Positions 1 through 64,000 of a stretch of DNA of 64,000 nt are shown here, in pieces. Position 1 is the first letter of the stretch. Each line of letters begins with the position of its first letter. Made by a program: the position numbers and the translations under genes. The stretch is from Candidatus Eiseniibacteriota bacterium (lineage in GTDB: Bacteria; Eisenbacteria; RBG-16-71-46): assembly GCA_033853925.1 (NCBI GenBank), contig JAWOLC010000016.1:16670-80669 (forward strand), read 5' to 3'. The notes below the pieces were generated by a model, which saw nothing but the letters and a program-made list of their open reading frames with translations, was not told the DNA's origin and did not search any database.

Positions 1-1
1 G

Positions 2-787
2 GCACTGGCGGGCATCGACGCGCAGGCGGTCGCCGAGCGGCTCGACGAAGGTGACGCTCTCGACCACAGCCGCCTCGCCGGCTTCGTCGTGGCGCTCGGG
101 GCGCCGGCGGTCGGCTTCTGCGTGGACATCATGTCGCGGGCCGACAAGGCGCGGGCGCGGGCGGCCACCGTGACGGCGCTCTGCTACCTGTGCCCCGAGC
201 AACCCGAGATGCTGGCCCCCTGGCTCGCCGACCCCCGCTGGCAGGTCGTGCGCAACGTGATCTTCGTGCTCGGCCTCATCGGCGGACCGGCCGTGGTCCC
301 GCTCCTGCGCACCGTCTCCCGCCACCCCGAGCCGCGCGTCCGCCGCCAGCTCGTGCAGACGCTCGGCGCCGTGCCGCCGGAGGAGCGCACGCCCCTGCTG
401 ATCGAGCAGCTCGACTCCCGCGACTCGCAGCATCTCGCGTCCACGCTCAACATGCTGACCCGCGACAAGGCGCCGGAGGTGGCGCGCGCCATCCTGGACT
501 GCATCGAGTCGCCCGACTTCGAGTCCCGCGACGAGGCCAGCCAGCGCGCCCTCTTCGCGGCCCTGGGGGATGTGGCGGGCGACCGGGAAGTGCCCGCCCT
601 GGAGACGCTCCTCCACAAGGGGAACTGGTTCGCGCGCCGCACCTTCCAGCGGGTGGCGACGGCTCGCGCCCTGCGCCGCATCGGCACCCCTTCCGCCATG
701 GCCGTGCTCGAGGCCGGCGTGCGGGCGCGCAGCGAGGCGGTCCGCTCGGCCTGCCTCGAGGCCCTGGCCCTCCGGAACAAGCCATGA
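2..787 (+). CDS. HEAT-repeat protein (5' partial, runs off window start)
   Basis: Frame is open from position 2. HEAT/armadillo-like helical repeats (WQVVRNVIFVLG, EPRVRRQLVQTLG, RVATARALRRIG). ATGA overlap with next gene. Confidence 0.8.
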   Translation, partial: ALAGIDAQAVAERLDEGDALDHSRLAGFVVALGAPAVGFCVDIMSRADKARARAATVTALCYLCPEQPEMLAPWLADPRWQVVRNVIFVLGLIGGPAVVPLLRTVSRHPEPRVRRQLVQTLGAVPPEERTPLLIEQLDSRDSQHLASTLNMLTRDKAPEVARAILDCIESPDFESRDEASQRALFAALGDVAGDREVPALETLLHKGNWFARRTFQRVATARALRRIGTPSAMAVLEAGVRARSEAVRSACLEALALRNKP

Positions 788-2349
788 GCGAGGCCCCGCG
801 CCCCTCGGTCCGGCCCGGCGACGAGCGCCTGCGCGAGCACGGCCTGCAGATCATCATGCGTTTCCTGGCGCTCATCCGCGTCGGGCGCTCCTACCAGGTG
901 GACAACCAGGTGTTCCGCCAGCAGCTCCTCGCGTTCATCGAGGCCATGCGGCCGGTGTTCATGGAGGTGCCCGAAGCGATCCTGGTCTCGTTGGACAACG
1001 ACCTCTACCTGAACGGCGTCCGGCTCCCGGTCAAGGTGACGAACCTGCGCTTCCATCAGGCGCTCATGGAGGAGTTCGGGCGGCGGCGGGTGGCCGGCGT
1101 GCGCATGCTGGACGGCATCACGCCCGCGGAGCTGGAGCGCTTCTTCCGCTACTTCCTCCAGCCCGATGTCTACCATGGGCCCGCCCTCCTCGAGGCCTGC
1201 GTCGCCGAAGGAACCACCCGGATCCTGCCGGCGGTGAACGCCTCGACCGAGGAGGGCGACTCGGCCAATCCGTTCGATCCGCGCAGCTACGACTCCTGGA
1301 CGGAGGAGGCCCCGACGGCGGGCTTCGGCGAGCCCGAGGGAGGCGGCAGCGCCCCCGCCGACGCCCCGGCGCCCTACGGGGTGGCCAGCATCCGGCCCGC
1401 CGCGCGCAAGAGCTACTCCCTGGCCATGCTGGGCGCCTGCTCGCTGATCACCACGACCGCCCTGCAGGAGGGCGTCGAGATGCGGCGCGCCAAGCGGGTC
1501 GTCCAGCCCCTGATCGACGGCGCCTTCGCGAACGAGCCGGTCGTGGTGGGGCTGTCGAGCCTCAGCCACCACGACGAGTACACCTATGCCCATTCGGTCA
1601 ACGTCTGCATCGTGGCCGTGACCATGGGCCACATCCTGGGCCTCGACCGGCGGGCGCTCGCCGATCTGGGCGTCGCCGCCCTGCTCCACGACGTGGGCAA
1701 GGCCGCGGTCTACGACCGCATCCGTCATCCCCTCGAGGAGTTCGACCCCGAGGAGCGACGGCTGGCGGAGAGCCACCCGCTCGAGGGCGCCAAGCTCCTC
1801 GCCCGCTCGACCACCCTGAATCCCTCCACCCTGCGGTGCATGCACGTGGCCCTCGAGCACCACGCGGGGTTCCGCCCGCCGGCGGCGCCCGTGACCCGGG
1901 CGGCCGGCGAGAGCGCGGGCTATCCCGACCTGCCCGCGGGCTGGCCTCTGAGCCGGCTCTCCGAGATCGTCGCCGCGGCCGACTGCTACGTGAGCCTGCA
2001 GATGCACCGCAGCGAGCGGGGCAAGTCCGTCACGCCCTACCAGGCGCTGGGCGCGATGCTCGGGCCCTACGCCAGCCGCTTCGACCCCGCCATCCTCTGG
2101 TCCCTGGTCCACTCCGTGGGCTTCTACCCGCCCGGCCAGCTCGTGGAGCTGAGCAGCGGCGTGACCGCCGTGGTGCTGGCGCCCAACAAGGAGGACCTGT
2201 CCCGGCCGCACGTCCGCGTCATCATGGACGAGTGCGGGGTGCCCTTCTCGCCCGTCGAGGCCAAGGAGCTGCGACCCATCCCGCCGACGCTGAGCGTGCG
2301 GCGGCCGCTCGAGGCGCACGAGTACCCGGCGGTGCCGCTGGCGGGATGA
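784..2349 (+). CDS. HD-GYP domain protein (possible c-di-GMP phosphodiesterase/binder)
   Basis: DEYTYAHSVNV, ALLHDVGK, ALEHH, AGYP and IVAAADCY motifs. ATG at 784 overlaps the upstream TGA. Confidence 0.85.
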   Translation: MSEAPRPSVRPGDERLREHGLQIIMRFLALIRVGRSYQVDNQVFRQQLLAFIEAMRPVFMEVPEAILVSLDNDLYLNGVRLPVKVTNLRFHQALMEEFGRRRVAGVRMLDGITPAELERFFRYFLQPDVYHGPALLEACVAEGTTRILPAVNASTEEGDSANPFDPRSYDSWTEEAPTAGFGEPEGGGSAPADAPAPYGVASIRPAARKSYSLAMLGACSLITTTALQEGVEMRRAKRVVQPLIDGAFANEPVVVGLSSLSHHDEYTYAHSVNVCIVAVTMGHILGLDRRALADLGVAALLHDVGKAAVYDRIRHPLEEFDPEERRLAESHPLEGAKLLARSTTLNPSTLRCMHVALEHHAGFRPPAAPVTRAAGESAGYPDLPAGWPLSRLSEIVAAADCYVSLQMHRSERGKSVTPYQALGAMLGPYASRFDPAILWSLVHSVGFYPPGQLVELSSGVTAVVLAPNKEDLSRPHVRVIMDECGVPFSPVEAKELRPIPPTLSVRRPLEAHEYPAVPLAG

Positions 2350-2356
2350 AGGGTGC

Positions 2357-3928
2357 TCAGGCCGCCCGGGACTGGGCCTGAGGCTGCTCCGCAGCGTCCG
2401 CGGCCTGCACGGGCAGGCGCACCCAGAAGGTGCTCCCCTCGCCCATGCGGCTGTCCACGCCGACGCGGCCGCCGTGAAGCTCGGTGAGGCGCTTGACCAG
2501 GTGGAGCCCGATGCCGAGGCCGCGCCGCTCGCCCCGCTCGCGTACGCCCTGGCCGAACAGCTCGAAGATGTGCGGCGCGTCCTCCGGCGCCACCCCGGGA
2601 CCCTGATCGGTCACGCGGACGCGGAGGAAGTCCCCATCGCGCTCGGTCGCCACCAGCACCCGGCCGCCCAGGGGGCTGAACTTGATGGCGTTGGTGAGCA
2701 GGTTGACCAGCACCTGGCGCATCTTCACCTCGTCCAGCTCGACGGGCGGCAGGCTGGCGGCCAGGCACTCGACCAGCTCGATGCCCTGCTTGGCCGCCAG
2801 GGCGCGCGTGGTCTCGACGGCCGCGTGCGCCACCTCGCTCAGCGACAGCGAGACGCAGCGCAGGGTGAGCTTGCCGCTCTCGATCCGGCTCAGGTCGAGA
2901 ATGTCCTCGATCAGGCCCAGCAGGCGCTCCGCCTCGGCCCGCAACCGTCCCAGGAACTCGCGGCGCTGCTCGCCCGAGAGGCGGTCGTCGTTGTCGCAGA
3001 GCAGCTCGCCATAGCCGATGACCGAGGTGAGCGGGGTCTTGAGCTCGTGGCTGGCCGTGGACAGGAACACGTCCTTCAGGCGGTTCACCTCGTTCAGCTT
3101 CAGGTTCACCGCCTCCAGCTCCCGGGCGCGGGCGCCCAGCCGGTCCATCACCTCGGCCCGCTCCACCACCGCCGCCACGTGCTCCGCGAAGAGCTGGAGC
3201 ATGTCGCAGTGATGGTCCTGGAAGACCTCGGGGTGGTTGATGCGGTTGACGTTGAGCACGCCGACGCAGCGCGAGCCCACCTTGAGCGGCAGGGACAGGG
3301 CCGAAGTGATGTTGCGGTCGCGCTTGAGGTGGGCGTAGAAGGCGCCGGAGGAGGAGTCCAGGAGGACCGCCTCGCCGCGCTCGGCCACCCAGCCGGCGAT
3401 CCCCTCGCCCAGCCGCTGGCTGGCATTCCGGGCGAATTCGGACTCGAGGCCGTAGGAGGCGCGTGTCTGCAGCAGGTTGACCTCGGGGTTGTACAGCATG
3501 ATCGAGGCCTGCTGGGCCTTCAGCGTGGCGACCACCCGGCGCACGATGATCTCGAGGATGTCGTCGAGGCGGAGCTGCAGGTTCAGCGTGGCCGAGAGCT
3601 GGAACAGCGACGACAGCTCCGAGAGCCGGGTGCGCACGTCCTCCTTCTCCCGCTCCTCCTGCTCGAGCCGCTGGCGCATGCGATTCAGCTCCCGCTGCTT
3701 CAGCGTCGTGTGGAGGCAGAAGACGAGGACGAGGCCGCAGAGCCCCACCAGTGCGACATACTCCCGCTGCGAGACGGGGCTCCCGTCGTCGTTGGAGAAG
3801 CGCATCAGCGGCAGGTAGAGAAGGGGAACGGCGGCGGCCAGCGCGATGACCAGGGTCAGGGTCAGCGCCCAGAGGAGCCAGGTGCGGCGGTTGAGCTTCT
3901 CCCGCATGGATGGGGCTTCCGGCTTCAT
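2357..3928 (-). CDS. Membrane sensor histidine kinase with GAF domain
   Basis: Two N-terminal TM segments, GAF region, H-box SHELKTPLTSVIG, N-box NLLTNAIKF, G-boxes DQGPGV and GLGIGL. GGAG precedes ATG 3928. Confidence 0.92.
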   Translation of the reverse strand: MKPEAPSMREKLNRRTWLLWALTLTLVIALAAAVPLLYLPLMRFSNDDGSPVSQREYVALVGLCGLVLVFCLHTTLKQRELNRMRQRLEQEEREKEDVRTRLSELSSLFQLSATLNLQLRLDDILEIIVRRVVATLKAQQASIMLYNPEVNLLQTRASYGLESEFARNASQRLGEGIAGWVAERGEAVLLDSSSGAFYAHLKRDRNITSALSLPLKVGSRCVGVLNVNRINHPEVFQDHHCDMLQLFAEHVAAVVERAEVMDRLGARARELEAVNLKLNEVNRLKDVFLSTASHELKTPLTSVIGYGELLCDNDDRLSGEQRREFLGRLRAEAERLLGLIEDILDLSRIESGKLTLRCVSLSLSEVAHAAVETTRALAAKQGIELVECLAASLPPVELDEVKMRQVLVNLLTNAIKFSPLGGRVLVATERDGDFLRVRVTDQGPGVAPEDAPHIFELFGQGVRERGERRGLGIGLHLVKRLTELHGGRVGVDSRMGEGSTFWVRLPVQAADAAEQPQAQSRAA

Positions 3929-4128
3929 GGACTGCACTCCCTGCCGAGGGGCGCGGCCGGGGCGGACTCGTTCCGACTGATTATCGGCAGGCCCGGCGCG
4001 AGAATGAATTGGGATCGCGACCGGCCCCCGCTATCTTGGCGACCGGTCCGGCGGCTCCCGGTGGGCGGATGCCCCGCCCCCGGAGCGCCGGTTCGGGCCC
4101 GGGCAACCCGTCTCGAGGAGGAAGCGCC

Positions 4129-5133
4129 ATGGCATCGGGCAGGGTGGTGACGGAGCGAGTGACGAGCGCCGCGCTCGAGGGCAACGCGGCCCGAGATCCG
4201 AGCGTCAGGCGGGTGCCCGTGTACCTGCCGCCCTCCTACGACGAGTCTCCGGGGTCGCGCTATCCCGTGGTCTTCGTGCTGGCGGGGTTCACGGGGCGGG
4301 GGCGCATGCTCCTGAACGACGGCCCCTGGTCGCCGGGCCTGGACGAGCGGATGGACGCCCTCGTCGCCTCCGGCTGCGGGGAGATGATCCTCGTGCTGCC
4401 CGACTGCTTCACCCGCTTCGGCGGCTCGCAGTACCTGGACTCCAGCGCCACGGGCCGCTACGAGACCCACTTGATCGAGGAGCTGGTCCCCTGGGTCGAC
4501 GAGCGCTTCCGCACCTTCGCCGATCGCGACCATCGAAGCGTGGCGGGGAAGTCCTCCGGCGGCTACGGCGCGCTCACTCTGGGGATGAAGCATCCGGACG
4601 TCTTCGCCGCCGTGGCCTGCCACAGCGGCGACCTGTACTTCGACTACTGCTACCGCGGCGACGTGCCCAAGTTCTGCACCCAGATCCAGCTCGCCGGCGG
4701 CGTCGAGGCCTGGCTCGAGCGCTTCGCGGCCAAGAAGCAGAAGAGCCACGACGACCTGCTGACCCTCAACATCCTGGGCATGGCCGCCGCGTATTCGCCG
4801 AACCCCGCCTCGCCGCCGTTCGGCATCGACCTGCCCTGCGACCTCGTGACCGGCGGGTTCCGCGAGGATGTCTGGCGGCGCTGGCTCGAGCAGGACCCGC
4901 TCACGATGCTGGAGTCGCGCGCCGAGGCGCTGCGCTCCCTGCGGCTCCTCTACCTCGACTGCGGCACCCGGGACGAGTTCAACCTCCACCACGGCGCGAG
5001 GCTCTTCAGCCGGCGGCTCGCGGAGCTGGGCATCCGCCACGAGTACGAGGAGTTCGACGACGGGCACATGAACGTCTCCTACCGCTACGACACGAGCCTG
5101 CCCAAGCTGGCGAAGGCACTGGCCTCCGCGTAG
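4129..5133 (+). CDS. Putative esterase, alpha/beta hydrolase (Fes/enterochelin-esterase-like)
   Basis: VYLPPSY, nucleophile elbow GKSSGG, LDCGTRDE, C-terminal DDGH. GAGGAGG RBS. Confidence 0.85.
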   Translation: MASGRVVTERVTSAALEGNAARDPSVRRVPVYLPPSYDESPGSRYPVVFVLAGFTGRGRMLLNDGPWSPGLDERMDALVASGCGEMILVLPDCFTRFGGSQYLDSSATGRYETHLIEELVPWVDERFRTFADRDHRSVAGKSSGGYGALTLGMKHPDVFAAVACHSGDLYFDYCYRGDVPKFCTQIQLAGGVEAWLERFAAKKQKSHDDLLTLNILGMAAAYSPNPASPPFGIDLPCDLVTGGFREDVWRRWLEQDPLTMLESRAEALRSLRLLYLDCGTRDEFNLHHGARLFSRRLAELGIRHEYEEFDDGHMNVSYRYDTSLPKLAKALASA

Positions 5134-5192
5134 TCGCGGCGGACCGCGCCGGACGAGGCGCGGCCGTTTGCGCCGCGGCCGCCTCCGGAGCC

Positions 5193-6581
5193 ATGCTCCC
5201 GCGCTCCATGACCCCAGCCGTCTTCGCGCCCGCTCGCCACGCCGATCCCGCCCCGTCCGCCGCCGAGCGCCGCCGCAGCTTCCACCTCGGTGTCTGGAAC
5301 GGAGCCCTGTACCAATGGGGCGAGGGCTTCGTGGACGCGAACACTGTCCTCCCCGTGTTCCTGGCGAAGCTCACGACCTCGAACGCCCTGATCGGCTTCG
5401 GCGCGGCCCTGCTGGACATCGGCTGGTTCCTTCCCCAGTTCGCCACGGTCCCGTTCCTCTCCCGCTGGCCGCGCTCGCTCCCGCTCTATCGCTTCGCCGC
5501 GGTGCTCCGCGGCCTGGCCTTCGCCCTGCTGGCCGCGCTCATCGTGCCGCTCGCGCCGTACCCCGTCGCCCTGCTCGCCACCTTCCTCGCCTGCTACGGC
5601 ACGTACGCCTTCAGCGGCGGGCTGGCCGCCGTTTCGTTCATGGAGGTGGTGGGGAAGACCGTGCCCCCCGAGCGGCTCGGGGCCTACTGGTCGCTGCGGC
5701 TCTTCTGGGGCGGGCTGCTCGTCGCCGGGGCGGGGCTGTTCGTGCGCCAGCTCCTGCACGGCGGCGCCACGCCGCCTCGCTTCGCCCTGCTCTTCGGCCT
5801 GGCCTGCGTGATGGTCTCACTGGGCTACGGCCTGTTCTCCCTGATCCGCGAGCCCGCCAGCCTGCCGCGGCCCGAGGCGGCGGGCCCCCTGGGGATGCTC
5901 CGCCAGGGCGCGGGGATGCTCGCACACGACGCCCATTTCCGGCGCCTGCTCATCGCGCGCGGCACGCTCTCGGTGTGGTTCGCCTCGGCACCGTTCATCG
6001 TGCTCTTCGCCGTGCGCGACCTCCACGGCGGGGCACGCGCCGCCGGCACCTTCCTCCTGGCGCGCATGGCCGGCTTCGTGCTCTCGAACCTGCTCTGGCA
6101 CCGGGTCTCCAGCCGCCACGGCGACCGCGTGCTCATGCGGATCGGCGCGGCGGCGTGCAGCGCCCTGCCCCTGGCTGCGGCGGGGATCGCCCTCGCCTCG
6201 CCCTGGAAGCTGGGCTGGCTCCCGGCGGGCGCGGCGGTGAGCGCTCTGGAAGCCGTGGTCTGCCTGGGCGGGGCGGGACAGAGCGCCATGACCGTGGGCT
6301 ACTCGAGCCTGATGCTCCTGCTCGCCCCGCCCGGCCGGCGCCAGGCGTTCATCGGGCTCATCAACACCTTCCTCGGGCCCATCATGATGCTCCCCATGTT
6401 GGGCGGAGCGCTCGTGGACTGGCTGAACGCGCCCGTGCTCTTCCTGCTCTGCGCCGCGGTGGGGCTGGTGGGCGTGCGGGCGGCGGTGAAGCTGCGGGAC
6501 TCGCGCGGCCTGCCGCCCGCGGCGCGCGCGCCGAGCGAGGCGGCCTGGCCCGACGTGGATCAGCCGGGGGGTCACGGCTGA
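5193..6581 (+). CDS. MFS transporter
   Basis: About 12 hydrophobic segments in a 462-aa ORF with MFS-like spacing. Start could be 5208. Confidence 0.8.
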   Translation: MLPRSMTPAVFAPARHADPAPSAAERRRSFHLGVWNGALYQWGEGFVDANTVLPVFLAKLTTSNALIGFGAALLDIGWFLPQFATVPFLSRWPRSLPLYRFAAVLRGLAFALLAALIVPLAPYPVALLATFLACYGTYAFSGGLAAVSFMEVVGKTVPPERLGAYWSLRLFWGGLLVAGAGLFVRQLLHGGATPPRFALLFGLACVMVSLGYGLFSLIREPASLPRPEAAGPLGMLRQGAGMLAHDAHFRRLLIARGTLSVWFASAPFIVLFAVRDLHGGARAAGTFLLARMAGFVLSNLLWHRVSSRHGDRVLMRIGAAACSALPLAAAGIALASPWKLGWLPAGAAVSALEAVVCLGGAGQSAMTVGYSSLMLLLAPPGRRQAFIGLINTFLGPIMMLPMLGGALVDWLNAPVLFLLCAAVGLVGVRAAVKLRDSRGLPPAARAPSEAAWPDVDQPGGHG

Positions 6582-6689
6582 TCGGCGGGCCTCCGCGTCT
6601 CCGCTCCGGGTGCTCGCCACCGAGCGGCCAGATCACTTGTCGAGATCGAACGGCCATTTCACCTGCTGACGACACTGGACCCGCGCGGC

Positions 6690-6719
6690 TTCACAGCAGG
6701 AGCGGGCGGCCGCTATACT
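6690..6719 (+). promoter_or_regulatory. Sigma70-type promoter
   Basis: TTCACA (6690-6695), 18-nt spacer, TATACT (6714-6719), 45 nt upstream of ATG 6764. Confidence 0.55.
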
Positions 6720-6763
6720 CCCGCCTCCGCACGGACCCGGATCCCACCACGAGCGCGACGACC

Positions 6764-6946
6764 ATGATCCGAGAGATCTCCCAGGACACGCTGGCCGCCA
6801 CCGGCAAGACGGAGCGCACGCGCATCTCCTGCCCCGGCTGCGGCCGAAACGACTACGTCCAGTGGCCGGCTTCCGAGGAGACGTTCCACTGGAAGTGCTT
6901 CAACTGCCACGGAGAATTCGACCTCCATCGCCAGGCGGCTCACTGA
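6764..6946 (+). CDS. 60-aa zinc-ribbon microprotein
   Basis: MIREISQDTLAATGKTERTRISCPGCGRNDYVQWPASEETFHWKCFNCHGEFDLHRQAAH. Two CxxC pairs, host-like codon usage, own promoter. It is the tail of the 5168..6946 shadow ORF. Confidence 0.7.
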   Translation: MIREISQDTLAATGKTERTRISCPGCGRNDYVQWPASEETFHWKCFNCHGEFDLHRQAAH

Positions 6947-7037
6947 GCCAGGCGCCGCCCGGCTCGGGAGCGCCTTCCCCCGCCGGGGCCCGGGCGCCCG
7001 ACGCGGTCCGCCACCCGCTGCGGCAGAGCGTCGGGGC

Positions 7038-7733
7038 ATGAACCTCATGGACCGCGACTCCCCCGCCACGCCCGCCTCCCTCAGGGTCAGCGAGGTCTTT
7101 CTCTCCCTCCAGGGAGAAGGTCCCTCCGCCGGCGTGCCCGCCCACTTCGTCCGGGTGCAGGGCTGCAGCGTGGGCTGCGGCTGGTGCGACACGAAGTACT
7201 CGTGGGAGGCGCGCGGGGGGCGCGACAGCGGCATCGAGGCCCTGCTCGAGGAGGCGAGGGCGCTGGGGGAGGCGCCGTTGCTGGTCGTGACCGGGGGCGA
7301 GCCGCTCGAGGCCCCGGCGCTTCCGGAGCTGCTCGAGCGGGCGCTGGCGCGCTGGGAGCGGGTCGAGGTCGAGACGAGCGGGGTGCAGCCGCCCCCGCTC
7401 TCGCGCGAGCGCTTGTTCTGGAACGTGTCGCCCAAGCTGCCGCGGGCCACGCCGCGCTGGGCCGAGACCTGGCGCCATGTGGCCGCGTGGCGGGCCGAGC
7501 CCCGCGCCACCTTCAAGATCGTGGTCGGGGCGCCCCCCGACGAGGCGGACGCCCTCCGGCTGATCGCGGCCCACGACCTGCCTCCCGCGCGCGTGATGCT
7601 GATGCCCGAGGGCGTGACCGACTCCGCCGTGCGCGAGCGCGCGCGCTCTCTCGCCGAGGTCTGCAAGCGCCATGGCTTCCGTCTCTCGCCGCGTCTCCAC
7701 GTCTGGCTGTGGGGCGCGAGGCGCGGCGTCTGA
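7038..7733 (+). CDS. queE: 7-carboxy-7-deazaguanine synthase (radical SAM)
   Basis: [11 protein letters not shown], CxxxCxxC ([10 protein letters not shown]), VTGGEP, VETSG, SPRLH. Adjacent to queC/queD. Confidence 0.95.
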
Positions 7734-8476
7734 TGGCTGCGGCCCCGCAGGCTCCCGCGGGCCGGCGCGCCGTGGTGCTGCTCTCGGGCGGCCTGGATTC
7801 GACCACCTGCCTCGCCTGGGCGCAGGCCCGGGGCTTCGTGTGCTGGACGCTCGCCGTGGACTACGGCCAGCGCCATCGCCTGGAGCTGGAGGCGGCGCGG
7901 CGCGTGGCCCACGCCCTGCAGGCCGCGGATCACCGCGAGGTCCGCATGGACCTGCGGGCCATCGGCGGCTCGGCGCTCACGGCCGCGATCCCCGTGCCCC
8001 GCGATCGCGACCCCCAGGCGATGGGCGCGGACATCCCCGTCACCTACGTACCGGCGCGCAACCTGGTGCTCTTGGGGCTCGGGCTCGGTCTGGCCGAGAC
8101 GATCGGCGCCCAGGATCTCGTGGCGGGGATGAACGCGCTCGACTACTCGGGCTACCCCGACTGCCGCCCCGAGTTCGTGAGGGCCTTCGAACGGCTGGCG
8201 AGGCTGGGCACGCGCGCCGGGCAGGAGGGGGCCGCCTTCACCGTGCACACGCCCCTCATGAGCCTCGACAAGGCGGGCATCATCCGCCTCGGCCTCTCGC
8301 TCGGCGTGGACTACTCGCTCACGCATTCGTGCTACGATCCCGCGCCCGACGGAGCGGCTTGCGGGCGCTGCGATGCCTGCGGGCTGCGCCTCAAGGGGTT
8401 CCGCGAGGCCGGCGTGCCCGATCCGGTGCGCTACGCGGCCGGCGCCCCCGATGTCACGGGCCGGGCTCGGAGCTGA
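7733..8476 (+). CDS. queC: 7-cyano-7-deazaguanine synthase
   Basis: [31 protein letters not shown]...CGRCDAC zinc site. Confidence 0.97.
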
Positions 8477-8478
8477 CG

Positions 8479-8841
8479 ATGCGCGTGGAGCTGACCAAGG
8501 AATTCCACTTCGAGGCGGCCCATCGCCTCCCGCTCGTTCCGTCCGAGCACCCCTGCCACCGCCTGCACGGCCACTCGTTCCGCATCGAGATCACCGTGGC
8601 GGGCGAGGTGGACGAGAGCACCGGCTGGCTCGTGGACTACGCCGAGGTGAGCGCCGCCGTCGGTCCCCTCGTGCGCGAGCTGGATCACCGCACCCTGAAC
8701 GACGTTGCGGGACTGGAGAACGCCACCTCCGAGGTCCTCTGCGGCTGGCTCTGGCGCCGGCTGTCGCCACGGCTGCCCGGGCTCGCGGCCATCACCGTGC
8801 ACGAGACCTGCACGGCTCGCTGCACGTACCGAGGCGCGTAA
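8479..8841 (+). CDS. queD: 6-carboxy-5,6,7,8-tetrahydropterin synthase
   Basis: FEAAHRL, CHRLHGHS, LDHRTLN, ENATSE, ETCT. Confidence 0.97.
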   Translation: MRVELTKEFHFEAAHRLPLVPSEHPCHRLHGHSFRIEITVAGEVDESTGWLVDYAEVSAAVGPLVRELDHRTLNDVAGLENATSEVLCGWLWRRLSPRLPGLAAITVHETCTARCTYRGA

Positions 8842-9028
8842 GCTCCCACTGGCCCGCGCGCAGCCCCCGGCGGAGCGGCCTCGAGCGTCCGCCCTTGTCC
8901 AGCGCTGGGCACCCGCGGCTCCAGCGTCCTCATCGAATTCGAAGGCCGTCGTGCGCGGCGGCGAAGCCCCAGCGCCCGCGCGATCCATCGGCCGGGCCGG
9001 CGATTCCCCGGGCAGAGGAGGAGACGAC

Positions 9029-9991
9029 ATGCGGGTCAGGGTCTTCGTCATAGGAGCGAACGGGTATCTGGGCAGCGCGATCGCCAGGCGGCTCGCGAAG
9101 ACCGGGAACGTGGTCGCGGGCCTGGTGCGCGATCCGGCGCGCGCTGAGGCGCTCGGCGCCGCGGGCGTCAACCTGGTCCGCGGGGACATCGCCGATCCCG
9201 ATAGCTACGCCCCGGCGCTGCACTCGGCGGACGTCGTCGTCCAGGTCGCGACCGGGAGCGACGCGGAGAAGCTCGACCGGCAGGTGCTGGAGGCGCTCGA
9301 CGCGGTCGCCCGCGCCCCCTCCGAGGGCAAGGCGGGCCATCTGCGGCGCGTCCTCTACACGAGCGGCGTGTGGAACTACGGGGACACCGGCGAGAAGGTG
9401 ATCGACGAGCACTCCTCGCAGAATCCGCTGGCGATCTGCAAGTGGCGCCCCGAGCACGAGGTCATGGCCCTGGACCTCGTCCGTCATCGAGTCGAGGTGG
9501 TGGTCTTCCAGCCGGGGGACGTCTACGGCGAGTCCCGCGGCATCCTGGGCTCGTTCTTCGCCATGGCCCGCGACCGGCACGAGGTGCGCTGGCCGGGCGA
9601 CGGCAGGCAGCACTGGCCGCTGGTCCACCGCGACGACGCGGCCGAGGCCTACCGGCTGGCCGCGGAGCGACCGCTGCCGCGGACGAGCGGGCGGCCCGGG
9701 CAGCGCGAGGCGCGCGGCCACCGCTACGTGCTCACGGACGGGAGCGATCTCACCGCCCGGCAGATCATCGAGGCCATCGCCAAGGCCACGGGCGTGCCGG
9801 CCCGGGAGTGGCCGCGGGACCAGGTGCTGGCCGAGCTGGGCGAGTACGGGGCCGCGCTCATGGCCGGGCAGCGCTGCGTGGCGACGCGGGCCCGGCGCGA
9901 GCTGGGCTGGACGCCGAAGCGCACCTCGTTCGTCGCGGAGGTGGAAGCCATCCATCACGAGTGGCTGAGCGGGCAGGGCGTGGGGGTCTAG
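9029..9991 (+). CDS. NAD-dependent epimerase/dehydratase (extended SDR)
   Basis: VIGANGYLG Rossmann motif, YTSGVWNYG, PGDVYG, VHRDDAAEAY. GAGGAGGAG RBS. Confidence 0.88.
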   Translation: MRVRVFVIGANGYLGSAIARRLAKTGNVVAGLVRDPARAEALGAAGVNLVRGDIADPDSYAPALHSADVVVQVATGSDAEKLDRQVLEALDAVARAPSEGKAGHLRRVLYTSGVWNYGDTGEKVIDEHSSQNPLAICKWRPEHEVMALDLVRHRVEVVVFQPGDVYGESRGILGSFFAMARDRHEVRWPGDGRQHWPLVHRDDAAEAYRLAAERPLPRTSGRPGQREARGHRYVLTDGSDLTARQIIEAIAKATGVPAREWPRDQVLAELGEYGAALMAGQRCVATRARRELGWTPKRTSFVAEVEAIHHEWLSGQGVGV

Positions 9992-10093
9992 CGGGGGCGC
10001 CGGCGAGGTGAGCCGCGGCGGGCGCGGCCGGAAGCGGCGAGGCGAGGCCCGGCGCTGGATCGCGGGGCGCACGAGCAGGTAGAGTCACGCGCC

Positions 10094-11920
10094 ATGCGCG
10101 CGCGCCGCCTCCGCATCGGGCTGCTGCTAGCGGCTGTCGTCCTCCTGGCCTTCTTCGCCGGCCGGCTGCTCGCGCCGGCCGCGGTCTCCTCGCGGCTGCA
10201 TCACGCGGCGCAGTCTCGGGGCCTCGAGGCGCAGTGGCAGCGCCTCAGCCTCCGCCTTCCCGCGGTGGCCGAGCTGCGGGGTCTCGTCGTCGTGGACCGA
10301 GCGCGCGGCGTGACCCTGGCCGCGGCGGACTCGGTCTCGGTCACGCTCGACCCCGGATCGCTGCTCCTCCTGCGGCCGCGGATCGCGGCGGCCGCGATCG
10401 CTCACGCGTACCTGCGCCTGGCGCCGCGCCGGGTGAGCCTGCCGGACACGCTGGCCCCGGAGGAGGAGCCCGAGGACCGCGTTTCCCCGCGGGCCGAGCG
10501 CATCCGGCGCGAGGCCGAGTCCCTCGCGGGCCTGCTGCTCGCCCCCGCGCGGCGCCTGCCCCGGCTCGAGCTGCGCGACGTGGAGCTGGCCGTGCCCGCC
10601 CCCGAGGAGGCGGTCGTGCAAGGCGGACGGCTCGCCTGGCTCTCGCTCCAGCACGTCCCCGGCGGCGTGCGCCTCGAGGCGTCCGGAGCCCTGTTCCTGG
10701 AGCACGAGGTCCCCTTCCGGGTGGCCCTGGCGTGGGGACGGGACGACCGGCTGCGGGGCGGGGCCGCCCTGGGCATCCCCGATTCCTCGGGCGCGGTGAG
10801 CGAGAGCCTGCGCGTCTCGGTGGACGGCGCCCTCACCCAGGACCGCCGCGCGGGCGCGCTGCGCCTCGCCGATTCCACCCACGTCGTGCTGGGACGCATG
10901 CCCCTCGAGCTGGGCGGCGTGCTCGAGCGGCACGGGCCGCACCTCTCCTTCCGCCTGGCCGCCGACGGCATCGACGAGAGCGAGATCCAGGCCAGCGTGC
11001 CGCGCGCCGCTCTCGGTCCGCTCCTGGGGCTCGCGGTGCGCGGCTCCTTCGACTACCGGCTGGCGCTCGACCTGGATCTCGCCCGCCCCGACAGCGCCCG
11101 CTTCGAAGCCGACGTGATCCCGCACGGTCTCGCGCTGGATCCGGCGCGCAGCCGCCTGGATCTCTTCCGCCTCGACCAGCCGTTCCTGGCCGCCATCCAC
11201 CTGCCGCGGGGGCGCATCGTCTACCGGGAGATGTCCTCCCTCAATCCCTTCTACCGTCCCCTCGACGGTCTCGACTCGCTCCTCGTCCACGCGGTGCTCA
11301 CGAACGAGGACGGCGGCTTCTTCCGCCATCGCGGCTTCAACACGGAGGCCATCAAGCTGGCCATCGCCGCCAACGTGAGAGCGGGGGCCTGGCGCCGGGG
11401 CGCCGGCACCATCACCATGCAGCTCGCCCGCAATCTCTGGCTGGGCCACGCGCGGACGCTCTCCCGCAAGACGCAGGAGGTCGTGCTGGCCTGGGTGCTG
11501 GAGCACCTCACCGGCCTGCCCAAGCGGCGGATCCTGGAACTGTATCTCAACGTGATCGAATGGGGTCCGGACGTGCAGGGCGCGGCCGAGGCGACGCGCT
11601 ACTACTTCGACGAGGATCCGGCGCGCGTCACCGTGCCGGAGGCCCTGTTCCTCGCCACCGTCCTGCCCGCGCCCACGAAGTGGCGCTATCGCGTCGCTCC
11701 CGACGGCTCCCTGCGCACCTTCGAGCGGGCCCAGATGCACTTCATCGGCCGGGCCATGATCGCCAAGGGCTGGCTCGACCCCGCCATGCTTCCGCCCCGG
11801 GACTCGCTCCGCGTCGAGCTGCGCGGCCCGGCCCGCCAGGTGCTGTTCCCGCCCGACACCACGCGAACGGGCCCGCCGGCGGCGGACAGCAGCGTGGCGG
11901 GTCTCGCGGCCGGACGATGA
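10094..11920 (+). CDS. GT51 peptidoglycan transglycosylase-domain protein without transpeptidase domain
   Basis: GT51 motifs NEDGGFFRHRG, GAGTITMQLARN, RKTQE, ELYLN, EWGP. N-terminal TM and long beta-rich (AsmA-like) region. Confidence 0.88.
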   Translation: MRARRLRIGLLLAAVVLLAFFAGRLLAPAAVSSRLHHAAQSRGLEAQWQRLSLRLPAVAELRGLVVVDRARGVTLAAADSVSVTLDPGSLLLLRPRIAAAAIAHAYLRLAPRRVSLPDTLAPEEEPEDRVSPRAERIRREAESLAGLLLAPARRLPRLELRDVELAVPAPEEAVVQGGRLAWLSLQHVPGGVRLEASGALFLEHEVPFRVALAWGRDDRLRGGAALGIPDSSGAVSESLRVSVDGALTQDRRAGALRLADSTHVVLGRMPLELGGVLERHGPHLSFRLAADGIDESEIQASVPRAALGPLLGLAVRGSFDYRLALDLDLARPDSARFEADVIPHGLALDPARSRLDLFRLDQPFLAAIHLPRGRIVYREMSSLNPFYRPLDGLDSLLVHAVLTNEDGGFFRHRGFNTEAIKLAIAANVRAGAWRRGAGTITMQLARNLWLGHARTLSRKTQEVVLAWVLEHLTGLPKRRILELYLNVIEWGPDVQGAAEATRYYFDEDPARVTVPEALFLATVLPAPTKWRYRVAPDGSLRTFERAQMHFIGRAMIAKGWLDPAMLPPRDSLRVELRGPARQVLFPPDTTRTGPPAADSSVAGLAAGR

Positions 11921-13776
11921 CCGGCCGCGGGGATCGCCGCCGGCGCGGCGCGGCCCGCCGACCGCCCCGGGAGGCCGCCCGCGAGGCCGCTTCGCCCTCC
12001 CCGCCCCCTCGCGCCGGGCGCCTCTGGGCGTTCCTCGGGGCCCTGGCCATCGTGCCGCTCCTCTGGGCGAGCCGCAGTCCGACCCTGGGAGTGCCCGTGG
12101 CGGACGACTACCTCTTCCTCTCGACCCTGGCGCGGGGACGGCCGGACTTCTTCGGCCCCATGGGCGCCGCCTACTACTGGCGGCCGCTGAGCCGCCAGCT
12201 CTACTACCTGCTCGTCGGGCCGTGGCTGATCCGCGCGCCCTGGCTCGGCACCCTGGTGGCCGCGCTGCTCCTCCTCGCGCTCTACCTCGCGCTTTACCGG
12301 ATCGCCCGCCGCGGCCTGAGCCCCCCGCTCGCCGCGGCGGTCGCCGCGTTCCCCCTCCTGAGCGAGCCGGCCCGGGTCTTCCTCGCCTGGCCGAGCGCCG
12401 CGCAGCACCTGCTGGCGGCCGTCTTCGCCGCCTTCGCCGTGGAGCGAGCGCTCGCCGGGAGGATCGTGGCCGCGAGCGCGGCGGCGCTGCTGGCGCTGCT
12501 CAGCAACGAGGCCGCCTTCCTCGTGCTGCCGGCCTTGCCCGCGGCGGCCTGGCTTCGCACCCGCTCCCGAGCGGAGCTGGCGCGCGCGACGGGCGCGGCG
12601 CTGGCGGTGGCCGCGATCTGGGTGGCGGGCTACACCGTGGCCCGCGCGCACGGGGCGGCCCTCCCGAGGGGAGAGGCGGGCTCGCTCTGGCTGCCGTACC
12701 TCGCCGTGCTCGTGCAGGCGACCGTCTCGCAGATGGGGTACGAGGGGCTTGCGGCCGGGGGGGCGAAGGTCCTTCTCGCCGGCGTCGGGCTGCTCCTCGC
12801 CGCCGGCCTCGCGCTCTCCATCCGCCGCGCCTCTCGCCGGCGGATCGCGCGGGCAGCCCCCGCCCTGCTCGGGGGCCTCGCCTGGTTCGTCCTGGGGGTC
12901 GCGCCCCTCGTCTTCGTGCTCCCCGACTGGAACGCCTGGCGCGCGACGGTCGCGGCGCTCGGCCTCGGCCTGGCGCTGACCGGCTGGCTCGGCCTGGCGG
13001 AGCCGGCGCTGGCGGCTCTGCTCGTCGGCGTGCGCCTCGTGACGCTGCTGCTCGGCCACGGCGCTCCGCCGGCCGTGACCGATTCCCTGCCGGGCACCGC
13101 GTCCAGCTTCTCGTTCGCGCGCCTCGTGCGCTTGCAGCGCATCGTGGAGTCCACGCGCCGCACCTTGAACGCGGGGGCGCCTTCGCTGCCGAGCGGCGGG
13201 ATCGTGCGTTACTGGCAGCTCCCGCGGCTGGCCGAGGTGGGCTTCAGCGGCGACAACGCGCTGCGCGTCTGGTACCGCGACACCACGCTCAGCCTGCGCT
13301 TCTTCCGCGAGGCCGCCGGCATCCACGAGCCCCTCGACGCGCTGGTCGAGTTCGAGGCGAATCAGCCCTGGCCGGCGGCGCTCATCCAGCCCCGGGCCCT
13401 GCACGACTTCCAGGCCGCCTTCGCGGCCAGCCAGGAAGGCCGCCTCCGGACCGCGGACTCGCTCATGAGCGAAGCGAGCCGCGCCCAACCGGGCCAGGCG
13501 CGCCGCTTCCTCGGCAACCTGGCGGAGAACCGGGCGAAGCTGGCCTGGCGGCTGGGCGCGTACGAGCGGGCCGACTCCCTGAACCGCGTGAGCTACGAGC
13601 TGCAGGGCGAGACCCCTGCCTTCTGGGCGATGACCGCGCACCAGGCCCTGCGCCGCCAGGACATGGCCGCCGCCCGGAGCGCCGTGCGGCGCTGCCTCGA
13701 GCTGGATCCGAGCGACGAGGACGGGATCGTCCTGGCCCGACTGCTGGATCTGCGCCCCACCACCCCCGGACCGTGA
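11917..13776 (+). CDS. Polytopic membrane protein, possible GT-C-fold glycosyltransferase with C-terminal TPR-like helices
   Basis: VADDYLFL and YYWRPLS in the first loop, multiple TM segments, helical C-terminus. ATGA overlap with upstream gene. Confidence 0.6.
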   Translation: MTGRGDRRRRGAARRPPREAAREAASPSPPPRAGRLWAFLGALAIVPLLWASRSPTLGVPVADDYLFLSTLARGRPDFFGPMGAAYYWRPLSRQLYYLLVGPWLIRAPWLGTLVAALLLLALYLALYRIARRGLSPPLAAAVAAFPLLSEPARVFLAWPSAAQHLLAAVFAAFAVERALAGRIVAASAAALLALLSNEAAFLVLPALPAAAWLRTRSRAELARATGAALAVAAIWVAGYTVARAHGAALPRGEAGSLWLPYLAVLVQATVSQMGYEGLAAGGAKVLLAGVGLLLAAGLALSIRRASRRRIARAAPALLGGLAWFVLGVAPLVFVLPDWNAWRATVAALGLGLALTGWLGLAEPALAALLVGVRLVTLLLGHGAPPAVTDSLPGTASSFSFARLVRLQRIVESTRRTLNAGAPSLPSGGIVRYWQLPRLAEVGFSGDNALRVWYRDTTLSLRFFREAAGIHEPLDALVEFEANQPWPAALIQPRALHDFQAAFAASQEGRLRTADSLMSEASRAQPGQARRFLGNLAENRAKLAWRLGAYERADSLNRVSYELQGETPAFWAMTAHQALRRQDMAAARSAVRRCLELDPSDEDGIVLARLLDLRPTTPGP

Positions 13777-13879
13777 GTCGCAGAGGCGGCCTCGACAGTG
13801 GACGGGCCCCGATCGTCCGACTATCCTCGGCCGACGCTGCGGCCGCCGCTCGCGAATCCGCCTGACCGTGGGAGGAACC

Positions 13880-14404
13880 GTGCTCGCCTACCTGTGGAGA
13901 TTCCTCCACCTCCTGTTCGCCTTCAGCTTCGTGGGCGCCTTGACCATCGCCGAGTGGAACGGCCGCGCCGCGCGGACCGCGAAGGACTGGAACCGGCGGG
14001 CGGCGCTGTGGGGCGTGGTGAGGGTGACCACGCAGGTGCTGGGCATCGGGGCGCTCGTCCTCGTCGGCATCCTCGGCAATCTGCTGGCGGTGGCCCTGGG
14101 GCTGCCCATGGGCGGCCTGTGGATGCGTGTCGTGAACGGGCTCTGGCTGGCCGGCCTTCTGGTCTACCTGTTGGCGGCTCTGCCCACGGCCGGCCGCTTG
14201 GTCGCCTTGTGCGAGACCGCGGCTCGGGAGGAGCGGGCGCCCGCCTCGCCGCCCTCCGGACCCCTTTCCCCCTCCTTCGCGGGCCCCGGAGCGGAGGCCA
14301 CGTACTCGGCGACGCTGGCGCGCTGGCGCCTGGCCAACGTGCTGCTCAGCATCTTCTTCGTGCTCATGCTGACCCTGATGGTCCTCCACCCCCGGCTCCC
14401 CTGA
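13880..14404 (+). CDS. DUF2269-like membrane protein
   Basis: FLHLLFA in TM1, four TM helices, C-terminal LMVLHP. GGAGG before GTG 13880 (13868 also possible). Confidence 0.65.
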   Translation: MLAYLWRFLHLLFAFSFVGALTIAEWNGRAARTAKDWNRRAALWGVVRVTTQVLGIGALVLVGILGNLLAVALGLPMGGLWMRVVNGLWLAGLLVYLLAALPTAGRLVALCETAAREERAPASPPSGPLSPSFAGPGAEATYSATLARWRLANVLLSIFFVLMLTLMVLHPRLP

Positions 14405-14631
14405 CGGCGACCCGGGGCCGCGAGGGCGCGTCCCGCTCGCGGCCGGCGGGTTCGCTCGCCGCGGCGGATGCAGCCCTTCTCGTTGGACTCCCGGCGCCTC
14501 GGATGCGAAACTCTGGCCGTGCCGCGGGAGACTCGCATCCCCGTGGGTCAGTGGTGGGTTCCCGATCTGTCGGGCCCAGGCCGGCTCCCCCGGCCCGGCC
14601 CTCGCCACCCTTCTCGATAGGGACGCGTACC

Positions 14632-17319
14632 ATGCCCAGCCATCGCCCCGCAGTCCTGCATGCGGCGCTCGTCCTCGCCCTGGCGACTTCGAGCGTACCC
14701 TTCGCGCGCGCAATCGGCGCCGCGGCCGCCGCCGCACCCACGCCCGCGACTCCGGCGCGGATCGGCTCGGCCGGAACCGTGCTTTCGCCGTTCGCGGGGG
14801 AGTTCAAGCGGCTGCAACGTCAGGCTCTCCTCGAGGGCGCCCAGCGCCGCATCGCGCGGGCTCGCGTCTTCGCCCAGCTCAGGCGCAACCATCCCGAGCT
14901 GGCGAAGGTCAGGCTCCGGGCCCGGCTCCCCAAGGACTGGAGCGAAGCCGGCGGGCCGCAGGGCGTCGGCGCGAATCGGAGCCCGATCCTGCGCGCCCCG
15001 GCTTCCACCCGCGCCAAGGCCGCCCTGGGACCCAACGTGATCGTGAACGACCGAAGCGAGGACGGCGGCCGCACGAACGTGGGGCAGGCGGAGCAGATGG
15101 TCGGGGTCTACGGCCCCAACGTGCTCATCGCCTTCAACGACGGGCTGGGCTTCGAGCTGGGCAGCGGCGTCTCGAGCACCCAGGGATACAGCTACTCCAC
15201 CGACGGAGGCCAGACCTACACGGACGGCGGGGTTCCTCCTCTGCTGTCCGGATGGGAGTGGACCAGCGACCCGGTCGTGACGGTGGACCCGAAGACCGGC
15301 GAATTCTGGTACTGCGCCCTGGTGGACATCCCCAACAACAACCAGAACGGGGTCGGCGTCGTGAAGGCCACCTTCGGCGGCACTCCGACGACCATCCAGT
15401 GGGGCACGCCCACGCTGGCCTGGGTCTTCCCCAACTCCTCGATCGCCGACAAGCCCTGGATGGTCGTGGACTCGCTGAGCGGTCGGCTCTACCTCAGCTA
15501 CACGGTCTTCAGCGGCTCGGGCTCCAGCGCGACCGACAACATCTACTTCCAGCGCTCCGCGCCCGGAGGCACGAGCTGGGAGGCGCCACAGACCATCTCC
15601 CAGGCCAGCGAGGCCGGCGCCGTGCAGGGCTCGCGCCCGGCGGTGGGGCCGGCGGGTGAGGTCTACGTGGTCTGGAACTCCATCGGCACGTCCGACGTGG
15701 ACTTCATGCGGATCACCCGCTCCCCGGCGGGCAGCCAGGGCCAGGCCGGCAGCTTCAGCACGCCCGTGAACGTGGCCGCGGAGGTCTCCAACTTCGGCAA
15801 CGGCGCGCCGGGCTTCAATCGCGGGATGGGCATCACCTTCCCCGGCATCGCCGTGGACCGCTCGAGCGGCTCGCATCGCGGCCGGGTCTACGTCTCGTGG
15901 AACGAATGCGTCGACTTCTTCACCGACAGCCTGGGCACCCTGGACACCCTCACCGAGGCCGAGCCCAACAACAACTTCGCCAGCGCCAACAGCATGACGA
16001 TCGGGCAGACGGTCCAGGGAGCCATCTCGGTCTCGAACGACATCGACCTGTACAAGTTCACCGGCACGGCGGGCGAGACGGTGATCCTCTACGCCGGATC
16101 GGTGGCCTCGACCTTGGACATGGGCCTGCGCCTGTTCTGCTCCGACACCACGACGCGCCTCGCGTATTCGGCCCTGGGCATGGGCTCGCCGGACATCGTC
16201 GTCTTCACCCTGCCCAGCGACGGCACCTACTACATGCGCTGCGACGGCTTTGCCGGGGGCACCGGGGGCACCACCGGGAGCTACACGGTCTTCACGGGCT
16301 TCCATCACACGCCGAACCCGGTGGACCGCTCGCGCGACCATCGCGACGCGTTCGTGGCCTGGTCCGACAACCCCACCAGCGCCGCGAGCTGGTCCGTGGC
16401 CCGCTCCAGCGACAGTCCGGCCGGCTTCGACGACTGGCTCCCCGAGGTGGCGGTGGCCGGGGACAACGCCAACCCGCTGGTGGGGAGCGGCAAGCCGTAC
16501 AGCCTCTGGTACGACTGGCGCGACTCGCCGCCCAGCGCCTGCGGCGGCGTCTCGAACGTGTACCTCGCGCGCTCGGACAACGGTGGGGGCAGCTGGACCA
16601 CCGTGGGCACGATCACGAACACGCAGACGTTCTGGAGCAGCGTCGCGAGCGACATCGCGCCCAATCAAGGCGACTACCTGTCCCTCTTCACGGACACGAC
16701 CGACCTCTACGCCTCGTGGGCGGACGGCCGGAACGGCGACCCCGACGTCTTCGCCAGCTACATGACCCTCGAGTCGACGGCGGCGACGCTGGCCCTCTAC
16801 AGCGTGAGCGCCACGGCCACGCAGGTGACCCTGACCTGGTACGCCAGCCCGGATGCCGGGGTGACCACGGCCACCGTCCAGAGGAGCAGCGACGGCGTGC
16901 TCTTCGACAACCTCGCCGACGTCGTCCCCGACGGGAGCGGCTACATCGTCTACATGGACACCACGGTGACGTCGGGCGGGCGCTACTACTACCGGCTCTC
17001 GGCGCTCGGCGGCACCCTGCTCACGCCGCCCGAGCTGGTGATCGTGCCGGAGAAGTCACTGGTCCTGCGCGGCGCGCAGCCCAATCCCGTGGACGAGAAC
17101 CGGCCTTGGTTCGTCTCGTTCGAGCTGCCCAACACCGCGGTGGCCAAGCTGGAGCTCTTCGACGTGGCGGGGCGGCGGGTCGCCGAGAGGGACGTCAGCG
17201 GGGTCGGCCCGCAGTCGGTCCAGCTGTCCGAGGGCGTGAAGCTCAAGCCCGGTCTCTACCTCATCCGTCTCACCCAGAACGGCGTCAGCCTCACCACCCG
17301 CGTGAGCGTGGTGCGGTGA
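14632..17319 (+). CDS. Secreted BNR/sialidase-like beta-propeller with inserted PPC-like domain, Ig/FN3-like domain and FlgD/T9SS-like CTD
   Basis: Signal peptide; Asp-box-like motifs (YSTDGGQTY, ARSDNGGGSW); EAEPNNN + DIDLYKF PPC-like module; CTD QPNP...FELP...LELFDVAGRRV...PGLYLIRL. Confidence 0.75.
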   Translation: MPSHRPAVLHAALVLALATSSVPFARAIGAAAAAAPTPATPARIGSAGTVLSPFAGEFKRLQRQALLEGAQRRIARARVFAQLRRNHPELAKVRLRARLPKDWSEAGGPQGVGANRSPILRAPASTRAKAALGPNVIVNDRSEDGGRTNVGQAEQMVGVYGPNVLIAFNDGLGFELGSGVSSTQGYSYSTDGGQTYTDGGVPPLLSGWEWTSDPVVTVDPKTGEFWYCALVDIPNNNQNGVGVVKATFGGTPTTIQWGTPTLAWVFPNSSIADKPWMVVDSLSGRLYLSYTVFSGSGSSATDNIYFQRSAPGGTSWEAPQTISQASEAGAVQGSRPAVGPAGEVYVVWNSIGTSDVDFMRITRSPAGSQGQAGSFSTPVNVAAEVSNFGNGAPGFNRGMGITFPGIAVDRSSGSHRGRVYVSWNECVDFFTDSLGTLDTLTEAEPNNNFASANSMTIGQTVQGAISVSNDIDLYKFTGTAGETVILYAGSVASTLDMGLRLFCSDTTTRLAYSALGMGSPDIVVFTLPSDGTYYMRCDGFAGGTGGTTGSYTVFTGFHHTPNPVDRSRDHRDAFVAWSDNPTSAASWSVARSSDSPAGFDDWLPEVAVAGDNANPLVGSGKPYSLWYDWRDSPPSACGGVSNVYLARSDNGGGSWTTVGTITNTQTFWSSVASDIAPNQGDYLSLFTDTTDLYASWADGRNGDPDVFASYMTLESTAATLALYSVSATATQVTLTWYASPDAGVTTATVQRSSDGVLFDNLADVVPDGSGYIVYMDTTVTSGGRYYYRLSALGGTLLTPPELVIVPEKSLVLRGAQPNPVDENRPWFVSFELPNTAVAKLELFDVAGRRVAERDVSGVGPQSVQLSEGVKLKPGLYLIRLTQNGVSLTTRVSVVR

Positions 17320-17394
17320 CATGGAGCGACCCCAGGTCGAGGCACTTGTTCTGGCCTTCTCGCGGCCACCCTTCGGGGTGGCCGCGGGACGTTG
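17315..17394 (-). repeat. IS1111-type right-end copy A (80 bp; inverted repeat of 18878-18957)
   Basis: 71 of 80 nt identical to the reverse complement of 18878-18957. Contains IR ATGGAGCGAC (17321-17330) and hairpin GCGGCCACCC-TTCG-GGGTGGCCGC-type stem. Confidence 0.9.
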
Positions 17395-17590
17395 GAGTGG
17401 ACGAGGAGGGCTCGACTCAGAGGGCAGCTTCGTGCTCGACTGTGGGCGTTCCTCCGGGGCTCCTCCCTGACGGACCTGGATTGGCTTCGACACCACCCAA
17501 CCTCCATCAGCAGGGCCCCGGTTGAACAGGCCCCTCAGTGAACAACGTGGTGAGACATCACACGTAGATTGGCGTCGTTCCATACTAGAC
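17315..17590 (-). mobile_element. Possible internally deleted (MITE-like) IS1111 derivative
   Basis: On the minus strand: IR variant ATGGAACGAC (17583-17574), a long stem-loop and GAGGAGCC as in the 24.0-kb left end, then right-end copy A. No ORF. Confidence 0.45.
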
Positions 17591-17602
17591 AGTAGGGAGC
17601 TC

Positions 17603-18652
17603 TTCCCGGGGCAGCCAGATCCGGTGGAGTGGCCGGAGGCCACGACGGTTGAGGCCATCCGGCGTCTGGCCCGCAAGCTCCAACGGGACGCGTCCGGGCC
17701 AGTCCGGTGCTGCTACGAGGCGGGTCCGACCGGCTACACCCTGCAGCGCCAGCTCCGGCTGGCGGGGATCTCCTGCACCGTGATCGCGCCCTCGCTCACG
17801 CCGGTGAAGCCGGGCAGCCGGATCAAGACCGACCGGCGCGATGCCCGCAAGCTGGCGGAGCTGTTTCGCGCCGGCCTGCTGACCGAGGTCCATCCGCCGA
17901 GTGAGCGGGACGAGGCCCTGCGGGACCTGTGTCGTTGCCGCGACGATGTGCGGGTGGACCTGCTGCGGGCGGGGCACCGGCTGAGCAGGTTCCTGCTCCG
18001 GCGTCACTACCTCTACCGGAACACGAAGCACCACTGGGGTACGCGCCGCTGGGCCTGGCTCGAGCAGTTGCGCTTCGACGACGCGCTGAGCCAGGCCACG
18101 TTCGACAGTTACCTGCTCGCGGTGCAGCAGCTTGAGGAACGGCAGCAGCAGCTCGACGCGCAGCTCGCCACCTTCGGCGCCGAGGAGCCGTACCGTGAAC
18201 CGGTCGCGTGGCTGCGCTGCTTCAAAGGCATCGACACCGTGACCGCGGTGTGCCTGGTGGCCGAGCTGCACGACTTCCGGCGCTTCCACTCGGCGCGCCA
18301 GCTGATGGCCTACGTCGGCCTGGTGCCGAGCGAGTGCTCGAGCGGCGAGCGCGAACGGCGGGGCTCGATCACCAAAGCGGGCAATCGACATGTGCGCCGG
18401 CTGCTGGTCGAGGCGGCGTGGCACCACCGCTTCCGCCCCGCGCTGAGCCTGCCGCTGCGGCGTCGGCGTGAAGGCCAGCCGGCGCGGGTACTGGCGATCG
18501 CCGATCGGGCGCAGGAACGGCTGTGCGCGCGCTACCGGCGCATGACCCTGCGCGGCACCAGCACCCCCAAGACCATCGTCGCCATGGCACGCGAGCTGAC
18601 TGGCTACCTCTGGGCGGTGCTGCATCCCGACGCCACCCTCACGCGAGCCTGA
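17603..18652 (+). pseudogene. IS110-family transposase, 5'-truncated
   Basis: CYEAGPTG, KTDRRDA, KGIDTVTA, YVGLVPSECSSG, ITKAGN, IVAMAREL. Lacks the N-terminal GLDxHK motif (first catalytic Asp). Homology to the 23.6-kb copy starts at FPGQ. Confidence 0.9.
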
Positions 18653-18954
18653 GCAGGAGGACCCGACCACTGGGCGAACAGGTGAAGGCCGGCACGATCT
18701 GGAGGACGCGCGACTCCGGTATGCGGTACGGCGGCTTGCCGCCCGAACCCGCGCTCCTAGAGAGCGGACCCTCCCGACGGATCACAGTCATGCGGCTCGG
18801 CCCGGGACGCCGGTGCAACCCGCGAATATCAGCGTGACTCGTCGTCGAAGCGCCCGGCCTTCCCTGTCGCCCTGTCACAACGCCGAGCGGCCACCCCGAA
18901 GGGTGGCCGCCAGGAGGTCAGAACAAGTGCCTTGACCTAGGGTCGCTCCATATC
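18653..18954 (+). ncRNA. Long non-coding IS1111-type right end, predicted bridge/seek RNA region
   Basis: About 300 nt non-coding after the transposase stop, with several stem-loops and the segment CAGTCATGCGG...CAACCCGCGAATATCAG. Ends in IR GTCGCTCCAT (18942-18951) with a TTGACC -35 box at 18932-18937. RNA status is inferred from IS1111 biology. Confidence 0.6.
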
Positions 18955-18957
18955 ACC
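18878..18957 (+). repeat. IS1111-type right-end copy B
   Basis: See copy A. Abuts the TGA of the convergent gene ending at 18953. Confidence 0.9.
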
Positions 18958-21460
18958 TAAGAACCACGAACTTCTGAGTCGCTGCCACGCCTCCAGCCTC
19001 AAGTCGGCAGAAGTAGAACCCCTCCCGCCACCCGCCAGCGCGGAGCCCGATGTTGTGAACCCCCGCGGTCAGCACGGAGTGATTGAGAAGCGATGCCACG
19101 CGACGCCCTTGAACATCATAGACTGCGAGGTTCACAGGCCCCGCCGCGGGGAGCGCGAACCGAATCGTGCCTTCCGAGTGAAGCGGATTGGGCGCGATGG
19201 GGGCCAGGGCAAGCCAAGTCGGAACCGGCTCCGGCCCGGGTGGCGTGCCGAACGTGATCGCGGCCAGCGTCGCGGCAGGGATGTCGCCGATCCGCTGGAA
19301 TCCTCCCCCAATGTACAGCGTGTTGCCGACCGGAAGGATCACCGAAGCTCCGGCGTGCGCGAAGCCCCACTCCAGATTGCTCAAGCCAGCATCCCAGGGG
19401 AGAATGGTCCCGGTCCTCAGATCGAGCGCGGCCAGGCCCTCCCGAGGCTCCCCGCCGATGACCCAGAAACCACCTCCGACGAACATGGTGTCTCCGACAA
19501 TCGCGATGGTGGACACGTTCGTGCCCAAGTTCGTGTCCGCGCTCCAATCCAGTGCCCCGCCGGTCGCTGCATCAAGTGCAGCGAGGTTCTGCCGCGGCTG
19601 GCCGCCAATCGTATTGAAACGACCTCCCACGAAGACCGTGTCGCCAGCAAGGGCCACGGTCGTGCACCAGTCGTCCGATTGCGGATTCCAGTCCAGGATC
19701 GCCCCACTCTTCCCGTCAACGGCCGCGATCCCCTTCCGCGTAAGTCCCCCGATGGTCCAGAAGAAGCCCGCCACATAGACCACGTCGCCCCTCACCGCCA
19801 AGCCGTACACGTCGCTCGCTGCGTTGGGGTTCCAACTGGTCAGCTCTCCCGTGTTCAAGTCGAAGGAGGCGAGGCGGCCCCGAGGCTGGTCGCTCATGGT
19901 GGTGAAATATCCGCCAACGTAGAGCGTGTCCCCGGTGACCGCGAGCGAGCCGACCACGCTGTTCGCCGTTGGATTCCATTCTGTCGCCCCGCCCGTAAGC
20001 GTATCGAGTGCGGCGAGGCCGTAGCGGGTCTGGCCCCCGATGAAGCTGAAGTAGCCCCCCACGTACACACGCCCGTGAGTCACGGCCAGCGCCCACGTCC
20101 CCAGCCCATCGGGGTGCGGGTCCCAGTCCTTCACCGCGCCCGTCGTCACATCGAGGGCCGCGAGCCCTTTCCGCTCCCGCCACTGATCGCCGATGCTGAA
20201 GAAATACCCACCCACGAAGACGGCGGCCCCAGCCACGCCCAGGGCAAAGACTGCGTCGGTTGACCGTGGATTCCACCGCGTGGCTAGACCGGTCGCGAGG
20301 CTCACCTCGGCACAGTATGGACGATCCTGGCCGCCCATCGCTGCGAACCATCCACCAAGAAAAGCGGTCGAATCATGCAGCGTCAGACACGTGACGGGCG
20401 AATCGCCAAGACTCGATGCGGGCGGGGCCGGGTTCCACAGCAGCACTTGGCCGGTTGCGAGATCGACTTGAGCCACGCCGGAACGGGCCTGCGCGCCGAT
20501 GGACGTGAAGTGCCCGACGACGTATACTGTGTTGCCCCTCAGGCTCATCGCCGCGACGTAGGGGTCGCCGTAGATCGTGTTGTCCAGTCCCGAGATTCCG
20601 GGGTTCCATGCGGTCGGGACTCCCGTCGCGATGCTCACGGCCGCAAGTCCACCACGCGATTGTGTCCCGACCTGCGTGAAGTCACCGCCGAGGTACATGG
20701 TGTCGCCGAGAGCCGCCAACGCCCGGACCGATCCGCGGCTTCCAGCGATGGAAACATCCGGATTCCAAGCTGCGGGCTGCCCAGTTGCGCTGTCCAGTTG
20801 AGCCACTCCGTAGCGTGTAATTGTTCCTACGGCGGTGAAGTCTCCCCCGATGTAGACGTTCCCTCGGTAGGGCAGTAGGGCGCGGACCTGGAGGTTCGGC
20901 TCGGGGTCCCAGCCCGTGGCTTGGCCGGTTCCAACGTCGAGCGCGGCGACGTAGCTGCGGGGTTGTCCGCCGATGTGGGTGAAGAACCCTCCCGCGTAGA
21001 GAGTCTCTCCACTCCGCGCCAGGACGAGAATCTCGCCGTCAGCGTCCGGGCTCCAGTCGGCTACGCGTCCACTCGCCAGGATGTGGGCGATGTTCGCTCG
21101 GGGGACGCCTCCGACGGCGACGAACGTCCCGCCAATGAACCAGCCTCCAGCGCCGTCCGGTACGACCGTCCTCACGACGCCGGTGACGCGAGGGAACGAC
21201 GGGAGCGGCTCGCCCGTCACTCGGTCCACGGGCACTCCGCCTCCGCTGTTCGGCCCGACGGCGTTGAAGTCGCCACCGACGTAGAGCGTGTTGCCCGAAC
21301 GCGCGATGGTGAAGACACTCCCGTCCGTCCCCCACAGGTTCTCGTCCACTCGCTGCGGCACGGCTTCGTTGGCACAGAGCAGGAGCGCGGCCACAGCCCA
21401 GGCACACCACGTCCGAGGTGCTCGGGCAATGCCCTCACGCCTCGTGGTGCGTGCCCGCAC
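18953..21460 (-). CDS. Secreted repeat protein (14 blades, probable double 7-bladed beta-propeller) with FlgD/T9SS-like CTD
   Basis: 14 repeats of consensus WxP...V.ALA..G..LYVGGxF..IGG..R..LAALD..TG. CTD APNP...FALP...VNLAVYDVQGRRVA...GFYFCRL. Start uncertain (GTG 21460; ORF open to 21517). Confidence 0.8.
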   Translation of the reverse strand: MRARTTRREGIARAPRTWCAWAVAALLLCANEAVPQRVDENLWGTDGSVFTIARSGNTLYVGGDFNAVGPNSGGGVPVDRVTGEPLPSFPRVTGVVRTVVPDGAGGWFIGGTFVAVGGVPRANIAHILASGRVADWSPDADGEILVLARSGETLYAGGFFTHIGGQPRSYVAALDVGTGQATGWDPEPNLQVRALLPYRGNVYIGGDFTAVGTITRYGVAQLDSATGQPAAWNPDVSIAGSRGSVRALAALGDTMYLGGDFTQVGTQSRGGLAAVSIATGVPTAWNPGISGLDNTIYGDPYVAAMSLRGNTVYVVGHFTSIGAQARSGVAQVDLATGQVLLWNPAPPASSLGDSPVTCLTLHDSTAFLGGWFAAMGGQDRPYCAEVSLATGLATRWNPRSTDAVFALGVAGAAVFVGGYFFSIGDQWRERKGLAALDVTTGAVKDWDPHPDGLGTWALAVTHGRVYVGGYFSFIGGQTRYGLAALDTLTGGATEWNPTANSVVGSLAVTGDTLYVGGYFTTMSDQPRGRLASFDLNTGELTSWNPNAASDVYGLAVRGDVVYVAGFFWTIGGLTRKGIAAVDGKSGAILDWNPQSDDWCTTVALAGDTVFVGGRFNTIGGQPRQNLAALDAATGGALDWSADTNLGTNVSTIAIVGDTMFVGGGFWVIGGEPREGLAALDLRTGTILPWDAGLSNLEWGFAHAGASVILPVGNTLYIGGGFQRIGDIPAATLAAITFGTPPGPEPVPTWLALAPIAPNPLHSEGTIRFALPAAGPVNLAVYDVQGRRVASLLNHSVLTAGVHNIGLRAGGWREGFYFCRLEAGGVAATQKFVVLR

Positions 21461-21476
21461 AACTGCTGGGACGTGT

Positions 21477-23584
21477 TCAGCGGACAAGCAGAACCCGGAG
21501 CGAACGTCGACCCTCAACCGTCGTCAGGCTCGTAAAGTAGAGGCCGCTCCTCACCGCACGGCCGAGCACGTCGTGTCCGTTCCACGCCAGATCGGAACGG
21601 CCCGACGGCAGGTCGCCATCCACGATGGTCTGCACGCGACGCCCGAGCACGTCGTACACCGCAAGGTGAACCCTCATGCGTCTCGGCAGTTCGATCCGGA
21701 GCGCAACGGTCGACCGCGCTGGACTGGCTCCCGCCAGCAACAGCTCCGGGCGCATCACGCTCACCGCCGTCGCGTCCACACCCGCCGCGCTGGGGCAGTC
21801 CATGCTGAACAAGTATGGTGACGTCGCCGGCCGCATCTGCGTGTAGCCGATGCCCGCGATGTCGTCGGTGTATGCGGCCAGGAACTCGATGTCGTTGGTG
21901 ATCTGGAGGTACTCGCTCGCGTGCCAATAGTAGAACCAGCCGGCCTGCACTGGCGGCACGAGGGTCCACAGCTTCTGCGTCCGGGCCCATCGCGCCCCCG
22001 ACGAGACGGTGTCCGTAGGGCTGTACGGATTCGACTCTGCCCAGATCGAGTCGTTGTTGACGGTGTTGAACAACCACCAGTTCCCGTTGCGATAGAAGGC
22101 GTGGGGCGACTCGACGACATACGCTGTGCCGTAGATCGGGTTGATCCAGGAATGATGCGTGTTCCAGAGCGGGAAGCTGTTGCCCCACGAGGTGAAGTCG
22201 CCATGCGATCTCGCCACACCCACGACCATCTCAGGCGTGTATTCCTGCGGGACCGTGGCGAAGTACACGAGCCAATCACCAGGTACATCCGGATCGGGCA
22301 TGACGAACGGATCGCGTAGCTGCACCTGCCCGCCATACGGACCGGCAGGGGTTGGATCAGCCCACGGAATGTTGCGCGTGCTGGGTGCCGTCGTAGCTTC
22401 GAGCACGCTGTCGCCCTGCGTCCAGTTGACGAGGTCGGTTGAAGTGGCGAGGCCGATCCGTTGGTTGTGGTTCTTGTCTACCCCCGTGTACAGCATGTAG
22501 TACGTGAGGCCCTTGAGGACGACGGTGGGCGCCCAAACGTGAAGGCTGTCGAATCGGCCCCCGCGGGTTCGGATCGCCATCGTGTCCTGCGCCTGGCTCC
22601 GGGGCCAGTCCCAGCCGATCAAGTCGTTCGAGACCTTGTGGCCGATGTTCTTCTCGGTCAACTCGGTGGTGATGCGCTGATTGTGGCGGATGTAGAACAG
22701 GTGGAACGTCCAGGAGCCCGCCGGTGTCCAGCCGCCCTCCACGAAGGCGAAGTCCTTCGGCTGGATCATGTAAGGGTCATTCGGATCGAGAATCTCCTCG
22801 AACCTGCGCTCGCAGCCGCCGGTGTCGGCGACCGCGAGATCAGGAGGCGGCGGATCAGCCTCCACGTCGGCGGTCGTGACCAGGTCGTTCGCGCCCTGAA
22901 CTTGAAGAACGGAAGCCGGCACGTGAGCGGCGAGCAAGGCGCTGGCCGAGATGGCCAAGTCGCTGACCGCCCCAATCGTGAGCGGCTGATTCCAGGAGCC
23001 GTCCGACGCGGCCAGAGTGACGGAGCGCGTTCCAGCAAGCCCGGAGCCTACCGCAGTGAGGAGATACTGAGTCGAGTGGTGGACCGTGGAGGTCCGCAGG
23101 ATGACCGGCTAGTAGTCGCCTTCCACCCCTTCATTGTATGTCACCTCGTTCGACTCGATCACCTGCGTGGTGTCGGCCGGGTTGAAGGCAACCACCTTGA
23201 GCTTGCCCCTGCTGCCGCCGACCAAGTCGAGCAGGTAGTAGGCGGTTGCGGCGGAGCCGCTTCCGGCCGAGCAGAAGTGGGCCCTGATCGCGTTGGCAGC
23301 ACTGTCGGCCCGGGTCAAGGGACCCCAGATCGAGTCCACCTTGGCGGTATCGGCGAGGCAGGCGAGAACCGAGTCGAGGGCGACGAACTGAATGCCGGAC
23401 GAATCAGCGGTCCAGCTCAGGACCCACGAGGACGGCAACGTCGCGGTGGAATCCGCCTGAACGAGAAGCGAGGCACGGATGTGAAGCTCAGAGCTGTCGA
23501 GCGATCGCTCCAATGCAGCTGGATGGCGGACGACCCTGTGGGAACGAGCAGCATGAGGGCGAGGAACCAATGAACGCGGCGCAT
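21477..23584 (-). pseudogene. Disrupted secreted GH32/GH43-like five-bladed beta-propeller protein with CTD
   Basis: ATG 23584 with GGAG RBS and signal peptide MRRVHWFLALMLLVPTGSSA. Frameshift near 23470-23490. In-frame TAG at 23109-23111. Frame then continues into 21477..22958 (PKDF, FHLFY, VWAP, YMLYTG, LRDP; CTD VYDVLGRRV). Confidence 0.75.
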
Positions 23585-23638
23585 CGAACATCTCCATGAC
23601 GAACGGATTCGACGGCGACCAGGATGGTACGCGGTCTG

Positions 23639-24104
23639 CTCCGCCAGCTTGCAGGCATCCCGGCGATCGGTCTTGATCCGGCTCCCAGGCTTCACCGGGG
23701 TCAGGGAGGGTGCGATCACGCTGCAGGAGACGCCAGCCAGTCGTAACTGGCGCTGCAGCGCATAGCCGGTCAGTCCGGCTTCGTAGCCGCACTGGACCGG
23801 CCCCACCGCCCCCCGCTGGAGCTTGCGGGCCAAGCGGCGGATGGCCTCGAGCGTCGGCACCTCCCGCCACTCCACGAGCTGGGCCTGCCCCGGGAAGAAC
23901 GCTGCCACCTTGATCGAGCTCTTGTGGGCATCCAGCCCCACCCAGGCGCTAGAGTGCTGACTCACGACCGGCTCCTCTCGTCTGCGGCTCTGGCGCCGCG
24001 AGGTGCTAACCCGCGATCGCGTGGCGGCCCGTCCGCCGACTGTCGGCCACTCTCGTGAGTGGCTCGACGCTACGACCGCGAGCCCGTCGCTCCATGTTGT
24101 CTAG
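23639..24104 (-). mobile_element. IS110/IS1111 left end plus 5' fragment of transposase
   Basis: IR GTCGCTCCATGT at 24086-24097; GAGGAG RBS; GTG 23965; VGLDAHK, GYEAG, KTDRRDA. Homology ends after KLAE at 23639. Confidence 0.88.
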
Positions 24105-24168
24105 CCCGGGGAGACGGGAGGCCGTCCGCCTCGGGGTTCGGGCCGGCAGACTCCGGTCGTCGAGATCT

Positions 24169-27100
24169 TCAGCGCAACAGTACGACCCGGCGGCTGATCG
24201 TCGCCCTCGGCGTCGAGAGGCGCACGAAATAGACCCCGGATCTCGCGCCCGAGCAGTCCCAGGCGATCTGGTTCGTCCCGGCGAGGAGGGACCCGCCCCC
24301 CAGGTCCGCGAGCCTCCGCCCGCTCAGGTCGTACACCCCGAGCTTCACGTCCGCCACGTCCGCCAGGCTCACGGTCAGCGGCACCGGCTGGCCGCGCGCG
24401 CTCACGATCGTGGGCACGCGCAGGTCGTCGGCGCCGGGCGGTGGCGCCGGCTGCGCGTGGCACGAGTCGAGATTGCAGATGCCCACCAGGGTGCACACCG
24501 GCTCGGAGACGAGGCCGCTCGCGTCGCGCACCGTGAGGCACACGTAGAACGCTGAGGTCTGGCGCGCCCCCGAGCCGGCGAGGAACCTGCCGGAGTAGGT
24601 CGGCCCGCAGGCTCCGCCGGGAACCCTCTCGCACCAGGAGAATTGATAGGGCGGCTTGCCTCCGGAGGCGGCGGCCCAGAACGTGTCGGGCGTGCTGGCG
24701 CAGCAGAGCAGCTCGGGCCCGCTGATGAAGGCTCGCGGTGTCTGCGCTCGACAGGAGTCCGGCGAGAAGATGCTCACGGCCTGGCAGACGGTGTCGGAGA
24801 CGAAGCCGTGGGCGTCCCGCAGGGAGAGGCAGACGAGGAACGTGGAGTCCCACCGCGCGGCGGAGCCGGTGAGGGTGCCGCCCGAGGAGGTCCAGCGGCA
24901 GCTTCCGCCCACCGGCTTCTCGCACCAGGAGAACTGGTACGGGGCCTTGCCTCCCCTGGCGCCCGCGTAGAACGTGTCCCGCTTGCTCGAGGTGCAGAGC
25001 TGGCTGGGCCCCATGATGAAGGGATGGGGCATCTGCGAATGGCAGGAGTCGCGGTTGCAGAACATCACCAGGCTGCTCAGGGTATCGGAGAGCACTCCAT
25101 CGGCGTCGCGCGCGGCGACGCAGAGGAAGAAGGAGGAATCCCGCCGGATCGCCGGTCCCGTGAGGAAGCTCCCGCCGGGCGCCAGCGTGTAGCTCCCGCC
25201 CACCGCCTGCTGGCCCCAGAAGAACTGGTAGGGCGGCTTCCCCACGGACCCCGAGGCCCAGAACGTGTCGGCGGCAGTCGTGCAGCAGAGCGATCCGGGG
25301 CCGCGGAGGCTCACCCGGGTCCTCCCATATGGGACCAGCACGGGCACGCGGATGGATTCGGTCTGCCTCATCCGGTCCATGACCTGGACGATGAGCGTGT
25401 GCGCGACGGTGTTGTGGCACTCCTCCTGCCACGGGAACTGGCCCAGCATCCCGGAGACCGACGACGACCACAGGTACGTATAGGGCGGCAAGCCCCCGGA
25501 GGGCGTGACCGTGTCGCGCACGCACCCGCCCCAGGCGGAGGTGAGGCTCGCCTGGGCGATGGACAGGACCATGGGCGGCACGTCCAGGGAGACCCACAGG
25601 CTGTCCCTGCCGAAGCGGCCGTGGCTGTCCGTGACCGTGCAGGCCACGAGGAATCGCGCGCTGTTCGAGCAGGCAGCCTGGATCGTGTTGGTGTCCCCCG
25701 GAATCGCGTACCAATCGCCCTGGTCTCCATAGGTCCACACGAGCTGCGACCAGGCGAAGTGGACCGCTCCCGTGGCGTGCGCCACGCTCGCCTGATACGT
25801 GCCCGGCTGGCCCAGGCCGAGCTTCACGGGACCCGTGATCGCGACTTGCAGCGAGAGTCCCACGATGGCGATTCCCCGGTGGGCGAAGACGCTGTCGATC
25901 TGGGAGAGGTGGGCGCCGGCCTGATGGTCGTAGTCGGCCTGCCAGATCGCGTCGCTGCCCATGGCGTAGCACGGGGTCGCCGGCAGATAGTAGAGGCTCT
26001 CGACGACCAGTCGATCCGCGACCTCGGGCAGGGTCTGGCGCAGATCCCAGAGCGCGCCGGACCAGATCATGCCCTTGCAGTACTGCCCGGCTCCCGACAC
26101 GCACTCCGCGTCGATCACGTCGTAGTTCGCGTAGTTGTACTGAGTCGGGTCCGTGTTCACGCAGCGGTAGATGCCGAGGACGGGCGCGTGCCCCTTGAAC
26201 ACGAAGTCGCCGATGCAGGGGTGGTTCGTCGAGGCGGCGCCGAAGAAGTCGGCGTAGCCCTCGTGCATGGCCAGCGGCTCCAGGGCCTTGCCGGCCAGGC
26301 CGCTCCCGTCGATGCCCAGCGAGACCAGGACGTAGTGGCCGCTCTCGTGACCGATGATGTCGGCGTCCTCCGCGCAGCAGCCCAGGCCGATCGCCTGCGT
26401 GAAGTAGGTGCCCGCCTCGGTCGTGAAGGCCAGGCCCATGCTCGTCGCCGGTTCGTGCACGTGCGCGGTCATGGGGGCGACGGGCAGCGTGTACCCCAGA
26501 GGCGCGAGGAAGGTCTCGACGAACTCGTTGGTGTGCCAGTAGGCGCTCACCTCGTCGAACGGGTTGGGATACGGGTTGATCGTGGTGCTGCACGGCTCGA
26601 AGTAGTACTGACCGTCGGGGCTGGAGACGCCCGGCGTCGTCTGGCTCACGACCCGGACGGAGCGCCCCTCGAGCCGCGAGACGTCGTCGCGCAAGTGGAC
26701 GAGGGTGGTGTCCAGCAGCCCGTGATCCGGATTCGGATTCGCCACCCAGCCGCGGCCGACGCCCGTGTACCCCTCGCCCAGCGCGAGGTTCGCCGTCTCG
26801 AGCACCGCCCCGCTGCGGGCATCCACCGTCACCCGCCACCAGTACGGTCGCGCGCTCGCCAGCAGAGTGACCACGTAGACGAGCGCCCCCCGACCTTCGC
26901 GCACGCGCACCGCCAGCTCCGTGGCCGCCCGCGCGCGCTCCGCCGTCGCCGGCGCCGCGGCGCGGGCCAGCTCCTCCGCGTGCGCGGCGGGAAACGCGGG
27001 TGTGGTCTCCGTCTCGGGCACGCGCACCGCGCCTCCGGCCAGCATGCGTAGGCGGCCCTGCCGGTCCACGCTCGCCATGTATTCGCCGTCCAGCACCGGG

Positions 27101-27465
27101 AGGCCGCGATAGAGCTGGCGCATGCGCAGGTGGTGCACGCCGCGACGCTCGCGCTCCTGCACCATCGCGAAGTCGTCCAGCCCGGCGCGCAGCCCGAACA
27201 AGCCGGCGTTGCGCGTGAAGAGGTCCTGCACTGCCCGGGCGTGCCCCGTCGTCCAGCCGGGCAGCGGCGCGCTCCCGCGACCGTGGATGACCTGCGGTGC
27301 GTCCGCGGGATCGTCCCAGCGCACGCGCCACTCGCCGGCCTCTCTCTGGGTGAAGGAGAGCCACTCGCGCGGGGATCGCGAGGGAAGCTCGGCGCTGCGG
27401 CCCACGCCGGCCCAAGCTGCCAGGACGTACAGCAGGAGCGCGGTCACGATCTGGGGCGGCCTCAT
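24169..27465 (-). CDS. Secreted thermolysin-like (M4/M36-type) zinc metalloprotease with Cys-rich Ig-like repeats and CTD
   Basis: Signal peptide; FTP/PepSY-like propeptide (LRMRQLYRGLPVLDG, VTVDARSGAVL); HESGH and HEGYADFF zinc motifs; GGxPPYxxxW repeats; CTD VYDLSGRRL. GGAGG RBS. Confidence 0.85.
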   Translation of the reverse strand: MRPPQIVTALLLYVLAAWAGVGRSAELPSRSPREWLSFTQREAGEWRVRWDDPADAPQVIHGRGSAPLPGWTTGHARAVQDLFTRNAGLFGLRAGLDDFAMVQERERRGVHHLRMRQLYRGLPVLDGEYMASVDRQGRLRMLAGGAVRVPETETTPAFPAAHAEELARAAAPATAERARAATELAVRVREGRGALVYVVTLLASARPYWWRVTVDARSGAVLETANLALGEGYTGVGRGWVANPNPDHGLLDTTLVHLRDDVSRLEGRSVRVVSQTTPGVSSPDGQYYFEPCSTTINPYPNPFDEVSAYWHTNEFVETFLAPLGYTLPVAPMTAHVHEPATSMGLAFTTEAGTYFTQAIGLGCCAEDADIIGHESGHYVLVSLGIDGSGLAGKALEPLAMHEGYADFFGAASTNHPCIGDFVFKGHAPVLGIYRCVNTDPTQYNYANYDVIDAECVSGAGQYCKGMIWSGALWDLRQTLPEVADRLVVESLYYLPATPCYAMGSDAIWQADYDHQAGAHLSQIDSVFAHRGIAIVGLSLQVAITGPVKLGLGQPGTYQASVAHATGAVHFAWSQLVWTYGDQGDWYAIPGDTNTIQAACSNSARFLVACTVTDSHGRFGRDSLWVSLDVPPMVLSIAQASLTSAWGGCVRDTVTPSGGLPPYTYLWSSSVSGMLGQFPWQEECHNTVAHTLIVQVMDRMRQTESIRVPVLVPYGRTRVSLRGPGSLCCTTAADTFWASGSVGKPPYQFFWGQQAVGGSYTLAPGGSFLTGPAIRRDSSFFLCVAARDADGVLSDTLSSLVMFCNRDSCHSQMPHPFIMGPSQLCTSSKRDTFYAGARGGKAPYQFSWCEKPVGGSCRWTSSGGTLTGSAARWDSTFLVCLSLRDAHGFVSDTVCQAVSIFSPDSCRAQTPRAFISGPELLCCASTPDTFWAAASGGKPPYQFSWCERVPGGACGPTYSGRFLAGSGARQTSAFYVCLTVRDASGLVSEPVCTLVGICNLDSCHAQPAPPPGADDLRVPTIVSARGQPVPLTVSLADVADVKLGVYDLSGRRLADLGGGSLLAGTNQIAWDCSGARSGVYFVRLSTPRATISRRVVLLR
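24430..25302 (-). repeat. Three tandem 291-bp (97-aa) coding repeats
   Basis: Units start GPGSLCC (25302), GPSQLC (25011) and GPELLCC (24720). Shared DTF.A...GK.PYQF.W and C...RD..G..S motifs. Confidence 0.85.
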
Positions 27466-27848
27466 TACGGTGCACCTCCGCAGTCGCGCCCGGCAACTGG
27501 AACGCCATTCTTCCACCAATCCGGACCCAGGGGAACGGGATATTTCGCGCGCCGCGGGCCGTCCGGCGGCCGCCGGGGGAGCCGCGGCGGGGAGGCAACC
27601 CCTGTGTCCAGCCGCTCGGGAAGGGCGGACCCCCCTGGGCCCGAGGGGACTCGAGGGGCGAAGGGCGACCAGCCGGGTCCCCAGTGCAGGATGCACGGCC
27701 ACCCCGATCCCGCGCGGGGCGGGGGAGGGGAATCCGGCGGCGAAGGTTCCGTCGAGGACTGGCTCCTCCCTTGCGAAGTTGGAGTAGAATTGGCAGTGGA
27801 CCGATCGTGCTGCTCTGCCAACCCATCCCCTCCCTGGAGGCAACTCTC

Positions 27849-30539
27849 ATGTCCCCGATCCGCCCGGCGCCATCCTGCCCGGCGCGACGCGTGCTGCTCG
27901 TCGCGACCCTTGCCCTGCTCACGGCCCTTCCGGCCTGGGCTCAGGAGGGCGGGACCGGACCGGGGAGCGGCTTGAGCCCCGCCGAGCGCGAGACCCAGCG
28001 CCGCACCCTCAAGCAGCTCCAGCGGGATCTGCTCATGCAGGGCGCGCGTGGGCGCATGGCCGCCGCGCGGGCGCGGCAGCGCGAGCTGAGGAAGCACGGG
28101 GCCACGCGCGGGCAGGGCCTGCACGCGCGCAAGGCGGAGGTTTCGGACGAGGGCGGGAAGCCCCTGGACTTCGACCGGCGGGTGGTGATGGCCTCGGCCG
28201 AGAAGGCGGTGGTCGCGCCGACCAACGTGCGCGTCAACAACCCGACGGGCGACGCCAGCTCCGCGGGCCAGGCCGAGGAGAGCGTGGCCGCCCTGGGCAA
28301 CTACGTGCTCATCGCCTGGAACGACGGGCAGGGATTCACCTTCAATCCCTACCACGACCTCCAGACGGCCGGTTACTCGGTGGACGGCGGCGCGTCCTTC
28401 ACCCAGGTCACGATTCCGCACCCGTCCGCCTACCCGAACTGGTGGTGGTCGAGCGATCCGATCGTGACCGTGGACGAGAAGCGGGGCAAGTTCTACTACT
28501 GCGGCATGGGCCAGGACGTGCCCGGGCCGACCGCCCCCTCGGTCAGCGCCCTCGCGGTGGTGCCCGCCACCTTCTCGGGCTCCACCTTCACCTGGGGCAC
28601 GCCCTCCATCGTGGCCACCGTCCCCGCCGCGACGAGCTTCCTCGACAAGCCCTGGTGCGTCGCCGACTCCGTCACGGGGAACGTCTACGTCACGACCACC
28701 ACCTTCGACGCCTCGGACCACATCACCTTCTATCGCTCGACGAACCAGGCCGTCACCTGGTCGCCGGGCGTGCAGATCTCCTCGGTCGCGGAGAACGGCA
28801 CGGTCCAGGGGTCGCGCCCGGTCGTCGGCCCCGGGGGCGAGATCTACGTCGTGTGGTCGGCCATCGGCCCCTTCGACGCCGATTATCTGAATCTGCGCAA
28901 GGCGCCGAACCCCGGCTCCGGCTCGCCGTCCTGGGGCACGGAGGTCACGGTGGACAGCCTCTACGCGCAGTTCGGCACGGGCGCCCCCGGCTTCAACCGC
29001 GAGCGCGGCATCACCTTCCCCTCGATCGCCGTGGACCGCACCAAGGGCGCGAATCGCGGCCGCGTCTACGTCGCCTGGAACGAGACCTGGGACATCATCT
29101 CGGCCCCGGTGCCGCTCAACTCCGGCAAGGCCGAGGTCGAGCCGAACGGGGATCCCACCACCGCCACGCCCTTCACGCCGGGGCAGACCCTGCGCGGCTC
29201 CAGCTCCTCGACCTCGGACCTCGACTACTGGAGCTTCGCCTTGAGCGCCGGCCAGAGCATCATCGTCTGGGCGGACTCGCTGCCCCCCAGCGCCACCTAC
29301 ACCCTGCGCCTCTTCGCCCCCAGCCCCGACGCGGGGCAGCGCCTGTGCTACGGGGGCGACATCACCGCCGGGTCCAGCGTCACCCAGACCTATTACATGT
29401 TCACGGCCCCGGCCGCGGGGACCTATTACCTCCGGTACGCTCCCGTCTTCGGAAACTCGCCGATCGGCTCGTACCGGGTGAGGACCGCGTACGGCGGCGG
29501 ACCCGGCGGCTACCGGGCGCGCGACCAGCGCGACGCGTTCGTCAAGTACTCGGACAACGGCACGAGCTGGAACGGACCCCTTCGGCTGAACGACGACGGG
29601 ATCGGCTTCGACGACTTCCTGCCCGAGGTGATCGTTGGCGCGGACGGCTGCCCCTACGCCACCTGGTTCGACTTCCGCGACGACACCTACGGCTCGCGCG
29701 CGAACCAGTACGCCTCCCGTTCCCAGGATGGCGGCGCGACCTGGCAGGCGAACGCGCGCTTCACCAGCGCCACGAGCAACTTCACCACCTCGCTGAGCAA
29801 CATCGCGCCCAACCAGGGGGACTACAGCCACCTCTACGGCGACCCGCGCTACGTCCGGCCCACCTGGGCCGACGGTCGCGGGGCGAACGTGGACGTCTGG
29901 GCCACCGCCGTCGACACCTGGTTCGCCCTGGCGAGCTGCCCGCCCGCGCAGAGCGCGAACCCGAGGGACGTCCTCAACCTCACCTGGACGGTGAACAATC
30001 AGAACCCGCTCTTCCCGAGCGACTACGGCTACACGCTCACCAGCGCCCGCGCCTGGCCCCTGCCCCCGCCCGGAACGCTCCCGGGCGTGGCGGCCGCCGG
30101 CTCCGGCGACCTGAACCTCGCGGTGAGCGTGCCCGACTCCGTGGCCCTGGGCACGAACACTCTGACCTTGACGGTGACGAACGCCAGGGGCACGCGGGTC
30201 CAGCAGTGCGACGTGACGGTGAACCTGGTCACGACCCTGCTCGCGGTGGAGCCCACGGGGTACGGGCTCTCCTTCTCGCCCGCGCGTCCCAACCCGGCCT
30301 CGCGCGAGGCGCGCCTCGACTTCACCCTGCCGGGCCCGGGCCGGGTGCGCCTGGCGATCTTCGGGGTGCAGGGCGAGATCGTGCGCACGCTGGTGGACGG
30401 CGAGCGGCCGGCCGGCTCGAACAGCGTGGCCTGGGACGGACGCGACGACTCGGGCCGCGCCGTGGCGACCGGCGCCTACTTCGCCCGCCTCGAGGCCGCC
30501 GGCCGCACTCTCACCCGGCGCATCGTCTGGATGAGGTGA
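27849..30539 (+). CDS. Secreted BNR/sialidase-like beta-propeller with PPC-like insert and FlgD-like CTD (paralog of 14632..17319)
   Basis: Shared blocks GQAE, AWNDG, SDP.VTVD, DKPW, VQGSRP.VGP, APGFNR, ITFP.IAVD, RGRVYV.WNE, E.EPN, RD.RDAFV, LPEV, NQGDY, WADGR. CTD RPNP...FGVQGEIVR...WDGRD. Confidence 0.78.
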   Translation: MSPIRPAPSCPARRVLLVATLALLTALPAWAQEGGTGPGSGLSPAERETQRRTLKQLQRDLLMQGARGRMAAARARQRELRKHGATRGQGLHARKAEVSDEGGKPLDFDRRVVMASAEKAVVAPTNVRVNNPTGDASSAGQAEESVAALGNYVLIAWNDGQGFTFNPYHDLQTAGYSVDGGASFTQVTIPHPSAYPNWWWSSDPIVTVDEKRGKFYYCGMGQDVPGPTAPSVSALAVVPATFSGSTFTWGTPSIVATVPAATSFLDKPWCVADSVTGNVYVTTTTFDASDHITFYRSTNQAVTWSPGVQISSVAENGTVQGSRPVVGPGGEIYVVWSAIGPFDADYLNLRKAPNPGSGSPSWGTEVTVDSLYAQFGTGAPGFNRERGITFPSIAVDRTKGANRGRVYVAWNETWDIISAPVPLNSGKAEVEPNGDPTTATPFTPGQTLRGSSSSTSDLDYWSFALSAGQSIIVWADSLPPSATYTLRLFAPSPDAGQRLCYGGDITAGSSVTQTYYMFTAPAAGTYYLRYAPVFGNSPIGSYRVRTAYGGGPGGYRARDQRDAFVKYSDNGTSWNGPLRLNDDGIGFDDFLPEVIVGADGCPYATWFDFRDDTYGSRANQYASRSQDGGATWQANARFTSATSNFTTSLSNIAPNQGDYSHLYGDPRYVRPTWADGRGANVDVWATAVDTWFALASCPPAQSANPRDVLNLTWTVNNQNPLFPSDYGYTLTSARAWPLPPPGTLPGVAAAGSGDLNLAVSVPDSVALGTNTLTLTVTNARGTRVQQCDVTVNLVTTLLAVEPTGYGLSFSPARPNPASREARLDFTLPGPGRVRLAIFGVQGEIVRTLVDGERPAGSNSVAWDGRDDSGRAVATGAYFARLEAAGRTLTRRIVWMR

Positions 30540-30557
30540 CGGCCTCCGAGCCGCATC

Positions 30558-30596
30558 GTCGGGGCGGCGCCGCGGGCCACGTGGCGCCGCCCCGAC
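30558..30596. terminator. 14-bp perfect GC hairpin between convergent genes
   Basis: GTCGGGGCGGCGCC / GGCGCCGCCCCGAC. Confidence 0.6.
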
Positions 30597-30631
30597 TCGT
30601 GCCGGCCCGGGGCGCCGTGGCCGGGTGGCCT

Positions 30632-32350
30632 TCAGAACCTCCAGCTCACCCGGCTGTAGAGCAGCGTGCTCGGCGTGATCCCGCCGTGGTCGCGCTCGAC
30701 CGAGAGGTCCAGGTAGGCACGGCGCACGAGGGTCAGGTCCAGGTTGCCGCTCTCCCAGAGGGTGCGATCCTGGACCCCGGCGAGGGGATCACGGGTCGTG
30801 CGCACGCCGCCCGCGAGCTCCAGGCGCGCGCCCGGCAGCGGGTCGAGACCGCCGCCGAAGCTCGCCAGCCCCGTCTCGATGCCGGCGCCGCTGGCGTGGC
30901 TCAGCCGGCCGCGCAGCGCCCCGTTCAGGGGCCCGAGCTGATGGACCTCGGCCGCGCCCGACCAGCCGTTCAGCCGGTCCCCGTTGGCGATGGCGCTCGT
31001 GCGCGCGTCCCCGCTCAGGCGCACGCGCGGGGCCAGCTCCAGCGAGAGCCCGCCCCAGGCGCCCTCGCGGTAGCGGTCGTCGAATTCCGTCTCCGGCGTG
31101 ACCCGGTCGCGGTAGAGCCGCACGTTGCGCCGGTTGTCGTAGCCGCCGTTCAGCCACAGCGAAGGCGTCAGCTTCAGGCTCGCGGTCATGAACGTGCTCG
31201 TGGCCGAGAGCGTGGGCTCCCCGAGCGCCCGCTTCCAGCCGCGGTTCAGGTCCAGCTCCTGCGCCCCGAATACGGAGAGACGCGGGTCGAGGTAGAAGAG
31301 CTGGGCGAAGGCGAAGTCGCGGTTGGTGGTGCCGGCCTGCACCGAGGACACCGCGCCGCCGGCCAGCGACCAGCGTCGCGCCGAGCCGGCCGGCTGGTGC
31401 CACTCCAGGTACCCGCCGCCCTCGACGATGCTGCTCGACAGCCCGAGGCGCAGCGGATCGGGCTGGGCGCCGCTGAAGAGCCCGGTGTTCCAGCGCGCCC
31501 CCCGGGACTCGACCAGGGCGCCGTCGAAGAGGCTGACGGGTGACAGCGAGGGTGAGCTCTGCCGGCCGACGGTGACCAGGTAGCGCCCCGACGGATCGTG
31601 CGCCGAGAGGCTGAAGCGGTAGACACGCGTGAGATCCTCGGTCACCGTTCCGCCCGCCGCCCGCTGGAAGCTCGTCCACCGCCCGCGCAGATCGAAGGAG
31701 ACCGTGAGCGGCGAGCCGGCCAGAGGCGATCCGTCCAGGGTCAGGTCCAGGGCGGGCTGGCTCAGACGTCCGCCGCCCTGCGTGTCGAGGCTGAGGAGTC
31801 CCACGCCCACGCGGCCGTGGAGGCGTCCGCTCGGCGAAGCTCGCCGCGGCGTGGCCGGGGCGATGGGGGGAGCGGGAGCGCCAGCCGTCCGCGAGGTGTC
31901 GGGGGCGGGCACGACGGCGGCCGCGGCAGGGACCGGCGCGACGGGGGGCGCCTCCCGAGCGCTGAAGCGAACCGTGTCACCCACCTGCACGGCCGCGAAG
32001 GTGCGCAGCGTGTCGCACGCCGCCCGATGCGAGGAGAGGAACGCCGCGCGGAGCCAGGCGATCGTCCGCCCCTCGCGCACCACCAGCAACGAATCGCCTT
32101 CGCCCAGGCCCTCGAGCCTGCCGGCCTCCACGTAGACCGAGCCGCCGGCGAGGTAGCTGACGCGGGTCGTGGCCGCGCCCGCTCGGGCAGTGAGCGCCAG
32201 CGCCCCCGCGAGCGCCACCGCGACCCCGAGGCCCGACGCCGACGCGCGCCACCTGCCCGTGCCGCCTGCGCGCGCGGCGGCGCCTCCGCCGGCCCTGCGC
32301 CCTCGGGCCTCCCACGCGCTTCCCGCGGGGGCCGTCGCAGTCCTGATCAT
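30632..32350 (-). CDS. Outer-membrane beta-barrel (putative porin of a porin-cytochrome complex) with N-terminal soluble domain
   Basis: Signal peptide; N-terminal VSYLAGGSVYVEAG...GDSL domain; Pro-rich linker; alternating beta-strand pattern; C-terminal SRVSWRF. GGAGG RBS. Confidence 0.75.
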   Translation of the reverse strand: MIRTATAPAGSAWEARGRRAGGGAAARAGGTGRWRASASGLGVAVALAGALALTARAGAATTRVSYLAGGSVYVEAGRLEGLGEGDSLLVVREGRTIAWLRAAFLSSHRAACDTLRTFAAVQVGDTVRFSAREAPPVAPVPAAAAVVPAPDTSRTAGAPAPPIAPATPRRASPSGRLHGRVGVGLLSLDTQGGGRLSQPALDLTLDGSPLAGSPLTVSFDLRGRWTSFQRAAGGTVTEDLTRVYRFSLSAHDPSGRYLVTVGRQSSPSLSPVSLFDGALVESRGARWNTGLFSGAQPDPLRLGLSSSIVEGGGYLEWHQPAGSARRWSLAGGAVSSVQAGTTNRDFAFAQLFYLDPRLSVFGAQELDLNRGWKRALGEPTLSATSTFMTASLKLTPSLWLNGGYDNRRNVRLYRDRVTPETEFDDRYREGAWGGLSLELAPRVRLSGDARTSAIANGDRLNGWSGAAEVHQLGPLNGALRGRLSHASGAGIETGLASFGGGLDPLPGARLELAGGVRTTRDPLAGVQDRTLWESGNLDLTLVRRAYLDLSVERDHGGITPSTLLYSRVSWRF

Positions 32351-32387
32351 GGCTCCTCCCGGAGAGGCCTTCCCGCCCACATCGTGA

Positions 32388-33749
32388 TCATCCCCCGACC
32401 GAGCCGGTCGGATGGCACCGGTAGCAGGCGTTGCTGTCGTAGGTGTAGCCCGCGACGCTGCTGTGGTTCTGATCCGTCGTGGCCTGGGGGTGGCAGCCTC
32501 CGGGCAGGCAGCTGAACGCCGCGAAGTTGGTCGAGACCGTGTGACAGGTCGAGCAGGTGAGGCCTGAATGCGCCCCCGAGGTGATGGGGAACCAGGTGTG
32601 GTCGAAGGTGGCTCCGGCCCAGCTCGTGGTGTTGTGGCAGGTGGCGCAGGTCGTGGGGAAGCCGGCGGCGGCGTGGTTGGGATCGGCGGTCGCGTTGTAC
32701 TGGGCCTGGTGGCACGAGTAGCAGTCGGTGGCGAGCGTCATCTGCCACGGCGTGCCGTGGCACGTCACGCAGGCCACCGAGAGGTGCGCCCCCGTGAGGG
32801 GGAAGGGCGTCGTCGAGTGATCGAAGCTGCCGCTGCCCCAGGTGCCGGTCGAGTGGCAGGTGGCGCACGTCGTCGGGATCCCCGCGGCCGCGTGCGGGGG
32901 GCTCGTCGTGGCGTTGTACTGCGCCAGGTGGCAGGAGTAGCAGTCGCTGGCCGGCCTCGTCTGCCAGGGCGTTCCATGGCAGGACGAGCAGGCGACCGAG
33001 AGGTGGGCTCCGGTGAGCGGGAAGCCGGTGGCCGAGTGGTCGAAGCGGGCCGGCCCCCAGGCGATGGCGTTGTGGCACTGCGTGCAGTCCGTGGAGATGC
33101 CGGCCGCCGCATGGGCCGGAGTCGTCGTCGCGGCGAAGTCGGCGCGGTGACAGCCGTAGCAGTCGGCGATCGTGGCCACGAACTGCATGTGCCCCTGCGC
33201 CGCCGGCTGGTGGCAGGCTTCGCAGTCGAGCCCCGCGTGCGCCCCCGCGAGCGGGAAGCGCGTGGTCTGGTGCAGGCGCACCATCATGTCCCGGTCCAGG
33301 AACGAGCGGGCCGTGTGGCAGCGCCCGCAATCCGCGCCGAACTCGCCGCGGTGCGGGTCCTCGTGGCACGAGCTGCACATCGGCTTCTGCAGGGTGAAGT
33401 CGAGCGTCGCGTGACAGGCCGTGCAGGGCACCGAGGCGTGCGCCCCGGTCAAGGCGAAGCGGGACCTCGTCGCCTTGGCGTGGTCGAAGCGCGGGCCGAT
33501 CTGCGCCGGCTTCCAGCCCTGATCGCCATGGCACATGGAGCAGTCGCCCTGGTAGTTCCCGTGCGGGTAGGGCGGCTCCTCGGCAGCGACCGCCACGAGG
33601 GCCAGCGTCACGGGCAGGAGCGCCGCGAGCAGAACGGCCGGAAACGCGCTTCCCGGCTCGCCCTGCGGGCCGACGCCACGCGGGAGCCCCGGCAGCCACG
33701 GCGGGGACGCTCCGAGCTTCGGGGTCGGATGGAATGCGGATCGCTTCAT
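32388..33749 (-). CDS. Periplasmic multiheme c-type cytochrome (15 CxxCH + 1 CX4CH)
   Basis: Motifs counted by eye in the C-terminal 453 aa of ORF 32388..35717. Hydrophobic leader. Repeating FDH...FPLTGAH unit. Confidence 0.9.
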   Translation of the reverse strand: MKRSAFHPTPKLGASPPWLPGLPRGVGPQGEPGSAFPAVLLAALLPVTLALVAVAAEEPPYPHGNYQGDCSMCHGDQGWKPAQIGPRFDHAKATRSRFALTGAHASVPCTACHATLDFTLQKPMCSSCHEDPHRGEFGADCGRCHTARSFLDRDMMVRLHQTTRFPLAGAHAGLDCEACHQPAAQGHMQFVATIADCYGCHRADFAATTTPAHAAAGISTDCTQCHNAIAWGPARFDHSATGFPLTGAHLSVACSSCHGTPWQTRPASDCYSCHLAQYNATTSPPHAAAGIPTTCATCHSTGTWGSGSFDHSTTPFPLTGAHLSVACVTCHGTPWQMTLATDCYSCHQAQYNATADPNHAAAGFPTTCATCHNTTSWAGATFDHTWFPITSGAHSGLTCSTCHTVSTNFAAFSCLPGGCHPQATTDQNHSSVAGYTYDSNACYRCHPTGSVGG

Positions 33750-33766
33750 GGCGGGCCTCCGGGCGA

Positions 33767-36004
33767 TCAGGAGCTCTTGGGGCTCGGGCGAGTGGTGACG
33801 GCCGGACCCTTGGGCGTCTGCCGCACCGCGTGGCAGTCCTCGCAGCGCTCCGGGGTCGGCCGGTAGAGGGCGTAAGCGCGCCCCGCGGCGTCGCGGGCGG
33901 TCGGATGGCAGGCGCCACAGGCCACGCGGGCGTGGGCGCCGCGCAGGTGGAAGGCGGCGTCCCGCTCGTGATCGAAGCGGCCCGCGGGGGCGAACGCCTG
34001 CAGGTCGTGGCAAGCCTCGCAGGCGTCGCCGGGCAGGCCGGCACGCGTGGCCGGGCGACCCGCGAACTGCGCGCCGTGGGGGCTCGCGTGGCAGTCGGCG
34101 CAGCCGGTCGGCAGCGCGGTCACGAACAGGGCGGGCACGGCGGCGTCCCTGAGGCTCGAGGCGGCCCGCGGCGCGGCGAGGTCCTTGTGGCAGGCCAGGC
34201 AGGGCACGGCGCGGTGGGCGCCCTCGAGCGCGAAGCCGTAACCCGAGTGGTCGCTCACCCCGATCGTGGCCGGCGAGAAGGCGGCCAGCGAGTGGCAGGC
34301 GCGGCAGCCTTCGGCCTGCGGCCGCGCGCCGCCGGGGGAGTAGCGGCCCCGATGCGGGTCCGCGTGGCAGTCCGTGCAGCCCGCCGGCGTCTCGGCCACG
34401 AACAGGGCGGGCTCCGCCGCGCCCTTGAGGCTCGAGGCGGGGCGGGGCGAGTCCAGGTCGGAGTGACAGGAGCGGCAGGCGGCGGCGAGGTGCGCGCCCT
34501 CCAGGGCGAAGCCGAGCCGGGCGTGGCTGGCGGCGGTGACGGTGGAGGGCACGAACCGGTCCAGCGTGTGGCAGGCGCGGCACCCTCCGGCCTGCGCCCG
34601 GGCGCCGCCCGCCGCGTACCGGCCCCGATGCGGATCGGCGTGGCAGTCGGCACACTGCGCGTGCGGCGGCCGCAGCAGGACGCGCGAGGTCCCGAGCCCG
34701 GCCTCGGCGCTCCGGAGGTGGCAGCTCGCGCAGGCCGCGCTCGCGTGCCGGCCTTCGAGCGGGTAGGCAGTCGTCTGGTGCGCGGCGGCCGTGAAGGTCG
34801 AGGGCGTCCAGCCGCGCTCGTCGTGGCAGGCGGCGCAGTCGGCGGCTCGCCCGGCCAGCGTGGCTTGCCCGGCGTGCGCGTCGGGATGGCAGGCCGCGCA
34901 GCGCTCGAAGGGCGGCTTCTCGCCCCAGGCGGTCTTGGGGTCGTGGCAGCGGGCGCACGCCAGGGTGGCGTGCTTGCCGCGCAGGGCGAAGCGCGTGCGG
35001 TCGTGGTCGAAGTCGCGCTGGTTCACGTCGTGGAAGCCGGTCGTGACGTGGCAGCGGGCGCACGCCCCGGTGAACCGACCGGCGTGCGGGTCGCGATGGC
35101 AGGAGGCGCAGTCGGCGTGGGCCACGGGGGCGAAGCGCAACGAGCCGTACGCGGCGACGGACGCGGCGCCCCGGCCCACCGCGGCGGCGAGCTTCGCGGC
35201 CGGATGGCACGCCGAGCAGGCCAGAGAGACGTGCTTGCCCGTGAGCGGGTAGCGGGTCCTGGCGTGATCGAACCCCGGCGCGGGCTTCCACTTCTCCTGG
35301 TCGTGGCAGCGCCGGCAGTCGGCGCCTTCCTCGCCCCCATGCGGATCCTCGTGGCACGAGCCGCAGGGGGTCTCCAGGCCGAGCCACGAGCGCGCGTGAT
35401 CTTCCTGCCGGATGAGAGGAGCGGCGCCCGACTTCTGGAAGCGCGGCGCATGGCACTGCCGGCAGGCGAGGGAGGCATGCCGGCCCTCGAGCGAGAAGCC
35501 CGCCCGCCGGTGGTCGAAGCGCTGGGGGGAGCCTTCGTCCCAGCGCACGAGCTGGAAGCCGCGCCCGGCGTGCTCGGGGTGGCACTTCGCGCAGGCGGTG
35601 GTCCCGACGCGCGCGTGGAGGCCGCGCCCGCGCACGCGCAGCCAGCCGATCTCGGTGTGACAGGCGAGACACTTGGCGTCCACCACTCCGGCCCCACTGG
35701 CGTGGCACTGGAAGCACTGCGTGGCCCCGTCGAGGGCGCGATGCGCCTCGGCCAACGGCCCCGGCGAGAGCTGGGCGCGCGCCGGCGCGGCGGCGAGGAC
35801 GGCCGTGAGCGACAGGACCGCGAGCGCGGCGCTGCCGCGGGGGCCGATGGCCAGAGGGCGATGCCTGCGCAGCGGCGGAGCCAGGGATGGTGGAGCCGTG
35901 CTGGCGCAGCCCGAGCGAGACGTGCGGCAGGGACTGCCGCAGTCGAGCGTGCGCCCGGAGGCCATCGGCTCCGCGGTCCCGCGCTCGCGGCCCGGGATCG
36001 TCAT
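33767..36004 (-). CDS. Large periplasmic multiheme c-type cytochrome (23 CxxCH)
   Basis: 23 CxxCH counted by eye. Leader ending ARA-QLSPGPL. ATG 36004 overlaps the upstream TGA (alternative start 35965). Confidence 0.92.
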   Translation of the reverse strand: MTIPGRERGTAEPMASGRTLDCGSPCRTSRSGCASTAPPSLAPPLRRHRPLAIGPRGSAALAVLSLTAVLAAAPARAQLSPGPLAEAHRALDGATQCFQCHASGAGVVDAKCLACHTEIGWLRVRGRGLHARVGTTACAKCHPEHAGRGFQLVRWDEGSPQRFDHRRAGFSLEGRHASLACRQCHAPRFQKSGAAPLIRQEDHARSWLGLETPCGSCHEDPHGGEEGADCRRCHDQEKWKPAPGFDHARTRYPLTGKHVSLACSACHPAAKLAAAVGRGAASVAAYGSLRFAPVAHADCASCHRDPHAGRFTGACARCHVTTGFHDVNQRDFDHDRTRFALRGKHATLACARCHDPKTAWGEKPPFERCAACHPDAHAGQATLAGRAADCAACHDERGWTPSTFTAAAHQTTAYPLEGRHASAACASCHLRSAEAGLGTSRVLLRPPHAQCADCHADPHRGRYAAGGARAQAGGCRACHTLDRFVPSTVTAASHARLGFALEGAHLAAACRSCHSDLDSPRPASSLKGAAEPALFVAETPAGCTDCHADPHRGRYSPGGARPQAEGCRACHSLAAFSPATIGVSDHSGYGFALEGAHRAVPCLACHKDLAAPRAASSLRDAAVPALFVTALPTGCADCHASPHGAQFAGRPATRAGLPGDACEACHDLQAFAPAGRFDHERDAAFHLRGAHARVACGACHPTARDAAGRAYALYRPTPERCEDCHAVRQTPKGPAVTTRPSPKSS

Positions 36005-37470
36005 CCGGCGCTCCGCTGGGCGCCCGTCTCGATGGCGATCTCCTTGGTCACCATGCGCACGCCGCAGCGCTCGAGGAAGGGGTAGGGCGGCTCGCCGCCG
36101 ATGCGGATCACCACGTAGTCGTTGGGCAGGAGCCGCGGCTCGCCGGCGCAGTCCAGGGCCACGACCCCCGGCCGGATCTCGAGCACCCGGCTCTCCAGCA
36201 GCACTTCCACGCGCCCCGCCGCCCGCGCCGCCTCCAGCTTCTCGCGGTTGCGCTCCTTGACCCGCCCGAATTCCTGCCCGCGGTAGGACAGGACCACCGT
36301 CGTGTCGGGCTGGCTCGCCAGTCCCACCGCCGACTCGATCGCGCTGTCGCCCCCGCCTACGACCAGCATGCGGCAGCCCACGAAGGCCTCCATCTCGACG
36401 ATGTCGTAGAGGGCCTTCTCCAGCTCCTCGCCCGGCACCCCCAGCCGGCGCGGCGTGCCCCGACGCCCCATCGCCAGCACCACCTTGCGCGCCTGGTACT
36501 CGGTCCCGGGCGTGCGCAGGCGGAAGAGCACTCCGTCACGCGCCAGCGCCTCGACGCGCTCGCCGGTGTGCACGTTCAGCTGGGCCCGCGCAATCACCGC
36601 CTCCCACACCCGCAGCAGCTCCTCCTTCGAGGCGTCCGCGACCCAGAGGTTGCCGTAGAGCTGCACCCGCGTCGGTTCCGCGAGGAGGAGCTTGCGGCGC
36701 GGGTACTTGCGGATCGTGTCGGAGATCGAGCCCTGCTCGAGCACCACGCAGCGCAGGCCGAGCCGTCTCGCCTCCAGCGCCGCCGACAGCCCGGCGGGCC
36801 CCGAGCCCACCACGACCAGCTCGTAGGGGCCGGGCTCTTCCCGCTCGAGGGACGGAGGGAGCGGCGGGCCCGGCGGTCGCCCGCGCTCGGCGGCGAGGGT
36901 CTGCGCCACGTGCTCGACGGCGATCCGGCCCTCGTTGATCGCGTTCTTGATGAGCCCTCGCCCGCCCAGCTCGCCGACGATGTAGAGCCCGGGCACGTTC
37001 GTCTGGAAGTTGGCGTCCACCTCGGGCACCTCGAGGCGCTGGACCGCGGCGCCCGTGGCCATCACGATCGCCCCGACGGGGCAGGCGGGTGCGCACAGCC
37101 CGTGGCGCTGGCAGACGTCCAGGTTCACGAGCGCCCGATGGTCCACGAGGCGGAGCGCGCCGGGCTCGGGGCAGGCCGCGACGCAGGTGCCGCAGCCCAC
37201 GCACACGTCCGCCCGCACGATGGGGTGGGGCCTCGCTCCCGAATCCGGGACCGCCGTCGGGTCCACGACCGGCGCGGTGACCAGCTCGAAGGCCTGGAGG
37301 GGAACGCCGCAGGCCGGGCAGAATTCCGCGCCCGCCGCGATCGCGGCCGAGCAGCGCGGACAGGTCCGCGCCACGGGCGGGTCCTGACCCGAGCGCGAGC
37401 GGCGCACGTGCCACCAGGCCAGGAGCACGGTGAGGGCCAGGAAGGCCAGGGTCGTGACGAGCATGCCCAT
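36001..37470 (-). CDS. Membrane-anchored Zn-ribbon + 2x[4Fe-4S] + FAD/NAD(P)H-binding thioredoxin-reductase-like oxidoreductase
   Basis: N-terminal TM; CPRC/CPAC; CVGCGTCVAACP and CQRHGLCAPACP; VVGSGPAGL; VVGGGDSA followed by SYRG. No catalytic CxxC in the reductase domain. Confidence 0.88.
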   Translation of the reverse strand: MGMLVTTLAFLALTVLLAWWHVRRSRSGQDPPVARTCPRCSAAIAAGAEFCPACGVPLQAFELVTAPVVDPTAVPDSGARPHPIVRADVCVGCGTCVAACPEPGALRLVDHRALVNLDVCQRHGLCAPACPVGAIVMATGAAVQRLEVPEVDANFQTNVPGLYIVGELGGRGLIKNAINEGRIAVEHVAQTLAAERGRPPGPPLPPSLEREEPGPYELVVVGSGPAGLSAALEARRLGLRCVVLEQGSISDTIRKYPRRKLLLAEPTRVQLYGNLWVADASKEELLRVWEAVIARAQLNVHTGERVEALARDGVLFRLRTPGTEYQARKVVLAMGRRGTPRRLGVPGEELEKALYDIVEMEAFVGCRMLVVGGGDSAIESAVGLASQPDTTVVLSYRGQEFGRVKERNREKLEAARAAGRVEVLLESRVLEIRPGVVALDCAGEPRLLPNDYVVIRIGGEPPYPFLERCGVRMVTKEIAIETGAQRSAG

Positions 37471-37473
37471 GGC

Positions 37474-38502
37474 TCAACGCACCAGCACGCCGCCGACCAG
37501 GACCGCGATCGTGACGTGGACGAGGATGGCGAGGAGCGCGGTGATGGCCACGGGCAGGTGGGCCACGTGCCACCAGCCGAACACGCGGTGCGTGGCGTCC
37601 AGCATGCGCACCTGCTGGTCCAGCGCGAGCTGCCGGCGGGCGAGCGCGAGAGCCGCGGCCACCGCCCGGCGATCCGGCGCCGGCTCTCCGGGCCGCGGGC
37701 GCGACCAGCGCTTCTGCAGGGCGCGCAGCGCCCGGCGCCGCGCCAGGTCGTCGGCCACGAGGTGCGCGAAGGTGCCCAGGAGGCCGTGCCCCGCCCCGCG
37801 GGCGGGGCCCAGGGTCAGGGACTGCTCGACCTCGCCGGGGTCGAGCCCGGTCTCGGCCGCGATGCGCGTGAGCAGCGCCCGGCGCTCGTTGACCACCTCG
37901 TCGCGCGAGAGCTCGAGGCCGTTCCGCCGGCGGGGGATGTGCGCGTAGAGGTAGCGGCCCACGATCCCGCTCAGGATGACCAGCATCATGGCCGCGTAGC
38001 CCAGGCCGATGAGGCCCGTGAAGCGCCAGCCCGCGTGGACGGCCACGACGAAGGGCAGCGTCAGCCCCGCCAGGATGTGGACGCGAAGCCAGACGCCCAG
38101 GTTCCCGCGGCGGCGCAATGCGCCCAGGTGCTTCCGCAGGGGATAGAGCCACATGAAGAGGAAGAGGGACAGACCCGCGATGCCGAACCCGAGCCCGAGC
38201 GCGCCGGCGGGATCGAGCAGAGGCCGGAGCGGATCGCGGGCGCGGCCGGCCGGGCCGAGCAGATAGAAGGGCAGGTAACGGAGCGTGACGCCCAGCGGAA
38301 TCGCCAGCAGGCAGGCGATGGCCACGCGATCCACGACGATCGCCGGACTCTTCTCCCCTTGCCGCGCACGCTCGGGGCTCTCAGGGCGCAAGGCGAGGCT
38401 CTCCGCGTCAGGGACTCTGGTGCTGCGAGGCTCGGAACCCGGAGCGGCGCGCGGCGTCGATTCCGCCTGCCGCCGGGTCACGAGGGCGCTCAGCGAGTTC
38501 AC
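37474..38502 (-). CDS. Ferric-reductase-like di-heme b membrane protein
   Basis: Two His-x13-His pairs in TM helices (HILAGLTLPFVVAVH; HLPVAITALLAILVH). GGAAGG RBS before GTG 38502 (start uncertain). Confidence 0.75.
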   Translation of the reverse strand: MNSLSALVTRRQAESTPRAAPGSEPRSTRVPDAESLALRPESPERARQGEKSPAIVVDRVAIACLLAIPLGVTLRYLPFYLLGPAGRARDPLRPLLDPAGALGLGFGIAGLSLFLFMWLYPLRKHLGALRRRGNLGVWLRVHILAGLTLPFVVAVHAGWRFTGLIGLGYAAMMLVILSGIVGRYLYAHIPRRRNGLELSRDEVVNERRALLTRIAAETGLDPGEVEQSLTLGPARGAGHGLLGTFAHLVADDLARRRALRALQKRWSRPRPGEPAPDRRAVAAALALARRQLALDQQVRMLDATHRVFGWWHVAHLPVAITALLAILVHVTIAVLVGGVLVR

Positions 38503-38642
38503 GGCTACCGCCTTCCACCCGCATGGGTTGGTCGGGATCAGGCGTTTCCGATGTATAGGCGGACGTAACGGCGCATATACGCAAGTACCATTACGGGGGA
38601 CGCGCTCCGGACTCATCAAGGCTAAGGCCCGCATGCCTTCGC

Positions 38643-38659
38643 TTGTCAGGGAAGTGTCA
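38643..38659. promoter_or_regulatory. OmpR/PhoB-like tandem box (11-bp period)
   Basis: TTGTCA-gggaa-GTGTCA in the relatively AT-rich intergenic region upstream of the cytochrome operon. Confidence 0.3.
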
Positions 38660-38951
38660 CTGCCTTGGCCGCGCCCCGCCTCGGGCTCCGCCCCTTGAGC
38701 GCCGCCGTGGCCCGCGGGCAACCCGACCTCGGCGAGTCTCTCGTCCGGCGTCGCGCCCCGCTCGGAGAAGGTGCCGCCCGCGGACCTCTCGGCCGCTCTC
38801 CCACGAAGAAGAGCAGCTTCGAGCGCCCGCGGGCGGCTGTGGGCCCTCTCGCTGGATGGACGACGATGGCGAAACCCCGCTCGTCCTCCTCAGGATGCCG
38901 GCCTGGTGACGCTGCCGTGGTGGGCAGGAAGCGCGCCGCCCGGCGGCAGGA

Positions 38952-39110
38952 TCACGGGTGGAGCATCGTCGCCCAGGCCAGGGCGGGCTTGGCGAACCAT
39001 AGAATCGCCAGGATCAGGATCCCCAACATCGCCATGATGACGATCTCGGCGACCGCCTGCCCGGGAGAGACTTGGGCTCGGGGATCACGAGGAGGACGAT
39101 GATAGGCCAC
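38952..39110 (-). CDS. 52-aa membrane microprotein with class III (prepilin-like) signal
   Basis: GGAGG 6 nt before GTG. MAYHRPPRDPRAQVSPG|QAVAEIVIMAMLGILILAILWFAKPALAWATMLHP. Confidence 0.6.
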   Translation of the reverse strand: MAYHRPPRDPRAQVSPGQAVAEIVIMAMLGILILAILWFAKPALAWATMLHP

Positions 39111-39719
39111 GGTGCACCTCCGATGGCTCGGACTCCGGTCTTGTTCGCCCCGCACGGGCCAGGTCCGGGCCCGGCCTCGCCTTCTGTCTGCGGCCCGCGC
39201 AGGTGCTGAATCGGCGAACGAACACGGCCTCGAATGCCGCGAGGGTGAGGATCGAGACGGCCGGCGACCTCCTCTCCATTTCGCGCAGGCTCGGGCGGGG
39301 GCGGCCGGCACGGCCTCTGACTGCTCGTCGTCCTCGCGGCGGCGCAGGGGGCGCGCCGCGCTTCGGTGCCGTCCAGGCACCTCGCTCTTCATGCTGAGCC
39401 CTCGGGCCTTTCCCGTGTCCCGTGCCTGTGGGGAGCGAGCAAGGAGTGCGCAAAATCGCCGCGATCAGGGCGGCCCGCCCACCATCCCTGCGCGCGGGCT
39501 CGCCCCGCGCTGGCCCGCCCGCCTGCCTCGCTCGTCCGCTTCTGCTCCCCGTGAGGCCCCGCCGGCGGGCGGCCGGTGATAGCCTCCCCGCCCGCGGAGC
39601 CATTCTCCCTCGAGTTCCCTGACGAGTCCTGGCCCCGCGGCAGTCCCGCGCAGGGCGGGGCGCGCAAGTCCAGCCGCCCCGGCCCGGTGCCCACTCACCC
39701 TCGAGGAGGAACCTCCGGC

Positions 39720-41684
39720 ATGTACCGACCGCACCGCTGGTCTCGAATCGCCGCTCCACTCCTGCTCGCGACTCTGGCCCTCGGTCCGCTCGCCGGCGCC
39801 GCCCGCGCCGCGCTGCCGCCGCTCGCCCCGCGCGACGTGTTCTTCGGCAATCCGGTCAAGGCGAACCCGCAGCTCTCGCCCGACGGCAAGCTGCTCGGCT
39901 ACCTCGCGCCCTCCGACAAGGGCGTGCTGAACGTCTGGGTCAAGACCATCGGCCAGAACGACGACCGCATGGTCACCCGCGACGAGAAGCGCGGCATCCG
40001 GCAGTACTACTTCGCCGAGGACGGCAAGACCCTGCTCTACCTGCAGGACGTGGCGGGGAACGAGAACTTCCATCTCTACGCCGTGCCCCTGGCGGGGGGC
40101 GAGACCCGCGACCTCACGCCGCACGAGGGCGCGCGCGCCATCGGCGTGGACATGGACAAGAACCACCCCGACGAGCTAGTCGTGGGCCTGAACCTGCGCG
40201 ACAAGCGGCTCTTCGACAGCTATCGCGTCGTCATCAGCACCGGCGAGGAGAAGCTGGAGGCGGAGAACCCCGGCGACGTGCAGGGCTGGGGCACGGACGC
40301 CGCCTTCGTGGTGCGCGCGGCCTTGGCCATGGACCCCAAGGACGGCAGCCAGATCCTGCGCGTCCGCGACGACGCCGCGGCGCCCTGGCGGGATCTGCTC
40401 GTGCTCCCGCCCGAGGAGAACGGCTCGTTCCTGGGCTTCACCGCCGACGGCAAGGCGGCCTACGTCACCACCTCGGTCGGCTCCGACGTCACCCGCCTGG
40501 TGAAGGTCGACCTGGCCACGGGCAAGGAGCTGGAGAGCCTGGCCGTGGATCCGCGCTGCGACGTGGGCGGGGTGCTGATCCACCCGGACACCCGCATCGT
40601 CCAGGCCGTGGGCTTCGACTACCTGCGCAACGAGTGGAAGGTGCTGGATCCGGCGATCGCCGCGGACTTCGCCGCGCTGCGCAAGCTGAATCCCGGCGAC
40701 TTCGCCGTCACCAGCCGGGACCGCGCCGACCAGCAGTGGGTCGTGGCCTACACGAACAGCGACAGCCAGGTGAAGTGGTACCTGTACGACCGCAAGACGA
40801 AGAAGGCCGCGTTCCTCTTCGGCAACCAGCCGGCGCTCGAGCAGGTGAAGCTGGCCAAGATGGAGGGCGTGGTCATCAAGGCCCGCGACGGGCTGGACAT
40901 TCCCTGCTACCTGACGCTGCCCGTGGGCGTGCCGGCCAAGAACCTGCCCACGGTCCTCTACATTCACGGCGGCCCCTGGGCCCGCGACTCCTGGGGCTAC
41001 AGCCCGACCGACCAGTGGCTGGCCAATCGCGGCTACGCGGTCGTCAACGTGAACTACCGCGCCTCGACCGGCTTCGGCAAGAAGTTCCTGCACGCCGGCG
41101 ACCTGCAGTGGGGCGCCAAGATGCAGGACGACCTGACCGACGCCGCGAAGTGGGCGATCGCCAAGGGCTACGCCGATCCCAAGCGGGTGGCCATCATGGG
41201 CGGCTCGTACGGCGGCTACGCCACCCTGGCGGGCCTCACCTTCACGCCCGACCTCTACGCGTGCGGCGTGGACATCGTCGGGCCGTCGAACCTCAAGACC
41301 CTGCTGGAGTCGGTGCCGCCCTACTGGGCGACCATGCGCAAGCTCTGGGACCTGCGCATGGGCCCCGTGGACCGGGACTCGGTCTTCAATCAGCGCGTCT
41401 CGCCGCTCTTCCACGTGGACGCGATCAAGGTGCCGCTCATGATCGGCCAGGGCCAGAACGACCCCCGGGTGAACGTGCGCGAGTCCGACCAGATCGTGGC
41501 CGCCATGCGCGCGAAGAACCTGCCGGTCGAGTACGTGGTCTACACGGACGAGGGGCACGGGTTCGCGCGACCGCAGAATCGGCTCGATTTCTACGGGCGC
41601 GCCGAGAACTTCCTGGCCAAGCACCTGGGCGGACGCGCCGAGCCCTTCTCGGAGGTGACGGGCAGCTCGGCCGTGGTGAAGTAG
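39720..41684 (+). CDS. Secreted S9 family serine peptidase (dipeptidyl aminopeptidase/acylaminoacyl peptidase-like)
   Basis: Signal peptide, IHGGPW, GGSYGG (Ser), NDPRV (Asp), DEGHG (His). Confidence 0.93.
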   Translation: MYRPHRWSRIAAPLLLATLALGPLAGAARAALPPLAPRDVFFGNPVKANPQLSPDGKLLGYLAPSDKGVLNVWVKTIGQNDDRMVTRDEKRGIRQYYFAEDGKTLLYLQDVAGNENFHLYAVPLAGGETRDLTPHEGARAIGVDMDKNHPDELVVGLNLRDKRLFDSYRVVISTGEEKLEAENPGDVQGWGTDAAFVVRAALAMDPKDGSQILRVRDDAAAPWRDLLVLPPEENGSFLGFTADGKAAYVTTSVGSDVTRLVKVDLATGKELESLAVDPRCDVGGVLIHPDTRIVQAVGFDYLRNEWKVLDPAIAADFAALRKLNPGDFAVTSRDRADQQWVVAYTNSDSQVKWYLYDRKTKKAAFLFGNQPALEQVKLAKMEGVVIKARDGLDIPCYLTLPVGVPAKNLPTVLYIHGGPWARDSWGYSPTDQWLANRGYAVVNVNYRASTGFGKKFLHAGDLQWGAKMQDDLTDAAKWAIAKGYADPKRVAIMGGSYGGYATLAGLTFTPDLYACGVDIVGPSNLKTLLESVPPYWATMRKLWDLRMGPVDRDSVFNQRVSPLFHVDAIKVPLMIGQGQNDPRVNVRESDQIVAAMRAKNLPVEYVVYTDEGHGFARPQNRLDFYGRAENFLAKHLGGRAEPFSEVTGSSAVVK

Positions 41685-41696
41685 CGACTCGCCGCG

Positions 41697-41730
41697 AAGG
41701 CCCCGGTCCCGAGAGCGGCCGGGGCCTTTC
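41697..41730 (+). terminator. Intrinsic terminator
   Basis: AAGGCCCCGG / CCGGGGCCTT stem followed by T residues, 13 nt after the stop. Confidence 0.65.
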
Positions 41731-41799
41731 GCGTGCCCGCGGCGCGCCTCCGCGCCTCGCCGCCCCCGGGCGAGGAAGCCGCCGCGGCTCACTTCGTCC

Positions 41800-41854
41800 T
41801 TGACAGCGGACCGGGCTCCGTGATGTTATGCACAATGTCGCATAACTATTCATG
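41800..41854 (+). promoter_or_regulatory. arg operon promoter with tandem ARG boxes
   Basis: TTGACA 41800-41805; TGTTAT -10 candidate at 41824; CGCATAACTATTCA (41839-41852) matches TGMATAWWWATKCA at 12 of 14; second half-site ATGCA at 41828-41832. Confidence 0.75.
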
Positions 41855-41870
41855 CTGACGGAGGTCGCCC

Positions 41871-42341
41871 ATGCAGCGCTCGCGCCGTCTCGCCGTCCTG
41901 GCCCACCTGCTCGCCGATCGTCGCTTCACGAGCCAGCAGGCGCTGGTCAAGGCCCTGGCCCACTCGGGGGTGGAGGCCACCCAGGCCACGCTTTCCCGCG
42001 ACCTGCGCAGCCTGGGCGTGCTGAAGCGCCCCGGGGCGCAGGGACGCATGGTCTACGAGCTGCCGGGCCCGGAGAGCGAGACCCTGGACCGCCAGCGGCA
42101 ATCGCTCGACCTCAAGGTCTTCGTGAACGAGGTCCGCGTCGCCCAGAACCTGGCCCTGGTCCGCACGCCGCCCGGCCACGCCAACGCCGTGGCCCGGGCC
42201 ATCGACCTGGAGCGGTTCGCGGGCGTCGTGGGCTCCGTGGCCGGCGACGACACCGTGCTGGTCGTGACCGAGGACGCCTCCGCCGCGCGACGATTCAAGC
42301 GCCTGCTCGATTCGCTCCACGGCTCCGGTACCCGGCAGTGA
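41871..42341 (+). CDS. argR: Arginine repressor
   Basis: SQQALV, TQATLSRDL, GSVAGDDT. Confidence 0.96.
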   Translation: MQRSRRLAVLAHLLADRRFTSQQALVKALAHSGVEATQATLSRDLRSLGVLKRPGAQGRMVYELPGPESETLDRQRQSLDLKVFVNEVRVAQNLALVRTPPGHANAVARAIDLERFAGVVGSVAGDDTVLVVTEDASAARRFKRLLDSLHGSGTRQ

Positions 42342-43504
42342 GCGCCCTGCGCGCAGAGCCGGCCGGGCTCGAGTCCCGGGCCGGCGGCGGAGGCGTAGCG
42401 CCCGCGCCGCGGAACCGGCCACCGCGAGTCCAGGCCGCGGGGGAGCGCCCCGAGGAGCGCCGGCTCGGGCGCGTGGCCCTGCTCGGCGCCAGCGGCTATT
42501 CCGGTCAGGAGTTCGCCCGCCTGGCCCTCTCCCATCCAGGCCTCGAGCTGGGCGTGCTGTGCTCGCGCGAGCACGCGGGTCGGCCGGCGGTCGAGCTGCT
42601 CGCCGGGCTCGACCCGCGCGCCGCGGCGCTGCCCGAGGTCGTGGATCCCGCGAGCCTCGAGGAGCGCCTGGCGGACGGCGCCTTCGACACCCTCGTCTCC
42701 TGTCTGCCGCACGGCGCCTGGAAGGCCCTCGCCGCGGAGCGCCCGGCCCTGGCCCGGGGCCCGGCGCGGGTCGTGGATCTCTCCGCCGACTTCCGCGACG
42801 GCGGCAGCCCCTCGACCGGCCCCGGCGCGGAGAACGGGGACGAGGGCTACGCCTACGGTCTCCCCGAGGCCTTCCGCGCCGAGATCGTGGGCGCCGCGCG
42901 CGTGGCGAACCCGGGCTGCTATCCCACCGCCGCCACCCTGGCGCTGCTGCCCGCGGCCGCGCGGCTCGCGGGGCCCGTGATGGTGAGCGCCCTCTCGGGG
43001 CTGAGCGGCGCCGGCCGCTCGCCGCAGCTCGGCACCTCGTTCGTCGAGCGGGACGGCGGTGCCGCCCTCTACCGCGCCGGAGCCGTGCACGCGCACGTGC
43101 CCGAGATGGAGCGGAACCTCGCGCGCCTCGGCGGAGTCGCGATCCCCGTCGGCTTCGCGCCCCAGCTCGTGCCCATGGCGCGGGGCATCCTGCTCGTGGC
43201 GAGCGCCCCGCTCGCCGAGCCGGTCTCCCCCGAGGAGATCCGGGCCCTCTACGCCGCGCGCTTCGCCGGCGAGCGGTTCGTCCGCCTCCTCGAGCCGGGC
43301 GAGTGGCCCGAGACGCGCACCGTGCGGGGCTCGAACCGCTGCGACCTCGCCGTCACGACCCTGCACGGCGGGCGCACGCTGCTGGCCACCGCGGCGCTGG
43401 ACAACCTCGTCAAGGGCGCAGCCGGCCAGGCGCTGCAGAACCTCAACCTGATGCTGGGCTGGCCCGAGGACACGGGCCTCGCCGTGCACGGCCTCCCATG
43501 GTGA
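42338..43504 (+). CDS. argC: N-acetyl-gamma-glutamyl-phosphate reductase
   Basis: GASGYSG, DLSADFR, ANPGCYPT, SGLSGAGR, DNLVKGAAGQA. GTG start overlaps the argR stop. Confidence 0.95.
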   Translation: MSALRAEPAGLESRAGGGGVAPAPRNRPPRVQAAGERPEERRLGRVALLGASGYSGQEFARLALSHPGLELGVLCSREHAGRPAVELLAGLDPRAAALPEVVDPASLEERLADGAFDTLVSCLPHGAWKALAAERPALARGPARVVDLSADFRDGGSPSTGPGAENGDEGYAYGLPEAFRAEIVGAARVANPGCYPTAATLALLPAAARLAGPVMVSALSGLSGAGRSPQLGTSFVERDGGAALYRAGAVHAHVPEMERNLARLGGVAIPVGFAPQLVPMARGILLVASAPLAEPVSPEEIRALYAARFAGERFVRLLEPGEWPETRTVRGSNRCDLAVTTLHGGRTLLATAALDNLVKGAAGQALQNLNLMLGWPEDTGLAVHGLPW

Positions 43505-44400
43505 GGCCCGCGCGGAGCGCTCGCCCCGGGCCCGCCGTCGCCGCGGGAACGGGAGCCGCCCGCGCTCCCTTCGCCCCTCCGGGGAGCCCGGTGGTCCTCA
43601 AGCTGGGCGGCCGGGCGCTCGAGGCGCCAGGGGCCGGAGCCGAGCTGGCCGACGAGATCCTGCCCCTGGCCGGCCGGATCGTGCTCGTCCACGGCGGCGG
43701 CGCGGAGGTGAGCGCCTGGTGCCAGCGGCTCGGCCTCGTCCCGCGCTTCGTGGACGGGCTCCGCGTCACGGACGGACCCACGCTCGAGGTGGCCATCGCG
43801 GTCCTGGCCGGCCTGGCGAATCGGCGCCTGGTCGCCGCCCTGCGCGGGCACGGAGTCGACGCGGTGGGGCTCTCGGCGCTGGACGGCGGCCTCGCCGAGG
43901 TCGCTCCCCACCCGGACGCGGCCCGGCTCGGCGCGGTGGGTCGCGTGCGCGCCATCGACCCGAGCCTCCTCCATGGCCTCCTCTCCGGGGGTCGGGTGCC
44001 GGTGCTGGCCAGCATCGGGGCGAGCGCCGGAGCGCTCTTCAACCTGAACGCGGACGATCTCGCGGCGGCCGTCGCGGGCGCGCTGGCGGCCGGCGCGCTC
44101 GTGCTGCTCAGCGACACGCCGGGGCTCGTCCTCGAAGGGGCGCGCGTGCCCCGCCTGGGGGCCGATTCGGTGGCCTCGCTGCTCGAGCATCCGCACGTCA
44201 CCGGCGGCATGCGGCCCAAGCTGCGGGCGGCGCGGGCGGCGATCCGCGGAGGCGCGCGCCGGGTGCACATCGCCGCCTGGCAGGGCCCGGGCACGCTCGG
44301 GGCGCTCCTCGCCGGCTCGGCCGAGGCCACGACGGTGGAGGCGGGGGGCGGCGAAGGGGCGCGCCTCGCGAGCGCGACCGGCCGAGGGACCACGCCATGA
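43498..44400 (+). CDS. argB: Acetylglutamate kinase
   Basis: VLKLGG, VHGGG, DGLRVTD, NLNAD, GGMRPKL. Confidence 0.95.
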   Translation: MVRPARSARPGPAVAAGTGAARAPFAPPGSPVVLKLGGRALEAPGAGAELADEILPLAGRIVLVHGGGAEVSAWCQRLGLVPRFVDGLRVTDGPTLEVAIAVLAGLANRRLVAALRGHGVDAVGLSALDGGLAEVAPHPDAARLGAVGRVRAIDPSLLHGLLSGGRVPVLASIGASAGALFNLNADDLAAAVAGALAAGALVLLSDTPGLVLEGARVPRLGADSVASLLEHPHVTGGMRPKLRAARAAIRGGARRVHIAAWQGPGTLGALLAGSAEATTVEAGGGEGARLASATGRGTTP

Positions 44401-45632
44401 CGGACACGTTGCCCGCGGCCGGCGCCGCGGCCGTCGAGGAGCGCGAGCGGTTCGCGCCGGTCTATCCCCTGCCCCGGCTCGAGCTGGCGTCGGGACGCGG
44501 CGCATGGGTCGTGGACGCCGCGGGGCGCCAGTACCTCGACTTCGTGAGCGGCATCGCCGTGAACGCGTTCGGGCACGCGCCGCCCGGGCTCGCCCGCGCC
44601 ATCGCCCGCCAGACGCGGGTGCTGGTCCACGCCTCGAACCTCTTCACGCACGGGCCGGGCGAGGCCCTCGCCGCCGGGCTCACGGAGGCCACGGGCTACG
44701 ACCGGGTGTTCTTCTGCAACAGCGGCAGCGAGGGCGTCGAGGCCGCCCTCAAGTTCGCCCGCGCGCGGGCGAGGGCCCGGGGACGCGCCGGGCGCGGGGT
44801 TCTCGCCTTCCGCGGAGGCTTTCACGGACGCACCGCGCTGTCGCTCTCGGTGACGTGGACGCCCGCGTACCGCGAGCCCTTCGAGCCCCTGGTGCCGGGC
44901 GTCCGCTTCGCGGACTTCGACCGGGCGGAAGCCTTGGACGAGGCGCTCGACGCGGAGATCTGCGCGGCGATCGTCGAGCCCGTGCAGGGCGAGAGCGGCG
45001 TGATCCCCGCCAGCCGAGAGTTCCTCGAGAAGCTGCGGGCGCGCTGCACCGAGCGCGGTGCCCTGCTGATCTTCGACGAAGTGCAGTGCGGCCTGGGCCG
45101 TTGCGGCCGACTCCTCGCCGCGGAGCACTACGGGGTCCGCGCCGACCTCGTGGTCCTGAGCAAGGCTCTCGGCGGGGGGCTGCCCCTGGGCGCCGTGCTC
45201 ATGACGGCCGAAGTCGCCGACGCCCTCGCCCCCGGCATGCACGGCTGCACCTTCGGCGGCGGTCCCGTGTCGACCACGGCGGGGGCCTGGGTCCTCGCCC
45301 GCGTGCGCCGGCCGGCCTTCCTCGCCCGCGTGCGCCGCCGCGGGCGGGAGCTGGGGGCGGGACTCGAGGCGCTGGCGGCGCGGCGGCCCTCGCTCGCCCA
45401 GGCCCGCGGCCTCGGCCTGATGCGCGCGGTCGAGATCGCCCCCGCCGCCCCGTACGACCCACCCATGCTCGTCGCCGCGGCTCGCGAGCAGGGCCTCCTG
45501 CTCGTGCGCGGCGGCCCCCGAGCCGTGCGCTTCCTTCCCCCGCTCAACGTGACCCACGGCGAGATCGCGCTGGCCCTCGAGCGCTTCGAGGCCGCGGTCG
45601 CCACCCTCGAGAAGAAAGGCGAGACGAGATGA
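44397..45632 (+). CDS. argD: Acetylornithine aminotransferase
   Basis: DFVSGIAVNAFGH, NSGSEG, FHGRT, EPVQGE, FDEVQCG, SKALGGG. Confidence 0.95.
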   Translation: MTDTLPAAGAAAVEERERFAPVYPLPRLELASGRGAWVVDAAGRQYLDFVSGIAVNAFGHAPPGLARAIARQTRVLVHASNLFTHGPGEALAAGLTEATGYDRVFFCNSGSEGVEAALKFARARARARGRAGRGVLAFRGGFHGRTALSLSVTWTPAYREPFEPLVPGVRFADFDRAEALDEALDAEICAAIVEPVQGESGVIPASREFLEKLRARCTERGALLIFDEVQCGLGRCGRLLAAEHYGVRADLVVLSKALGGGLPLGAVLMTAEVADALAPGMHGCTFGGGPVSTTAGAWVLARVRRPAFLARVRRRGRELGAGLEALAARRPSLAQARGLGLMRAVEIAPAAPYDPPMLVAAAREQGLLLVRGGPRAVRFLPPLNVTHGEIALALERFEAAVATLEKKGETR

Positions 45633-47026
45633 AGAACGGACACGAGATCGAGAAGGCAGTGCTCGCGTACTCCGGCGGACTCGACACCAGCATCATCGTG
45701 CCCTGGCTGAAGGAGCAATACGGGTGCGAGGTCGTCTGCTACTGCGCGGACGTCGGGCAGGGCGCCGAGCTGGAGGGGCTCGAGGCCAAGGCGCTCGCCA
45801 GCGGCGCGAGCGAGGTCGTGGTCGAGGACCTGCGCGAGCCCTTCCTCACCGATTTCGCCTTTCCCGCGCTCCGGGCCGCCGCCGTCTACGAGGGACGCTA
45901 CCTGCTCGGCACCTCGCTCGCCCGCCCGCTGATCGCCGCCCGGCAGGTGCACTGGGCGCTGCGGCTGGGAGCGGACGCCGTGGCCCACGGCTGCACCGGC
46001 AAGGGAAACGATCAGGTGCGCTTCGAGCTGGCCTACCAGGCCCTGGCGCCCCGGCTCGCCGTGATCGCGCCGTGGCGGGAGTGGGACCTCACGTCCCGCG
46101 AGGACGCGCTCGCCTACGCGGCGCGCCATGGCATCCCGGTCGCGCAGACGTCGCGAGATCTCTTCTCGCGGGACGGGAACCTGTGGCACCTCTCGCACGA
46201 GGGCGGGCCGCTCGAGGATCCCGCGACCGTGGCCCCCGAGAGCCTCTATCGCCTGACCCGCGCTCCGGAGCGGCAGCCCGCCGCGCCGGAGCGCGTGACC
46301 CTCGGCTTCACCGGCGGGCGGCCCGTGAGCCTGGACGGGGAGAGCCTCGAGCCCGTGGCCCTGGTCACGGCGCTGAACGAGCGTGCCGGCCGGCACGGGG
46401 TGGGACGCGTGGACATCGTCGAGAGCCGCCTCGTGGGGATGAAGTCGCGCGGGGTCTACGAGACGCCGGCCGGGACGGTGCTGCGGGAGGCGCTGGAGGA
46501 TCTGTGCGCGCTGGTGCTGCCGCACGACCTGCTGCGCACGCGCGCGGAGCTGGCGCCGCGCTTCGCGGACCTCGTCTACAACGGGCAGTGGTTCTCGCCC
46601 CTGCGCGCGGCCCTGCAGGCCTTCGCCGACACGGCGCTCGAGCCGGCGAGCGGGGAGGTGACGGTGGAGCTTCACCGCGGGCAGGTCCGGGCCGTGGCGC
46701 GCACGAGCCCCTGGTCGCTCTATCGCCCGGGGCTGGCCTCCTTCGACATGACCGGCTACGACGCCACGCACGCCGAGGGCTTCATCCGGCTCTTCGGCCT
46801 GCCCCTGGCGACCGCGGCCTGGCGCGACGCCGAGGCGAGGACGAGCGGCGACGCCCCCGCGGCCGCACGAAGCCGCCCGGAGCCTGTGGGCGCGTGGAGC
46901 CCGGTGAGGATCGGCGAGGCGAGCCCGGCCGGGGAGCCGAGCGCACCCGAGGAGCCCCCGAGGCACCGGTGCTCCACCTCCCCGGCGCCCGAAGCGGCGC
47001 GACCCGGGACCCGCCATGCCGACTGA
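45629..47026 (+). CDS. argG: Argininosuccinate synthase
   Basis: LAYSGGLDTS, HGCTGKGNDQVRF, GMKSRGVYETP. About 55-aa low-complexity C-terminal tail. Confidence 0.97.
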   Translation: MKNGHEIEKAVLAYSGGLDTSIIVPWLKEQYGCEVVCYCADVGQGAELEGLEAKALASGASEVVVEDLREPFLTDFAFPALRAAAVYEGRYLLGTSLARPLIAARQVHWALRLGADAVAHGCTGKGNDQVRFELAYQALAPRLAVIAPWREWDLTSREDALAYAARHGIPVAQTSRDLFSRDGNLWHLSHEGGPLEDPATVAPESLYRLTRAPERQPAAPERVTLGFTGGRPVSLDGESLEPVALVTALNERAGRHGVGRVDIVESRLVGMKSRGVYETPAGTVLREALEDLCALVLPHDLLRTRAELAPRFADLVYNGQWFSPLRAALQAFADTALEPASGEVTVELHRGQVRAVARTSPWSLYRPGLASFDMTGYDATHAEGFIRLFGLPLATAAWRDAEARTSGDAPAAARSRPEPVGAWSPVRIGEASPAGEPSAPEEPPRHRCSTSPAPEAARPGTRHAD

Positions 47027-48968
47027 TCCCGTGTGGCGGGCGCGGACCGGGGGCGACCTGGATCCCCGCGCGCGCGCGCTCAACGATTCCCTCCCCGTGG
47101 ACCGGCGGCTGTGGCCCGAGGAGATCGAGCTGTCGCGCGCCTATGCCCAGGCGATCGCCGAGGCCGGGGTGCTCGCGCCCGCGGAGCTGATCGCCCTCCT
47201 GGCCGCCCTCGACGGTCTGGAGGAGGATCTCGCCGCGGACCGCACGACCCTCGAGGGCGAGGACGTCCATTCGGCCATCGAGGCCGCGCTGGCCGCACGC
47301 TGCGGGGCGCCGGCCCGGCGTCTGCACACGGGTCGTAGCCGCAACGACCAGGTGGCGACGCTGCTCCGCCTGCGCGTGGGGACGCTGTGCCGCGAGGCGG
47401 TCGAGGGCGTGCGCGCCCTGGAGCGCGCCCTCGTCGCCCAGGCGCGCGCGGCCGGCGATCGGGTGGTGGCCGCCCAGACTCACCTGCAGCCCGCCCAGGC
47501 GGTGCGGCTCGCCCACTGGTGGCTCGCTCCCGTCGCCGCGCTCGAGCGCGACGAGGTGCGGCTGCTGGCGGCGCGGGAGGCGGCGGACCTGATGCCGCTC
47601 GGAGCGGGCGCGCTGGCCGGCACGCCGCTCCGCTACGACCGCCTCGCGCTGGCCGAGCGTCTCGGCTTCACGCGCCTGGCGAGCAACAGCCTGGATGCCG
47701 TGGGGGACCGCGACTTCGCTCAGGAGTATCTGAGCGCCGCGGCGCTGCTCGGCGTCCACCTCTCGCGCCTCGCCGAGGACCTCGTGCTGGCTTGCTCCCC
47801 GGGCTTCGGGTGGTTCCGGCCCCCCGCCGCCTTCTCGACCGGCTCGAGCCTGCTTCCGCAGAAGCGCAATCCCGACGTGTTCGAGCTGGCCCGCGGCAAG
47901 GCCGGGCGGCTGATCGCCAACGCCCAGCGCCTGGCCGTCGTGCTCAAGGGCCTGCCGTCCGCGTACCAGAAGGACCTGCAGGAGGACAAGGAAGCGGTCT
48001 TCGACACCGCCGACACGCTCGCTCTCCTCCTCGCCGCGCTGCCGCCGGCCATCGCCGCGCTCGAGTGCGAGGACGCGAGGCTCCGAGAGGGTCTGACGCC
48101 GGACCTGCTCGCCGTCGAGCTGGCGGATTCGCTGGTCGCGGCGGGGACGCCCTTCCGGGATGCCCATGCCGCGGTCGGCCGGCTGTGGGCGGAGGCCGAG
48201 CGAGCGCGGGTGGAGCCCGGCGCGCTTCCCGAGTCCGCGCGGCTGGCCATCTCCCCGCACTTCACCGACGCCCGGCTCGCGTCGCTCTCGTTCGAGGCCG
48301 CGCTCGCGCGGCGCGATCACCCGCCCGGCACGGGCGCAGCCTCGGTGGCGGACCAGATCGCCCGGCACGAAGCCCGCCTGGGCCTGAACGACGGCGACCC
48401 CGAGGACGCGGCGCTCCCCGTGCCGCGGCCGGCCGGCCGCCGGGCGCCCGGGCTCCTGCCTGCGGGGCAGCCTCTCCGGGAGCCGCGGCCCGCCCCGCCG
48501 TCGGGACTGGCTCTGCGGCGCGCGGCCCCGGCCGACGTCCACGGCATCGGCCGGCTGATGAGCGCCTACGTGATCGAGGGCACTCTGCTTCCGCGCCCCA
48601 TGAGCGAGCTGTTCCGCTCCTTCCGCGAGTTCCACGTGGCGACGCAGGACGGCGAGGTCGTGGGCTGCGCGGCGCTGCGCCTCCTCTGGGACGACCTCGG
48701 CGAGGTGCGCACCCTCGCCGTGCGGCCCGACCACCACGGCAACGGACTGGGCGCGGGGCTCGTGGAGCGCGTGGTGGACGATGCGCGCGCCCTGGGTCTG
48801 GCGCGCGTGATCGCGCTCACGCGCGAGGTGCCCTTCTTCGAGCGCTGCGGCTTCACCGTGGCGGATCGCGACTCCCTGCCGCGCAAGGTCTGGGCGGACT
48901 GCATCCGCTGCCCGCGGCGTCACGCGTGCGACGAGGTCGCCGTCGTGCGGGAGCTGGAGCCCCGATGA
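47016..48968 (+). CDS. argH: Argininosuccinate lyase fused to a C-terminal GNAT (ArgA-like N-acetylglutamate synthase) domain
   Basis: LHTGRSRNDQ, STGSSLLPQKRNPD, YQKDLQEDK; Pro-rich linker; GNAT LLPR...CAAL...GEVRTLAV...HGNGLG...PRKVWADC..CP...CDE. Confidence 0.93.
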   Translation: MPTDPVWRARTGGDLDPRARALNDSLPVDRRLWPEEIELSRAYAQAIAEAGVLAPAELIALLAALDGLEEDLAADRTTLEGEDVHSAIEAALAARCGAPARRLHTGRSRNDQVATLLRLRVGTLCREAVEGVRALERALVAQARAAGDRVVAAQTHLQPAQAVRLAHWWLAPVAALERDEVRLLAAREAADLMPLGAGALAGTPLRYDRLALAERLGFTRLASNSLDAVGDRDFAQEYLSAAALLGVHLSRLAEDLVLACSPGFGWFRPPAAFSTGSSLLPQKRNPDVFELARGKAGRLIANAQRLAVVLKGLPSAYQKDLQEDKEAVFDTADTLALLLAALPPAIAALECEDARLREGLTPDLLAVELADSLVAAGTPFRDAHAAVGRLWAEAERARVEPGALPESARLAISPHFTDARLASLSFEAALARRDHPPGTGAASVADQIARHEARLGLNDGDPEDAALPVPRPAGRRAPGLLPAGQPLREPRPAPPSGLALRRAAPADVHGIGRLMSAYVIEGTLLPRPMSELFRSFREFHVATQDGEVVGCAALRLLWDDLGEVRTLAVRPDHHGNGLGAGLVERVVDDARALGLARVIALTREVPFFERCGFTVADRDSLPRKVWADCIRCPRRHACDEVAVVRELEPR

Positions 48969-50197
48969 GGCCCGAGCACCCGACCTGCCCGGCGGACCCG
49001 CTCTCGGGCTTCCGGCTCGCGCCGGGCTTCCGCGCCGGGGCGGCGGCCTGCGGACTCAAGGCGAGCGGGGCCCTCGACATCGCCCTCGTGGCTTCTCAGA
49101 GCCCCGCCTCCGCCGCCGCCGTGTTCACCACGAATCGCTTCCCCGCGGCGCCCGTCCTCTACGACCGGGCGGTCCTCGCCCGCGATCCCGCCGGGCTCCG
49201 CGCCCTCGTCGCGAACGCGGGGTGCGCGAACGCCTGCACGGGTCCGGGCGGCCTCGTGGACGCGCGGCGCATGGCCTCCCTGGCCGCGGAGTCCGTGGGC
49301 TGTCCCGAGGAGGGCGTGCTCGTGCTCTCGACGGGCGTCATCGGCGTGCCGCTGGACATGGGGAAGGTGGCGCGCGGAGTTCGCGCGGCCGCGGCCCGGC
49401 TCGGCGAGGACGCGGCGGAGGCGGCCCGGGCGGTGCTGACCACGGACACGCGACCCAAGGTCGCGGCTGGCGAGGTCGCGCTCGCGGGCGGGCCCGTCGT
49501 GGTGCGCGGCTTCGCCAAGGGCGCGGGCATGATCCACCCCCACATGGCCACCATGCTCGCCGTGCTCACCACGGACGCGGCGGCGGCGCCCGGGCGGTTG
49601 CGGCGCGCCCTTCGCGCGGCCGTCGCGGCCAGCTTCAACCGCATCAGCGTGGACGGCGACATGAGCACCAACGACACCGTGCTGCTCCTGGCCTCGGGAG
49701 CTTCGGGCGTCGAGGTGCAGGCCGGCGACGAGCCCGCCTTCGTCGCGGCGCTCACCGCCACCTGCGCCTCGCTCGCGCGGCAGATCGCCAGGGACGGCGA
49801 AGGCGCCACGCGGCTGGTCGAGATCACCGTGAGAGGAGCCGCCGACGCCCGGCAGGCCCACGCCGTGGCCGACGCCGTCGCCCGCTCCAGCCTGGTGAAG
49901 ACCGCGGTGCACGGCGGCGATCCCAACTGGGGACGCATCCTCGCGGCCGCCGGCCGGAGCGGCGCGGCCCTGGAGCCGCAGCGGGTCGGGCTCAGCTTCG
50001 GCCCCCCGGAGCGCGAGGTGCCGGTGGTCGCCCGCGGCCAGCGCGCGGACTACGACGAGCGGGAGGCCGCCGCGCTCCTGCGCCTGGATCCCGTGCACAT
50101 CACCCTCGACCTGGGCCTCGGCGAAGGGCGCTCCACGGTGTGGACCTGCGACCTGAGCGCGGAGTACGTGGCCATCAACGCGCACTACACCACGTAG
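48965..50197 (+). CDS. argJ: Ornithine acetyltransferase
   Basis: AVFTTN, NAGCANACTG, STGVIG, TTDT, KGAGMIHPHMATML, STNDT, DGEGAT, GDPNWGR, TCDLS. Confidence 0.97.
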   Translation: MRPEHPTCPADPLSGFRLAPGFRAGAAACGLKASGALDIALVASQSPASAAAVFTTNRFPAAPVLYDRAVLARDPAGLRALVANAGCANACTGPGGLVDARRMASLAAESVGCPEEGVLVLSTGVIGVPLDMGKVARGVRAAAARLGEDAAEAARAVLTTDTRPKVAAGEVALAGGPVVVRGFAKGAGMIHPHMATMLAVLTTDAAAAPGRLRRALRAAVAASFNRISVDGDMSTNDTVLLLASGASGVEVQAGDEPAFVAALTATCASLARQIARDGEGATRLVEITVRGAADARQAHAVADAVARSSLVKTAVHGGDPNWGRILAAAGRSGAALEPQRVGLSFGPPEREVPVVARGQRADYDEREAAALLRLDPVHITLDLGLGEGRSTVWTCDLSAEYVAINAHYTT

Positions 50198-50261
50198 TCC
50201 GGCGCCGGCGCGCCCGATCGCGCCGGCCCGGCGCCGCGAGACGCTCCCCCGCTTCCCCTCC

Positions 50262-50293
50262 GCCACTCACCGGCGCGCCGCCGCCATTCGCCG
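50262..50293 (+). promoter_or_regulatory. Candidate LytTR-binding direct repeats
   Basis: GCCACTCACCG (50262) and GCCATTCGCCG (50283): 9 of 11 identical, 21-bp period, upstream of an operon encoding a LytTR regulator. Confidence 0.45.
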
Positions 50294-50370
50294 AAAAGTG
50301 CGCGCCCGGGCGGCGCTCCTTCCGTAGGTTCCTCGTGGAGGCCGACGAAAGGGCCGGAAGGAGGACGGCG

Positions 50371-50754
50371 ATGGAATCGAGCGGGCGAACCGAGATCGTG
50401 AAGAGGGCCGTGCACAGGGAGCGGCTCGTCTGGGGACTCTTCCTGATCGCTCTGGGAGCCCTGCTGCTCCTGGATCGCTTCGGGCCCTGGAGCCTGCCCG
50501 GCCTCGGACAGCTCTGGCCCGTCCTGTTCTTCGCCTTCGCCCTGGCCCGCTTGCTGGACGGCCGGCCCGGAGGCGCCCTGACCCTGGCGGGTCTGGGGAC
50601 GTGGTTCCTGGCGGTCGAGTTCCACTGGTACGGCCTCACCTGGGGGAACTCGTGGCCCCTGTCGCTGGTCGCGGTGGGGCTGGGTATCGTCGTGCGTGCG
50701 CTCACGGGCGAGGATCGCCGGCGGCTGCGCCGGCTGGGGGTGAAGCTTGACTGA
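50371..50754 (+). CDS. LiaI/LiaF-like membrane protein (DUF5668-like)
   Basis: GLFLIALGALLLL...LWPV..., WGNSWPLSLVAVG. AAGGAGG RBS. Confidence 0.7.
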   Translation: MESSGRTEIVKRAVHRERLVWGLFLIALGALLLLDRFGPWSLPGLGQLWPVLFFAFALARLLDGRPGGALTLAGLGTWFLAVEFHWYGLTWGNSWPLSLVAVGLGIVVRALTGEDRRRLRRLGVKLD

Positions 50755-51037
50755 GCCGATCGGAATGCGCGAGCGTCAGGCGTGGATCGTGGTCACCGCG
50801 GTGCTGTCGACCGCGCTGGCCTGGCTGGCCGCCCTGAGCCTGGCCCTGGTGTGGAGCGCGTACGTGGAGCGGGCCCCGGAACTGGTGGTGGTCATGCGCG
50901 CCCTGGGGCACGCCTTGCTGCAGGTGGGCCGGATCGGCGCGCCGGCGGCGGGAGCCGCGGGCGTCGCGTCCGCCCTCCTGCTGGCGGCCGCGCTGCCGCA
51001 CCGGGCCGGCGTCGCGAGGAGTGAGCGTCATGGCTGA
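50747..51037 (+). CDS. Small membrane protein
   Basis: Two hydrophobic segments; coupled between neighbouring genes. Start TTG 50747 or ATG 50765. Confidence 0.6.
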   Translation: MTEPIGMRERQAWIVVTAVLSTALAWLAALSLALVWSAYVERAPELVVVMRALGHALLQVGRIGAPAAGAAGVASALLLAAALPHRAGVARSERHG

Positions 51038-51809
51038 AGATTCTCCGCTCGACAGCGCCCGGCAGGAAGCGGGGCGCACCGTGTGTGGGGCCCAGTGCCG
51101 CCCGCGCTCGCTGCCCCCGGTCGGACGGGTCGTGGTCGGCCTCCTCATCGTCACGCTCGGCGTCCTCTTCACCCTCGACAACCTGGGAGTCGTGAGCGCC
51201 GGCGAGATCCTGCGCTGGTGGCCGGCGGTGCTGCTGCTCTACGGGCTCGCGAAGCTGACCGGCACCTGCTGCCGACGGGGACTGGTCGCCGGGACCATCT
51301 TCACGACCGCGGGCGCCGTGCTCCTGGCCCACGAGGCGGGATGGATCTCGGCCGACCCCTGGGACTTCTGGCCCGTGATCCTCGTCGTCATCGGCGGCTC
51401 CATGGTGGCCCGGTCGTGGCGGTCCGGCCGACAGCAGCAGACGGGCCCGCCGCCGGCGCCGGGGTCCGGCGAGCCCTCGTCCGCCATCCACACCTTCGCC
51501 CTCTTGTCGGGGGTCGAGCGGAAGGTCCTCTCGCAGGACTTCCGGGGCGGCGAGGTGACGGCCATCATGGGCGGACAGGATCTGGATCTGCGCGGCGCCC
51601 GGCTCGCCGACGGCGCCGCGTCCATCGATCTGTTCGTGCTCTGGGGCGGCGTGGACCTGCACGTGCCCGAGGGCTGGAAGGTGACGGTCGAGGCGACCAC
51701 GCTGCTGGGCGGCTTCGAGGACGCGACGCGCTCTCCGGTCGGCGAGGAGCGCGGACATCTGATCCTCAAGGGCCTGGTCCTGATGGGTGGGGTCGAGGTC
51801 AAGAACTGA
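51030..51809 (+). CDS. LiaF-like cell-wall stress membrane protein (TM region + C-terminal beta-helix domain)
   Basis: WWP/FWP TM repeats; FRGGEVTAIMGG, LDLRGA, LWGGVDLHVP, LMGGVEVKN. Confidence 0.82.
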   Translation: MAEDSPLDSARQEAGRTVCGAQCRPRSLPPVGRVVVGLLIVTLGVLFTLDNLGVVSAGEILRWWPAVLLLYGLAKLTGTCCRRGLVAGTIFTTAGAVLLAHEAGWISADPWDFWPVILVVIGGSMVARSWRSGRQQQTGPPPAPGSGEPSSAIHTFALLSGVERKVLSQDFRGGEVTAIMGGQDLDLRGARLADGAASIDLFVLWGGVDLHVPEGWKVTVEATTLLGGFEDATRSPVGEERGHLILKGLVLMGGVEVKN

Positions 51810-52891
51810 TGCATCCCTTCTTCCGCAGCCGCCAGCGGCTCGGGCTCTATCTGTTGAGCTGGCTCGCCGTCGTCGCCGTCCTGGCAGCCTTCGTCGGCGG
51901 GCTGCAGAGGCGCTCGGCCGAGTCCACCCTGGCCTTCGTCGTTCCTCTCGCGCTCGTCTACGCCTTCATCTGCCTCTCGGCCTGGTGGGTCTGCCGGGCG
52001 AACCCGCTCGAGCGCACGCCGCGGCTGCGGCTGTTCGGCGCCCTGGGCGCGGCCTCGATCCAGGCGAGCCTCTCGTGGGTCGCGATCGGCGCCGTCTGGG
52101 ACCTGTTCCTCACCAAGCGCCTCCATCTCGACCCCGGGCGCGAAGGCCTCCCCGCGGACCTCGTCTTCCTCTGGGTGGCGGGCAACCTGCTCTATGCCCA
52201 GTCGCTGGTGATCCACTACTTCATGCTCGCGCAGGAGAACGCGCGCGAAGCGGAGCGCCGGCTGCTGGCGACCCAGGTCACCGCGCGCGAGGCGGAGCTG
52301 CGGGCGCTGCGGGCCCAGCTCCATCCCCACTTCCTCTTCAACAGCCTCAACTCGATCAGCGCCCTGGTGGGGCAGGACCCCGAGGCCGCGCGGCGCATGT
52401 GCGGCCTGCTGGGCGACTTCCTGCGCACCAGCCTGGCCCTGGGCGGGCGGGAGCGTGTGGCCCTGGAGGAAGAGCTGGCCCTGGCCGATCGCTACCTCGC
52501 CATCGAGCAGGTGCGCTTCGGCGGGCGGCTGGCGGTGGAGCGGGCGGTCGAGCCCGCGGCGCTCCCCTGCCTCGTGCCTCCGCTCCTCATCCAGCCGCTC
52601 GTCGAGAACGCCGTGAAGCACGGAGTCGCGGACCGCACGGAGGGCGGGACGATCCGCATCGAGGCCCGCCGCCACGGCGCGACGCTGGAGATCGCGGTCG
52701 AGAACCCGCGCGACCCCGAGGCGCCGCCGCGGCGCGGCAGCGGGCTGGGGCTGGAGAACGTGCGCCAGCGGCTGGCCGCGCTCGATCCGCGGCGCGCCGG
52801 GCTGGACGTGGCCCAGGAGCCGGGGCGCTTCCGCGTGCGTCTGAGCCTGCCCGCCCTCGACGGCGCCCGTGCCCCCGCGAGGTCCGCATGA
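51809..52891 (+). CDS. LytS/YehU-type sensor histidine kinase
   Basis: LRAQLHPHFLFNSLN, IEQVRFG, QPLVENAVKHG, GLGLENV. Confidence 0.95.
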   Translation: MHPFFRSRQRLGLYLLSWLAVVAVLAAFVGGLQRRSAESTLAFVVPLALVYAFICLSAWWVCRANPLERTPRLRLFGALGAASIQASLSWVAIGAVWDLFLTKRLHLDPGREGLPADLVFLWVAGNLLYAQSLVIHYFMLAQENAREAERRLLATQVTAREAELRALRAQLHPHFLFNSLNSISALVGQDPEAARRMCGLLGDFLRTSLALGGRERVALEEELALADRYLAIEQVRFGGRLAVERAVEPAALPCLVPPLLIQPLVENAVKHGVADRTEGGTIRIEARRHGATLEIAVENPRDPEAPPRRGSGLGLENVRQRLAALDPRRAGLDVAQEPGRFRVRLSLPALDGARAPARSA

Positions 52892-53646
52892 GCGCCGCGG
52901 GCCGCACCCTGCGGGCCGTGATCGTGGACGACGAGGCCCCCGCCCGCTCCTTGCTCCGCGAGTACCTCGCCGCCCACTCGGAGGTCGAGATCCTGGCCGA
53001 GTGCGTGAACGGCTTCGAGGCGGTCAAGGTCATCTCCGAGCAGACACCGGACCTCGTCTTCCTCGACGTGCAGATGCCCAAGCTCGACGGCTTCGAGGTG
53101 CTCGAGCTGCTGGAGAAGCCGCCGGCCGTGGTGTTCGTCACCGCCTACGACGAGTACGCGCTCCGCGCCTTCGAGGTGCATGCCGTGGACTACGTGCTCA
53201 AGCCCGTGGCGCGCGAGCGGCTGGACGAGGCCCTGGCCCAGGTGCGCGCCCGCCTCGGCGGCGAGGCGCGGCCCGCGCCCTCCCCCGCCGCGCTGGCCGC
53301 GGCGGCGCGGCCGCCCGGGCAGTTCCTCGAGCGCCTGCTCGTCCGCGACGGCGCGAAGGTGCACGTCATCCCGGTGGAGCGCGTGGATTGGATCGAGGCG
53401 CAGGACGACTACGTGGCGATCCACGCGGCGGGCCGGTCCCATCTCAAGCCGCAGACCCTCGCCGAGCTGGCCGCCGGTCTCGATCCTGCGCGCTTCGTGC
53501 GCATCCACCGTTCCTACCTGCTCAATGTGGAGCGTCTGGCGCGGCTCGAGCGCTACGCGAAGGACAGCCACGTCGCGATCCTGACCGACGGCAAGCAGCT
53601 CCCCGTGAGCCGCGCGGGCTTCGCGCGGCTCAAGGAGTTGTCATGA
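52888..53646 (+). CDS. LytTR-family response regulator
   Basis: IVDDE, FLDVQMP, FVTAY, DYVLKP; LytTR FVRIHRSYLLN, PVSR. Confidence 0.96.
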   Translation: MSAAGRTLRAVIVDDEAPARSLLREYLAAHSEVEILAECVNGFEAVKVISEQTPDLVFLDVQMPKLDGFEVLELLEKPPAVVFVTAYDEYALRAFEVHAVDYVLKPVARERLDEALAQVRARLGGEARPAPSPAALAAAARPPGQFLERLLVRDGAKVHVIPVERVDWIEAQDDYVAIHAAGRSHLKPQTLAELAAGLDPARFVRIHRSYLLNVERLARLERYAKDSHVAILTDGKQLPVSRAGFARLKELS

Positions 53647-53752
53647 TTGCGCCGTCGTTCTCCCGCTCCTGATCGGTCGGTGGTAGGTTCGCTCTCGCGG
53701 TCGTGCCGGCCTGGACTCCCCGCGGGCCGCGCGCTCCCCGACGAGGCGGACG

Positions 53753-54229
53753 GTGCGGCGGATCCCGATCGCGGCGGGCGCTCCCGCGCCCGATTTCGAG
53801 CTGGAGAGCCAGACGGGCGAGCTCCTGCGCCTGGCTGCCGGGCGCGGGTCCGGCAGCCTGGTGCTCTACTTCATGCGGGCGTTCACCTGAGCGGTGTGCA
53901 TGCTCCACGCTGTCCAGTTGGGACAGGCAGCCAGTCGATTCGGTGAGCGCGGCGTGCGGTTCCTCGTCCTCGGCCCGGGCGGGCCGGCGCGGGCGCGGTG
54001 GCTCGCCCGCCTCGTGCGCGCCCCGTTCCCCGTGCTCGCCGACCCGGAGCGCGAGGCGTTCCTCGCCTACGGGTACGCGCGGCGGATCGTCTCCCCGATC
54101 CAGCAGAGCGGCACCGTGCTCGTGGATCCGGGGGGCGTGGTGCGCTACGTGCGCCGGGCCACGAACCCGCTCGGCGCTCTCGACCTGCCCGAGCTGGAGC
54201 GGGCGATCGCGGCCCTGCCGAAGGACTGA
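53753..54229 (+). CDS. AhpC/TSA-type redoxin selenoprotein (UxxC), UGA at 53888-53890 recoded
   Basis: GAGG + GTG 53753. GAPAPDFELESQTG...LVLYFMRAFT-UGA-AVC, then ORF 53894..54229 in the same frame (PFPVLADPE, GTVLVDPGGVVRY). The UGA sits at the first redox position of the thioredoxin fold. Confidence 0.82.
53888..53927 (+). promoter_or_regulatory. Putative bacterial SECIS element
   Basis: Perfect stem CTGTCC/GGACAG (53910-53926) with apical loop AGTTG starting 25 nt after the UGA. Confidence 0.6.
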
Positions 54230-54290
54230 GCGGAGCCGGGCCGAGGCGGACGATGGCCAGGCGCCGGAGGGAGGGGAGCGGTCGTGGGGC

Positions 54291-54385
54291 CCCGCGATCC
54301 TGGTGAACCGCGCGCCCGTGCTCGCGCTCTGGGCCGCCGTGGTGGCCGAGCGCCTGGGACACGAGCGCGAGGCGGCGCTCACGCT
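54291..54385 (+). pseudogene. Fragment of a conserved hypothetical protein
   Basis: ILVNRAPVLALWAAVVAERLGHEREAALTL is protein-like and recalls a family I remember starting INRAPVLTLWAAVVAERLG. No in-frame start, and the sequence degenerates afterwards. Confidence 0.35.
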
Positions 54386-54621
54386 GGTCCGCGCCCGCGA
54401 CGAAGCGCAGATCGTGCAGAGCGAACGCCGGCCCCGGCCCGAGCCCGATCGCCGTGACTTCGCCCGCCGACGAGAACTGGCGCGCGAAGAGCCCGAAGCG
54501 CTGGCAGCCCGGACCTGCCGGCGCCGCTGTCTCGATCCCCGGGGCAGGTGCTGGCCGAATGGGGTAAGGTGGCGTCGCTGTGCGACCTGGCCCGGCCGCC
54601 CCCTTTCGCTCCGAGGTGAGC

Positions 54622-55224
54622 ATGCGATTCCCACTGGTTGCGATCACTCTGGCCTCGCTCCTGTGCTGCGCGAGCCGGGCGACGGCCCTGGGCCGCGGAG
54701 AGCTGCTGCTCCAAGTCGACGGCGGTGCGGGCTTCGGCGTGGTGAACCAGCGCTACGCCCAGATGCAGCACACCTCGGGCACGCTCGGCGTCGGAGCGAG
54801 CCTGCGGATCAAGCCCGGCCTGCGCGCCCGACTGGAGGCGAACTACTTCTACTTCTGGCGCTCCCAGCCGGATGTCGCCACGGCGGAGCACGTCCGCTGG
54901 GATCCTTCGCACGTGAGCATGGCGCTGGCGGGCATCGAGCTGGTGTCGCCCGCCCCCAGCCAGGCGGCGCCCTTCACCGCCGTGGAGGTCGGAGTCGCGC
55001 AGGTGGCGATCGGCGATGCCCACGGCACCGCGCTGAACGGCCTCCCTTTCACGACTCCGGGTGACCGTCTGACCCGCCCGGCCATCTCGGTTCTCGCGGG
55101 CGTGCGCACGCGCCCCGTGGGCAAGCGCGGTCCGAGCCTCCTCGTGCAGCTCGGGTACGTGTTCATCGCCGTGCCCGGCAATCACGCGGCGATCGTGCCC
55201 CTCACGCTGGGAGCGGCGTTCTAG
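54622..55224 (+). CDS. Small outer-membrane beta-barrel protein
   Basis: Signal peptide, about 8 amphipathic strands, terminal Phe (LTLGAAF). Confidence 0.7.
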   Translation: MRFPLVAITLASLLCCASRATALGRGELLLQVDGGAGFGVVNQRYAQMQHTSGTLGVGASLRIKPGLRARLEANYFYFWRSQPDVATAEHVRWDPSHVSMALAGIELVSPAPSQAAPFTAVEVGVAQVAIGDAHGTALNGLPFTTPGDRLTRPAISVLAGVRTRPVGKRGPSLLVQLGYVFIAVPGNHAAIVPLTLGAAF

Positions 55225-55322
55225 CGGAGCCGGGAGCGGCGAGCCGCGCACGCTCGCCGCCGGGAAGAGCGCGCTCGGGCTCGTGCGCCGGTGCCGGCGG
55301 GCCGCTGTGCTATCCTCCGTTC

Positions 55323-57209
55323 ATGCTGTGGATGCTGGCCGTCCTCGTCCTGGCCTCCGGCGTGCTCGCGCCGCCCGCCGGGGCGACACCACCGCCGGGC
55401 GTGACGGCTCCTCCCCCGCCGGCCTCGGCCGACTCCCTGCGCGCCCCGCTGGGCATGGCTCCGCTCGCCGAGGTGCCCGCCTTCTGGTTCACCCGCGCCG
55501 AGCGCACGGGCTACCGCCAGACTCCGACCTACGACGAGACGATGGAGTACGTGCGCCGCCTCGCGGCCGCCTCCAAGCTCGTCAGCGTTCAGAGCTACGG
55601 CATGAGCCCCCAGGGGCGCCCCCTGATCCTCGTCGTAGCCTCGAAGGACCGGGCGTTCACGCCCGAGGCGGCGCGGGCGACGGGCAAGCCCGTCGTCCTC
55701 GTGCAGTGCGGCATCCACTCGGGCGAGATCGAGGGCAAGGACGCCATGCTCGCCCTGCTGCGCGACATGGTGATCACCGGCCGGCAGAGGGCGCTGCTCG
55801 AGAACTGCATCGTGCTCGTCGTGCCCATCTTCTCGGCGGACGCGCACGAGCGGCGCAGCCGCTACAACCGGATCAACCAGAACGGCCCCGAGGAGATGGG
55901 CTGGCGCACCACGCCCACGGGGCTCAATCTGAATCGCGACTACCTGAAGGCCGAGGCCCCCGAGATGCAGGCCTTCCTCTCGGGCGTCTTCACCCGCTGG
56001 TGGCCGGACCTGCTCGTGGACACCCACACCACGGACGGAGCCGACTACCAGTACGACGTGACCTGGTCGTACAACCACGGGCCCGAGGACCCCGCTCCCA
56101 TCGAGCGCTGGCTCGAGGACGCCTTCGAAGGTCGGGTCCTGCCCGTGCTCGCGCGCCTGGGGCACCTGGCGGGCCCGTACATGTCGTTCCGCCGCGACGA
56201 CGATCCGCTCTCGGGGATCGGGCTGGGCGACTCCCCCCCGCGCTTCTCGCACGGCTACCCGCCGCTGCAGTGCCGAGCCGCGATCCTGGTCGAGACCCAC
56301 ATGCTGAAGCCCTACGAGGTGCGCGTGCGGGCCACCTACGACCTGGTGGCGGCCGTCCTCGCCGAGGTGAACGCCCGTCCCCGGGCGCTCGAGCAGGCGG
56401 TGCGCGACGCGGAGGCCGAGGTCGTGGCGCGCGGGCGCGAGCACGATCCCGCGAAGCGCGAGGTGGTGCTGGGTTGGCGCCCGGCGCTCGACAGCACGCT
56501 CATCGCCTTCCACGGCGTGCGCACGACCTGGGAGCCGAGCGAGATCACGGGCAGCCTCGTGCCGCACTACTCGAGCACGCCCCTGGACACCGTGGTGCCG
56601 CTGATCCGCGACCTCGTGCCGGCGCTCACCGTCCGGCAGCCCGTGGGCTACCTCGTGCCGCGGGAGTGGACGGCGGTCGTGCAGCGTCTCGACGTCCACG
56701 GGATCCGCTATCGGCGGTTCGCGCGCGCCTGGAGTGACTCGGTGGAGCAGGAGCGCATCGCCGAGTGGCAGGCGGCCACGGAGCCACACGAGGGACACTT
56801 CCCCCTCGACGTGAGCCGGATCGAGATGGTCCGGCGGCTGCGAACGTTCCAGCCCGGCGACCTGTGGGTGCCGCTCGACCAGCCCTCGGCGCTCGTGGCG
56901 GTCCACCTGCTCGAGGCTCAGGCGCCCGACGGCCTCGCGCACTGGAACGTCTTCGACACGGTGCTGGAGAGGAAGGAGTACGCCGAGCCGTACGTGATCG
57001 AGCCGCTCGCTCGCCGGATGCTGCGCGACGATCCGGCGCTCGCCCGGGAGTTCCGGCAGCGCCTCGCCTCGGACCCCGCCTTCGCGGCGGATCCCTTCCG
57101 GCGCGCCGACTTCTTCTATCGCCGCTCGCCCTGGGCCGATCCGGAGCAGAACCTGCTGCCGGTCGCGCGGGCGCTGCAGGCGCCCCCCGAGGCCGCGCTG
57201 GCCCCGTAG
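55323..57209 (+). CDS. Secreted M14 zinc carboxypeptidase-family protein
   Basis: GIHSGEIEG (HxxE), NLNRD, VDTHTTDG, ETH. Confidence 0.9.
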   Translation: MLWMLAVLVLASGVLAPPAGATPPPGVTAPPPPASADSLRAPLGMAPLAEVPAFWFTRAERTGYRQTPTYDETMEYVRRLAAASKLVSVQSYGMSPQGRPLILVVASKDRAFTPEAARATGKPVVLVQCGIHSGEIEGKDAMLALLRDMVITGRQRALLENCIVLVVPIFSADAHERRSRYNRINQNGPEEMGWRTTPTGLNLNRDYLKAEAPEMQAFLSGVFTRWWPDLLVDTHTTDGADYQYDVTWSYNHGPEDPAPIERWLEDAFEGRVLPVLARLGHLAGPYMSFRRDDDPLSGIGLGDSPPRFSHGYPPLQCRAAILVETHMLKPYEVRVRATYDLVAAVLAEVNARPRALEQAVRDAEAEVVARGREHDPAKREVVLGWRPALDSTLIAFHGVRTTWEPSEITGSLVPHYSSTPLDTVVPLIRDLVPALTVRQPVGYLVPREWTAVVQRLDVHGIRYRRFARAWSDSVEQERIAEWQAATEPHEGHFPLDVSRIEMVRRLRTFQPGDLWVPLDQPSALVAVHLLEAQAPDGLAHWNVFDTVLERKEYAEPYVIEPLARRMLRDDPALAREFRQRLASDPAFAADPFRRADFFYRRSPWADPEQNLLPVARALQAPPEAALAP

Positions 57210-57396
57210 CGTCCTCGCCGCGCCGCCAGGGCTGCGGGAGCGGCAGGCCGAGGCCGCCGGCGAAGGCCGCGCTCGCCTCACGCGCCCTTCACCACGATCT
57301 GCCGCGCCCGCCACATCCCAGCGATCCGAGCGGCCATCCAATTCCTCCGGAGTCGGAGTCAGGAGCCGATCTCATGGAGGAAAGGGAGGGAGTGCG

Positions 57397-57972
57397 ATGA
57401 ACGGCAAGTGGAACGTCGCCCGCCTTTGGCGCCTTGCTTCGGGGCGGGTCTTGTTTGCAGGGTCGATCACCGCTCTGGCGCTGCTCGTCGGCGGGGGAAC
57501 CGCAGCGGCCGTGACCAACGAGCTGATGCCGGAGGTCGGCATGACCCGCGCGGTCCACGGCGACCGGGCGGTCACCGGTGACGTCAGACTCGGCTTGCGC
57601 ACCGCCTGGACGCGTTTCGTCAAGACCGAGGTGGACGCGGCGTACCGGGAGGACCAGTTCGACGGCGGCACGGTGAAGATGAAGTCGTGGCCGATCACCG
57701 GCTCCGTGTGGATCGCTCCGTACCTGGGACTGTACGCGGGCGGCGGCATCGGCTGGTACAACGAGACGACCCGTTTCGGCGCCAACGCGCCGTTCACGAA
57801 CCTCACCACGCAGAAGTTCGGCGAGCACGTGGGCGGCGGGTACGAGGCGCCGCTCGTCGGGCCGGTGAGCCTCGACTTGAACCTGCGTTACGTCTGGCTG
57901 GAGAAGAGCGGCTTCGACGAGGTCAATCGCAACCACTGGAACACGGCGATCGGCGCCGGCATCCGCTTCTGA
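57397..57972 (+). CDS. OmpA-TM-like 8-stranded outer-membrane beta-barrel
   Basis: Signal peptide, PYLGLYAGGGIGWY, HVGGG, LNLRY, terminal GAGIRF. Confidence 0.82.
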   Translation: MNGKWNVARLWRLASGRVLFAGSITALALLVGGGTAAAVTNELMPEVGMTRAVHGDRAVTGDVRLGLRTAWTRFVKTEVDAAYREDQFDGGTVKMKSWPITGSVWIAPYLGLYAGGGIGWYNETTRFGANAPFTNLTTQKFGEHVGGGYEAPLVGPVSLDLNLRYVWLEKSGFDEVNRNHWNTAIGAGIRF

Positions 57973-57998
57973 GGCGCCGCGGGCCCGCACGCGGGCCG

Positions 57999-58028
57999 GG
58001 GCCACGGCGCCCAAGGGCGCCGTGGCCC
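57999..58028. terminator. 13-bp GC hairpin between convergent genes
   Basis: GGGCCACGGCGCC-CAAG-GGCGCCGTGGCCC. Confidence 0.6.
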
Positions 58029-58068
58029 GCTTCGTCCCCCGCGGAGCGGCGCACCGCCTCGCCGCCGC

Positions 58069-58503
58069 TCAGCGCCCGAGAAGCTGCTCCATCTCCAGGA
58101 CGGAGTTCATCTCGTCCCTCAGGATGTGGAAGATCGTGTGGTAGTGGACGGGGTGGTCCTTCACCAGCGCGACGATCTTCCTGTAGGCCGCGGCCGCCCC
58201 CTGCTCGGTCTTCAGCGCCTCCTCCAGCATCACCCGGGTGTCCGTGGTGTGCAGGATCGGGGTCGCGTCGCGCGTGGTGACCGCCTCGCCGCCCAGGGTC
58301 TGGATGATCTCCCGCACCGCCTTCGCGTGCCCGAACGACTCGGTCGCTTCCTCCTGGAAGTGCGATTCCAGCGTCAGCGTCTCGAGCCCCCGCACGTAGG
58401 CGGCATAGTGGGCGTAGAGGGCCTGCGCCCGGAGCTCCCAACCCAGGGCGCCGTTCAGCTGCGTGATGAGCTTCGCGTTCTTGGGCTGCTTCTTCGCCGG
58501 CAT
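58069..58503 (-). CDS. Ferritin-like (bacterioferritin-related) four-helix bundle protein
   Basis: LNGALGWELRA..Y.HY, ESFGHA, LGGE, EEALKTE, RDEM. GAGGGAG RBS. Confidence 0.8.
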   Translation of the reverse strand: MPAKKQPKNAKLITQLNGALGWELRAQALYAHYAAYVRGLETLTLESHFQEEATESFGHAKAVREIIQTLGGEAVTTRDATPILHTTDTRVMLEEALKTEQGAAAAYRKIVALVKDHPVHYHTIFHILRDEMNSVLEMEQLLGR

Positions 58504-58837
58504 CGCTCTCCCTCCTTTGACCGTGCGGCCCCATTCCCAGCGGCGGCAGAGTACCGCGAGCCCCGGCTTCGCGCACGCCGGGACCAGGGAGCGAACGACG
58601 TGAGAGCCAACGAGGTGCGCGCGTGGCCGCTCGGCGCCGCGAGCGCGCGCGACCTTGCGGAGGCGGGTACGGCGGGCCGCGGCGGGCGTGGGCCAAAGGG
58701 CCCACCGTTGCTCGTGCAGACTTTGCAGGACGTGGGCAAGTGGCGCGCGTGAGCGGAGTACGTTCCCCGTGTCTTCCAAGTCGGCGCACGGCCGCGCCGC
58801 ACGCATCTCCCCATCCCCCATCTTCGAGGTGTTTCAC

Positions 58838-59650
58838 ATGCGCCCGCTTCTTGCCGTTCTGTCCATCGTCGGACTCCTGGCCCTGGCCGGGTGTTCGGCG
58901 CAGCGCACGCTTCCCACGACACCCGGCGGTCACGGCACGGCGGGCGCCGCCTGGAACGTGCGCATCCAGATCACCGACTCGCCCGCCGCCTTCGACGCGG
59001 TGAACCTGGTGGTGAACGAGGTGGCGATTCATCGCGACAGCCCCGATTCGCTCGCCGGCTGGGAGATCCTGAGCAGCACGCCCGGGACCTTCGATCTGAT
59101 GCAGCTCCGCAACGGCGTGTTCGCCACGCTGGGCCAGGCCATGGTGGCCCCGGGAACCTACACGCAGATCCGGCTCAAGCTGGGCGCGGGCTCGAACATC
59201 GTCGTGGACGGCGTCATGCACCCGCTGGTGGTGCCGAGCGGCATGCAGAGCGGCTACAAGCTGATCGGCACGTTCGTCGTGCCTCCCGATCAGATGCTCG
59301 ACCTGGCGCTCGACTTCGACGCCGCGCGCTCGATCGTCGTCACCGGGCACGGCAGGTACATGCTCAAGCCCGTGGTCAGCGTGATGCCCTTCTCGACCGC
59401 GGGCGCGATCGCCGGACGCGTCCTGCCCGACACGGCGGAGGCCGAGGTCTTCGCCCTGATGGGCGCGGACACCGTGGCGCACGCCACGCCGGCCGCGGAC
59501 GGCAGCTTCATGATCAATCCCATCGCGGCGGGCACCTACGACATCGCCGTCCATCCGGACACGCTCTTCCGCGACACGACGATCACCGGCGTGGTGGTGG
59601 CTCCCCAGAAGACCACGCAGCTCGGCGACATCGTGCTCATGCCGAAGTGA
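58838..59650 (+). CDS. DUF4382-domain lipoprotein with C-terminal carboxypeptidase-regulatory-like domain
   Basis: Lipobox LAGC; ITDSP, FDLMQLRNG, YTQIRL, VPSGMQSGYKL, LDFDAARS. Confidence 0.85.
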   Translation: MRPLLAVLSIVGLLALAGCSAQRTLPTTPGGHGTAGAAWNVRIQITDSPAAFDAVNLVVNEVAIHRDSPDSLAGWEILSSTPGTFDLMQLRNGVFATLGQAMVAPGTYTQIRLKLGAGSNIVVDGVMHPLVVPSGMQSGYKLIGTFVVPPDQMLDLALDFDAARSIVVTGHGRYMLKPVVSVMPFSTAGAIAGRVLPDTAEAEVFALMGADTVAHATPAADGSFMINPIAAGTYDIAVHPDTLFRDTTITGVVVAPQKTTQLGDIVLMPK

Positions 59651-59695
59651 GCCGCGCGGGCCCGCGGCGCTCGCGGCGGGCCTGACGCGAGAGGG

Positions 59696-59727
59696 CGAGG
59701 CCTCGGGGCGAAGGCTCCGGGGCCTCG
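59696..59727. terminator. 14-bp GC hairpin between convergent genes
   Basis: CGAGGCCTCGGGGC-GAAG-GCTCCGGGGCCTCG, with two G-U pairs. Confidence 0.55.
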
Positions 59728-59760
59728 TGGCTTCGGCGCCCGGCGACCGGGGGCGCCGCG

Positions 59761-60933
59761 TCACCGGCCGGCGAAGAACGCCCCGATGTCGCGCGCCAGC
59801 AGCTCCGGCTCCTCGGCGGCCGCGAAGTGACCGCCGCGCGGCATCCGGGTCCAGCGGCGCACGTCGTAGAGCCGCTCGGCCCACTCGCGGGGCGGCTCGC
59901 CTTCGTCGACGAGCTGGTGGGGGAAGACGGCGACCGCGGTCGGCACGTGGACGAAGTCTCGGGGGCCGACGGCGACGCTCGTCGCGCGGTTGTCCACGTA
60001 GTCGCGCATGGACGAGGTGATCGTCTGCGTGACCCAGAAGAGCGTCAGGTTGGTGAGCAGGAAGTCGCGCGAGAAGCGGCTCTCGAGCTCACCTCCGCAA
60101 TCGCTCCACGAGCGCCATTTCTCCAGGATCCACGCGGCCAGGCCGGCGGGCGAGTCGTTCAACCCGTACCCCAGCGTCTGGGGCTTCGTGGACTGGAGGG
60201 TCTTGTACCCCGCCTCCGCCCGCCAGAACGCCTCGCTGCGCTCCACGTAGGCCTTCTCGGCCGCCGACAGCGGGCGCGCTCCGGCGCCCGTGTAGGGCGG
60301 GAGATCCAGGTTGCTCAAGTGGACGCCCAGCATCGCTCCTGGATCGTCCAGGGCCATGAAGGTCGCGACCGTCGCCCCGAAGTCTCCTCCCTGCGCGCCG
60401 TAGCGATCGTAGCCCAGCCCGCGCATGAGCCGGTGCCAGAGGGCGGCGACGTGGCGGCAGCTCGCGCCGGTGCGCGCTGCCCGTTCCGAGAATCCGTATC
60501 CGGGCAGGGAGGGGACGACGACGTCGAAGGCGGGGCCTTCGTTGCCGTGCGCCCGGGGATCGGTCAGGAGCGGCACCAGCGGGAGAAGCTCGACGAACGT
60601 GCTCGGCCAGCCGTGGGTCAGGATCAGCGGAATGCCCCGCCCCGAGCGCGCGCGCTCGTGCACGAAGTGGAGGCGCCGGCCGTCGAGCGTGGCGCGGAAG
60701 TGGCGGAAGCCGTTCAGCTCGCGCTCCCGCTCCCGCCAGGCGAAGCCATCGGCCCAGTAGGCGAGGAGGTCCCTCAGGTAGGCGAGGTCGGTGCCCTGCT
60801 CCCAGGCCGCGCCGGGCGCGGCCTCGGGCCAGCGCGTGCGGCGGATGCGCTCGCGCAGGTCGGCGAGCGCTTCGTCCGCGACGTGGATCGTGTACGGCGC
60901 GGCGTCCAACGGCGAATCGAGCCGGCTCGTCAC
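59761..60933 (-). CDS. Epoxide hydrolase (microsomal-type, EHN domain + alpha/beta hydrolase)
   Basis: LRERIRRTRWP, LTHGWP, VVPSLPGYGFS, QGGDFG, DSPAGLAAWI.EK, GGHFAA.E. Start uncertain. Confidence 0.92.
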   Translation of the reverse strand: MTSRLDSPLDAAPYTIHVADEALADLRERIRRTRWPEAAPGAAWEQGTDLAYLRDLLAYWADGFAWRERERELNGFRHFRATLDGRRLHFVHERARSGRGIPLILTHGWPSTFVELLPLVPLLTDPRAHGNEGPAFDVVVPSLPGYGFSERAARTGASCRHVAALWHRLMRGLGYDRYGAQGGDFGATVATFMALDDPGAMLGVHLSNLDLPPYTGAGARPLSAAEKAYVERSEAFWRAEAGYKTLQSTKPQTLGYGLNDSPAGLAAWILEKWRSWSDCGGELESRFSRDFLLTNLTLFWVTQTITSSMRDYVDNRATSVAVGPRDFVHVPTAVAVFPHQLVDEGEPPREWAERLYDVRRWTRMPRGGHFAAAEEPELLARDIGAFFAGR

Positions 60934-61172
60934 GGACCTCGGCTCTCTCGATTCGCCGGCTTCCGGAGCGCGCCCGCGCGGGCGCCGAAGCCGACCAGCA
61001 TCCTGCCGTCCAGCCGGAAGGCGGGGATGCCACAGCGGATGCACTCCTCGGCCTTCGGCGCGGTCGCCTGAATCAGCCGGCGCAACCGCTCGAGTGCCCG
61101 GCGCTGGCCGGCGCCCAGGCGGGCGAGGTAGCCGGCGATCGTCTCGGGTCTGGCGGCGGCCCGCGGGCTCAT
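60930..61172 (-). pseudogene. 3'-truncated DUF1801 (YdhG-like) protein
   Basis: TIAGYL...QRRALERLRRLI...APKAEE.I..GIPAFRLDGRMLVGFGA, then abrupt loss of similarity; only 80 aa. Confidence 0.65.
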
Positions 61173-61654
61173 CTCCTGGCCCCCGAGCTCACCGCGACGA
61201 GGGGCCGATTCAGCTCGGTCCGCCACGTCGTCGAATCGGGACTCGTCTCGGGGCCCGTCAGGTAGCACTCCCAGAGATCGGGAGCCGGCGTGTGCCCCTC
61301 GGCGGCGATCCAGCCCATGAGCTCGGCCCAGGCCGACGGCAGCCCTTCGTAGGATCCGTGGTAGATCGTCCGCGCCACGGTCACGGCGGGCAGCTCGCTC
61401 GGCTGCACGCGACCGACGGGCGAGACCGGCGCCCTCACCGGCACGCCGATCTCGAAGTCGAAGGTGCCGGGATCCATCTTCAGGTGGTGCGCGACCACGG
61501 GACCCGCGGGACCGATGCGCTGGGCGGCGACGACGGCGAGCACCTCGGCGATGCCCGGACCCATGACCTTCTGGATGTCCGCCCGCGGAACGGTGAGTCG
61601 GATGACGGCGGTGAGCCGAGGCTCGGCCCGAACGATCCGAGGCGTTTCGATCAT
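61169..61654 (-). CDS. GyrI-like small-molecule-binding protein
   Basis: FDFEIGVPV, HGSYEGLPSAWAEL..WI, WECYLTGP, WRTEL..P. Confidence 0.88.
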   Translation of the reverse strand: MIETPRIVRAEPRLTAVIRLTVPRADIQKVMGPGIAEVLAVVAAQRIGPAGPVVAHHLKMDPGTFDFEIGVPVRAPVSPVGRVQPSELPAVTVARTIYHGSYEGLPSAWAELMGWIAAEGHTPAPDLWECYLTGPETSPDSTTWRTELNRPLVAVSSGARR

Positions 61655-61844
61655 GAGCCACTCCTCTCGTGAGTCCGACAGTGCCATTCGGCATGGCCCG
61701 CGCTCGGCGGGCAGGACCGGCTTCGGGCCGACCGTGGCGGATCGCAGGGAATCGCGTGCCACGGCCGTGCAAATCCGCGCGTGCGAGCGACGGGGGGCGG
61801 GTTCCTCGGCCGTCGCGGAGAGCGAGGCGCCCACGAGAGTGGCG

Positions 61845-62516
61845 CTACGGCGCGCCCGCGGCGGAGGAGGTCGGGGCCTCGGGAGTCCTGCTCAGCATCC
61901 GCGGAGCGAGGGCGTAGAGCAGGAGGGCGGCCGCCGCCAGGAAGAGAGCGAGGTCGGGAACGACGCCCAGAAGCAGGGCGGCCGACCCCCCTACGACCGC
62001 CCACAGGAACGGAATCACGGCCAGCCCCCACAGCCGTCTCGGCTCGAGAGCGAGGAGGAGGCTCACGGTGAAGAGCGTCGTGGGACATGGCACGCCGAAG
62101 GCCGGCATCCGCGGCCAGCTCAGGCCACTGCCGAGCGCGAGCAGAGGATAGGCGAGGGCATCGAGACCGAAGGCCACGGAGAGCGCTTGGCGGGGCGCCC
62201 GGCCCCAGGAGAACGCCGGACCTCGGCCGACGAACCCGAGCCAGAGGAAGAGCACGCCTTGGAGCACGAAGAGCGCGCCGAACAGGCGGGCGGCGGGGTT
62301 CACCGAGGCGAAGTAGCCCCAGTGGTAGACGATTCCCGACCAGAGCCAGTGCAGGGCCAGCAGCAGGAACAGCGTCCGCGAGCCGATGCGGCCGAAGGCC
62401 AGCCCGGCGAGCCCCAGGGCCGAGAGCAGCCAGAGGACGACTTCCATGGGCCAGCAGACGGCATTGAAGCTCGAGAAGACGCCCAGGAACGCGTCGTGCG
62501 TGAAGGGAAGTCGCAG
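61845..62516 (-). CDS. DUF6064-like membrane protein, probable CTG start
   Basis: Frame open upstream of ATG 62447 as (L)RLPFTHDAFLGVFSSFNAVCWP; GAGGG RBS before CTG 62516; WLWSGIVYH, FGVPCPTTLFT. Confidence 0.75.
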   Translation of the reverse strand: MRLPFTHDAFLGVFSSFNAVCWPMEVVLWLLSALGLAGLAFGRIGSRTLFLLLALHWLWSGIVYHWGYFASVNPAARLFGALFVLQGVLFLWLGFVGRGPAFSWGRAPRQALSVAFGLDALAYPLLALGSGLSWPRMPAFGVPCPTTLFTVSLLLALEPRRLWGLAVIPFLWAVVGGSAALLLGVVPDLALFLAAAALLLYALAPRMLSRTPEAPTSSAAGAP

Positions 62517-62571
62517 GTCGCCCTCGCTCGTCGTCGTCCGTGGAGCCCCGTCGGCCCGTGCGAGTCCGTCT

Positions 62572-63999
62572 CTAGTCCAGCGCTGGCGCGTACACCAGAG
62601 CGTTCAACAGCACGCGCTCGGTCGAGCGCCAGAAGAGCCGGTAGTCGGGCGCGCCCGCCAGCATGAGCACGTGCCCGCCGCCCGTGGGCTCGTCGATCGC
62701 CCAGGCGCAGCCCAGGAGCCGCCGTTCGGTCTCGGGCCACGTCCAGCCGGCGAGCGCCAACGGCGCGCGGTCGAACACCAGGGGGTTCGCGCCTTCCTTC
62801 GAGGCCTTCAGGAAGCTCTGGCCCTCGATCATCACGGGCACGCGCGCCTCACCCAGCCCGTAGCAGAGGAAGTGGCGAGGATCGGGCGTGGCCATGAACA
62901 CCGATCCGGGCACGTACTGGGGTCGCCGGTCGGCCTCGGCATCGGAGGAGTCGCGCGGTCCGGGACGGGCGCCGGCCGACCCGCCGCCCGCTCCCGCGGC
63001 GCCGTAGCCGCCGGGAGCGACGGAGCCGCCCATCGGGCCGCCCGCGTACGGGCCGGGCGGCGTCGGCCCCGCCGGCTTCACCCCCACCACCCGCGCCGTG
63101 GACAAGCCCACCTTCTCGAGCGTCGGGAACTCGGCCGCGTCCTCCATGCACAGCAGCACCCCGCCGCGCTGCACCCAGCTCCTGAGCCGTGCGATGCCCC
63201 CGTCCCCCAGCGCCTCGGCGAGCGCGCTCGCGTCGCCGTCCGGCACGATCACGGTGTTGTAGCGCTCGAGATCCGCGCGCGCGAGAGCGCTCGCCCGCAG
63301 CGCGGTGAAGCGCAGGCCCAGCCGGCGCTCGAACAGGAACCACAGGTAGCCGTACGACGTCGGCGAGACGGGGCGATCCACGAGCACGGCCACCCGCGGG
63401 CGCTTGAGGCTGCGCACCGCTTCGGAGCCGATGCCGGTGTCGCCGCGATCGGTCCAGGCGCTGTTCACGGCCACGACCGTGACCCCCGAGCCGCGGGCCA
63501 GCGCGGCGACGCGCGCGTGCAGGCTCTCGGGGTTGCGCTCGACCCGCGCCACGAACGAGCCGCGGGGGAAGTCCCGGCTCCCGGCCCGCAGTGGGCGAGT
63601 GCTGGTCGCCACCTTGAAGTCCTCCTGCAGGAGCCGGAGCGCGAGCCGCGCCGCGCCATCGTCCGCGCACGACCAGACGTAGGCGGTGGTGGCCGTGCCG
63701 CCCTGGACCCGGCCGTGCAGGTCGAGCACGGCCTCTCCGGCGGGATCGCGCAGGGCGAGCGGCGCCCAGCGCGCCAGCCGCGCCGGGAGCGGCACGCCCA
63801 CGGCGAGCGAGTCGGGCAGCCGCTCGGTCGATCCCGCGGCGCCGTCGTCCGCCGCCGCGGGATCGGGGGCCGCGAGCAGCGCGCCCCCGGCCGGCAGGGC
63901 GCGCACCGCGAAGGCCGGCACGCCGTAGGCCACGGGCAGCGACCAGGCGGTGATGTCGTAGAAGTCGTAGCGCTCCTTGGGCGCGTTCTTCCCGCGCGT
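62572..63999 (-). CDS. C-terminal part of a large M14-family peptidase-like protein with GATase-like domain (5' end beyond window)
   Basis: Frame open to the window end; FYDITAWSLP, LWFLFE, W...GGVL, PDYRLFW...R.LLNAL. Confidence 0.75.
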   Translation of the reverse strand, partial: TRGKNAPKERYDFYDITAWSLPVAYGVPAFAVRALPAGGALLAAPDPAAADDGAAGSTERLPDSLAVGVPLPARLARWAPLALRDPAGEAVLDLHGRVQGGTATTAYVWSCADDGAARLALRLLQEDFKVATSTRPLRAGSRDFPRGSFVARVERNPESLHARVAALARGSGVTVVAVNSAWTDRGDTGIGSEAVRSLKRPRVAVLVDRPVSPTSYGYLWFLFERRLGLRFTALRASALARADLERYNTVIVPDGDASALAEALGDGGIARLRSWVQRGGVLLCMEDAAEFPTLEKVGLSTARVVGVKPAGPTPPGPYAGGPMGGSVAPGGYGAAGAGGGSAGARPGPRDSSDAEADRRPQYVPGSVFMATPDPRHFLCYGLGEARVPVMIEGQSFLKASKEGANPLVFDRAPLALAGWTWPETERRLLGCAWAIDEPTGGGHVLMLAGAPDYRLFWRSTERVLLNALVYAPALD

Positions 64000-64000
64000 G

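What the first reader, a model, noticed from the sequence alone, without database searches (positions are those of the whole stretch)
53753..54229. Unannotated selenoprotein: redoxin with UxxC and a SECIS-like hairpin
Seen: an in-frame TGA splits an otherwise complete AhpC/TSA-type fold exactly at the first redox residue (FMRAFT-U-AVC). A perfect 6-bp stem with a G-containing loop (AGUUG) begins 20 nt downstream. Established: bacterial Sec insertion uses UGA plus an immediately 3' SECIS. Standard ORF callers truncate it to the 111-aa ORF shown. It implies selA/selB/selC/selD elsewhere in the genome, and it directly follows the LiaF/LytTR envelope-stress operon.
Basis: partly seen in the sequence, partly recalled or inferred. 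Interest (0 to 1): 0.72.

Follow-up and report, generated by a model that had tools for sequence, protein, structure and literature searches.

The report
Selenocysteine redoxin gene cut short by annotation
The "stop" codon inside this small redox-protein gene is almost certainly read as selenocysteine, so it is a real selenoprotein of an already known kind that gene callers routinely truncate.

Summary

- **The gene.** Window 53753-54229 (+) is one 158-codon AhpC/TSA-fold gene. It has an in-frame TGA at 53888-53890, giving the motif FMRAFT-U-AVC. A 6-bp hairpin with an AGUUG loop lies at 53910-53926, starting at the 20th base after the TGA.
- **Sec against Cys in relatives.** In 127 related loci with a residue at this column, the codon is TGA in 32, TGC or TGT in 91 and Ser in 4 distant paralogues. 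The protein sequence is conserved on both sides of it.
- **The hairpin.** The TGA forms come from MAGs labelled Terriglobales, Gemmatimonadota and Dormiibacterota, and from soil and sediment metagenomes. Nearly all carry a hairpin at the same distance, with compensatory stem changes. It is built from codons that are rare in this genome (TTG is 2% of Leu codons, GGA 7% of Gly). It meets all four published bacterial SECIS constraints.
- **Sec machinery.** The genome has tRNA-Sec, selB and a selD that itself carries Sec. TGA is also the genome's commonest true stop. selA is missing from this 96%-complete, 195-contig MAG but present in most genomes of the genus, so an assembly gap is the likely reason.
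[quoted passage not shown] It is not a canonical peroxiredoxin.
- **Neighbours.** It lies next to a LiaF/LytS/LytTR gene set, but only near relatives share that arrangement.

It is a new member of a known kind, of modest interest.

The parts
53743..53746 (+). Shine-Dalgarno-like GAGG, 6 nt before the GTG start
   Evidence: Read from the sequence. The same CGAGGCGGACG[A/G]TG motif precedes the next small gene at 54241-54255.
53753..54229 (+). Full selenoprotein coding sequence: 158 codons plus the TGA stop. It encodes a Prx-like (AhpC/TSA fold) redoxin with a UxxC motif.
   Evidence: Translation. Pfam AhpC-TSA E = 2e-16 over residues 9-133. AlphaFold model with pLDDT 93.5. Orthologues match residues 1-158 across the TGA at 70-75% identity.
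53888..53890 (+). Sec codon UGA (residue U46)
   Evidence: The aligned codon is TGA in 32 loci, TGC or TGT in 91 and Ser in 4 distant paralogues. This column is the invariant Cys of the family alignment.
53897..53899 (+). TGC, Cys49. It is the second residue of the UxxC motif and lies at the position of the peroxidatic Cys of peroxiredoxins.
   Evidence: Profile alignment to BCP/PrxQ structures. Some Cys-form homologues have Gly here, for example P0019 and P0024.
53910..53926 (+). SECIS hairpin: 5' arm 53910-53915 (CUGUCC), loop 53916-53920 (AGUUG), 3' arm 53921-53926 (GGACAG)
   Evidence: Folding. Covariation: 3 of 6 pairs show compensatory changes and 89% of cells are paired, against 33-64% when the pairing is slid. 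The loop starts at the same distance from the TGA in 15 of 21 distinct Sec forms. The rare codons TTG and GGA are kept.
54227..54229 (+). True stop codon, also TGA, with no SECIS behind it
   Evidence: TGA ends 627 of 939 long high-GC3 ORFs in this genome.
51021..53646 (+). Upstream neighbours, probably not part of the system: LiaF-like protein, LytS-type histidine kinase and LytTR response regulator
   Evidence: Pfam hits. The arrangement is shared only with close relatives L023/L034, L110, L111 and L112.

Best explanation
Window 53753-54229 encodes a cytoplasmic, 158-residue selenoprotein of the Prx-like (AhpC/TSA fold) thiol:disulfide oxidoreductase kind, with the redox motif U46-A-V-C49.

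**Decoding (inferred from the established bacterial mechanism).** During translation the hairpin at 53910-53926 would bind SelB-GTP carrying Sec-tRNA(Sec) through its AGUUG loop. The loop starts 25 nt after the UGA. This would deliver Sec-tRNA(Sec) to the UGA at 53888-53890, so selenocysteine is inserted and translation does not stop. The second TGA, at 54227, has no such hairpin and terminates.

**Chemistry (inferred).**
- Sec46 lies just before the N-terminus of the first long helix, as the attacking Cys does in CxxC oxidoreductases. It is probably the attacking residue.
- After reaction it would form a selenenylsulfide with Cys49, which is then reduced by a thiol reductant such as thioredoxin.
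- The substrate is unknown. It could be a disulfide, a peroxide or something else.
- The protein lacks the Pro, Thr and Arg that peroxiredoxins use to activate their peroxidatic Cys, so a thioredoxin-like reductase role is more likely than a classical peroxidase role.
For: **Shown**
- One reading frame with an AhpC-TSA match across the TGA.
- TGA in 32 loci, Cys in 91 and Ser in 4 distant paralogues at the aligned codon.
- Differences between orthologues are third-position-biased both upstream (99/141/198 at codon positions 1/2/3) and downstream (149/137/217) of the TGA.
- The hairpin covaries: CUGUCC/GGACAG, CCGUCC/GGACGG, CCGCCC/GGGCGG, CGCCU/GGGCG and GCCCGC/GCGGGC. Thirteen cells have double changes, and 0 of 500 shuffles reach that number.
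- All 21 distinct Sec forms have a stem of at least 5 bp in the SECIS window, against 42 of 83 Cys forms (Mann-Whitney p = 1.5e-6).
- The Leu codon in the loop is TTG in 17 of 21 Sec forms and 1 of 83 Cys forms. TTG is 2.0% of Leu codons and GGA 6.9% of Gly codons in this genome.
- All four published bSECIS constraints are met (PMC13188914): loop 5 nt, stem 6 bp, G at loop position 2 followed by U, spacing 25 nt, and hairpin energy -7.8 kcal/mol.
- The genome has tRNA-Sec, selB and a selD with TGA at its active site, ACAG-U-ASK.
- All 7 other genomes with a TGA form have tRNA-Sec, and 6 of 7 have selB.
- TGA is the main stop codon of this genome.
- The model has pLDDT 93.5, with U46 directly before helix 47-64. 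The best structural matches are BCP/PrxQ, AhpE and ResA.
- Some homologues keep only the first Cys.
Against: - selA is absent from the assembly by Pfam, NCBIfam and tblastn with a genus-mate's SelA. No SepSecS substitute was found either.
- The fold energy of the region is no better than that of shuffled sequence.
- Short hairpins are also common downstream of the Cys codon in GC-rich Cys forms.
- There is no Rfam match.
- The biochemical role rests only on inference from motif and fold.
Confidence: 0.92

Rival explanations
1. It is a nonsense pseudogene. A Cys codon (TGC or TGT) mutated to TGA, and the gene is dead in this organism.
For: TGA is one base change away from TGC or TGT. selA was not found in this MAG. 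One related contig, L137, does look decayed, with an extra in-frame TAG inside the hairpin.
Against: - The same TGA is found in 32 loci (21 distinct downstream sequences) from independent assemblies of MAGs labelled Terriglobales, Gemmatimonadota and Dormiibacterota, at protein identities from about 77% down to about 40% to this one.
- Both halves keep a coding pattern of substitution.
- A covarying hairpin is kept exactly behind the TGA.
- The hairpin is kept using rare codons.
Confidence: 0.02
2. The annotation is right. The real product is the 109-111-aa protein that starts after the TGA, and the upstream 45 codons are non-coding or a separate small ORF.
For: Every public gene call for the TGA forms is a fragment of about 109 aa. 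An ATG and a GTG lie just after the TGA.
Against: - The fragment lacks strands 1-3 and the whole redox motif of the fold. The Pfam match and the AlphaFold model need residues 9-46.
- The upstream 45 codons are conserved as protein and align with the N-termini of the full-length Cys forms.
- A GAGG site sits 6 nt before the GTG at 53753.
Confidence: 0.02
3. The UGA is read through, but not as selenocysteine in this organism. It could be read as Cys, Trp or Ser by near-cognate decoding or a mischarged tRNA-Sec, because selA is truly absent.
For: selA and SepSecS were not found.
Against: - The MAG is 96% complete in 195 contigs, with none shorter than 2.5 kb.
- selA is present in 6 of 8 genomes of the genus.
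- selD of this genome also depends on a Sec-UGA and sits next to tRNA-Sec.
- TGA is the main stop codon, so there is no genome-wide reassignment.
Confidence: 0.04

Closest known systems
Prx-like thiol:disulfide oxidoreductase selenoprotein family (pfam00578; UxxC/UxxU). It was predicted by comparative genomics; the type example in reviews is WP_010940744.1 (PMC13188914, PMC9312934, PMC1088965, PMC2398784 'Prx-like 1').
   Same: - AhpC/TSA domain above the Pfam cut-off.
- A thioredoxin-like UxxC motif in place of the TxxU motif of Sec-peroxiredoxins.
- Cys-containing homologues.
- A SECIS hairpin just downstream of the UGA.
- A function that is only predicted.
   Different: - I could not compare it directly with the type sequence.
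- This clade has its own signature, [FY]FMR-x3-U-x2-C, and an almost fixed AGUUG loop.
- It comes from soil and sediment lineages (MAGs labelled Terriglobales, Gemmatimonadota and Dormiibacterota).
- Its best NCBIfam match is the SelL-related redox family, so it may be a separate subfamily.
BCP/PrxQ- and AhpE-type peroxiredoxins (PDB 3drn, 5enu, 1xvw)
   Same: Same fold: TM-score 0.84-0.87 and profile E = 1e-35 to 1e-39. Cys49 aligns with the peroxidatic Cys.
   Different: The Prx active-site Pro, Thr and Arg are replaced by Arg42, Sec46 and Ser/Gly. The invariant redox residue is the one at the Thr position, not the peroxidatic position.
CxxC thiol-disulfide oxidoreductases of the TlpA/ResA/DsbE group (PDB 1su9, 1st9, 3gl3)
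   Same: A CxxC-type motif at the start of the first long helix on a thioredoxin-like fold with the Prx-type insertion. TM-score 0.71-0.74.
   Different: Those proteins are exported or membrane-anchored. This one has no signal peptide or anchor, and its sequence is closer to Prx than to ResA (NCBIfam ResA 19 bits).
NCBIfam NF040769, SelL-related redox protein
   Same: It is the best NCBIfam match, E = 1.7e-13 over residues 11-108.
   Different: The score is 50.6 bits against a cut-off of 120, so this protein is not a member.

Membership tests
Bacterial selenoprotein gene (Sec-UGA plus bSECIS) | In-frame UGA with protein-coding conservation on both sides | tested here: met
   Orthologues match residues 1-158 across the TGA. 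Third-position-biased differences occur on both sides.
Bacterial selenoprotein gene (Sec-UGA plus bSECIS) | Cys in homologues at the column of the UGA | tested here: met
   91 loci have TGC or TGT and 32 have TGA. Only 4 distant Prx paralogues have Ser.
Bacterial selenoprotein gene (Sec-UGA plus bSECIS) | bSECIS model: loop 3-9 nt, upper stem 4-16 bp, G in the first two loop positions, 16-37 nt from the UGA, MFE <= -7.5 kcal/mol (PMC13188914) | tested here: met
   Loop AGUUG (5 nt), stem 6 bp, spacing 25 nt, hairpin -7.8 kcal/mol. Position is conserved and the stem covaries.
Bacterial selenoprotein gene (Sec-UGA plus bSECIS) | selA, selB, selC and selD in the genome | tested here: inconclusive
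   selC scores 68 bits, selB 365 bits and selD 350 bits with its own TGA. selA was not found but is present in 6 of 8 genomes of the genus. The MAG is 96% complete.
Bacterial selenoprotein gene (Sec-UGA plus bSECIS) | Selenium actually incorporated into the protein | not testable with these tools
   This needs 75Se labelling or mass spectrometry.
Prx-like thiol:disulfide oxidoreductase selenoprotein (pfam00578, UxxC) | pfam00578 domain | tested here: met
   60.5 bits against a cut-off of 26.
Prx-like thiol:disulfide oxidoreductase selenoprotein (pfam00578, UxxC) | UxxC motif in place of the TxxU motif of Prx | tested here: met
   U46-A-V-C49. U aligns with the Prx Thr and C49 with the peroxidatic Cys.
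Prx-like thiol:disulfide oxidoreductase selenoprotein (pfam00578, UxxC) | Sequence kinship with the described members (for example WP_010940744.1) | not tested
   The type sequence could not be fetched with these tools.
Canonical peroxiredoxin (PxxxTxxC with a conserved Arg) | Active-site Pro, Thr and Arg around the peroxidatic Cys | tested here: not met
   In the profile alignment to 5enu and 3drn, Pro is replaced by Arg42, Thr by Sec46 and Arg by Ser/Gly.
NCBIfam NF040769, SelL-related redox protein | Score above the curated cut-off | tested here: not met
   50.6 bits against a cut-off of 120.

The most novel reading that the evidence does not exclude
This may be a distinct subfamily of Sec-containing Prx-like redoxins that has not been described as such.

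- It has the signature [FY]FMR-x3-U-x2-C and is related to the PRX_like2/SelL group.
- It is common in soil lineages (MAGs labelled Terriglobales, Gemmatimonadota and Dormiibacterota) and is truncated in every public gene call.
- The Sec sits at the Prx Thr position and is the only invariant redox residue, which would fit a mechanism centred on Sec alone.
- The SECIS, with its nearly fixed AGUUG loop, would have moved between phyla together with the gene.
- At least 3 to 6 Sec/Cys switches have occurred in the family.
Probability: 0.4. Interest if true: 0.45.

Novelty: new member of a known kind. Interest (0 to 1): 0.35.

Why it matters
- **Annotation.** It corrects an annotation error that recurs in public data. 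Every TGA form found here is on record as a fragment of about 109 aa that lacks its active site.
- **Reach of the family.** It adds soil and sediment lineages (MAGs labelled Terriglobales, Gemmatimonadota and Dormiibacterota) to the known range of Prx-like UxxC selenoproteins.
- **A useful comparative set.** The family gives 32 Sec forms and 91 Cys forms, with a short covarying SECIS. That set could serve to train SECIS and selenoprotein finders on high-G+C genomes, where hairpins alone are uninformative.
- **Limits.** It does not change what is known about Sec decoding or about redoxin chemistry.

Tried and rejected
- **Rfam scan of 53700-54300 at E <= 10.** Only chance hits and no SECIS family.
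- **Fold energy against shuffles.** Not significant (z = +1.13), so thermodynamics alone is not used as evidence.
- **"Any hairpin" as a discriminator.** Half of the Cys forms also have a stem of at least 5 bp in the window. I therefore relied on position, loop sequence, covariation and codon rarity.
- **L114 as a clean natural control.** L114 is a Cys form and sister to the G013 Sec form. I first read it as having lost the hairpin. In fact it keeps a weakened stem with two G-U pairs and has lost only the GUU of the loop (AGCUC), so it is a partial control.
- **Locating selA by synteny.** The flanks of selA from three genus-mates (L030-L032) have no useful counterpart in this assembly. tblastn with a genus-mate's SelA gives nothing better than E = 0.12.
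- **An archaeal-type route.** SepSecS (PF05889) was not found.
- **Promoter and terminator scan of 53400-54700.** Nothing was found, so whether the gene is co-transcribed with the LytTR operon is undecided.
- **Source names for the truncated public proteins.** None are on record.

Full report
**What is in the sequence**

The window is contig C16 of a 3.79-Mb MAG with 195 contigs, 72.5% G+C and 96% estimated completeness. The frame that opens with GTG at 53753 has a GAGG six bases upstream and runs to TGA at 54227-54229. It holds one internal TGA at 53888-53890.

Read through, the frame gives 158 residues with the motif LYFMRAFT-U-AVC. Pfam AhpC-TSA matches residues 9-133, across the TGA, with E = 2e-16 and 60.5 bits against a cut-off of 26. 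The Redoxin family also matches.

Nineteen bases after the TGA comes a perfect 6-bp hairpin, CUGUCC-AGUUG-GGACAG, at 53910-53926. The ORF listing shows the 111-aa ORF after the TGA. The public gene call for this contig is a 109-aa fragment (P0002).

**Is the TGA a Sec codon? Comparison with relatives**

I gathered 133 related loci:
- 8 from relatives of this genome;
- 75 from one-genome-per-species contigs;
- 50 from metagenomes.

The codon aligned to 53888-53890 is TGA in 32 loci, TGC in 70, TGT in 21 and Ser in 4 distant ordinary-Prx paralogues. Six alignments did not cover the column.

The TGA forms include:
- the same-genus MAG, labelled Terriglobales, at 70% identity;
- a same-family genome at 52%;
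- Gemmatimonadaceae and Gemmatimonadota MAGs;
- three Dormiibacterota MAGs;
- many soil and sediment contigs.

The Cys forms are mostly Actinomycetota (Nocardia, Amycolatopsis, Micromonospora and others) and some Chloroflexota.

Matches to the TGA forms run through the TGA. For example, residues 1-158 match at 72-75% identity in L109-L112. Among the close orthologues, nucleotide differences are biased to third codon positions upstream (99/141/198 at positions 1/2/3) just as downstream (149/137/217). Both halves are therefore coding.

A maximum-likelihood tree separates two groups with SH-aLRT 99. One is an all-Cys Actinomycetota clade of 73 rows. The other is a mixed clade with 26 Sec and 7 Cys rows. 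The tree needs between 3 and 6 Sec/Cys switches. In the database search, about twenty homologues are 87-115 aa fragments, which fits gene calls that start after the TGA; P0003-P0012 begin at the Met just behind it.

**The hairpin**

Because the alignment is codon-anchored, the 21 distinct Sec-form sequences line up without gaps. Nearly all have a stem-loop at the same place; in L137 and in G013's L024 the stem at that place is imperfect.
- The loop starts 28 bases from the U of UGA in 15 of 21, at 29 in 3 and at 27 in 1.
- The stems differ by compensatory changes: CUGUCC/GGACAG, CCGUCC/GGACGG, CCGCCC/GGGCGG, CGCCC/GGGCG, CGCCU/GGGCG, GCCCGC/GCGGGC and GCCCGC/GCGGGU.

On 17 distinct sequences the six pairs are 89% paired, against 33-64% when the partner is slid by 1-3 columns. 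Three pairs show changes on both sides (13 cells), and none of 500 shuffles reaches that number.

The loop is AGUUG in most forms. The variants are CGUUG, AGUUA, and CGGCUG or AGGCUG.

The hairpin costs the gene rare codons. In 939 long high-GC3 ORFs of this genome, TTG is 2.0% of Leu codons and GGA 6.9% of Gly codons. The homologous Leu is TTG in 17 of 21 Sec forms but in 1 of 83 Cys forms, which use CTC or CTG.

The element meets all four constraints of the published bacterial SECIS model (PMC13188914, read):

| Constraint | Required | Found here |
|---|---|---|
| Apical loop | 3-9 nt | 5 nt |
| Upper stem | 4-16 bp | 6 bp |
| G in the first two loop positions | at least one | position 2, followed by U |
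| Spacing from the UGA | 16-37 nt | 25 nt |
| Minimum free energy | <= -7.5 kcal/mol | -7.8 kcal/mol for the hairpin alone |

Some results point the other way.
- The fold energy of the 63-nt stretch is not better than that of shuffles.
- Half of the Cys forms also have some stem of at least 5 bp nearby.
- Rfam has no match.

The case for the hairpin therefore rests on position, covariation and codon choice.

**Sec machinery**

- ARAGORN and Rfam both find tRNA-Sec at C129:3000-3093, at 68 bits against a gathering score of 47.
- selD lies directly beside it, at 350 bits. It has its own TGA at the active-site position, ACAG-U-ASK, followed by a hairpin.
- selB is on C82, at 365 bits over two stretches.
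- selA is not in the assembly. PF03841 gives no hit, TIGR00474 gives E = 0.12, and tblastn with a genus-mate's SelA gives nothing.
- SepSecS is absent too.

selA is present in 6 of the 8 genomes of the genus. The two without it are this MAG and a 54%-complete one. This MAG has no contig shorter than 2.5 kb. I read the absence as an assembly gap but could not prove it.

Of the seven other genomes that carry a TGA form, all have tRNA-Sec and six have selB. Of eight Cys-form genomes, five have tRNA-Sec.

TGA ends 67% of the long ORFs in this genome, including this gene itself, so TGA is not reassigned genome-wide. I did not test that note.

**What the protein is**

A profile of the family finds BCP/PrxQ and AhpE peroxiredoxins as the nearest solved structures, with E = 1e-35 to 1e-39. 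The AlphaFold model has pLDDT 93.5 and pTM 0.90. It has the Prx/Trx fold, and U46 is the residue just before helix 47-64. Foldseek gives Bcp1, Bcp4 and AhpE at TM-score 0.84-0.87 and ResA/DsbE-type CxxC oxidoreductases at 0.71-0.74.

In the profile alignment:
- Sec46 falls on the conserved Thr of the Prx T-x-x-C motif;
- Cys49 falls on the peroxidatic Cys;
- the Prx Pro is replaced by the family's invariant Arg42;
- the Prx Arg is replaced by Ser/Gly.

Within the family the Sec/Cys column is invariant, while Cys49 is Gly in some members such as P0019 and P0024. There is no signal peptide or membrane anchor in the sequence.

This is what the selenoprotein literature calls a "Prx-like" protein. 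It is described as distantly related to Prx, with a thioredoxin-like UxxC motif in place of TxxU (PMC1088965). [quoted passage not shown] The ocean-metagenome survey lists the kind as "Prx-like 1" (PMC2398784).

The best NCBIfam model is the SelL-related redox protein, but at 50.6 bits against a cut-off of 120. From memory, the CDD group PRX_like2 is described in the same terms: a CxxC motif whose second Cys is the Prx peroxidatic Cys, without the rest of the triad. That is a lead and not a test.

**Mechanism**

- *Shown:* the gene, the conserved UGA, the covarying hairpin, three of the four Sec genes, and the fold.
- *Inferred from the established bacterial pathway:* SelB-GTP carrying Sec-tRNA(Sec) binds the hairpin loop and decodes the UGA 25 nt upstream of it. 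The terminal TGA, which has no hairpin, stops translation.
- *Inferred from motif and fold:* Sec46 is the attacking residue. It forms a selenenylsulfide with Cys49 and is recycled by a thiol reductant. A disulfide-reductase type of role is more likely than classical peroxidase chemistry. The substrate is unknown.

**Neighbourhood**

The LiaF-like protein, LytS-type kinase and LytTR regulator directly upstream are real, and a 106-nt gap separates them from this gene. The order LiaF-HK-RR-redoxin recurs only in near relatives (G001, L110, L111 and L112). An M14 peptidase lies downstream in a somewhat wider set. The Gemmatimonadota and Dormiibacterota loci share none of these neighbours. No promoter or terminator was detected. 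I see no basis for a functional tie to envelope stress.

**Verdict**

This is a genuine Sec-encoding gene, with confidence of about 0.92 on computational evidence. It is mis-called in public data and belongs to a known, uncharacterised kind of bacterial selenoprotein. It is a new member, and perhaps a new subfamily, of that kind. It is useful for annotation and for SECIS modelling in GC-rich genomes, but it would not surprise a specialist.

Noticed in passing
G000 contig C129:3000-4306 (not in the window): selD of this genome is itself a selenoprotein, with TGA at the active site (ACAG-U-ASK) and a GGUCC-GGC-GGACC hairpin 14 nt downstream. The tRNA-Sec gene lies about 290 nt downstream of it on the same strand.
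   Followed up: partly
window 54241-54580: In close relatives (L109-L112) a 189-aa gene follows the redoxin gene. It starts MTTRDT...ILVNRAPVLTLWAAVVAERLG... behind the same CGAGGCGGACGATG start region. In the window only about the first 50 codons are recognisable. The ATG at 54253 is out of frame with them, and a 17-nt deletion follows. It looks like a decayed remnant, and no Pfam family matches it.
   Followed up: partly
window 54580-55224: A 214-aa ORF with a signal-peptide-like start (MRFPLVAITLASLLCCASRA...) and no Pfam match lies between the remnant and the M14 peptidase gene. In L109 the M14 peptidase gene follows the 189-aa gene directly, with no room for such an ORF.
   Followed up: no
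L114 (metagenome contig WNFL01093930.1), around base 964: This is a Cys (TGC) form and sister to the Sec form of G013. It keeps the stem in the same register but with two G-U pairs, and its loop is AGCUC, not AGUUG. It looks like a recent Sec-to-Cys switch with a decaying SECIS.
   Followed up: partly
L137 (JGI24024J18818_10074120), around base 183: This TGA form has a further in-frame TAG inside the hairpin loop (CAG TAG GGG) and another stop later. It is probably a decayed copy or a poor assembly.
   Followed up: no
L132, L136, L138 and L140 (metagenome contigs): One Sec-form clade has replaced the usual hairpin with a different, stronger one at the same place (GCCCGC-CGGCUG-GCGGGC, up to 8 bp and -15 to -20 kcal/mol). 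Its loop has GC in place of GU, and the encoded residues differ (ARRLAG against AVQLGQ).
   Followed up: partly
G000 genome-wide: selA is missing although tRNA-Sec, selB and a Sec-dependent selD are present, and no SepSecS was found. The flanks of selA in three genus-mates have no usable counterpart in this assembly.
   Followed up: partly
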